Origin: a virus
Lineage: Duplodnaviria > Caudoviricetes
DNA: 38,619 nucleotides
Direction: 5' to 3' (one strand)
Virus record (IMG/VR): IMGVR_UViG_3300044858_000265
Location: 1-38,619 of that record
The position numbers and the translations under genes were made by a program. The stretch's first letter is position 1; each line of letters begins with the position of its first letter. The notes beneath the pieces were generated by a model. The model was not told the DNA's origin and made no database searches. It was given only the letters and a program-made list of their open reading frames with translations. Positions 1 to 38,619 of the stretch are shown in pieces.

Positions 1-173
1 ATGCAACACTAGCCCCTGCCCTAAAGATGTGGCAACCCTTATGGGACTTGATTCCCGAGGAGTATAAGGAACGCCACCGCAAGGTAGTAGAACGTACCAA
101 GAACGACACGCAAGTGGATGTTGACTTGGGTTCTTTAACTGCCACAGTAGTAGCACACAAACTAACACGATAA
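1..173 (+). CDS. 3' end of a phage hypothetical protein, truncated by the window edge (weak resemblance to Nmad5-type C-termini)
   Basis: Manual translation from nt 3: ATLAPALKMWQPLWDLIPEEYKERHRKVVERTKNDTQVDVDLGSLTATVVAHKLTR, then TAA 171-173, which overlaps the TAAGGA SD of the next gene. Confidence 0.7.
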   Translation, partial: ATLAPALKMWQPLWDLIPEEYKERHRKVVERTKNDTQVDVDLGSLTATVVAHKLTR

Positions 174-182
174 GGAATAGAT

Positions 183-1082
183 ATGCGTACAGATAAACTT
201 TCATATGAAGAAGTTGCTGAGTGGTTTACAAGGGCACGTAACCCTGATGCAGGTAGACCCGTTATGTCATGGGCACGTATGTATAAGGTAGGTGATACCT
301 ATGAACTACGATTCGATACAGCAGTAGTCGGTGTATTCACACCTGACAACAAGTTTACGTTTAAGTTAACCTCACAAGAAGCAAGACGTTGTAGCATCAC
401 TCTAAGTCAAGCACTCCAACGTGCTATTCCATTCCTATGGACACGTGTAGCTACTGGTAGATACACAGTAACATGTACTACTGGATTCAGAAAGTATTGT
501 GAAGATAATCCTGATGGTTATAGATGGGACTACTTTAAAACTGCGCCTGCTTATGATGTGTTTGATGGCTTACAGTTTGACCTTAACACTTACGAACCTA
601 CTAATGCAAAGCCACCTCTCAACAGTACTGATGTGATAAAAGAAAACAAACTAATGTGGCTACGCTCATTGCGTAAATTCAAAATGGCGATTAAAGTACG
701 AGCAAGGATGGGTGTACTTGAATCACTCATTAAAAAAGTAGAAGCAGAACGTGTAGGTATCAATCGTCACCAATGGGAGATGCCTGACTGGGGTTCTGAT
801 ACATGGCAAGAAGTACTCTACACTTCCATCCGAGATAGTGAGTGCTCAATGGAACTACTAAAAGGATTTATTAAATCCGTTAGTACGGGGTACTATTCTT
901 CAACAGTATCAGTAGAAGAAGTTATTGAGGAAGTAGACAAAGTATGTACTACTTACAGTATAGATTTACGTAGAAAGTTTGGAGTGTTTAATGAAATGCC
1001 CACAGTGCAAGACAAGAATGAAGTGCCTAGACACACGATGGAACGAAGCCACAGTACAGACTCGCAGGCGATGGTCATGTAA
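183..1082 (+). CDS. Hypothetical phage early protein (299 aa)
   Basis: Long ORF with TAAGGA SD at 171-176; no recognisable motif. Confidence 0.8.
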   Translation: MRTDKLSYEEVAEWFTRARNPDAGRPVMSWARMYKVGDTYELRFDTAVVGVFTPDNKFTFKLTSQEARRCSITLSQALQRAIPFLWTRVATGRYTVTCTTGFRKYCEDNPDGYRWDYFKTAPAYDVFDGLQFDLNTYEPTNAKPPLNSTDVIKENKLMWLRSLRKFKMAIKVRARMGVLESLIKKVEAERVGINRHQWEMPDWGSDTWQEVLYTSIRDSECSMELLKGFIKSVSTGYYSSTVSVEEVIEEVDKVCTTYSIDLRRKFGVFNEMPTVQDKNEVPRHTMERSHSTDSQAMVM

Positions 1083-1353
1083 GTGTGGTGTTAGGGGTGC
1101 TACTCTTGAAAGATGGGAGAGTACCCCTCTGCGCAAAGCACCAAAGAAAGCTAAGAAGATAAACGTAGAGAAAGCAACCGATACGCTTATGTCTGCTTTC
1201 TATGGTGTGCCTAAAAAGACTAAGCCAAAGACAGAGAAACAAGTTGTAGTTAAACATATCCCAACTAAGTCAATGTTTGAAGATGCAGATGAGGATAAAT
1301 ACTATGATGATTTTTCTGACCTTGGTTTAGATATACCTAGAGGAGATAGATGA
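991..1353 (+). CDS. Zinc-ribbon protein, NrdR N-terminal-like (120 aa)
   Basis: MKCPQC...LDTR...TRRRWSCKCGVRGATLE resembles the NrdR Zn ribbon (CxxC..DSR..RRRRxC); GGAG SD at 981-984 supports ATG 991; no ATP-cone. Confidence 0.7.
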   Translation: MKCPQCKTRMKCLDTRWNEATVQTRRRWSCKCGVRGATLERWESTPLRKAPKKAKKINVEKATDTLMSAFYGVPKKTKPKTEKQVVVKHIPTKSMFEDADEDKYYDDFSDLGLDIPRGDR

Positions 1354-1354
1354 T

Positions 1355-1444
1355 ATGTATCACGGCGCAAGTGTATGGCAACTGTTTGCTATTTGGTATT
1401 TGCTATTTGCAGTAATCGTAGGCAGTCTTATCTTAATTAACTAG
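1355..1444 (+). CDS. Small single-pass membrane protein (29 aa), not in ORF track
   Basis: MYHGASVWQLFAIWYLLFAVIVGSLILIN-stop; AGGAG SD at 1341-1345; fills the gap between flanking genes. Confidence 0.6.
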   Translation: MYHGASVWQLFAIWYLLFAVIVGSLILIN

Positions 1445-1452
1445 GAGTCGAT

Positions 1453-1650
1453 ATGGACATTCAAAAACGTGATGGTACTTACGCAAACTTTATTGGGGGT
1501 GTAGCGTACGAAGATGATGGCGGGTGGAGTAAGGATGTATGGGATGCCTCATGGGCTGAACAACAGAAGGACATTGACCTATTACGTGCACGGGTCAAGG
1601 TGTTGGAAGAAGAATGTGCATGGCTTAACTCAGTAGGAAAAGACAAATGA
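1453..1650 (+). CDS. Hypothetical protein (65 aa, C-terminal coiled coil)
   Basis: AGGAG SD at 1443-1447; ATGA overlap with next gene. Confidence 0.75.
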   Translation: MDIQKRDGTYANFIGGVAYEDDGGWSKDVWDASWAEQQKDIDLLRARVKVLEEECAWLNSVGKDK

Positions 1651-2039
1651 AAAAATCTAAATCAATGAAGGTCGCAGAGTATCTCTTGGCAAACCCAAGT
1701 GCCGTACCTAAAGAAGTTGCCACGAAGTTTAAGTGTGCGCTACCCCTTATCTATGCGATACGCAAGCGTGTGCTTAGTGGTTCGATGCTTGACAAGGCAC
1801 ACCCCGTAATAGGTGGCAAAGCCGACCAACAACAAGTTGGTGGAAGTCACTACAAAAATATGAACGTACAACCTTGGGTAGCAATGGAAGCATGGATGAC
1901 ACCTGAGCAGTTCGCAGGATTTCTACGTGGTAACGCTATCAAATATCTTGCAAGGTGTGATGTCAAAGGGGGCATTGCTGACATCAAGAAAGCACGGCAC
2001 TACATCGACAAACTTGTTGAGGTAAGAGGTGATGAGTGA
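1647..2039 (+). CDS. DUF3310 (SaV / T7 gp1.7-like) domain protein with N-terminal HTH-like extension
   Basis: QVGGSHYK...QPW...GFLRGNAIKYLAR...KGG..DIKKARHYIDKL is the DUF3310 signature. Confidence 0.85.
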   Translation: MKKSKSMKVAEYLLANPSAVPKEVATKFKCALPLIYAIRKRVLSGSMLDKAHPVIGGKADQQQVGGSHYKNMNVQPWVAMEAWMTPEQFAGFLRGNAIKYLARCDVKGGIADIKKARHYIDKLVEVRGDE

Positions 2040-2178
2040 CTTCCTTCTGATGTTCGCTCTTGTAATGGCTGATGCGCTATGGTTTGGGATTAAGTTCGCA
2101 GTCGTAGCCATCGGTACTCTCGTTTTAATGTTTGCCATATTTGTATACGTACTGATACGGCTAGAAAGAAGAAAATAA
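2032..2178 (+). CDS. Small membrane protein (48 aa), not in ORF track
   Basis: MSDFLLMFALVMADALWFGIKFAVVAIGTLVLMFAIFVYVLIRLERRK-stop; GAGGT immediately upstream; ends 2 nt before polymerase ATG. Confidence 0.7.
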   Translation: MSDFLLMFALVMADALWFGIKFAVVAIGTLVLMFAIFVYVLIRLERRK

Positions 2179-2180
2179 TT

Positions 2181-4058
2181 ATGGACATCGTGACCATAGA
2201 CTTTGAAACCTACTACGACAAGGACTTCTCCCTGTCAAAGATGACCACCGAACAGTATGTTCGTAGCGATTTGTTTGAGGTCATCGGGGTAGGCATCAAG
2301 GTTAACAACTACCCTACCGACTGGTACTCAGGCAGTGACCCTGCCAAGTTCTTGAAGTCGTTGGACTACAAAGACAAAGCAATCCTTTGTCACAACACCG
2401 CCTTTGATGGTGCAATCTTATCGTGGCATTATGGAATCAAGCCGAAGTTGTGGCTTGATACTTTATCTATGGCAAGACCAACCCATCAGATGACTGTGGG
2501 GGGTTCGCTCAAAGCATTGGCTACTTACTATAAGTTGGGGGCTAAAGGTGAAGAAGTTATCCTTGCACTAGGTAAACGCAAAGCAGACTTCACACCCGAA
2601 GAACTTGCACGATATGGGGAGTACTGCAAGAACGATGTGGACTTAACCTATCAGTTGTTCAAGAAGTTATGCAAAGGATTTCCTACCAGTGAGTTGATGG
2701 TCATTGACCAAACACTACGCATGTACACCGAGCCTACGATTGAACTTGACAGGGAACTTTTAGAGCAACATCTTGAGGAAGTCAAAGCAAAGAAGCGTGA
2801 CCTTATCACTGACATGGGACTCACTGGTATCAGTGATGAAGCAATCACCAAGACGTTGATGAGTAATCAAATCTTTGCGAAGTACCTCACTAACCTCGGG
2901 GTCGAGCCACCGAAAAAGATAAGCCCTCGCACAGGCAAGGAAACGCTTGCGTTCGGAAAGACCGACAAAGAGTTCATCGAACTTCTCGAGCATCCTAATG
3001 AGAAGGTTCAGGTTGCGGTCGCTGCAAGGCTCGGCGTGAAGTCCACACTAGAAGAAACTCGCACCGAAAATTTGATTGGAGTGTCCGAGCGAGGTCGCCT
3101 GCCAATCATGCTCAACTATTATGGTGCGCACACAGGCAGATTTTCGGGGGGTGATAAGCTGAACTTGCAGAACTTACCTGCTCGTGGGAACAACACAATC
3201 CGACGGGCATTGAAAGCACCCAACGGACAAGTTCTTGTGGCATGTGATTCATCACAGATTGAGGCCCGCATGGTAGCGTGGGTAGCAGAGCAACACGATT
3301 TAGTTAGTGCGTTCGCACAAGGTCGTGATGTATATAGTGAGTTCGCATCAGAAGTTTATGGGCGAGCCATCACCAAGGCTGACAAGGTAGAACGATTTGT
3401 TGGTAAGACTTGTATCTTGGGGCTTGGCTATGGCATGGGGGCTGAGAAGTTCAGACGTACCCTAGAGATTGGGCAAGGGGATATTAGTGTGAAGATTAGC
3501 CTAGACCAAGCTGACAGGATTGTGCGTCTATATAGACAGAAGAATCACAAGATTGTTTCTCTATGGCAGAAGTGTGGAAGCGCACTGGGTGGCATCGTAG
3601 CAAGACAGACAGGCTCTATTGCAAAGATGTTGGAGTATGACGAGCAAGGCATTAGGCTACCCAACAGCTTGTACATCCGCTATCCCGCACTCCGTGCCAA
3701 CGGAACGAACTATGAATACATCAGTGATGCACGAACATATCGTAAGGCAATCAAAGAACGAGTCATGACTGGACAGGTAGACGAAATCTCATGGACAAAA
3801 ATCTATGGGGGTAAGGTCACAGAGAACCTCATTCAAGCGATGGCTAGGATTGTTGTATCAGAACAGATGACTGCCATTGGGCAACACTACCACGTGGCTT
3901 TCCAAGTACATGATGAGATTATCATCACGGCCCCGGAGGACAGGGCATCAGAGGCAGAGCAACATCTTGTCAGGATTATGTCCACTGCACCTAGCTGGTG
4001 TACCGATTTACCTGTGGCTTGCGAAGCAGGCTACGCAACTAACTATGGAGATACATAA
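2181..4058 (+). CDS. polA: Phage DNA polymerase family A (3'-5' exonuclease + polymerase, no 5'-3' exonuclease)
   Basis: ExoI IDFETY, ExoII HNTAFD, ExoIII YCKND; HTGRFSG; motif A DSSQIEAR; motif B RFVGKTCILGLGYG; motif C VHDE. Confidence 0.96.
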   Translation: MDIVTIDFETYYDKDFSLSKMTTEQYVRSDLFEVIGVGIKVNNYPTDWYSGSDPAKFLKSLDYKDKAILCHNTAFDGAILSWHYGIKPKLWLDTLSMARPTHQMTVGGSLKALATYYKLGAKGEEVILALGKRKADFTPEELARYGEYCKNDVDLTYQLFKKLCKGFPTSELMVIDQTLRMYTEPTIELDRELLEQHLEEVKAKKRDLITDMGLTGISDEAITKTLMSNQIFAKYLTNLGVEPPKKISPRTGKETLAFGKTDKEFIELLEHPNEKVQVAVAARLGVKSTLEETRTENLIGVSERGRLPIMLNYYGAHTGRFSGGDKLNLQNLPARGNNTIRRALKAPNGQVLVACDSSQIEARMVAWVAEQHDLVSAFAQGRDVYSEFASEVYGRAITKADKVERFVGKTCILGLGYGMGAEKFRRTLEIGQGDISVKISLDQADRIVRLYRQKNHKIVSLWQKCGSALGGIVARQTGSIAKMLEYDEQGIRLPNSLYIRYPALRANGTNYEYISDARTYRKAIKERVMTGQVDEISWTKIYGGKVTENLIQAMARIVVSEQMTAIGQHYHVAFQVHDEIIITAPEDRASEAEQHLVRIMSTAPSWCTDLPVACEAGYATNYGDT

Positions 4059-4291
4059 TGAGCATCACAAACTTGACTGAAATAGTAGGAAATACCCGCA
4101 AGCAGGAAGTTGTTGCCATGTTGGAATCAGCGATGGCACGTGTCGAGGAGGGGGGTGCGACTGATGTTCTTATCATGCTTAAGGCAGATGACAAATACAT
4201 GCGCTACTCCACCAAGATAGACAACGTAACTGAGGTAATTGCCCAGTTGGAAATATTAAAGTACGACATCTTGCGCCGTATGCATGAGTGA
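4058..4291 (+). CDS. Hypothetical protein (77 aa)
   Basis: TAATG overlap with polymerase stop; GGAG SD. Confidence 0.75.
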   Translation: MSITNLTEIVGNTRKQEVVAMLESAMARVEEGGATDVLIMLKADDKYMRYSTKIDNVTEVIAQLEILKYDILRRMHE

Positions 4292-4299
4292 GGTACACT
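4271..4299 (+). promoter_or_regulatory. Candidate sigma70 promoter for the nuclease/helicase operon
   Basis: TTGCGC (4271-4276), 17-nt spacer, TACACT (4294-4299), at the start of one of the few intergenic gaps. Confidence 0.4.
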
Positions 4300-4351
4300 G
4301 TACTTTCCAACAAACAGAGAACCCCAAGGACACCCCGAGGGGCTACAATTT

Positions 4352-5011
4352 ATGCACTTAAGCCATTCCTATTCGGCAATTAAGCTATACGAGAACTGCC
4401 CGTATCGCTACTTTCGGCAACGCATTGTTAAAGATGTTGTTGATGCAGGTGGTGAGGCTAGTAAGTATGGCGAACGCATCCATGAATACCTTGAGCATAG
4501 GCTTAAGTCTGCTTCCCTACTGCCCCAAGAGATTGCTCACTATGAACCCCTGTGTGCATCGGTCGAGCGTATCTCAAAGGGGGGTGAACTACACATCGAG
4601 AAAGAGCTAGTCCTTAACGACAACCTTACACCAACAGGTTGGTGGGATGCTGACGCATGGCTACGTTCTAAACTTGACATCCTTGTAATCAATAAAGACA
4701 TTGCGAACGTGATGGATTGGAAAACAGGTAAGCGAAATGCTGACCAATTCCAAATGCAACTGTTCGCTGCGCAAGTGTTTAAGCACTTCCCTGACGTGCA
4801 ATCAGTACGCACTTCTTTGGTATGGCTCAAGACAATGGAGATGGACACAGAGACCTACCACAGAGGGGAAACCAACACGCTATGGGCAGACATTATGAAG
4901 CGTATACAACGTATTCATACAAGTTTAGAGCACGACAACTGGCCTGCTAGACCATCAGGATTGTGCAGGTTTTGTCCTGCTCGTCATGACTGTGACAGTG
5001 CTAGGGTTTAA
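4352..5011 (+). CDS. PD-(D/E)XK exonuclease, Cas4/RecB/AddB-like with four-Cys cluster
   Basis: SYSAIKLYENCP at N-terminus, LRSKLD and DWKTGK catalytic motifs, QMQLFA, C-terminal CRFCPARHDC. Confidence 0.88.
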   Translation: MHLSHSYSAIKLYENCPYRYFRQRIVKDVVDAGGEASKYGERIHEYLEHRLKSASLLPQEIAHYEPLCASVERISKGGELHIEKELVLNDNLTPTGWWDADAWLRSKLDILVINKDIANVMDWKTGKRNADQFQMQLFAAQVFKHFPDVQSVRTSLVWLKTMEMDTETYHRGETNTLWADIMKRIQRIHTSLEHDNWPARPSGLCRFCPARHDCDSARV

Positions 5012-5012
5012 C

Positions 5013-5055
5013 CTAATAAAATAAAACTTGACAAGTGTGTAAAGGGGCGTAAGAT
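5013..5055 (+). promoter_or_regulatory. Candidate strong sigma70 promoter with AT-rich UP-like tract
   Basis: TAATAAAATAAAAC, then perfect TTGACA (5028-5033), 16-nt spacer, TAAGAT (5050-5055). Confidence 0.5.
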
Positions 5056-5362
5056 GAGTGCATTGACACCCGAAGGTAAGATAAAACGTAAGGTTGTAGA
5101 GGTGTTAAAGGCAAAAGGTATTTGGTATTTCTTCCCTGCAAACAACGGCTTTGGGATGGCAGGAATACCCGACATCATAGCCATAGTCAGGGGGCAGTTC
5201 CTTGGCATTGAGGTGAAAGCAGATAGGACAAAGAAGCCTACTGCCTTGCAGATGCAGTGCGGTGCAAAGATACAGAAGGCAGGTGGTTGGTGGATGGTTG
5301 TTTTTGACCAAGAAACCATTGACCAACTGAGTGTAGTTATACAAGAGAAACTTGACAGGTGA
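5054..5362 (+). CDS. VRR-NUC domain nuclease / Holliday junction resolvase-like
   Basis: TPEGKIK...GIPDII...FLGIEVKA...PTALQ...I.KAGG typical phage VRR-NUC motifs. Confidence 0.9.
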   Translation: MSALTPEGKIKRKVVEVLKAKGIWYFFPANNGFGMAGIPDIIAIVRGQFLGIEVKADRTKKPTALQMQCGAKIQKAGGWWMVVFDQETIDQLSVVIQEKLDR

Positions 5363-5366
5363 CAAC

Positions 5367-6920
5367 ATGCTAGTAGTTGAAAGGGCTAAGACCCTTGCAC
5401 TTAAATTAAACAATCCCAATCGGGTACTTGATAGTATCCCGACTGCAAAGACTGTGATGGTTCGGGGTATCCCGCTTGTCCTTACTCCACATAGCCTTGA
5501 TGAAGTACGTGTGCTACGCAACTTGGGTATTGATGCGCCCTCACCCATCCTACATTATTACAACTGGCCCGGCCAGTACACTCCGTATAACCATCAGAAA
5601 GATACTGCTGCGTTCTTGACGCTTAATCAACGCGGGTTAGTGTTGAATGAAATCGGCACTGGTAAAACCCAATCTGCACTATGGGCGGCGGACTATTTGA
5701 TTAAGACTAAGCAGGTCAAGAAGGTACTCATCATGTCCCCACTATCCACATTGGAACGGGTATGGGGCGATGCAATCTTTACAGGATTTCCTCATCGTAA
5801 ATTTACTGTGCTTCATGGTACGGCAGACAAACGCAAACAACTTCTTAGGAAAGAGGTTGACTTCTACATCATTAATCATGATGGCTTTAACATCATCTCT
5901 GAACAAGCATTAGGTATGTTTGATTTGGTAATCATTGATGAGGCGGCGGTGCTACGTAACCCATCGACACAAAGGTTTAAGGTATTCCGTAAATGGTTGG
6001 AAGCTAATTCAGCAACACGTTTGTGGTTGATGACTGGGACACCTACACCCAACGACCCAACAGATGCATGGGCACTGGCTAAATTAGTTAACAGTCCATA
6101 CTGTACAAAAACATATACGGCTTTCCGTGAACAGGTCATGATGAAGATTGGGCAATGGAAGTTTGTACCTCGCCCTGAGTCAGTAGATATAGTGAAGCAC
6201 ATCCTACAACCTGCGGTAAGGTATACCCGTGATGAGTGCTTTGACTTGCCTGATACAGTTGTACAGACAAGACAGGTAGAGTTGACACCCGAACAGAAGA
6301 AACATTATTCGCAAATGCTACGGCATTTCGTAACCGAGATGACTACCGATGGAACTATCACGGCAGTTAATGAAGCAGTCAAAATTCAGAAGTTAGTTCA
6401 GATAGCCTGCGGTGTAGCCTATGGTGATGATGGACAGAACATTGAGTTGGACTGTACCCCACGTGTTAACTTAGTAAAGGAGGTAATTGAAGAAGCAGGA
6501 GAGAAGGTAATTGTATTCGTACCACTGACGGGTACTTTGCATATGTTGGAGAAAGAACTTAGCAAGCATTGGACAGTAGCGGTTGTGAATGGTGAGGTAT
6601 CTGCATCAAAGCGCAATCAAATTTTCCATGACTTTCAACATGCTAAAAATCCACATGTGCTAGTTGCTCACCCCGCAACAATGGCGCACGGCTTAACGCT
6701 CACAAGTGCATCCACCATTGTCTGGTATGGCCCGATAACTAGCAACGAACAATATGTTCAGGCAAACGGGCGCATTGAGCGTATCGGCAAGAAGCATGTA
6801 TCGAACGTCATTCACATCGAGGCGACAGACCTTGAGTACAAGATGTACGAGCGATTGAAGAACAAACAGAAATTGCAAGGACTGCTTCTTGATTTAATTC
6901 AACAACAGACTAATAGGTGA
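5367..6920 (+). CDS. SNF2-family (SF2) helicase
   Basis: Walker A EIGTGKT, DEAA box, MTGTP, HGLTLT, QANGRIERIG; ATG 5367 chosen because AGGTGA SD lies at 5357-5362. Confidence 0.93.
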   Translation: MLVVERAKTLALKLNNPNRVLDSIPTAKTVMVRGIPLVLTPHSLDEVRVLRNLGIDAPSPILHYYNWPGQYTPYNHQKDTAAFLTLNQRGLVLNEIGTGKTQSALWAADYLIKTKQVKKVLIMSPLSTLERVWGDAIFTGFPHRKFTVLHGTADKRKQLLRKEVDFYIINHDGFNIISEQALGMFDLVIIDEAAVLRNPSTQRFKVFRKWLEANSATRLWLMTGTPTPNDPTDAWALAKLVNSPYCTKTYTAFREQVMMKIGQWKFVPRPESVDIVKHILQPAVRYTRDECFDLPDTVVQTRQVELTPEQKKHYSQMLRHFVTEMTTDGTITAVNEAVKIQKLVQIACGVAYGDDGQNIELDCTPRVNLVKEVIEEAGEKVIVFVPLTGTLHMLEKELSKHWTVAVVNGEVSASKRNQIFHDFQHAKNPHVLVAHPATMAHGLTLTSASTIVWYGPITSNEQYVQANGRIERIGKKHVSNVIHIEATDLEYKMYERLKNKQKLQGLLLDLIQQQTNR

Positions 6921-6925
6921 CAACT

Positions 6926-7330
6926 ATGACTGTACAAGTAGATGATGTAGTGGCGACCTACATGAAGTTGAGGTCGCAGAAGGAATCTATGGAGGCTGAG
7001 GTGAAGGACAGAGTGTCTACCATCAAAGCCAAGATGGAGAAGTTAGAGGCATGGATTAAAGAACAAGCTGACATACAAGGTGTGACATCGTTCAAGACCA
7101 AGCATGGCACTGCGTTCTTAACCACCACAGACTATGCCAACGTAGGCGACTGGGATGCAGTACTTGATTTTATCCGCACACAAGAAGCGTTTGACATGCT
7201 TGAGAAACGCATTAGTAAGATTGCCGTACGTGGATATATTGAGGCAAATAAAGCCGTACCCCCCGGAGTTAACTACGGCACAAAGTTAGAAGTGAACATT
7301 CGTAAACCCGCTAACCGAGTGGAGGACTAA
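6926..7330 (+). CDS. Conserved phage replication-module protein (N-terminal coiled coil)
   Basis: Coiled coil then TKHGTAF...DWDAVLDFI...LEKRISK...VPPGV; AGGTGA SD at 6915-6920. Confidence 0.75.
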   Translation: MTVQVDDVVATYMKLRSQKESMEAEVKDRVSTIKAKMEKLEAWIKEQADIQGVTSFKTKHGTAFLTTTDYANVGDWDAVLDFIRTQEAFDMLEKRISKIAVRGYIEANKAVPPGVNYGTKLEVNIRKPANRVED

Positions 7331-7331
7331 C

Positions 7332-7553
7332 ATGGAATGGATACGTAAATGGATTATGCAAGCCGCTTACGATGGGGCACACCAAGCCATAACAGAACAT
7401 GTTACGGCGGATAAAGTAAAGCGCAAGCTGAATATCAGTAACGAGAACCAACTAGAGATGTTTGCCGCTGAGAAAGCACGAGCAGTGGCAATACAAAACA
7501 ATAGCTTAACCAGTGGTTTTGCTAAAGCTAAACGTGCGACCAATCGTATTTAA
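7332..7553 (+). CDS. Hypothetical protein (73 aa)
   Basis: GGAGG SD at 7321-7325; in operon. Confidence 0.75.
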   Translation: MEWIRKWIMQAAYDGAHQAITEHVTADKVKRKLNISNENQLEMFAAEKARAVAIQNNSLTSGFAKAKRATNRI

Positions 7554-7577
7554 CCCGCTCACTAAAGGAGAATATCT

Positions 7578-8546
7578 ATGAGCAATGCAATTACTCTTGC
7601 CAACGTGCAAGTTCCTTCCCACCTCGCTCAACGTGTTGGTGTTCCTTCTATCCTAGCCCAGTCATTGGCAGGCGGTATTGGTAGTGGCGAAGCTACTGCA
7701 CGTATCTCTATTAAGGGTAGCCGTTTCCGTATTGTTGAGGGCGGTACTGAGACTGTGCTTGACTCTACGTCATTGGACATTGTTGTAGTCGGTGCTAATC
7801 CACGCCTGTCTAAGACTTGGTATGCCAAGGCGTGGACACCTGAAAGCGAGCCTGCTTCTCCTGACTGCTTCTCTATGGATGGTGTATCACCTGATGCATC
7901 AAGTGTTGAACCACAGAATGACCTGTGTGCTTCTTGCCCACAAAACGCATGGGGTAGCAAAGTAACTCCACAAGGTAAACAAATCAAAGCCTGCTCTGAC
8001 CAAAAGCGTTTGGCAGTTGTATCGGCTGATGACCCAACTGGGCCTGTATACTTGTTGTCCGTTACTCCTGCCGCTTTGCAAGGCTTAAGCAAATACCAAA
8101 AGGAGTTGTCGCTCCGTGGTATCCCTGCTGAGATTGTCCGCACCCGTGTGTCCTTTGATACCGATGCATCATTCCCTAAACTGAAGTTTGACTTTGGCGG
8201 TTTCTTGGATGAAGTGACCCAACAAGAAGTTGATAGACTGTTTGGCACAGAAGAAGTTCGTCAGATTACAGGTGAGTTGCGTACGTCTGCTGCCCCGGCA
8301 GTACCAAAGATTGCCGCACCACAACAAGTTGCACCGAAGCCCGCTCCCGTAGTGGCTCAACCTGAACCTGCTCCTATCCCCGTGGCAGAACAACCTGCTC
8401 CTGCGAAGCGTGGTTTTGGTGCTCCTAAAAAGGCAGTTGCTACCCCACAGGCTAAGGCTCAGCCTGTTGCTACTGCCCCATCTGCCGCATCATTGGCTGA
8501 TGAGATTGCCGCACTTGTCGGGGAGGTAGCCGCAGATGACGCCTAA
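7578..8546 (+). CDS. Putative ssDNA-binding/annealing protein with Cys motif and Pro/Ala-rich, acidic-ended tail
   Basis: RISIKGSRF, PDCFSMDG, CASCPQNAWGS, KACSD core; low-complexity tail ending EVAADDA; strong AAGGAG SD; located between helicase and primase. Confidence 0.6.
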   Translation: MSNAITLANVQVPSHLAQRVGVPSILAQSLAGGIGSGEATARISIKGSRFRIVEGGTETVLDSTSLDIVVVGANPRLSKTWYAKAWTPESEPASPDCFSMDGVSPDASSVEPQNDLCASCPQNAWGSKVTPQGKQIKACSDQKRLAVVSADDPTGPVYLLSVTPAALQGLSKYQKELSLRGIPAEIVRTRVSFDTDASFPKLKFDFGGFLDEVTQQEVDRLFGTEEVRQITGELRTSAAPAVPKIAAPQQVAPKPAPVVAQPEPAPIPVAEQPAPAKRGFGAPKKAVATPQAKAQPVATAPSAASLADEIAALVGEVAADDA

Positions 8547-8823
8547 TATGCCTATTGACTTTACAAAGGTCGAGGCATTGCGGAAGCACATGATGCTGAC
8601 AACCAGTGACATGGCTTCCCTATTCGGTGTCAGTCGTATGACGTATTATGGTTGGGTGCGGGGGAAAGTTATCCGCAAAGCTAACGATGGTACTGTCAGG
8701 ACTGTCCTCAAACAATTGCTTTCTATCATGGTGGATGACAAATGGCCTACGCCTGCCGTCATCGCTATGGAACAGAAGCAGAGGAAAGAACGCCTTGACG
8801 AACTTATGAAGCGTTTTAACTGA
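8536..8823 (+). CDS. XRE/Cro-like helix-turn-helix protein
   Basis: LRKHMMLTTSDMASLFGVSRMTYYGWVRG HTH pattern; GGAGG SD. Confidence 0.85.
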   Translation: MTPNMPIDFTKVEALRKHMMLTTSDMASLFGVSRMTYYGWVRGKVIRKANDGTVRTVLKQLLSIMVDDKWPTPAVIAMEQKQRKERLDELMKRFN

Positions 8824-8829
8824 GGGACA

Positions 8830-8848
8830 GGGGGGCTAACTACCCCCC
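8830..8848 (+). promoter_or_regulatory. GC hairpin upstream of the primase RBS
   Basis: GGGGGG-CTAACTA-CCCCCC perfect 6-bp stem in the intergenic gap; no U-tract. Confidence 0.4.
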
Positions 8849-8863
8849 ACTAACGGGGATATT

Positions 8864-11728
8864 ATGGACACGCTGAGTTTTTTTCAGCGAGTACTACCAA
8901 CTGAAGGATTGTATTGCATAGCTAGTTTTGAGCAGGACAACCCTGCACCAAGACATGGTTACTTTGATTCGGTAGAAAAACTCGCACAAGTTGCACTCGC
9001 CCTAAATAGCAGGGGGCAAAACACGTACTACGCCATCTCTACATTCACAGAGAAGCGTAGGAAGCAGGAGTTCGTTGAGCGTACAAAGGTACTTGCAATA
9101 GACGTTGACTGCGGTATTGGTAAGAACGGAAAGCCAAAGCCGTTCATTGATGCAAGCGAAGGGGCCAAGGCTTTGATTGCTTTCGTCAAAGATGTTGGGC
9201 TACCCATGCCGATGATTGTGTCGTCAGGTAATGGACTACATGTTTACTGGATTCTTGATACGGCGGTAGCGCCTGCGCAGTGGAAGCCATTGGCTAACGC
9301 ATTGAAAGCGGCTTGCTTAGAGAAAGGGTTCACACCTGATATTGGTGTGACAGGGGATAGTGCACGTATTCTTAGACCGATTGGATGTGTGAATCCTAAA
9401 GGCGGTAAGACTGCGGTGTTGTTGCGTGATGCACCTGATGTAACCTACAACCAATTGTGGGCGGTACTCGAACCTTTTACTCATGGCTCATCTTATGAGC
9501 TACCTGCACAACCAGCACGTAGCAATACGTTGTTGGATGCTATGGCAGTCAAGCATGAGTATCAGCCTGCTAATGCAGAGCGAGTAGTTTCGGGATGCCA
9601 ACAAGTTAAATGGGGTGTCGAGAATCAGAACGATGTACTCGAACCCTTTTGGTGGAAGATGATGGGTGTTGCTGCCTATTGCCAAGAGCCGATAGCTACT
9701 GCAATTAAATGGAGTAAAGACTACAAACACTTTGATGAAGGTGAAGTAACCACCAAGATTGAGAACTGGAAGAACGGCGCAACAGGCCCAACACTGTGCG
9801 AGAAGTTTATGCTTGAGCGACCTGATGGTTGTAAGGGTTGTAAGTTTAAGGACAAGATTGGTAGCCCCGCAAGACTAGGTACACAACTAGCTGAAGTCAA
9901 ATCAATGGCGGCTATGGTTGACCCTCTTGCCGCAGTTGTACCAGTACCCAAGCCATTTAAACGTACCACTGATGGTATGAAGATGGTCATTGAGGAAACA
10001 GATATTGACGTATGCAAGTTCGACTTATACCCAGTGGGGTATGGCAAAGATGAAGGACTTGGCTACGAGATTGTTCGCTTTATGTGGAATCGTCCACACG
10101 TTGGATGGACTGAGTTGGTAATGCGTCAGGCTAACTTGGCGCAGGGTAGTCGTGACTTCTCTACCACAATCGCAGACCAAGGCATCCTTCTTTTTAACAA
10201 GTCACAAACGGAAAACTTCCAAATGCTTTTACGTTCATACATGGAGGAGTTGAAGCAACGCCGAGGACTAACAAACTTGTATTCATCAATGGGTTGGAAA
10301 TCAAACTACAACGAGTTTGTCATTGGTAGTTCGCTTCTACGCCGGGACTCCAACGGCACAGTCACTACTGAGCAAGTCAACTTAGCCCAAGGGGTAGGGA
10401 AAATATCTGAGGATATGTACGGCACGAAAGGCGACTTGCAAGAGTGGGTTAACTTTACCCGCATCCTTGACTCTGCTGATTTAAAACTCCACAAGTTCCT
10501 AATTGGTTTTTCATTTGCAACACCATTGCTCAAGGTCAGTGGCTTAAAAGGTTTGATTCTTTCCCTGTATGGTAAGACTGGCGGGGGTAAGACACTAGGT
10601 CAGTACATGATGCAATCCATATGGGGCAATCCTGACCAACTCCATTTCGGTGGGAAGTTCACACAGAACAGTTTGTTCTCACGCCTTTCATTGCATGGCA
10701 ACCTACCCATGACAGTAGACGAACTGACAATGCTTGACCGTGAAGAAGCAGGCGACCTTATCTACTGGACATCCCAAGGTAGGGATAAGGCACGACTTAA
10801 CCGCAGTGCAGAAGAACGAGCAACCAAAGAGTGGGCGACCACTATGACTGTATCGACTAACGAATCACTGCACAGTATGTTGTACGCAGGTGGTCATGCT
10901 ACGGACGCCAAGCTCGCTCGACTGCTTGAGTTTAATGTTGCACCGCACCCATTGTTTACTAAGGGTAGCCAAGTGGGTCGGCAGATTCACGCTTTCCTAA
11001 TGAATAACTACGGCACAGTAGGGCAAGAGTTTGTTAAACACTTGATGCCGTTGGGTATAGATGGACTAAAGGCAATGCTTGACCATGCCATCAATGAGTT
11101 CCCTAAGAAGTATGGAATTAGCTTTACTGGAGACGAACGCTTTTGGGAAGTCGGTGTTGTGCTTTCAGACTTAGGCAACCAGTTGGCTAAAGAGTATGGG
11201 CTTATCCAGTATGACTATCAAGACGCAACTGAGTGGGCACTGGGGGAACTGAAGTCCATGAAGGTATCTGCGGCAACCAATCGTATGGATGCGTTTGATG
11301 CACTGGGCGAGTTCATTAACGAGAACATGGATGCAACTTTGACTGTCATGCACACCCCCGGACAGAAGCCAATGCGGGACAACAACCGCCCATATATTGC
11401 AGACATCCTTGTGCGCTATGACTTATTCCGTAAAACCTATGATGGTAAGTTTGAGAGCGGAACAGTGCTTGTCGAAAGAACCAAGCTACGGAAATGGCTT
11501 AGCACTCGGGGCTATGACTACAAGGCGTTTATCCAAGAGTTTGAGTCAGAAGGGATTATTGCTACACCGAAATCACAGAAAGCGTACTTCGGTAAAGATG
11601 TTGGTATTAAGATTCCACAATGCTATGTGGTCGGCATCAACCTCAATCACCCACGTTTACTGGGAATCTTGGATGACGCTGACCATTCGGTAAATGACCT
11701 AACTCATGGGCAACTGAAAGTCGTTTAG
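8864..11728 (+). CDS. DNA primase-helicase (AEP/RepB-like primase + Cys-rich domain + DUF927 helicase)
   Basis: AIDVDC, SSGNGLHVYW, DSARILRP primase motifs; CEKF..DGCKGC; MGWK and Walker A GKTGGGKT, Walker B TVDE, GRDKARL. Confidence 0.88.
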   Translation: MDTLSFFQRVLPTEGLYCIASFEQDNPAPRHGYFDSVEKLAQVALALNSRGQNTYYAISTFTEKRRKQEFVERTKVLAIDVDCGIGKNGKPKPFIDASEGAKALIAFVKDVGLPMPMIVSSGNGLHVYWILDTAVAPAQWKPLANALKAACLEKGFTPDIGVTGDSARILRPIGCVNPKGGKTAVLLRDAPDVTYNQLWAVLEPFTHGSSYELPAQPARSNTLLDAMAVKHEYQPANAERVVSGCQQVKWGVENQNDVLEPFWWKMMGVAAYCQEPIATAIKWSKDYKHFDEGEVTTKIENWKNGATGPTLCEKFMLERPDGCKGCKFKDKIGSPARLGTQLAEVKSMAAMVDPLAAVVPVPKPFKRTTDGMKMVIEETDIDVCKFDLYPVGYGKDEGLGYEIVRFMWNRPHVGWTELVMRQANLAQGSRDFSTTIADQGILLFNKSQTENFQMLLRSYMEELKQRRGLTNLYSSMGWKSNYNEFVIGSSLLRRDSNGTVTTEQVNLAQGVGKISEDMYGTKGDLQEWVNFTRILDSADLKLHKFLIGFSFATPLLKVSGLKGLILSLYGKTGGGKTLGQYMMQSIWGNPDQLHFGGKFTQNSLFSRLSLHGNLPMTVDELTMLDREEAGDLIYWTSQGRDKARLNRSAEERATKEWATTMTVSTNESLHSMLYAGGHATDAKLARLLEFNVAPHPLFTKGSQVGRQIHAFLMNNYGTVGQEFVKHLMPLGIDGLKAMLDHAINEFPKKYGISFTGDERFWEVGVVLSDLGNQLAKEYGLIQYDYQDATEWALGELKSMKVSAATNRMDAFDALGEFINENMDATLTVMHTPGQKPMRDNNRPYIADILVRYDLFRKTYDGKFESGTVLVERTKLRKWLSTRGYDYKAFIQEFESEGIIATPKSQKAYFGKDVGIKIPQCYVVGINLNHPRLLGILDDADHSVNDLTHGQLKVV

Positions 11729-14700
11729 TCGGGGATGCCCGAAAGGGTTTCCTCGTCTACCCCATAGAGGCGGAGCATTTCTTTTGCTTCTGCTCTACCA
11801 CCTTTGGCGGAGGACTTAAGGGCACGTAACGCAAGTGGTTTCTGTGCTTCACGATAGGCTTGACTCAAGCCTTTCTCAAAGTTGCGAATCTCTAGGCGTG
11901 TCCCTTTGGTGCTCTCGTTCCATGACTTGATGTATTCCTTGACATCCTTCTCGGCATCAGCATCGCCTGACAATCGAGCGGCAACTGCTTGGCGGGTAGC
12001 TTCAGTCTTAATCATAGACATATATGCTTGTTCCTGTGAGTCAGCCATCAACCAGTCCATCTGTGCCTGAGCACGGGATGGATACCAACCAAGAGCCTTA
12101 CCAAGTATTTCCCAAGCAGTAGCGTTTTGCGCCACAACATATCCCTTGGTGTCAACAATCGCACCAGTATCGTAGAACTTAAACGCAGTACCCAAGTTCT
12201 TGATAGCCGTAAAGGGAGAGTCAGTCGCTAAAGAAGTTATGCCTTTACGACCTGTGGCTACGGCAGGTAATGTGTTGAACGTGTATTCAAATGCACCCGC
12301 CAAGAAAGACGTTGGTGCACCTGCAATATTTACCACCTCACGCAGAATTTCTTGCTTGGTAGCCGATGGTTTAAGCAGACCAGTTCCGGGGATTATGTCG
12401 CCAAGACCTAAGCGGTTCGAGAATGAAAGACCAGTGAAGTGGTCAAGCAAACCACGCATGATGATTGGGTTAATCTCTGCCGCTAGTTCATCACCGAATA
12501 CGCTACGGGTCAGACGAGCAAACTCTTTTTCAACCGAGCCAACCTTCAAGCCAAGGCGCTGAGCAATACCATCAACAATGTCCAAGATGTCGTCAGAACC
12601 CGGTATGCCCCGTACTCCGGATAACAAGAGCAACGACCCGAGCATGATGATACGACCTTCATAGTTCATGTTCTTCAACAACTGAACCATCAGGATTGGG
12701 TACTGCTTATACATGTAGATGAACGACTGGAGTCCACCACGGAAGAAAGCAGGGCGGTTGTACTGAGCGTAATCCCCTTGGGTAGCATCAACGGCACGAG
12801 ATGCCGCAGCACGGGCGGCAAGGTCAGCTTCATTGTGGGCTAGGCCAGCAGCACGTTGACGGTCATACTCACCACGATATGCTGCTAGGAGTGTGGTGCG
12901 GCGGTTAAATTGTTCGGAGTAACTGAATGGAAGCATCCATACCTGAATAACTTTTTGTGCGGTTGGATTGCCAGTAATCTTACGACCACGGCTAGTACCA
13001 GTCAGAGCATTAAACTGTGCCGCATCAAGGCGTTGTTCCTCAGTCATGGTTTGGAGGAAGTTCAGTTCGGCAAACGTTAACCCATCCTTGTTCCTATCTT
13101 CACCACTGTCTTGCAGTTCTTTAATCTGCCCTTTGATATAGTCTAGGTTGGAGTAGCGGAAGCTACCTGCTTTGCGACCATACTCAAACAAAAGCGTAGC
13201 GGCACGACCTGCACCTAGTCCCAAACCAAAGCCATTCTTAGGATTGAAAGCTGAGAGATACGCCCATGAGTTGGTTGGCAACGAAAGCATCTGTGTGACA
13301 CCAGTAGCAATAGAACCACCAAGTTGAGCAATAGCCGCCCAAGTACGAGCCGCAACAGACCATTCGTTGTTTGTCCAAATGTCGTCAGCATGAACAATGT
13401 CACCCGTGGATTCTTTCCAGTCGAGCAAAGACTTAGCACGTTCTTTGTACCAGTTGCCACGCTCTACACGCTTACCATCAATAACTTCAACGGCATTGTC
13501 GTAATAGAACTTCTCTTGGAAGTAGTCACGAGCGGCAATTTCTTTGGCTTCACCAGTGCTGCTTTCCCATTTAACACGGAGTTCTTCCAAGCGAGTTGGG
13601 TCGCCCTGCCAGTTGTATGGGTTGTCTAGTACTTCGTCGTACTGATGGCGGAACTCTTTGTTGGCTGCGGTATATGCCTGCTGTTCTAGGTAGGCTGACG
13701 CACTCTTGACAACATCTTTGTCCCAGCCCGGTACACCCGAACGCTTTAAGTTTGCACGGGCACGAGTGTTCTGTGCCGTAAGTTTCTGAACCAAGGTTGT
13801 CCGTTGCTCGGGAGTAATGTTAATACCCAAACGGCTTAGCGAATACATTACCTCGTCATAGTGAAGGATGTCCACAAGGGCAGGGGTCTGCTCTGCAACC
13901 GATGCAATGGCTCGCAACTTAACTGTCTGCATATTGCCATCGGCGTCACGCATATCGTGCTCACCTGCAAACAAGTTGTCCAGTTCGTCTTGAACTTCTT
14001 GGGCATCTTTTTGGTTAGCGGTCTTGCCGTAGAACAAAGAGTCTTGTTGCCCTTGGCGTAACTTAATAGGAACTTCTTGTCCGTTGACAGTCTTATAGGC
14101 TTGAATACGAATTTGCCAATCGCCTTCACGGATGAGGGGAACGTACGAACCAGCAATGGTTCGTTTGGCGTAGAACTGGTCATCATTAATAGAAGCGGCA
14201 AACATTGCACGTTCTTCAATGCGATGCTCCAATGCCCAAATAGAACTATCCCGAGTATCGTCTATATCAGGGTCTCCCTTGGTGCGGAGTTTTTTGCGCA
14301 TACCACGCACAATCGTATCAACCTCTGCGGGGGTATAGCCTTCGACCATTTTGGACAGGTCAGTTAGTGCAAAGTCAGTGTAGAACGCACGGGCAAACTT
14401 CATACGTAGCCACTCGTTGGCATCCTCTTGAGAAGCCTCGCTCATCTCAAAGCGGTTGTTCTTGTAGCCTGAATCTTTTAGGCGCATGCGGTCGTACTGC
14501 TCAACTATATCCTCAATGAACTTAGTTTCCTGTGCAGTTAGCGACTGGCTAAACGATGCACCAACACCGGAAGTAATGGCACGGGTTTGCTCGTGGATAG
14601 CACCAAGATACTTACCAATCAATACGTCAGCCGCCGACTTAGAGATAGCTTCGTGGAACTGCAAGTACACCTGATACTCAATACTTGTACCTGTGTAAGT

Positions 14701-17700
14701 CACAGTGCCATCGTCATTCTCGATTACAGTACCATCAACATCTTTAAACCAGCCAAGCGAATCCGTTAAACGAGGAGCCTCATAGGTCTTATCGTTCATC
14801 TGCTTGGTGTAGTATCGCTTGGTACTTTCCACAGTGCTGGCATATCTATTTTCAAGACGTTTAATGCGTAGTTCAAACTCTAGCTTGGCTTCTTCATTAG
14901 TAGCCGCAGCCAGTTTCTTTTGCAGACGGGCAAGTTCTCTGTCCTTACCTGCTTCCATAATGGCAAGCTCTCTGTCCCGTTGCGCAGCCAGTTCCGCTTT
15001 GTACTCCTCGGTCATTGGGCGTTCTTCCGTACCCTGTTGGACTTTAAAGCCACTACGGAATTCTTCAGGCGTCATACGACCAGCCTGTTTTAACTGGTTA
15101 AATCCGTCTACGTTTATCTTAGGTATTGGTTCAAGATTGTTAGGGTCATAGAACACAATGTTGTCCATCTTAGCAATGGCGTTATCCGACATTTGGTTCA
15201 TCTTAAACAGCGTAGCGTATGCCATCAACTCACCGGCACGGACACTTTGCTCAGCCGTTAAACCCTGTCCAAACCCAAGGAACTTAGCTTCATGGGCAAT
15301 ATTGGTCATCTCAGCATACTGAGTCTTAAGTTCAGTCTGACGAGCCGCTTGGTCTTGTAGCAACCTAAAGATATTGAAGTAGCCCTTAGACTTACGAGCC
15401 ATGTTGTCTTGAGTTTGAATACCATCAAGAACCTTTTGAACCACGTTACTTACGTTGGCAAGGACACCCTTACCTTGTTTACGCATCTCAGCAGATTTTT
15501 GTGAGGCATCCACAATATCTTGAATGGAGCGGGAAATACCACCGTAAATGGCAAAGTTGCGGTTTACAAAGTTCTGTGCAAAGTTAGCAGAACCTTGGGC
15601 AGCAGACTGGGCAAAGCGTAATACTTCAATATCAGACTGTTCAGTAGCCAGTGCTTCGCTGATTTCTTTAAACAAACCAGAGGTGTTGACTTCACTACGC
15701 CCAACGCCTTGACGCACGTACTTGCGTGATAGGCTAATAAGGTAGCGGGCTGCGTCGTCGTTGAACGACAAGCCGAGTTTATTCAACTGGTCTTTTAACC
15801 AGTTCCAAAATCTAAGGATTGTGTTATTGTCAATGGCAGCAGCACGGTCTGCCAACACCTCCTCGACTGCTTCGAGGAATGGGATTCCTTTGCCGTTCGC
15901 ATATACGATTGCCTCATTTGTGAGATGAGGGTCAGCATCGGCAACGAACTGGAGAATCTTATTAAGTGCTTGATTGCTAAACAATCCACGGAAACCTACG
16001 TGCCCAAGGGTTTCATGAGCAATGATAAAGCGAGCGTGTTCTTCAGAGTGGATGAGGTCTGCAAACAGAACCACGTTGTCACCCCAAGCCATACCTGCGG
16101 CATTGACCGCTTCAATGTCACCATCTCTACGGGCTTTTGCTGCCGCTTCAAACAGAGCAGGGTTGCTACGCTTCATGTCTTGGATATTGGCAAACACAGA
16201 TACCCGTGGCTTACGAGCGTACTTAGAAATAACTCGAGCCGCAAACAAGCGCAATGGGCCAACTTTCATTGGCGTTAAGGGTTTACCATTAGAACGGAAA
16301 GCACGCCAGTCATCATCACTGTTTGGCTTGCGGTCATAGAATGGGTCAAACTGGAGGTCATCCAGTGTGAGTTGGTCTTCCGTATCTTCCAAGTCCCGCA
16401 TATCTTTACGGGCAGTTTCGTGCTTAGCCACGAAGTCAGACTTGGTAGTCTTTTCCTCAGCCACAGTATTAGGAATAAAGTAAGACGTACCAGCAGGTTG
16501 AGTTACCAGTGGGTTGCCATTGGTGTCAAAGAAGTCTTTGATGCGACCACGCTTACCAACAAGGAAATTGTCATCGTCAATCTTAGCGTATCGCTTCTTC
16601 AACTCATTGATAAGTTGCTGCTTGTCGTAGTACTGTGGATTGGAGTCAATGAAGTTAGCAAGGCGTTCTTCGTCAGAAATCTCAGAGTTAGCCCCAATGG
16701 TTTCTCCTACCACTGCTTCTTGTGTAGTTTTTGCGCCGGGGACACGTACGTTCTTCAGTACGTTCACATCGTTTAGCAAACCAGCATCAGCCAACAGACC
16801 ATACAGGCGTGACTTCGGAGAGATGGATTCTTCATCCAATGCAATCTCACGCAGAGCAGCTACATAGTCGCCCTTCGGTACACCGCCTTCATCTGTCAAG
16901 AACTTTGTAGATGTCTTACGTAAATACGTACGGTCTGCTGAGGTTACATAAGCAGACACAATGTCGTACAACGCCTCGGCATATGCCGCTGCGTTCTTAG
17001 TTGTTTCGGCAGTCTCGATAGCCATATCGAGTTCTTCGTTGGCTGCAACTGTCTCAGCACTAGCTTCATTCGGCCCACGTTTAGGTTGGCTTTCAACCAC
17101 AGTAGGCTGAGCCGTTGTACCCATAAGTTGCCCAACCATTGCAGCCAAACCACTCGGGCCTTTCTGCAACTTGGCTGCTTTGGGTGCGGCTTCAGCCTTA
17201 GCCTCAGTCTTTTTTGCTGGGGCTTTCTTTAATGCTTTACCCCCTTTAGGAGGTGGGGGTGGAGGTGTTTCCTCAGGGGTTACTTTTTCTTTGGCTTTGA
17301 GGGCTTGACCTTTTGTGGGAGCTTTGCCCCCTTTGGTGTCTCCTTTGCGAACTTCGCTGCCACCTTTGGTTCGTTGGCGTACAGGTACTTGCGCTGGGCT
17401 TGGCTCTTGAACGGCATCTTCTGTTACCTCCGGTTGTATAAAATCCCCATCTTCAAACTGACCATCAAATACAGTACCATCTGCGTCTTCAAAACGACCT
17501 GTACCTTGTGGCTTGCCGTTCTTAAACTGCCCCGTGTATGTGGATGTATCAGAGTAAATCAGAGTGCCTTGACCATTAGGCTCACCTTTTTTCAATTGCC
17601 CTGTATATATAGAGCCATCTTCAAAAGTAATAGTGCCTGTCTTTTCTTTCTTAAGTGCCGCACCCTTAGCTGCTTCAGAAGTAACCGCAGTAACAGGTGC

Positions 17701-19977
17701 GCCTGTCGGAGCAATCTGGGTAGCGCCTTGCTGCACTGTTGGTACAACTTGTTGCTGTGTCCCTGCGCTTCTAAGAGCGGCCATAGATGGAGCGCCTTGT
17801 TGTGTAAACAAAGGCACTTGAGCACTACGGCGCAAGTCTTGAATAGGCGACACGGAAGTGGTTGGCTCAGGAAGTTGCGTACCTACACCACGGCGTAGAC
17901 CTTCAGCACGGGATGGGCGTGGGGCTTCTCTACGGCTAAACAATTCCAATTGCTGGGGTGCACGCACAGGCAACGGTTTTGTAGGAAGTTGTTGCTGTGT
18001 CTGTTGCTGTTGTGCCCGGGCAGCGTCCATAGCTTGCTGAGCAATATCCAGTTGTCGTTGGGCTTGCCCCCGTGCTTGCAATTTATTAAGGTCAGCTTCA
18101 CGCTGTGCGGCGGCTGCGGCTTGTGCTTGTACCTGAGCGTCACGGCTTTGTGCCAAGTTCATTGCCTGCTGCATAGCAGGGTTTACGATAGGTGCAGCTT
18201 GGTCAGTAAAGCCTACGCCACTAGGAGCAGGAGGCGCAAACTGCAATGCCAACTGGTTGGGGTCAGTAATCTGTTGTTGTGGGCCAATCTGAGCCGCTTG
18301 CTCTTGCGGGCTAACTTCACGCCACGACTGGGTAGTTACATCCCATACTCGTTGTGGTTGCACATTGCCCTGCATACTGCGAGCCTTGGCTTCAGCAACA
18401 GGGATACCACCGAGGTCGAGCACGCCTTGTGCACCACCAAACTGATTAGGTTGAACTTCACCTGTATAGATGCGGTCGCCCGGCGTAGAAGCACGAACGC
18501 CAGCAGCACCAGCCACAAAGTCAGGGCGTGCGCCCATACCACCTGAGGGGGTTGGCTCGCCTACGGGAGTTACTTCACGAGAGTCACTGAGGGGTGGCTC
18601 AGTAGTCTGACTTGGGTTCAACAAGTTTGTAGGTTGTTTGTTGATAGGGCCGCGTCGTAGGTTCGCACCAGCACCAATCGTTCCACCAACGCCAAAGCCA
18701 GCAGCAAAGGATTCAAGTAAACGTTTTTGTACATCGGAATCAGTAAAGTCTTGACCCGTCATACCAATGAGCAAACTTTCTTGTCCTAGTTCAGTTGCGC
18801 CTTCGGCTGTACCACCAACGATTGCGCCTTTTGCTCCTCGCTTGAGTAGTTCACCACCACGGAGAGCTTGAGTACCTAAGAATGTTTTACCCTGAATATC
18901 TTGTAGGTTGGTAGCCCCACCTCGTGCGGACAAACCGCCAGTACCAAACAAGCGGGAAGCAAGGAAGAACTCAGGTAGAGATTCGAGAAGGGCATAGGGA
19001 ACTGCGCCAGACAGAGCGGCAAGACGAGCGTTGGTATCATCAGCACCAGACCCTTGCTCACGGAACTCACCATAGATGTCAGCAGCACCAGTGGCATAGT
19101 TCTGACCTACGCTTAGAATTGTTGCACCTGCAATACCAGCCGCTTCTTTTAGCAGTTTGGTTTCAGTTGCGTCTAGTGCTTCACCTGCGGCACGTTTCTT
19201 TAAAGCCGAAATAACAGATTGTTTAAAGGCAGTCTTACCTGCCAAGCCAGCCAGTGCACCACCTGCACCAGCCAAAGGGCCACCTGCGGCAGTACCAGCA
19301 AAGAAGCCTGCGGCTGCGACACCGATAGACTCAAGAATGTTTGGGCCTTGCTGCGCAACAGTTGCAGCTAACCAGTCGATAGCACCTTTAGTTGAGTCAA
19401 TCTCTGTAAACTCACGACGGAATGGGAGGTTCTTACGCAAGTCTTCCATCTGCGTATCGACAATGCCTTGACCTGTTTCTTCAGCACCAGCAAGCTGAAG
19501 CCCACGACCTGCAAGTAATTGCAACTGGTCAACACCAATGCCAAAGTTCTTGGACATAAGACGACCAAGACTAGGGTTACGGATACCACTGGTAATTTGC
19601 CCGTATGCTTGCGGTGTAAGTGTTACCCAGTCGCCACCTTTTAGTGTTCCAACGGGGGGCTGGTCTAGCAAAGCCTCCGCACGCAGGGTCATCTCGGAGT
19701 CATCTTCGTCAAAGGTAACGCCCTGTACAGCAAGTTTTTTCTGTGATGGACTGTACTGAATAGCAGGTGGGCGTTTAATCTGCGGCAGTTCAAACTGCGT
19801 CAGCCTCTGCGCAGCAGCACCCATCGTGGCAATATCAGTCAGTCCTTTTTGAAGGGCATCTGACCCTGTACTAGCCGCAGGATTTAAGAACGTATAGCCA
19901 CTCATGTCACTGGCAAGCGACCCGCCAGAGCTAGTGTACAGTGGATTTTCAAATGACTGTGTGGCTTTAGTCGCCAT
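11725..19977 (-). CDS. Giant internal virion / DNA-ejection polyvalent-type protein (2750 aa) with MORN repeats, zincin-like metallopeptidase motif and PLxRFG-like C-terminal region
   Basis: Last gene of the structural block; AAGGTGA SD; AHETLGH..EEVLA metallopeptidase-like motif (~15840-16020); YVPLIREGDW (~14116-14146); TQGDY..NRP..F..YKQY C-terminal pattern. Confidence 0.8.
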   Translation of the reverse strand: MATKATQSFENPLYTSSGGSLASDMSGYTFLNPAASTGSDALQKGLTDIATMGAAAQRLTQFELPQIKRPPAIQYSPSQKKLAVQGVTFDEDDSEMTLRAEALLDQPPVGTLKGGDWVTLTPQAYGQITSGIRNPSLGRLMSKNFGIGVDQLQLLAGRGLQLAGAEETGQGIVDTQMEDLRKNLPFRREFTEIDSTKGAIDWLAATVAQQGPNILESIGVAAAGFFAGTAAGGPLAGAGGALAGLAGKTAFKQSVISALKKRAAGEALDATETKLLKEAAGIAGATILSVGQNYATGAADIYGEFREQGSGADDTNARLAALSGAVPYALLESLPEFFLASRLFGTGGLSARGGATNLQDIQGKTFLGTQALRGGELLKRGAKGAIVGGTAEGATELGQESLLIGMTGQDFTDSDVQKRLLESFAAGFGVGGTIGAGANLRRGPINKQPTNLLNPSQTTEPPLSDSREVTPVGEPTPSGGMGARPDFVAGAAGVRASTPGDRIYTGEVQPNQFGGAQGVLDLGGIPVAEAKARSMQGNVQPQRVWDVTTQSWREVSPQEQAAQIGPQQQITDPNQLALQFAPPAPSGVGFTDQAAPIVNPAMQQAMNLAQSRDAQVQAQAAAAAQREADLNKLQARGQAQRQLDIAQQAMDAARAQQQQTQQQLPTKPLPVRAPQQLELFSRREAPRPSRAEGLRRGVGTQLPEPTTSVSPIQDLRRSAQVPLFTQQGAPSMAALRSAGTQQQVVPTVQQGATQIAPTGAPVTAVTSEAAKGAALKKEKTGTITFEDGSIYTGQLKKGEPNGQGTLIYSDTSTYTGQFKNGKPQGTGRFEDADGTVFDGQFEDGDFIQPEVTEDAVQEPSPAQVPVRQRTKGGSEVRKGDTKGGKAPTKGQALKAKEKVTPEETPPPPPPKGGKALKKAPAKKTEAKAEAAPKAAKLQKGPSGLAAMVGQLMGTTAQPTVVESQPKRGPNEASAETVAANEELDMAIETAETTKNAAAYAEALYDIVSAYVTSADRTYLRKTSTKFLTDEGGVPKGDYVAALREIALDEESISPKSRLYGLLADAGLLNDVNVLKNVRVPGAKTTQEAVVGETIGANSEISDEERLANFIDSNPQYYDKQQLINELKKRYAKIDDDNFLVGKRGRIKDFFDTNGNPLVTQPAGTSYFIPNTVAEEKTTKSDFVAKHETARKDMRDLEDTEDQLTLDDLQFDPFYDRKPNSDDDWRAFRSNGKPLTPMKVGPLRLFAARVISKYARKPRVSVFANIQDMKRSNPALFEAAAKARRDGDIEAVNAAGMAWGDNVVLFADLIHSEEHARFIIAHETLGHVGFRGLFSNQALNKILQFVADADPHLTNEAIVYANGKGIPFLEAVEEVLADRAAAIDNNTILRFWNWLKDQLNKLGLSFNDDAARYLISLSRKYVRQGVGRSEVNTSGLFKEISEALATEQSDIEVLRFAQSAAQGSANFAQNFVNRNFAIYGGISRSIQDIVDASQKSAEMRKQGKGVLANVSNVVQKVLDGIQTQDNMARKSKGYFNIFRLLQDQAARQTELKTQYAEMTNIAHEAKFLGFGQGLTAEQSVRAGELMAYATLFKMNQMSDNAIAKMDNIVFYDPNNLEPIPKINVDGFNQLKQAGRMTPEEFRSGFKVQQGTEERPMTEEYKAELAAQRDRELAIMEAGKDRELARLQKKLAAATNEEAKLEFELRIKRLENRYASTVESTKRYYTKQMNDKTYEAPRLTDSLGWFKDVDGTVIENDDGTVTYTGTSIEYQVYLQFHEAISKSAADVLIGKYLGAIHEQTRAITSGVGASFSQSLTAQETKFIEDIVEQYDRMRLKDSGYKNNRFEMSEASQEDANEWLRMKFARAFYTDFALTDLSKMVEGYTPAEVDTIVRGMRKKLRTKGDPDIDDTRDSSIWALEHRIEERAMFAASINDDQFYAKRTIAGSYVPLIREGDWQIRIQAYKTVNGQEVPIKLRQGQQDSLFYGKTANQKDAQEVQDELDNLFAGEHDMRDADGNMQTVKLRAIASVAEQTPALVDILHYDEVMYSLSRLGINITPEQRTTLVQKLTAQNTRARANLKRSGVPGWDKDVVKSASAYLEQQAYTAANKEFRHQYDEVLDNPYNWQGDPTRLEELRVKWESSTGEAKEIAARDYFQEKFYYDNAVEVIDGKRVERGNWYKERAKSLLDWKESTGDIVHADDIWTNNEWSVAARTWAAIAQLGGSIATGVTQMLSLPTNSWAYLSAFNPKNGFGLGLGAGRAATLLFEYGRKAGSFRYSNLDYIKGQIKELQDSGEDRNKDGLTFAELNFLQTMTEEQRLDAAQFNALTGTSRGRKITGNPTAQKVIQVWMLPFSYSEQFNRRTTLLAAYRGEYDRQRAAGLAHNEADLAARAAASRAVDATQGDYAQYNRPAFFRGGLQSFIYMYKQYPILMVQLLKNMNYEGRIIMLGSLLLLSGVRGIPGSDDILDIVDGIAQRLGLKVGSVEKEFARLTRSVFGDELAAEINPIIMRGLLDHFTGLSFSNRLGLGDIIPGTGLLKPSATKQEILREVVNIAGAPTSFLAGAFEYTFNTLPAVATGRKGITSLATDSPFTAIKNLGTAFKFYDTGAIVDTKGYVVAQNATAWEILGKALGWYPSRAQAQMDWLMADSQEQAYMSMIKTEATRQAVAARLSGDADAEKDVKEYIKSWNESTKGTRLEIRNFEKGLSQAYREAQKPLALRALKSSAKGGRAEAKEMLRLYGVDEETLSGIPD
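11731..11754 (+). terminator. Possible terminator/pause hairpin at the convergence point, embedded in the 3' end of the giant gene
   Basis: GGGGATGCCC-GAAA-GGGTTTCCTC (GNRA loop, G-U pairs, one mismatch) starts 2 nt after the primase TAG; no U-tract. Confidence 0.35.
17280..17417 (-). CDS. Nested (+1 frame) small basic protein, 45 aa, MPFKS-type
   Basis: GGAGGT SD (17426-17431) 8 nt before ATG 17417; MPFKSQAQRKYLYANEPKVAAKFAKETPKGAKLPQKVKPSKPKKK-TAA; lies entirely inside the 2750-aa CDS. Confidence 0.7.
   Translation of the reverse strand: MPFKSQAQRKYLYANEPKVAAKFAKETPKGAKLPQKVKPSKPKKK
17441..17640 (-). repeat. MORN repeats (two full 23-aa units plus flanking partial units) within the giant protein
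   Basis: TGTITFEDGSI / YTGQLKKGEPNGQGTLIYSDTST / YTGQFKNGKPQGTGRFEDADGTV / FDGQFEDGDF fits the MORN pattern YxGxxxxGxxxGxG. Confidence 0.85.
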
Positions 19978-19985
19978 AATTCACC

Positions 19986-22217
19986 TTACCTGACTACTTG
20001 TTGGGGAGGATTCACGGTACTCCAAATACTCCTATCTACTCCGGAAACTTGTTGTGCAACTACTCCAAGGTCAACTTTAGCACCATTGATAGTGGCTGTT
20101 TTATTTTGTCCATCAATCACAAACACATCGCCTAAACCGTTGGAGTAATAGGCTTTACCATCGCCAGCACCAGAGCCAATAAGTTTAAAGCCAGCCAATT
20201 TAATTTTTTCCTCAGCCAGTTTGGTATTACCTTTGAGGATTTCAAGCTGAATCTCACGAGCAGAACGTAAAGTTTCTTCACTAGCTTTCTTACGAATTTC
20301 TTCATCAGTATCAAAGCGTTTTGCGCTACGCTCAATTTGTAGTTTAGCAAGTTGTTGGCGGTAATCTGTATCCACTTGCGTACGAACAAGTTGCTCGACC
20401 TGTGGCCCTTCAAGACCAGACTTAGCAACCTTGCCGTTAATATACAAATCAAACTTGCCATCGTTACGGCTAAGAACTTGATGCGGTGCACCAGTAAAGG
20501 TAGACAATACAGACATAGCACGGCTAAAGTTACCAGTCGTTGCGCCCTCATAAAGCCCGATGTCTGCTTGGTTCTTGTACATACCAAGGTCAATAGCTTG
20601 AATCTTAGCCGCAGCTTCTATGGCTTTGTCACCCATACCATACTGATTGTAAAGAGCTACTTGCTTTTGCAACATAGCACGAGTAGTTAATAACTGTTGG
20701 ATTTGCGGATTGCGGGCACTTGCGTCAATCTGAGCAGGGCCATACATCACACCATCTTTAGCAGGTTGTACTGGTACAGCAGTAGACGCAGCAGTTGCCA
20801 CATCTTTAGGTGTACCTGTGTTTACCGCTTGAGTAACTGTTTGAGCTTGAGTAGGTACTGGCGGAGCTTTTCCAGTACTTGCTGTAACAATTGGCGACTC
20901 TTTGTTAAAGCCGAGCGCAATGCCTGTGTCAATGATTTGAGCATTATATGGGTTCTTTCCGTTTTCAAATTGAATGATAGAAGTAACCAACTGACGCATA
21001 ACTGCTGCATCTTTGAGATTTATTGTGTCAGTGGGTTTAACACCTAATTCTTTTGCGACTTGATTTATATATGCACCTGTCTTATTTTCAGACGGAGGTG
21101 CCCAGCGATTAATAATTCCTTGTACTGTGTTAATACCCTGCTGGTCATAAGACAACAGGTTTAACGTCATGGCACGGATACCTGCTTCAGGTGAAGCAAA
21201 TTGCACAAAGCCTGCGGCTTCTTTCGCACCTTTATCAATCCCAACCTGACCTTGCCATGTGTACTGAGTGCTAGGACGGATATTGCCGGGGTTGTTATTT
21301 ACTAGACCACGTACGGGTTTACCCTTAGCATCCAGTTGCCAGTCTTCCAAACCTTGCTTCTGGGCGACCTCTGCATTTTTAACACGCTCAGTTTCTACTG
21401 CTTTTGCTTTAGTAGCTTCGCCTGCTTTTAAACGCTCGAGTAATTGTGCTTCAGTAACTGGTTGAGTAACTTGTTGGGTACTACTAGACATACCGCGCAA
21501 TGCTTGGTTCGCCATAGGTGTAAAGCTACCATCCCCAACAAGAGGAAGTAAATCTTGCCTAGTTACATTTTGGTCAATAAGACCAAGGCTGCGTCCAATA
21601 CCAGTGACGTTTGCTTGTTCTCCAAGCCAGTTTACACCACGAGCAGCAAGGTTGTAAGGGCCAGCCGCAATGTCGTACGCTCCACTGGCAAGATACCCAG
21701 CGGCAAATACAGGAGCTTTGGCTACACCACCAACGGTACGAGCAGCGTTTAAATCCTGTAAGCGTTGCCGTCTTGCTTGTGGAGACAGAGCTTGAAACTC
21801 AGCAGCAGTCAACTGGTCAGTTGGTATAGAAGCCAGTTGTGCAGGAGTACGCAACCCCGCAGCAGGTGCAGCCGGAAGTGCAGTTGTAGGTACATTTGCA
21901 GGAGGTGCAACAGGCGTAGACGTAGCAGACGCAGGTGCAGCAGCCGGAGCAGGTGCAGGAACAGGTGCAGGAGCAGGTGCAGTAGGTGCATTGGGGTTAC
22001 CAATAACTGTACCCGGAGTCTGCACAAACTGTGGCAGTGGAGCGTTAGCTATTTCATTTGTACCTTCGCCCATACGGGCACGAATCTCCATAAGGCGATT
22101 AGCCTCTTGGATTCGCATCAAGTTGCCACGTTGCTCAATCTCTGCGTTTTCAGCTTGTCGCTGACGACCCGCAACAATACCAGCACCACCGATTAATTGC
22201 CCAAAGTTAAGAGCCAT
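19986..22217 (-). CDS. Internal virion (ejection) protein with lysozyme-like peptidoglycan hydrolase domain
   Basis: RGLVNNNPGNIR...FVQFASPEAGIRAM...TVQGIINRWAPPSENKT..Y...IIQFENG (~20950-21310) is a phage virion muralytic-like motif; AAGGAG SD. Confidence 0.75.
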   Translation of the reverse strand: MALNFGQLIGGAGIVAGRQRQAENAEIEQRGNLMRIQEANRLMEIRARMGEGTNEIANAPLPQFVQTPGTVIGNPNAPTAPAPAPVPAPAPAAAPASATSTPVAPPANVPTTALPAAPAAGLRTPAQLASIPTDQLTAAEFQALSPQARRQRLQDLNAARTVGGVAKAPVFAAGYLASGAYDIAAGPYNLAARGVNWLGEQANVTGIGRSLGLIDQNVTRQDLLPLVGDGSFTPMANQALRGMSSSTQQVTQPVTEAQLLERLKAGEATKAKAVETERVKNAEVAQKQGLEDWQLDAKGKPVRGLVNNNPGNIRPSTQYTWQGQVGIDKGAKEAAGFVQFASPEAGIRAMTLNLLSYDQQGINTVQGIINRWAPPSENKTGAYINQVAKELGVKPTDTINLKDAAVMRQLVTSIIQFENGKNPYNAQIIDTGIALGFNKESPIVTASTGKAPPVPTQAQTVTQAVNTGTPKDVATAASTAVPVQPAKDGVMYGPAQIDASARNPQIQQLLTTRAMLQKQVALYNQYGMGDKAIEAAAKIQAIDLGMYKNQADIGLYEGATTGNFSRAMSVLSTFTGAPHQVLSRNDGKFDLYINGKVAKSGLEGPQVEQLVRTQVDTDYRQQLAKLQIERSAKRFDTDEEIRKKASEETLRSAREIQLEILKGNTKLAEEKIKLAGFKLIGSGAGDGKAYYSNGLGDVFVIDGQNKTATINGAKVDLGVVAQQVSGVDRSIWSTVNPPQQVVR

Positions 22218-22228
22218 GATGCTCTCCT

Positions 22229-23920
22229 TTACCCGCGACCAACATTAATATTAATAGGCAGTCCTGTGCTGTTTGCCTGTTGTCTACCAGTGAATGAGCC
22301 AAACAACTCGCCAACATCACCAGCGTTTAGACGGCGGCGGCGGTCTGCTGCATCATACAAACTACCAACATATGAACCGTACTGCAACGAACTAGCCGGG
22401 CCACCTGTTGGCATTAAGTTAAGACCCGCAGTTTGTGTACGAATTTTATTTTGTTGTGCAGCATCAGCACCTTGGAGATATGCAGTCTGACCACCAGTAG
22501 AAATACCTAGGTCAAAACGACGTTCCTCAGAAGCACGTAAGCCAGCGCGTTGTGGGCCAAATTTACCAAGTGCTTCGCGTTTTGCACGAGCACCAGCAGT
22601 TCTAACGGCACGTTCACTTTGCATACCGAAGTAAGCTGGGTCAAAGTACTTGGATTCCCCAATAATTCCTTGTGCTTCTTGCAGACGTTGGTTAAACAAC
22701 TCTTGGTTAGTTTCACGCAACTGACGAAGTTCAGCAGTTTGTTGGTTAAGCAATGCTCTTTCTTCATCTGACAAACCATCACCAGCAATCTGAGAGCCAG
22801 CAATCTGACCAGCAGCACGCAAGAACAAATCAGCTTGATTACGCGGGTCAGTAAATTTCTGTTTAAGAGCTTCGCTAAATGTCGTTGGAGCAGCTTGAGC
22901 AGCAGCCCCTCCAGTGGTAGTAGCAGCAGCGGACGGAACAGTTTGTGTTGCCCCACCAGTTTTACTAACTACGTTCGTTAATTGCCCAGACTGTACAGCT
23001 TGATTAGCCGCAGCTTGTTCCATCGCAGGAGTAACTTGTAGACCAGCTTGTGCGTAGCTTGGGGCACTACCAGCAACCGCAGTTGTTGGGTCGTAGTACA
23101 TACCACCACCAGCACCAAACGCACCAGCACTACCGCCAACCGCACCGGGGGTGTTAACCGCTAATGAACTAACACCCGGGCTAACAGCGCCTGCACCGCC
23201 AGTAATAGCGTTTGCCACATCTTGCGCAGAAGCTGCGCCAGAACTTAACTGGTTTGCCAAAGAGCTATTGATTTGACCACCGTAAGCAATGTTCTGTGCG
23301 GCAATCGTAGAACCGCTCATAGGGTCAACGAACGCACCAAGTTCAGGAGACCAGTAACCAGTACCAGAACCCACGTTGGTAACCACAGCGTTTGCCGTTG
23401 GAGTTGTTGCTAGAGCAGGAGTACCTGCATTGGCGAGGGAAGTAGAGCCAGTACCGACGTTAGCACCTTGAGCAGTAATGTTGCCCGCCTGTGAGTAGCC
23501 GCCGATACCGCCGCCGATTGCACCGAACAATGCGCTTCGACCAACGTTACCGCCAGTTGCCGCCGCAGTTACCGCACCTAGACCAGCACCAACAATTGCA
23601 GAACCAATCACAGCACCAGCCGTGGTACTCAACGCAGCAGTTACAAACGGCATAGACGCAGCAATCGCTGTACTAGAAGCCATCGCACCAACAATCGCAG
23701 GCGCAGCAAACGGAATAGCAACAGCAGCAACAACACCAATTACCGCCGCAATACCGCCACCGCCGCCGCCGCCTTGAGGTCTAATGCCCATTGCTCGGAC
23801 AAGAGCCGTGCGTTGCATCGGAGGCAAGTCGCCACCAAATGCTGCTTCAGGCAGTTCAGGAATACCCATCATCAGCATTTGTTTGCTGGTGGGCATACGG
23901 ACAAATTTAGTTGTGTTCAT
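22229..23920 (-). CDS. Internal virion (ejection/pilot) protein, Gly/Ala-rich with hydrophobic N-terminal region
   Basis: 49-aa leader, G7 run, then Ala/Gly-rich hydrophobic helices and a coiled-coil C-terminus; precedes the other ejection genes. Confidence 0.7.
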   Translation of the reverse strand: MNTTKFVRMPTSKQMLMMGIPELPEAAFGGDLPPMQRTALVRAMGIRPQGGGGGGGIAAVIGVVAAVAIPFAAPAIVGAMASSTAIAASMPFVTAALSTTAGAVIGSAIVGAGLGAVTAAATGGNVGRSALFGAIGGGIGGYSQAGNITAQGANVGTGSTSLANAGTPALATTPTANAVVTNVGSGTGYWSPELGAFVDPMSGSTIAAQNIAYGGQINSSLANQLSSGAASAQDVANAITGGAGAVSPGVSSLAVNTPGAVGGSAGAFGAGGGMYYDPTTAVAGSAPSYAQAGLQVTPAMEQAAANQAVQSGQLTNVVSKTGGATQTVPSAAATTTGGAAAQAAPTTFSEALKQKFTDPRNQADLFLRAAGQIAGSQIAGDGLSDEERALLNQQTAELRQLRETNQELFNQRLQEAQGIIGESKYFDPAYFGMQSERAVRTAGARAKREALGKFGPQRAGLRASEERRFDLGISTGGQTAYLQGADAAQQNKIRTQTAGLNLMPTGGPASSLQYGSYVGSLYDAADRRRRLNAGDVGELFGSFTGRQQANSTGLPININVGRG

Positions 23921-24405
23921 TTCATAGCCTCCGTCAATTCGAGTCGCATGTGTGTATACACAGGTTTAAAACCATATCGAGAAATCACCCGCTCCATTGC
24001 TGGGGAAACCCATCCCTCAATAGCACGGACACTGTTCATATACGCCCAACCACAAAGCATCTTCCAATACTTATCATGTAAGGCGTCCAAGTCATTCCCA
24101 CCCAGCGCAACAATATTCATCGCAGCCAACTTTGGGTAAGGAATAATTTCAATTGCGAGTGCCAGCTTCACACTCTTAGTAATCGTTTTATCACATTTCA
24201 CAACAAATATATACATCTTGCCAGCAAGTGCTGCGTTATAAATGTCGTCTACACTCATCTCTCCATGCATAGCACGTTTTATACAACGCTCCAACAAAGG
24301 TTTAGTCGAAGGCCAATACGCATCAAAATGCTCCTTAGTGGCTAAGAGCAAAGGCTCAAAGTCATCTAATGGTATTGGGTCGTACCCTGCTGGTAATGTG
24401 CTCAT
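23917..24405 (-). CDS. GNAT-fold acetyltransferase-like virion assembly protein
   Basis: W...KPLLER....GEMSVDDI...EIIPYP....IVALGG...W......IEGW....ER....YGF pattern of podophage GNAT-like genes upstream of ejection proteins. Confidence 0.6.
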   Translation of the reverse strand: MSTLPAGYDPIPLDDFEPLLLATKEHFDAYWPSTKPLLERCIKRAMHGEMSVDDIYNAALAGKMYIFVVKCDKTITKSVKLALAIEIIPYPKLAAMNIVALGGNDLDALHDKYWKMLCGWAYMNSVRAIEGWVSPAMERVISRYGFKPVYTHMRLELTEAMK

Positions 24406-25376
24406 GCGTCTTGATATTTCTTAAGAAGGGAGTCGAAGAAGTCTTTACCTTTAGCTTGGACAATCTTAGCTGGAATTACATACTCACCTGCTGACACACG
24501 GATTGGAATACTATCGCTAGTACCAGTACCGGGGCCAACAACTTTGCCGCCATTACGTGCATTGTCACCCATTGATATATAACCACCATTAGCCATACTC
24601 ATCATTGGTTGCTCTGCCATACCAGTTTGCGTACCCATACCACCCATATTGCCAGTTTGTTGCTGTGCAGAACGAACGGCTAAAAGTAGAACAAATACAA
24701 GACCTTGGTCATATTCAGGGGACAAATCTTGCTCAGTAGCTATACCTTGTTGTATAGCAAACTGCCGTACATACTGATACATCTCAGGGTTTTGGAGAGC
24801 AGTCATAGCTAATTGCCCTGCCATGTTTAATTCTTCAGGAGTAATTTCACCAGACTGGAACCCTGCCATGATGGCTTGCGCAATTTGCTGAACCTGTTGT
24901 GGGTTCTTACGCATAAATTCTTGAAGCTGCATTTCCATCATTTGTGGGGACATTGCTTGTTGCTGCCCACTCTGCATACCCGCAGGACGCATAGGCATAC
25001 CATTTTGACCGACCATACCGCCCTCCGCATATGTAGGTTGTAAACGAAAATCTAACGCAGGAGCGTTAGGGTTAGAAGCAATTGTGCCAGTTTGTATAAA
25101 CTGCTGACTTTGCTGTGCCAATGCAGGTTCATCTATAGCAACTTGTGGGCTACTAGACCCAAGCAAACCTTGCAGCGAAGCAGGTAAATCAAGGGACGTT
25201 GTAGGCGCTGGAAGGTCAGCAGACATTACAGGCGCAGGGGTCATAACAGGAGCAGGAGTGCCTGTCAAGTTTACCGCCGCTGGCCCTTGTGGATTAGGTT
25301 GTGCTGCCTGCGGCATCGAAGCCGGAGCCTTTTGTTGCATGTTTAAAATAGACAGTACTGGGTTCGGTGCAGCCAT
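24402..25376 (-). CDS. Gln/Met/Pro-rich virion-associated protein with C-terminal GPGTGTSDSIP module
   Basis: YAEGG and MANGG motifs; GGKVVGPGTGTSDSIPIRVSAGEYVIPA module familiar from phage tape-measure/internal proteins. Confidence 0.65.
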   Translation of the reverse strand: MAAPNPVLSILNMQQKAPASMPQAAQPNPQGPAAVNLTGTPAPVMTPAPVMSADLPAPTTSLDLPASLQGLLGSSSPQVAIDEPALAQQSQQFIQTGTIASNPNAPALDFRLQPTYAEGGMVGQNGMPMRPAGMQSGQQQAMSPQMMEMQLQEFMRKNPQQVQQIAQAIMAGFQSGEITPEELNMAGQLAMTALQNPEMYQYVRQFAIQQGIATEQDLSPEYDQGLVFVLLLAVRSAQQQTGNMGGMGTQTGMAEQPMMSMANGGYISMGDNARNGGKVVGPGTGTSDSIPIRVSAGEYVIPAKIVQAKGKDFFDSLLKKYQDA

Positions 25377-25379
25377 GAT

Positions 25380-25727
25380 TTATCCTTTCAATTGGGCAAT
25401 AAGCGTATTGACAATATTCCGTAAAGTCGCCACATCATTTGCAAGAAGTTGAACATCGTTAATTAACTTTCCAAAGTCGTCCAAATCTGCTACATTCTGC
25501 CCGCTAATAGTATACCCTTTACCGGTCGCAGATACACGAGAAAATGTAGGTTGTGCCGTCTGGTTAACCCGAAGCTGTCCTCGAGTCACTGCTTTACTGG
25601 CTAAGTCTGCCTCGCCTCGAATACCCGCAAGAAGCTCAACATCTTCTTTTAAAGCTCGGAAAATTTGTCCTTGCCACTCGGTAACGTTACCAGTGGGGAC
25701 AGAAGGTATTGCAGTAAAGCGAGCCAT
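25380..25727 (-). CDS. Hypothetical virion protein downstream of tail nozzle (115 aa)
   Basis: TAATG coupling to upstream gene; C-terminal coiled coil. Confidence 0.7.
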   Translation of the reverse strand: MARFTAIPSVPTGNVTEWQGQIFRALKEDVELLAGIRGEADLASKAVTRGQLRVNQTAQPTFSRVSATGKGYTISGQNVADLDDFGKLINDVQLLANDVATLRNIVNTLIAQLKG

Positions 25728-28354
25728 TATGCTGTCCTTAATCCAAAGGGAGTTTCGCCAAAGTGGATGGCTCTAACCCGTGCAGAACCTGACACCCCCA
25801 CCTCAAATGTATCGGAGCGATAGCCTGTAGGAAGGCGGAACACCTCATCCGTAGACACAGTAGCTTGGAAGGCAAGTTGTTTGTCTACCCATAAGCGGAA
25901 GGTAATTGGCAATATAGACTCAATAGTCCTTAGAGAGCGTGTCAAGTTATCTCCGTTGACCACTACAGAATTTAAAGTGCCAAAGTTTACAATTCGGTTA
26001 CCCTGTGCGTCGATGCGGTCATAAGGGCCATTCATATCCCCTAACCCTTTTAAGTGAGCGATTGTCGCAGACCCGTCAGATACAACAGACACATCACCAC
26101 CCGCATTAGCGTAGGTAAATGTTGTGGCATTAACTACAGTAACAACTGCATTAGTTGTATTAAAAGTTGCTCCAACTGGGGAGGTAAACCCGGTTACAGT
26201 AACACGAGACCCTGTTATTAACTGGTGTGCAGTAGCCGTTACGATTGTTGCCACACTAGAAGTACGGGCGTATGAAACTGAAACAGATGTATCGTTATAC
26301 TCATTCCATACGCCAAGGTTGTACGCAGGCACGCCAGCGTTGTAAGCCGCAATCGCTTCTGTCTCAGCATCAGGCGTTGCATAATCAGCAATAATACGAG
26401 CCGCACCAAGATTTAGAAAGTCTTTAGTTACAATAGTTTTAGACTTCCACTCAGCAGAAGATAAAGGTTGTGTAGTTTTATCCCACTCGTATAGATTACC
26501 AAGGTTATCGGAAATATAGTAAAAGTCATTAGACTGTGGGTCGTACCACGCAGCAGTAAATTTGTAGTTGATTTGAACAAAGTAACCACCAATGCGGTCG
26601 TCACGTTCAAAGATAAACGAAGCTGTACCGTCAGAGCCAAAGTATTTGCCGTTGTAAAAACGACCAGTTACGTTAGTCAAATCAACTGCTTCAGGCCATG
26701 TATCCCAGTCGTGCACAAACTTTGTAATCAAGTCCATACCGCCCGACGGGTTGTACACAGCCAAACCACCATACGTTACATATGCTACGCCGTAGCCCAT
26801 ATTCACAATAGAACGCTTGGATAAGCAGGGGTAAAGGGTATCAATACGGGCATACGCCATCGTCGCAGGGTTGTTGCCTGAAACTTGGTATGGGTATTCT
26901 TCAGTCAGTACAAGGATGTAACCACCGACAGAAGCAACACCTACAATGTCGTACTCAAAAGTTAGCGCATATTTGGCAGGCCAAGCATGTGGAACATTTG
27001 GTTCGGAAAAGAATAACTGATTGCCATCAAAACCAACCAGAATGTTATTTTGTGCTGCGATAAGACCTTTAAGATTTTCAGGAGGTGGGTCATATTCATT
27101 GGTCTCCAGTATGTCAAACAGATTCCGTGAATCAAAGTCATCGGTAAATGTATAACTACCATCACCCCAATATCGAGCAGGTTTATCTAAAGTTTCCGCA
27201 ACGTCGTGGTACACCGTGCCAGCAGTTTCAGCTTTGTCAGCTACAGCACTTGCGGTTTGTGCATACTCAAACGTATAGTCATCAATGATGTCAAGGACAA
27301 CACCGCCTGTAATATTAAACGACGTATCAGTACAACCACTTAGTTTAAAGCGGTCGTCTAATGCAAGATTGTGATGGTTGTTAAGTGTCACACGAGACAC
27401 GTTATCAGCACGACTTACACGAGCCGTACCAGTGGGGAACCACAAAGTGGCTAACCGAAAATATTCTGTACCGCCAGACGACGCAAGCGTACGATACAGC
27501 CGCACCCCACGTACAAAGTTACTGCCGGTAGGTTTTGCTGTAGGTAGATTACTGACTGTAACTAACTGACCTTCTTTAATATACAAGTTATCAGATGGCT
27601 CAGACGCAATAGATTCTTCTTCCCACGGTGTATACCATGTGTATACGTAGTTTCGAGGAATTGTATTACCCGCAAGGGATACTCTACCGTTTGTATCAGA
27701 TGTAGTGCTAACTTGTTCGCCGGGACTAAAGTATGTAAACGTAGTGTCGTTTACCACAGTCACTTCAGCGTTAGTCGCATTAAATGTAGCTATTGAAGTA
27801 GTTGCCGCAGGAAAACCACTAATGGTAATAATCATGCCTGTGCGCAACTCATGGTTTGCAGAGGTTACAACCGTTGCATAATTACCAGCATCACGGGCAC
27901 GGCTAGTAGAAGACTTTTGTGAAAACGATGTAGACGACGTGGTTAGTACTGTCTCAGGTAAGGGTAAGCCCAAGTTATAAGAATTATTAGGGTAGGGTAC
28001 ACCCGTAGCAGTAGCCAACTCATAGTTGCTAACTTTAGGTACGCCATCACCTGTGTAATAGAAACGCTGCTCACCGTCTTCCGAAGCAGAGGCTGTAATG
28101 ATGTCAACGTCAGTTGCCCAAGTCAACCACTTCAAGTCACCAGTACTAGGGTCACGTAAAGCATAAAGCGTTTTAATTGTGCCCACACGGTCTACATGCC
28201 CAGAAAGATAAGGTAGACGGTAAGGAATTAAATCTCCTGAATACAACTTGACATTAAACGCAATCTGCGCCGCAGCGTCAGGCAGCAACTCCGAAGCAAT
28301 CTTCGGGGCTTCTCCAAGAAATTTAACAATTTTTACTGCGGCCATATTAGGCAA
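25727..28354 (-). CDS. Tail tubular protein B / nozzle-like (stabilisation) protein with three inserted beta-rich repeat domains
   Basis: YVYTWYTPWEEES..S.PS, LFFSEP..PHAWP..Y, CLSKRSIV, WKSK, FRLPTGYR motifs typical of podophage nozzle proteins; start may be ATG 28345. Confidence 0.75.
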   Translation of the reverse strand: MPNMAAVKIVKFLGEAPKIASELLPDAAAQIAFNVKLYSGDLIPYRLPYLSGHVDRVGTIKTLYALRDPSTGDLKWLTWATDVDIITASASEDGEQRFYYTGDGVPKVSNYELATATGVPYPNNSYNLGLPLPETVLTTSSTSFSQKSSTSRARDAGNYATVVTSANHELRTGMIITISGFPAATTSIATFNATNAEVTVVNDTTFTYFSPGEQVSTTSDTNGRVSLAGNTIPRNYVYTWYTPWEEESIASEPSDNLYIKEGQLVTVSNLPTAKPTGSNFVRGVRLYRTLASSGGTEYFRLATLWFPTGTARVSRADNVSRVTLNNHHNLALDDRFKLSGCTDTSFNITGGVVLDIIDDYTFEYAQTASAVADKAETAGTVYHDVAETLDKPARYWGDGSYTFTDDFDSRNLFDILETNEYDPPPENLKGLIAAQNNILVGFDGNQLFFSEPNVPHAWPAKYALTFEYDIVGVASVGGYILVLTEEYPYQVSGNNPATMAYARIDTLYPCLSKRSIVNMGYGVAYVTYGGLAVYNPSGGMDLITKFVHDWDTWPEAVDLTNVTGRFYNGKYFGSDGTASFIFERDDRIGGYFVQINYKFTAAWYDPQSNDFYYISDNLGNLYEWDKTTQPLSSAEWKSKTIVTKDFLNLGAARIIADYATPDAETEAIAAYNAGVPAYNLGVWNEYNDTSVSVSYARTSSVATIVTATAHQLITGSRVTVTGFTSPVGATFNTTNAVVTVVNATTFTYANAGGDVSVVSDGSATIAHLKGLGDMNGPYDRIDAQGNRIVNFGTLNSVVVNGDNLTRSLRTIESILPITFRLWVDKQLAFQATVSTDEVFRLPTGYRSDTFEVGVSGSARVRAIHFGETPFGLRTA

Positions 28355-28811
28355 CCAATCCGGGTAAGTACACAGTCTTGCCGTCTTGCTTAACAGCAGT
28401 CAGTGTTTGCTTTTTTAAATTAGCTGGGTCATAAGACACATGTACCCAACCAGAATCAGGAATACCCTGAGTGTAAAACTCTAGGATGACTTGCGTGAAC
28501 GAGAAGTTTTCTGCGATGTACTGCGCGAGTTCCGCGTTTGCGACACCGGGGATTTCGATGTCTGCCGCTTGACCTTTGCAGTGGTCGCTGGTTTTGGAAC
28601 CTCCGACTTTGGCGTTAACTTCGGGGTGTCGGAAACCGGAGTTGACTTTAACTCCTTTACCGTAGTGCTCCCGAACAGGCTGAAGAATCTGCTCACATAG
28701 TCTTTTAAGGTTTTCAATCTCACTCTCCCCCGGCGTATTGTCCATGTTGTGACGCAACGCTGTCTCAGATTTAACCATCTCGACTAAAGAGAAATTATTT
28801 GTCAGTTGCAT
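28347..28811 (-). CDS. Endolysin, peptidase M15 family (Zn D-Ala-D-Ala carboxypeptidase-like)
   Basis: LTNNFSLVEM, NSGFR, SDHCKGQAADI, WVHVSY zinc-ligand motifs. Confidence 0.92.
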   Translation of the reverse strand: MQLTNNFSLVEMVKSETALRHNMDNTPGESEIENLKRLCEQILQPVREHYGKGVKVNSGFRHPEVNAKVGGSKTSDHCKGQAADIEIPGVANAELAQYIAENFSFTQVILEFYTQGIPDSGWVHVSYDPANLKKQTLTAVKQDGKTVYLPGLVA

Positions 28812-29208
28812 TTTTCTTTCCCTTCATGTCGATAATCTTCTCCAGCGTGCGACCGCCAAAATAAAACGACATAATTAGCATACCCCACTGCCCAAGCAAC
28901 TCGACATAATTATTGTTTACCTCAATATCCCAAGCAGACATCATGGCAAAGGTAGAGTAAACAATTAGAATAAACACAAGAGTCATAGGTCTAATGTTTT
29001 TAGACAGCCAGCTATCACTAGCCATGTCGGCTTCATGCCGTTTAGTTAGTTCTTGAGCTTCAATGTTATCGGCGTTAAGCTCAGCCAGTCTGCCTTCTTG
29101 TTGCATCTTAAGAAGTTCTTGCTGGGCTTTTGCTTTAGCTTCAGGGTCTGGAATAAATTTATCCAGCACCTTCATGCCGACATCTACTAATGCGGTTAGT
29201 GGAAACAT
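28795..29208 (-). CDS. Holin (3TM / GTA-type holin family)
   Basis: LDKFIPDPEAKAKAQ...DMASDSWLSKNIRP + hydrophobic helices + FYFGGRTLEK; directly upstream of endolysin. Confidence 0.85.
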   Translation of the reverse strand: MFPLTALVDVGMKVLDKFIPDPEAKAKAQQELLKMQQEGRLAELNADNIEAQELTKRHEADMASDSWLSKNIRPMTLVFILIVYSTFAMMSAWDIEVNNNYVELLGQWGMLIMSFYFGGRTLEKIIDMKGKKNATDK

Positions 29209-29209
29209 G

Positions 29210-29572
29210 TTACCTCCCTACCGAAGTTTGGTTATCGCCCTTGCGAACGGTAACTTTGTCACCTTCAACCTGTACGCTCATTGGGTCACGGTCAGCCATT
29301 GTTTCTACTTTGTCAATAAGCTGCTTCATAATCTCGAACTCAGGCTTTTCTTGCTTGGGATTAGCACCTGCTACACCGTTAAGCATGGATATAAGTGCAG
29401 TCAAAGAAGCGCCAAGCAAGCCCATTACAGCAGCCATTTTGCCTTCTTCTAACACGATTGAAGCACCTACGCCCATAGCCACGATGATGGTGATATACAC
29501 CAGACCGTGTTTGCCAATAGCTTTACCAGCTACTTCCTTGGCGGTTTCGATATATGTTTCTTTCTCACTCAT
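29210..29572 (-). CDS. Two-TM membrane protein in lysis cassette
   Basis: GLVYITIIVAMGVGASIVL and AAVMGLLGASLTALISML hydrophobic segments; ATGA coupling. Confidence 0.7.
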   Translation of the reverse strand: MSEKETYIETAKEVAGKAIGKHGLVYITIIVAMGVGASIVLEEGKMAAVMGLLGASLTALISMLNGVAGANPKQEKPEFEIMKQLIDKVETMADRDPMSVQVEGDKVTVRKGDNQTSVGR

Positions 29573-30021
29573 CTTTTATCCCCCCATACTATGAAGTAAG
29601 CAATCCAAGCTGCTGCCAAAAAACACCAAAACTGCACCCACTTAACCTTTGACAACTCTGCATCAAAGTACTTCTTGTCTTCTTTCTCCAACCGTTCAAT
29701 CTCGGTTTTTATATCCAAAACCTTTTGCCACTCTTTAGTGCCGTACTTCTTTATAAAATCAACCCTCAATTTGTACTCCTCATCCGAAATTTTCTTTCGG
29801 TGTCGGTACTCATCAAGAGCTTTAAATATTGCTCGTTCTTTTCTAAACTCTGCTTCTTTGCGCTCGCGAATCTTAGCGTTCGCTTGTTGCCTTGCTACGT
29901 CAACTGCTTCTTTTTGAACATCCTCGATGTTCTTGCCAATTTCTCGACCAGCTTCTCTACCAGTCTTTAATCCTTCGCTGATACCCTTGGCACCAATCGA
30001 CAACCCCAGTTCGTCTGACAT
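29569..30021 (-). CDS. Coiled-coil protein with C-terminal TM helix
   Basis: Charged helical body; C-terminal WVQFWCFLAAAWIAYFIVWG. Confidence 0.75.
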   Translation of the reverse strand: MSDELGLSIGAKGISEGLKTGREAGREIGKNIEDVQKEAVDVARQQANAKIRERKEAEFRKERAIFKALDEYRHRKKISDEEYKLRVDFIKKYGTKEWQKVLDIKTEIERLEKEDKKYFDAELSKVKWVQFWCFLAAAWIAYFIVWGDKR

Positions 30022-30046
30022 AGCTCAATTTAAAACCCCGCAATGG

Positions 30047-30193
30047 TTATTTTGCTTTTTTCATGCACTTGCCCATTGCCTTACACTTTGCAGCATTAGG
30101 ACAACCAGCACATGGTTTGAAAGTCATACCACCTTTAGCGTAGCCCATAGGCTTACCAGCGGCTTTTTTTGCAGTAGGTTTTTTGTTCATCAT
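30047..30193 (-). CDS. Small Lys/Cys-rich protein (48 aa), not in ORF track
   Basis: MMNKKPTAKKAAGKPMGYAKGGMTFKPCAGCPNAAKCKAMGKCMKKAK-TAA; AAGGA SD; fills the gap 30022-30195. Confidence 0.75.
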   Translation of the reverse strand: MMNKKPTAKKAAGKPMGYAKGGMTFKPCAGCPNAAKCKAMGKCMKKAK

Positions 30194-30195
30194 GA

Positions 30196-30378
30196 TTAAA
30201 GTCCTTTAAAGATGATAGCCACGAGGAGACCCGCCATACTGACTATCAGAGCACCGGCGGTTTTAATGATTAAAGACTCCAAGCGGTCTACCCGTTGGAT
30301 AAAAGTTTGATAACGTTCGGCACAGACAGCCTCATGAGAGGTGAGTTGTACTTCTAGTTCATGAGTTGTTGCTGCCAC
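30196..30378 (-). CDS. Small coiled-coil + TM protein (XhlA/hemolysin-like, HEAVCAERY type)
   Basis: AGGAGG SD before GTG; HEAVCAERY...RVDRLE then hydrophobic C-terminus. Confidence 0.7.
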   Translation of the reverse strand: MAATTHELEVQLTSHEAVCAERYQTFIQRVDRLESLIIKTAGALIVSMAGLLVAIIFKGL

Positions 30379-30544
30379 GGTCAGCCTCCTTAACGGCTTG
30401 AGTTTGGTCGATTACCGCAGGAAAATCAGTTTCTTGCGGCTCCTCAGGTTCAATTACAAGAACGCAACCCTCAGGCACAGTTTCGCAACGCATCAATGCG
30501 CCGTTCGAAAACATAACAAGAGGAAGTCTGCGTCCGTCTATCAT
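30359..30544 (-). CDS. Hypothetical protein (61 aa), possible tail-fibre accessory
   Basis: ATGA overlap with the 279-aa gene stop. Confidence 0.6.
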   Translation of the reverse strand: MIDGRRLPLVMFSNGALMRCETVPEGCVLVIEPEEPQETDFPAVIDQTQAVKEADRGSNNS

Positions 30545-31380
30545 GTTGTATAAGAACCTGAGGAATTAAAGGAAAGAACTGTGTGGCTACCGACGGTAGT
30601 AATACTTGGTGAACCTGTAGTTATTCCAGAATAGCGTGAAGTAGGAACTTTTAGAATAACAACGCCTGAACCGCCATTAGTTCCGTTTTCCCCTCCAACT
30701 GGACGACCACCTCTACCACCAAAACCGTTATTAGTTCCGCCGCCTGTACCACTAGGTTGTCCATCTCCGCCACGAGAGTAGGTTACTGCTGAACCAGTGA
30801 TGGAGTTGCTTGTTCCCGCACCACCACCTGTTGGAGAACTATCAGAACCTGCTGCTGCTGAGCCGCCGCCGGGAGCACCCTGCCCACCAGTAAAATAATT
30901 TCCGCCTCGGTTACCTTGCCCACCAGTACCCGCAGCACCAGCATTTACTATAAATGAGCCGCCGCCACCAGAGCCACCGCTAGACGCCGCCGAACCACCA
31001 GCACCACCGCCGCCGCCACTAGCGGTAAAAGATGAAAATACTGAGTTTGAACCATTTGCACCATTTGCATTTGTGCTGTTTGTGTATGCGCCGCCACCGC
31101 CAACTGTAATAGTGTAAACAGTGCCAAGTGATATACCTGTAACTGTTCCGGCTAAATAACCACCTGCACCGCCACCGCCGCCGTAATGAGAGCCGGAAGC
31201 ACCTGCGCCGCCACCGCCACCGCCTGCGGCTACAAGATACTCAATATTTACTGTCTGTAAAGGCCATATTGAACCTTTAATAGCCTCAAGCACTTCATTC
31301 AAAGAAAACCGCCCTCTAGCCGATGAAGTAGTAGTAGTATTTCGTACACCGAAAATACCACCGTTATGCCTGCGACTCAT
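30541..31380 (-). CDS. Glycine-rich tail fibre tip / receptor-binding protein
   Basis: EYLVAAGGGGGG...GGGGGAGG...YTITVGGGG...GGSGVVILK glycine-rich (polyglycine II type) domain. Confidence 0.75.
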   Translation of the reverse strand: MSRRHNGGIFGVRNTTTTSSARGRFSLNEVLEAIKGSIWPLQTVNIEYLVAAGGGGGGAGASGSHYGGGGGAGGYLAGTVTGISLGTVYTITVGGGGAYTNSTNANGANGSNSVFSSFTASGGGGGAGGSAASSGGSGGGGSFIVNAGAAGTGGQGNRGGNYFTGGQGAPGGGSAAAGSDSSPTGGGAGTSNSITGSAVTYSRGGDGQPSGTGGGTNNGFGGRGGRPVGGENGTNGGSGVVILKVPTSRYSGITTGSPSITTVGSHTVLSFNSSGSYTT

Positions 31381-31739
31381 TACGAAATCTCCTCAAAAGA
31401 CACGACAATTTCAAGGTCGCCCGAAGCCGAAGCCAGTGCGGTAATCTTGTCGCCTTCTTCAAGATAGATTGCTTTTGACACAATGTCGAGCGTAGCATCC
31501 GCAGGAACTGTTATCGTATGCGCAAGTTCATAAGTTGCTGTTGCTGAAGCATCATAAAAAGCAACAGTTGCGTCTGCACTATTAGCACCATCTACGTTAG
31601 ATACATATATTGCGTTGACCTTAAAGACTTTACCGCTGCCTGCGGAATTAGTTACGATGTCCGCACTAGAAGTGCCAAGAGCAGCACCAACAGTTCGACC
31701 AAGGATAGTTGCTACGTTTACGATATTAGGGGCTGCCAT
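31380..31739 (-). CDS. Tail-fibre connector-type beta protein (MAAPNIVNV type)
   Basis: Recurrent phage protein following genes ending in KAIAMAIVFG; VSNVDG..VPADATL...IYLEEGD..SFEEIS. Confidence 0.65.
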   Translation of the reverse strand: MAAPNIVNVATILGRTVGAALGTSSADIVTNSAGSGKVFKVNAIYVSNVDGANSADATVAFYDASATATYELAHTITVPADATLDIVSKAIYLEEGDKITALASASGDLEIVVSFEEIS

Positions 31740-31742
31740 GTT

Positions 31743-32096
31743 TTATCCTCCGAAGACAATTGCCATTGCGATTGCTTTACCAGTGGTAGCACGGTCAGCA
31801 AACTCTGTGAATAGAGCCGCCGTTGGGCGTAGCTCAAACCTGTCGTTCGTGCTGTACGCACGAGCCGTTGTGTTATCTTGCCCACGCACTACAGTCATAG
31901 TGTCAGTTGAACGGGCTGTAACTTTTACAATCTCGAGATTGTTTGATGTGTCAATCAGTGTGGCATAAAAATAGTCACCAGCACTTAGTGTTGGAAAGCG
32001 TGCACCTTGTCCTGCGGTCAGTACAATAGTTGTTACCGAACTATTGATACCTGCGTTCAATGTGCCAAAAGCGTTATTGGTGACTTTAATTCCCAT
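31743..32096 (-). CDS. Short tail-fibre anchor protein ending in TTGKAIAMAIVFGG
   Basis: First ~95 aa are a clear paralog of the N-terminus of 32470-33798. Confidence 0.75.
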   Translation of the reverse strand: MGIKVTNNAFGTLNAGINSSVTTIVLTAGQGARFPTLSAGDYFYATLIDTSNNLEIVKVTARSTDTMTVVRGQDNTTARAYSTNDRFELRPTAALFTEFADRATTGKAIAMAIVFGG

Positions 32097-32098
32097 GA

Positions 32099-32458
32099 TT
32101 ACTGTCCTTGAGTGTCAGGTACTTCTACCCAATTGCCTGCGTTGTCATCCCATGAGTAGCGTTTGCCGTCATTAGGCATCTGTGTAGGTGCATCCCACAA
32201 GCATGTCTGCTCATTCAGAACCCACTTGCTGTATGGCTTTGGTGGGATAAACGCATCACGACCAGCGTCGTAGGTATACCCAATGCCTGCGTAGTTCTTA
32301 CGCAGCGGACGCCCTTCAGGGTGAACACCACCGTGGGTGTTGTAGCTTGTCTGAATCCATTGTCCGGGACTAGAGTCCACAAACGTATTAAAAAACTCTT
32401 GTTCAGCAACGATAACTTGCGTTACTAAACCGTCAACAACTTTTGCAAAATGTGCCAT
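32099..32458 (-). CDS. Tail-fibre associated protein (MAHFAK type)
   Basis: MAHFAK...WIQTSYN...LRKNYAGIGYTYD..RDAFIPPKPY..W motif typically follows glycine-rich fibres; AGGAG SD. Confidence 0.7.
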   Translation of the reverse strand: MAHFAKVVDGLVTQVIVAEQEFFNTFVDSSPGQWIQTSYNTHGGVHPEGRPLRKNYAGIGYTYDAGRDAFIPPKPYSKWVLNEQTCLWDAPTQMPNDGKRYSWDDNAGNWVEVPDTQGQ

Positions 32459-32469
32459 TCAAATTCTCC

Positions 32470-33798
32470 TTATGCTGTAAACGTGCCAGACGATGTAAAT
32501 GTGTGGATGGTGTAACCACCACTGGATGTAACTGTTCCGCCAGACCCACGTTGTACTCCCGGGTAGCGGACAATCACAATGCCAGAACCACCGTTACCAC
32601 CAGTGTTTGTGGTATCCGCTGTGGCGGATGTTGCACCGCCGCCGCCACTTCCTGTGTTTGCAGTAGCCGCAACACCATTGCTTGGGAATGATTGACCAGC
32701 ATTACCGCCACCGCCAGAGCCACCAAGACCGGGTGTTCCTCCGCTTGTATAAACACCACCACCGCCGCCGCCCGCTCTAGTTACGGCAGAACCTGTGATG
32801 CTAGAAGAAACTCCAGCGCCACCATTTCCACCAACAGAAGTAGTTCCGTTTACGCCAACAGCGCCAGCGCCGCCGCCACCTCCAGCGCCGTATTCTGGGC
32901 TTCCCGCTCCGCTACCACCAGCATAACCTTGGTTTGCTGTGCCAGAGCCTCCAACAGTTGTTCCGCCACCACCGCCAGCACCAGAACCACCGGAAGTACC
33001 GTTTGCTGGGTAAGCACCGCCTGCACCGCCACCTATTGAAGTAATCGTTGCAAATACAGAATCAGCGCCGTTTGTGCCGTTGTTAGCCCCAGCCGCTCCA
33101 CCAGCACCGCCAGCACCAATGGTTACTGAATAATTTGTCGCTGTATTAACAGTAAGTGGAGATTCAGCACTGCCGCCGCCACCAGAAGACTGCCCAAAAA
33201 CAGACGAACGATAGCCCCCAGCACCACCGCCACCGCCAGAAGCGTAACTCGATGCAGACCTTACCGCACCACCTCCACCTCCACCAGCAATCACAAGATA
33301 TTCAACTGCATATGTTGAAGGTCTAATATCTTGCCAATTTGTGCCGTCGTAGTACTCCATATATCCAGTAGTACTGTTAAATCTTTGCATCCCAGCAACA
33401 GGACTTCCGGGTCTTTGTGCTGTAGTTCCTGTTGGAAGGTCAAAATACCCGGTCGAACTATTAAGTTCATCAGATACCTGAGTAGGGCCAATCTCGTTTA
33501 CTGCATCAATAAACGTCTGAGCAGTTAAGCGAATCTCAATGCGGTCGCCAGTAACATACGCACGGGCTGTAGTTGATTCTTGCCCACGTACAACAGTCAA
33601 CACATCGGTTGAACGAGCCGTACACTTGACAATCTCAAGGTTGTTCGATGTGTCTACCAGTGTGGCGTAGAAATAATCGCTTGCCGTTAAAGTTGGGAAG
33701 CGAGCACCCTGCCCCGATGTCAATGTAATGCTAGTCGCAGACGAGTTGATACCCGCCGCAAGCGTAGCATTAGCATTGTTTGTGAGTTTGATACCCAT
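32470..33798 (-). CDS. Tail fibre: anchor domain + GTTAQRP linker + glycine-rich domain
   Basis: LPTGTTAQRP...RFNSTTGYMEYYDGTNW fibre motif, then EYLVIAGGGGGG...GGSGIVIVRY...HTFTSSGTF. Confidence 0.8.
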   Translation of the reverse strand: MGIKLTNNANATLAAGINSSATSITLTSGQGARFPTLTASDYFYATLVDTSNNLEIVKCTARSTDVLTVVRGQESTTARAYVTGDRIEIRLTAQTFIDAVNEIGPTQVSDELNSSTGYFDLPTGTTAQRPGSPVAGMQRFNSTTGYMEYYDGTNWQDIRPSTYAVEYLVIAGGGGGGAVRSASSYASGGGGGAGGYRSSVFGQSSGGGGSAESPLTVNTATNYSVTIGAGGAGGAAGANNGTNGADSVFATITSIGGGAGGAYPANGTSGGSGAGGGGGTTVGGSGTANQGYAGGSGAGSPEYGAGGGGGAGAVGVNGTTSVGGNGGAGVSSSITGSAVTRAGGGGGGVYTSGGTPGLGGSGGGGNAGQSFPSNGVAATANTGSGGGGATSATADTTNTGGNGGSGIVIVRYPGVQRGSGGTVTSSGGYTIHTFTSSGTFTA

Positions 33799-33809
33799 TC
33801 CCGGACTCC

Positions 33810-34265
33810 TTAGTTAACAGTCACAGTCCAAGTAATGCCAAGTGTGTCTGCTGCACCTTTGTTGATAACTGAGAACACTGTACGGCACAACATAGTGCCA
33901 GAAGACGAAGCATTAAAAATACCCGCTTCAGTCAATGCACCAGTACCAGTACCTGCTGGGAACGTCGCAACATACGCTACGTTGTTTGTAGTTACAGTTG
34001 TTGAAGTCAACGTCACACGCGAACTTGCAACAGCAGTTTCGAGAGCAGTATCTCCGGCAGCGGCAGCAGTTGTACCAGTACCAACTTCCATATGCGTCAT
34101 CGCCGCTGGAGTGTTGGTTGTGGTCTTAGCCATGCTGGAAGCAATAAAGTTTTTACCTACTGTTACCACTAGGTTCTTTACTTCTTCTTCTTGCTTGACA
34201 TTGCCGTGCTCGTCAGTAAGAACGAGCTTCAGGTTACCTGTCATTTTGATTGCGTCGTTAAACAT
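33810..34265 (-). CDS. Tail-collar/fibre-attachment-like protein
   Basis: NLVVTVGK...VGTGTT....DTAL...EAGIFNA....MLCRTVF..INK pattern of phage tail-collar fibre N-domains; AAGGAG SD. Confidence 0.7.
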   Translation of the reverse strand: MFNDAIKMTGNLKLVLTDEHGNVKQEEEVKNLVVTVGKNFIASSMAKTTTNTPAAMTHMEVGTGTTAAAAGDTALETAVASSRVTLTSTTVTTNNVAYVATFPAGTGTGALTEAGIFNASSSGTMLCRTVFSVINKGAADTLGITWTVTVN

Positions 34266-34275
34266 GATTTACTCC

Positions 34276-35769
34276 TTAGTTGAGTTGGTTTTCGTTTAGG
34301 CCGTATCCAGCAAACATGTAACTGTACGACTCCGTGCGGATGGTATATACGATACCAGCATTGGGGTCAGTTGTCAGTACAAACTCGCCATTTACGACAG
34401 GTTCGTGGATAAGATGACTGTTAATTGTACCGGGTACTGCAAAGTACGTAAACTTGTCATCCGACATAAATGCAAAGTCATAAAGCGGCGTAGACTGCCC
34501 AAGGGTCAGTGCCAAGTTAATAGCATCTGCCATTGTTACAGCATCTGTCTGAACATTCTCTATTGCAAAGGAATTGATAGCGTCTGTTGCTGTAACTGAG
34601 TCGGTCTGTACATCCCCTATTGCAAAGGCAGTAATAGCATCTGTTGCTGTAACTGAGTCGGTTTGTACATCCCCAAAATTAAGTGCCGTTGCATCTGCCA
34701 TTGTTACAGAATCGGTCTGTACATCATCTACTGCAAAAGCTGGGGCATCTGCCATAGTCACAGAATCGGTCTGTACATCGTCTACTGCAAAAGCTGGGGC
34801 ATCCGTAGCAGTAGCCGTGTCCGTAATGTTAGGGCGAGTAAATTCTTTCGCCATCACATCACCCATAGTCACTGGGTCTGGGTCAGCATCAGCATCTACT
34901 ACGTCAAAGTCAAACTCATAGCCCGGTGTCTTAGCAATAAAATCCGTCATCTCAACGGAGTCAGTCAAGACTTTATCGACTACAAATGTGTTGACCGCAT
35001 CCGTTGCTGTTGCTGTATCATTAGGGTTTACCCCTATATCAAACGGGCCAAACGCATCAGAGGCTGTAACTGTTTCAGTCTTACCTAACTCGGACTGTCG
35101 TGAAGAATCATCAGCCGTGGTCACTGAATCAGTAACATCAGGACGGGTGAAGTCTTTAGCCGCTGCGTCTGTAGCCGTCACACTATCAGCAACAACTTTA
35201 GCTGTGTTAAATTCTGTTACTACATCAGTTGCAGCAGCAGAATCCGTCAGTGCCTTACCAACATCTTTGGTGTTGATTACATCATCCACACTAGATGTGG
35301 AGTCCGACAATACTTTATCAGTAGTTTTAGCGTCAGCATCAGTAGCTTCAGCAGTATCAGCTAGGGTTTTCCCTACATCTTTTGCGTCTACGTCTACCAC
35401 GACGATGGGGTCTGGGTCGGCGTCAGGGTCTAATGGGTCAAAGTCAATATTGCCATAGAACATCCGATTGATTGCATCAGTTGCCGTCACAGAATCTGTA
35501 AACGCAGCATCGTACGAAATAGCCACGTCATCTGTGGCTGTAGCTACGTCAATAGATATTTGCCCAATATTTAGGGCACGGAAGTCAGACATTTGTACAA
35601 TCTGATTTTCCAACGTGGCGGTAGGTACAACAAATGCTGCTGCTCTAATTACAGGTGTTGCGTGGGCTGTAGCCGTGACTCCGCCTGCCGCAGCAATATT
35701 AATGACCACTGAAGCAGTAGTCGCTAATAGAACTTGCGAGACAACGTAAGAGGCACGGATATTAGCCAT
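34276..35769 (-). CDS. Acidic Asp/Thr/Ala-rich repetitive virion protein (fibre/whisker shaft)
   Basis: Many 18-19 aa repeats with DSVTxxD core. Confidence 0.7.
   Translation of the reverse strand: MANIRASYVVSQVLLATTASVVINIAAAGGVTATAHATPVIRAAAFVVPTATLENQIVQMSDFRALNIGQISIDVATATDDVAISYDAAFTDSVTATDAINRMFYGNIDFDPLDPDADPDPIVVVDVDAKDVGKTLADTAEATDADAKTTDKVLSDSTSSVDDVINTKDVGKALTDSAAATDVVTEFNTAKVVADSVTATDAAAKDFTRPDVTDSVTTADDSSRQSELGKTETVTASDAFGPFDIGVNPNDTATATDAVNTFVVDKVLTDSVEMTDFIAKTPGYEFDFDVVDADADPDPVTMGDVMAKEFTRPNITDTATATDAPAFAVDDVQTDSVTMADAPAFAVDDVQTDSVTMADATALNFGDVQTDSVTATDAITAFAIGDVQTDSVTATDAINSFAIENVQTDAVTMADAINLALTLGQSTPLYDFAFMSDDKFTYFAVPGTINSHLIHEPVVNGEFVLTTDPNAGIVYTIRTESYSYMFAGYGLNENQLN
34525..34803 (-). 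repeat. Tandem 54-57 nt coding repeats (about five units, DVQTDSVTxxDA)
   Basis: 34706-34749 and 34760-34803 match at 43/44 nt; further units continue to ~34525. Confidence 0.9.
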
Positions 35770-36104
35770 TAGAAGTTCTCTCTGACCGTAAAGCGTAGGG
35801 TGTCGTACACAGTCTGAACTTGCCCGTTAAAGTTAATGACAATCTCACCTTCGTACATGCCGGGGTTTACATTAAGTACACCGCCTGTAAAGTCAAACTG
35901 TACCTGCCCTGTTGTACCGCCACTTAGTTTTGAAGTGCTAATAGTTGACAACAACGTAGTTGTACCAGCCTCACGAAACTTAATAGTCACCACCGTGGTA
36001 GACAGCGATAAGTCAATCGGTGACCCTGTATTATCGTCGGTCAACGTGAGAACAATGACTGGTCTCTCATCACCTTCTACTAAACGAATGACATCGACAG
36101 CCAT
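35769..36104 (-). CDS. BppU N-terminal-like Ig-fold virion protein (111 aa)
   Basis: GD.RP.IVLTL.D..G.PIDLS...GQVQF.F......G.YEGE; GAGG SD supports ATG 36104 rather than the 36137 start. Confidence 0.65.
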   Translation of the reverse strand: MAVDVIRLVEGDERPVIVLTLTDDNTGSPIDLSLSTTVVTIKFREAGTTTLLSTISTSKLSGGTTGQVQFDFTGGVLNVNPGMYEGEIVINFNGQVQTVYDTLRFTVRENF

Positions 36105-36111
36105 AGTAGCC

Positions 36112-36765
36112 TCACGCAAAAGGGCGCATTTGGACACTCATCGAGGCACGTGCTGCACCTAGATTAGCCCTTGCTCTGCGCTCGGTTATTTTAGAAATAT
36201 ATTGCTTAGCATGGTACGTTGCCAATTCACGGTCACTCCAATTTTTGTTTGGCATAACCAATAAATGCTGCAATGCACCATGCATAATGGTATTTTCTAG
36301 GTCATCCATAATTGTCTTGTCCATGCCCGTAGCAGTACGTAGCGGCTTTAAGACAGCAATCATCTTAAGGTCATAGGTTACAGAAGCATCAGGTAGTGGG
36401 GCAAGTACAAAATTATCAGGGTCTAGTTGACAAATATACCTAGGGTCAGCCCTCTGGTCTGGGTCTAAGTCAGGCCAGTTGGGGTAATGTATATACAATT
36501 TTTCAAGCGTTAAAGGCGTAAGAGGTGAGCCATTAACAGCAGCAGTTAGAAAAGCATGAACCTCTGTCTGCAACGGATTGTTATAGGGGTACTCAAACAC
36601 CCCCGGTGTTAGACGAATTGAAGGCTGCTCATAGCGCCACGCAAGAGTTTTCTCACAACACTCAATTGCTGCATCCCGAATATATTGCTCTAAGATAGGC
36701 TGAGGACACCCCGGCACACTAGGTGCAAGGCGGTTAGCCAAAGAAAGAAATGTACGAGTACTCAT
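36112..36765 (-). CDS. Head-tail adaptor / tail tubular protein A-like
   Basis: PSVPGCPQP..EQYIRDAAIECCEKTLAWR...LAPLPD...LKP...I.HGAL..LL.MPNK.WSD pattern. Confidence 0.7.
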   Translation of the reverse strand: MSTRTFLSLANRLAPSVPGCPQPILEQYIRDAAIECCEKTLAWRYEQPSIRLTPGVFEYPYNNPLQTEVHAFLTAAVNGSPLTPLTLEKLYIHYPNWPDLDPDQRADPRYICQLDPDNFVLAPLPDASVTYDLKMIAVLKPLRTATGMDKTIMDDLENTIMHGALQHLLVMPNKNWSDRELATYHAKQYISKITERRARANLGAARASMSVQMRPFA

Positions 36766-37412
36766 GATGCGACCACCGATTCGTTAGGTAAGCCTGCTTC
36801 TTCTGTATCAGTTAGAGTTCTTGCCTGTGCACTTACACCCAATGCTTGGGTAAACGCCTGCTGGAACAACTGGGCACGGTTAGAGTTTACATGCTCATTA
36901 TCAACCGACTCAGCTAGGAATACAGTACCATCAACTACAACAGGAAAGAAAGCATCAGGCAATAGCGCTACAGTCTGTGCGCCTGTGTAATTAGGAGGGG
37001 TCTGTGCGTATTCCCCAATAAGAATAAGGTCTGCGGGGGCTTTAGGATAAATAAAGAACTTGTTAGGGTTGCGTACATGACGCATCCAGTTAACAGTAGT
37101 TGCCGCCGTGTCGTTCATCCAGTTAGGGAGGGTTTGGTCAAGAACAGTACGGTCAACCTCAGTGACACCTGCTCCGTCTTTAACTTGGAAAATCTCAATA
37201 ATACGAATAGAGTCAGATGGCGGGGACTGAATAACAGTTCCAGCCGTACAAGGAATCTCTCCAATGTAGGCAAAGAGGTCGGGGCGTAGTACTGCCATAC
37301 GCTTTAGCGCCTGATTAGCAAAGCCTAGCAACACCGCATCACTATATCGTTGCGGTGCACTAATGTCTTGTATAAGACGACGAGCCTCTGTAACTACATC
37401 ATTGAGTATCAT
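36762..37412 (-). CDS. Second head-tail adaptor-like protein (DUF6682-like)
   Basis: ARRLIQD....RYSDAVLL.FANQA......RPD...LDQ..PNW...FFIYP pattern. Confidence 0.7.
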   Translation of the reverse strand: MILNDVVTEARRLIQDISAPQRYSDAVLLGFANQALKRMAVLRPDLFAYIGEIPCTAGTVIQSPPSDSIRIIEIFQVKDGAGVTEVDRTVLDQTLPNWMNDTAATTVNWMRHVRNPNKFFIYPKAPADLILIGEYAQTPPNYTGAQTVALLPDAFFPVVVDGTVFLAESVDNEHVNSNRAQLFQQAFTQALGVSAQARTLTDTEEAGLPNESVVAS

Positions 37413-37654
37413 TCGGGTAATCCCTTAGATGCATCTGCGTTGAGTTCATGGTTTTCGATAGGAGGTTCAACTGGAATTTCTTCTGTTGGAGTCTCCAACT
37501 TTAAACCGGTTTTACGACCAGTTTGCTTCTTTGGAATAAATTTCTCAGGAAATGCTTCTTCCTCAGTTACTTCCTCAACCAGTGGATTCTCAGCCAACAT
37601 CTCAGTGTAATCGTAAATAAAGCCATCGCGTTTGTTTCGTAGGTAACGTGCCAT
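37409..37654 (-). CDS. Hypothetical protein (81 aa)
   Basis: AGGAG SD; ATGA coupling to the next gene. Confidence 0.75.
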   Translation of the reverse strand: MARYLRNKRDGFIYDYTEMLAENPLVEEVTEEEAFPEKFIPKKQTGRKTGLKLETPTEEIPVEPPIENHELNADASKGLPE

Positions 37655-37663
37655 TTAATTCTC

Positions 37664-37897
37664 CTATCTATACTTACTGGTCTTAGCCGCTATTTTAGCT
37701 GGCTGTTTTACAAACTGTTGCCCTTTTGCTTTACCTTCGCGTTTCGCTTTAGTTGTAGCAGCATACTCTGCGGGGGTCAACGCTTTAATAGCCGACTCAG
37801 GTAAATACCGCTCACCTGTCTTTGACGACGGCTTACCACTCTTGGTGCGCCACTTCTGCGCAGTCCAATCTTTAAGCGACTTTTGCGGAGCTTTCAA
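37664..37897 (-). CDS. Small basic protein (77 aa), resembles the C-terminal half of DUF5872-type proteins
   Basis: TTG start overlapping upstream TGA (TTGA); QKSLKDWTAQKWRTKSGKPS..TGERYLP..A...LTPAEYAAT. Confidence 0.7.
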   Translation of the reverse strand: MKAPQKSLKDWTAQKWRTKSGKPSSKTGERYLPESAIKALTPAEYAATTKAKREGKAKGQQFVKQPAKIAAKTSKYR

Positions 37898-38088
37898 TCT
37901 TTGTACCCCCCACCAGCAGCTTTGTATTTCTTTGCAACAAGCTGTGCTTTGCGTGCAGACCACTGACCTGCGGCTGTACCTTGCACTGCTGCGGCCTTAA
38001 CCTGCGACACAATCCGCTTACGCAACTCAGGCTTCGTATAGTTACCTGCGGCGTTTACTTTGGATTTGGTTTTAGGTTTCGTAGCCAT
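37894..38088 (-). CDS. Small basic protein (64 aa), resembles the N-terminal half of DUF5872-type proteins
   Basis: NYTKPELRKRI...GQWSARKAQLVAKKYKAAGGGY. Confidence 0.8.
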   Translation of the reverse strand: MATKPKTKSKVNAAGNYTKPELRKRIVSQVKAAAVQGTAAGQWSARKAQLVAKKYKAAGGGYKD

Positions 38089-38089
38089 A

Positions 38090-38359
38090 TCACCACTTTA
38101 CCTTATCTGCCCAATAAGCGGCTGACATTTTTCCCTTAGCGATGTTCTTCGCATGGCGGGCTTTAAAACTTTTTTGTCTTGCCTTCTCACTTGGCGTGCT
38201 TGGGCTAGACCCAGCGCCACTTACACCTTGCTGACCAAAGCGAATAACTTTCTCTTTGCCGTCAGCACAGGCTTTAACTACATGAGACTTAGTAGCATGA
38301 CCCGGTGTTCTTTTCGGGGAATTACATGCCATCTCAGATTTTTTGATGACTTTAGCCAT
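38090..38359 (-). CDS. Small basic protein (89 aa), RFG...ARH...YW type (DUF5754-like)
   Basis: KVIRFGQQG...ARQKSFKARH......SAAYWADKVKW. Confidence 0.75.
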   Translation of the reverse strand: MAKVIKKSEMACNSPKRTPGHATKSHVVKACADGKEKVIRFGQQGVSGAGSSPSTPSEKARQKSFKARHAKNIAKGKMSAAYWADKVKW

Positions 38360-38619
38360 TAGACCGCCTCATACCAAACAGTAATTATGCAACTAGCAGG
38401 TAAATCAACGTACATACCTTCGTAAAACTCTACGCCCGGATTTGGCATATCAATTTGTGTAAGCCCTTTGCCGTATGCATTAATCGTATAGTGGGGTTCC
38501 CCACCCACAGGGGCAGTAGCCAAATCGTAAAACTTTACATTAGCATCTGAACCAGCGCTATGCATCACCATAACTTTGCGGATAATATGCCGCCCAACAA
38601 AAGCAGTTCCGGTTGTAGA
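38359..38619 (-). CDS. 3' part of a probable virion protein, truncated by the window edge
   Basis: Frame stays open to nt 38619 (STTGTAFVGRHIIRKVMVMHS...), so the true start is outside the window. Confidence 0.7.
   Translation of the reverse strand, partial: STTGTAFVGRHIIRKVMVMHSAGSDANVKFYDLATAPVGGEPHYTINAYGKGLTQIDMPNPGVEFYEGMYVDLPASCIITVWYEAV

Follow-up and report, generated by a model that had tools for sequence, protein, structure and literature searches.

A small basic gene nested in a giant phage gene occupies a slot whose occupants are exchanged

The closest described counterparts of the gene reported here are embedded genes of other tailed phages. A survey of spanins lists 182 embedded two-component systems and found that none of its families combines embedded with non-embedded members (PMC6139136). 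Like lambda Rz1 within Rz, the gene described below is a complete small gene located on the same strand inside another phage gene and overlooked by gene callers; unlike Rz and Rz1, whose products form one complex, it is also common as a stand-alone gene, is swapped or deleted, and moves between distant host genes. For genes 91 and 20 of mycobacteriophage Patience, out-of-frame embedded ORFs on the same strand were shown to be translated (PMC4324244). These share with our gene its strand arrangement and the presence of a ribosome-binding site, but are described there as having no close database relatives and ambiguous conservation, whereas our gene belongs to a large family and is under purifying selection.

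The window, by which we mean the whole stretch of DNA analyzed, is a linear 38.6-kb virus record with a completeness of about 70%, and freshwater metagenomes hold DNA near-identical to it. Replication genes occupy its plus strand and the virion module its minus strand, where a giant gene hosts the small one (Table 1). The first-pass annotation of the window had claimed that a GGAGGT site and an ATG 8 nt downstream of it open a 45-codon frame inside the giant gene, in the +1 phase and right after the MORN repeats. All of these elements were present, and the encoded peptide was as quoted. The ORF, which ends with a TAA codon, is complete, has an initiation signal of its own, and lies entirely within another ORF of the same strand. 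It starts at giant residue 854, directly 3' of the MORN repeats, whose best Pfam stretch covers residues 814-836 (PHROG 7324 matches residues 776-844). The MORN block is present or absent among close relatives of the giant; since it is missing in many of them, it is not part of the slot. A scan of positions 16800-18300 revealed no sigma-70-like internal promoter and, on the coding strand, no terminator. No stable RNA structure was found at the nested gene (z 0.95), and coverage in RNA runs was sparse (seven small contigs in four runs).

Table 1. The nested gene, its host gene and neighbouring features of the window.
Feature	Position	Strand	Remark
Giant gene (2750 aa) at the end of the internal-virion cluster, host of the slot	11725..19977	-	Polyvalent/DarB-like
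Conserved C-terminal domain of the giant	11881..13044	-	PHROG 11358; used to sample relatives independently of the peptide
HEXXXH-type motif, zincin-like peptidase candidate, downstream of the linker	16000..16017	-	Motif form in PMC5512222
Nested small gene, MPFKS family (F)	17280..17417	-	45 aa, strongly basic
3' swap boundary, last Lys codon and stop	17280..17285	-	Loose end at 17285, runs X2 and X4
5' swap boundary	17413..17417	-	L relatives identical through the ATG and two bases, then diverge
Shine-Dalgarno site GGAGGT	17426..17431	-	8 nt spacer to the nested ATG
MORN-repeat segment, directly upstream of the slot	17446..17652	-	Pfam MORN
Upstream neighbour with transglycosylase domain, ejection-cluster context	19986..22217	-	Domain match

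The giant is likely an ejection protein, i.e., a virion protein that is injected. Like polyvalent or DarB-like proteins (PMC5512222), it is very large, is encoded in the late region, and contains a HEXXXH peptidase-type motif, which was kept in six of six aligned giants; a zincin-like peptidase motif in a late-gene context is one mark of a phage polyvalent protein, and two or more recognised effector or LPD domains are another. Unlike in the polyvalent proteins described in that work, no effector domain is recognised in the giant of the window, MORN being its sole Pfam match. The host giants of nested genes fell into three BLAST groups, two of which gave DarB-like or polyvalent-type matches, and relatives of the window's giant matched the DarB-like PHROG 10089 and, weakly and below the cut-off, LPD39 and ART-PolyVal. 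The main text of PMC5512222 does not contain the word 'overlap', and in the open-licence literature we found neither an exchange of unrelated occupants nor one family that is nested, stand-alone and fused.

We refer to the MPFKS-type family of the nested 45-aa peptide as F. Out of 140 candidate proteins of 24-79 aa, 134 matched the peptide at E<=0.01 (best non-self match, 3e-13), and the nested ORF is therefore not a product of chance. A profile search collected 4,421 clusters at 50% identity. No Pfam family matched the peptide; PHROG 1375, which is without a curated cut-off, matched weakly (E 2.7e-4, 22 bits, residues 3-35), and several longer F homologues matched it at a similar level. A DUF3008 identity, based on an atlas lead at 0.86 only, was rejected, with 0 of 121 members matching at E<=1. 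The peptide is also not an embedded spanin, as its 45 aa include neither Cys nor a hydrophobic signal and the lysis genes are about 11 kb away.

A family of stand-alone small proteins had been named in the first-pass annotation, and such homologues were sought and found. Stand-alone F is annotated in the cultured phages 023Pt_psg01 and Streptomyces phage Vorvolakos; it is unannotated in P-RSP2 (L001:6001), S-CBS2 (L002:6001) and C75C1 (L003:6001), and an F homologue also lacks annotation in several Gordonia phage records. Among the matches examined, no nested copy was found in a cultured phage; peptide searches gave only stand-alone copies and one metagenomic GenBank record. Among 80 viral loci fetched with the peptide, 29 have F within ORFs of more than 1000 codons. 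GenBank record MW202828.1 (L326:9001) has an unannotated F nested in a gene of 3859 codons that bears the label 'reticulocyte binding/rhoptry protein'. One giant (locus L056) has two F-like copies, at 7479-7655 and 8001-8183, the upstream one lacking a start codon at the expected position. Elsewhere (L057, L061, L070, L354, L360, L400 and L408), F is nested in the same phase near the N-terminus of 280-440-codon ORFs, and at loci adjoining primase and ribonucleotide reductase genes (L023, L054, L060, L067 and L072), an upstream ORF of 120-145 aa enters F in the same phase and ends inside it. Soil Acidobacteriaceae and Verrucomicrobiae MAGs include long contigs with a conserved F subfamily (L363, L367 and several of L375-L411); the sole soil-contig locus inspected, L386, had no evident phage genes.

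When the outer-frame sequence was used to fetch relatives, ten loci were obtained. Three contained F, and seven contained, at the same position, a different basic family of 58-60 aa, each member behind an SD-like site. This alternative occupant, termed L, matches PHROG 2423 (E 9.6e-8); its match to Pfam DUF6496 (17.6 bits, E 0.005) is below the 24-bit gathering cut-off, and L is hence called DUF6496-like only. Homology between F and L was not detectable (hhalign probability 11%), and our literature search found no paper on DUF6496. The nesting of the families to which F and L are linked by profile matches (PHROG 1375, and PHROG 2423/DUF6496, respectively) is unannotated.

Occupancy of the slot was determined in 228 loci that were selected by conserved giant domains and not by the peptide. 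After 73 of these were dropped (5'-truncated or under 1800 aa), the remaining 155 formed 129 clusters. Since the seeds bore F (eight of nine) or L, the occupancy fraction applies to these lineages. F was present in 75 of the 129 giants and L in 22, while 32 had neither by profile, two of the latter containing a divergent F. All 97 nested copies are in the +1 phase and start with ATG, GTG or TTG; an SD-like motif precedes 92 of the 97, compared with 819 of 14291 (5.7%) other +1 ATG/GTG codons. The idea of a widespread dual-coding gene that gene callers overlook was borne out; F or L is nested, unannotated, in 97 of 129 giants. Of the outcomes that the first-pass annotation had named as refuting it, a lack of stand-alone homologues and related giants without the SD/ATG or with stops in the +1 frame, neither was obtained. 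The two families were never found together in one giant (0 of 155), while about 13 of 129 would be expected if they were independent. Two of the empty slots are in-frame deletions. A search of the 32 empty giants for decayed relics gave a single match, which is an intact divergent F. Records with an empty slot had F elsewhere in one of 29 cases overall and in none of 11 that are near-complete; we therefore conclude that the nested gene is dispensable. Four cultured isolates with distant giants (one gene seen in part) had neither F nor L. Three giants without F or L share a +1 ORF of 32-35 aa, starting with MSKP, at giant residues 558 (L267), 518 (L280) and 553 (L283). It is basic and Pro-rich, lies behind a GGAGG site, and is a possible third occupant of the slot. 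More SD-led basic +1 ORFs are found at residue 1300 of L267 and residue 1326 of L283.

Selection on the two reading frames was studied in alignments of close relatives, the constraint on synonymous sites of the outer frame having been named earlier as a point to check. Among four close F-bearing giants, outer third positions were variable at one of 46 slot codons and at 1474 of 2704 codons elsewhere (p 1.6e-14); in the L-bearing set, the corresponding values were three of 57 and 1766 of 2706. No window elsewhere in the gene was as low in outer third-position variation (0 of 2611 in the F set, 0 of 2545 in the L set). In the F slot, variation is shifted to outer first positions, which are the wobble sites of the peptide. 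Substitution classes were then counted over the first 27 codons in 21 disjoint close F pairs. Changes that are silent in the peptide but alter the giant occurred at 0.082 per possible change, those altering the peptide but silent in the giant at 0.0136, and those altering both at 0.0159. Inner-frame dN/dS was about 0.2, and the small frame is under purifying selection. Per opportunity, peptide-silent, giant-altering changes are thus five to six times commoner than peptide-altering ones; therefore, the giant's amino acids at the slot are close to neutral, and its frame only has to stay open. Taken together, we regard the nested gene as real with very little doubt.

The requirement for an open outer frame is visible in comparisons with stand-alone copies. 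Stops in the outer phase are present in none of 34 nested copies and in 78 of 97 stand-alone copies, and the Phe3 codon is TTC in 61 of 61 nested copies versus 55 of 89 stand-alone ones. In the other phase, no long ORF extends over any of 139 pattern-located F copies (159 viral and genome loci), and the phase in use is the one with more stops by default. The outer-frame reading of the slot is an acidic linker with few hydrophobic residues, and the advantage of the phase used may be that it yields an acidic outer segment poor in large hydrophobic residues. The AVQE/AIQE segment that had been noted for giant phage proteins is real and corresponds to this outer reading.

The occupants of the slot are swapped repeatedly. 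The closest L allele joins the flanks immediately behind the start codon and at the stop; it is 13 codons longer than F and keeps the outer frame. A loose end at 17413, the 5' boundary, was found in runs X4 and X18, and F and L alleles co-occur in lake samples X2 and X4, which come from two studies. On a quick ML tree of 78 giants, in which several branches are long, 20 changes of slot state were counted, where the minimum is 2 and shuffling gives a mean of 30.1. At locus L108, the giant is 79% identical to the window's giant in the C-terminal domain, while its cassette DNA is 60% identical to that of the window and 86% identical to cassettes of group-2 giants; this type of cassette is shared with another group whose giants align only patchily. 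The high identity to cassettes of a distant group indicates that cassettes move between distant giant genes. The idea that two genes flanking a small intergenic gene had fused into the giant found no support: among the loci covered, no giant adjoins a stand-alone F except at L316, where a distant stand-alone copy lies downstream of the giant. The first-pass annotation had inferred a real overprinted gene. A real gene under selection it is, but not an overprinted one in the strict sense: F forms a large family in its own right, and it is the outer reading that lacks constraint, so the nested gene is an inserted, exchangeable cassette and did not arise de novo. A de novo gene confined to the outer lineage is likewise rejected by the 4,421 clusters, many of which are stand-alone or fused.

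AlphaFold predicts two helices (residues 6-15 and 17-26) and a disordered basic tail for the F peptide (pLDDT 83), and two helices, longer than those of F, for L. For neither F nor L did Foldseek find a PDB match at E<=0.001, and BFVD matches to the nested protein were uncharacterised proteins only. PDB HMM matches were repeat artefacts of designed propellers, and an Arc-repressor match of L (E 0.0014) covered one helix and was not accepted. The toxicity data considered from PMC7474061 list no homologue.

Both families also occur as N-terminal modules of proteins of the head or of injected proteins, which suggests that the products are accessory, prohead-associated basic proteins. F begins at residue 3 or earlier in 92 of 104 longer homologues, and in 73 of 76 of a second set. 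Its fused cargo is mostly unrecognised (74 of 81 longer homologues have no Pfam match) and includes MuF, three lysozymes and InPase, the last of which is listed among phage-type polyvalent protein domains (PMC5512222). In the AP22 head maturation protease, residues 1-39 are an L module (25 bits, against at most 4.3 after shuffling). A KxA motif is located within 16 residues after F in 29 of 76 longer homologues and recurs in the tails 34 times versus 15.3 in shuffled sequences (0 of 200 as high); a Glu-type motif after F was not enriched (53 of 200 shuffles). Either motif would be a candidate prohead-protease cleavage site. The internal proteins of T4 are small, basic, dispensable head proteins with a capsid-targeting sequence. 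Like this sequence, F is an N-terminal module on unrelated cargo, followed by a candidate cleavage motif; unlike it, F comprises about 40 residues, has a predicted two-helix fold and is also a free protein, and the two are likened by arrangement alone.

Genomic context of the family favours a head-associated role, to which we lean on balance. A virion or packaging gene lies no more than 4 kb from stand-alone F at 15 of 28 loci. PB1-like phages carry L as a stand-alone gene flanked by head-morphogenesis and protease genes, and a member of this family, KPP22 ORF084, carries the record annotation 'virion protein'; the E217 structure paper contains no mention of gp20-22. Patience gp10, a distant F homologue, is encoded in the portal-protease interval, alongside small basic virion proteins; it scores 10-14 bits against the F profile, and its homology is transitive through Barnyard gp9, which scores 30 bits and is 70% identical to gp10. 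Four very basic small genes of Patience, 111, 10, 11 and 12, lie between portal and protease (L332:3726-4789), and for three of them 30-33 particle spectra each were reported (PMC4324244). DNA binding or core assembly, as proposed originally, is a plausible candidate function of the F product. Since F and L are undetectably related, equal function is assumed from the common slot.

The same context has a second side, and we see an appreciable, if minor, chance that the product of this swappable nested gene is instead a non-structural protein that binds nucleic acids or ribosomes in the infected cell, nesting serving only late expression. F copies occur in replication modules (among replication genes at at least five of 28 stand-alone loci), L of phiCbK lies among tRNA genes, conserved copies reside on long Acidobacteriaceae and Verrucomicrobiae contigs, and the strongly basic, predicted two-helix fold would suit such a protein. 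In the supplementary data on Patience, gp10 spectra are also more numerous in infected cells (four early, two late) than in particles (one; PMC4324244, Table S1). A non-structural role is opposed by the N-terminal position of F on MuF, lysozymes and InPase and of L on the head maturation protease, and by frequent placement between portal and capsid or protease genes.

We consider it improbable that the peptide serves the giant protein as a dedicated partner or chaperone, in the manner of Rz1 and Rz. Embedded spanin pairs provide the precedent (PMC6139136), and nesting in giants does persist across three BLAST groups; however, near-identical giants have an unrelated family or a deletion instead, the same type of cassette is found in giants that barely align, and the majority of family members occur without a giant. 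Slightly less probable still is a leader function, in which ribosomes would start at the nested ATG and shift -1 into the giant frame, producing an F-tagged C-terminal two-thirds of the giant. F does serve as an N-terminal module in other proteins, and in the window the last codons of the nested ORF specify Lys and an A_AAG tetramer precedes the stop. However, an in-phase slippery heptamer is present in only 15 of 97 copies and the 3' ends are unconserved, a re-initiation codon is found near the stop in 10 of 97 copies versus a 38% background, and the RNA at this site does not fold stably; conserved frameshifting or re-initiation was not supported on these counts. Finally, a functionless hitchhiking cassette, or the shadow of a conserved outer-frame motif arising by de novo overprinting, would agree with the absence of the gene from about a quarter of giants, but this very improbable reading is largely refuted by the slot's third-position variation and substitution classes (a constrained inner frame, outer amino acids free to change), and is further opposed by the outer-phase stops of stand-alone copies and by empty giants devoid of relics.

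In the reading we prefer, a tolerant linker of the giant gene accommodates a complete small gene, kept by selection, as an exchangeable cassette, and its alleles would be exchanged by recombination in common flanks. Translation of the small protein would probably start on the late mRNA at a Shine-Dalgarno site of its own. Nesting would give late, structural-operon expression with no need for intergenic space. That this translation yields a basic protein destined for the assembling head is, in our view, somewhat probable. The product would enter the head as an accessory internal protein and represent, in free form, a module found at the N-terminus of prohead or injected proteins in other phages; the module may bind the prohead interior or packaged DNA. 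More tentatively, linkers of this kind could be a standing gene-in-gene insertion site, with dual-coding cassettes that are stop-free in the host frame circulating among unrelated giant genes; the occupants (F, L and perhaps a third family) would be free forms of general prohead-targeting modules, which many tailed phages would also use as N-terminal tags for loading enzymes into heads.

What is known of embedded genes in tailed phages mainly concerns fixed pairs. The position described here acts as an exchangeable slot, in which about three quarters of sampled giant genes hold an unannotated gene and two unrelated families substitute for each other at start and stop codons. Gene overlaps can thus arise when a gene inserts into a linker that tolerates it, and the DAVQE segment, an oddity of many giant phage proteins, is the shadow of another gene. 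The findings also suggest what two unnamed families of very large size may do. If true, a portable head-targeting module would be relevant to the loading of proteins that phages inject.
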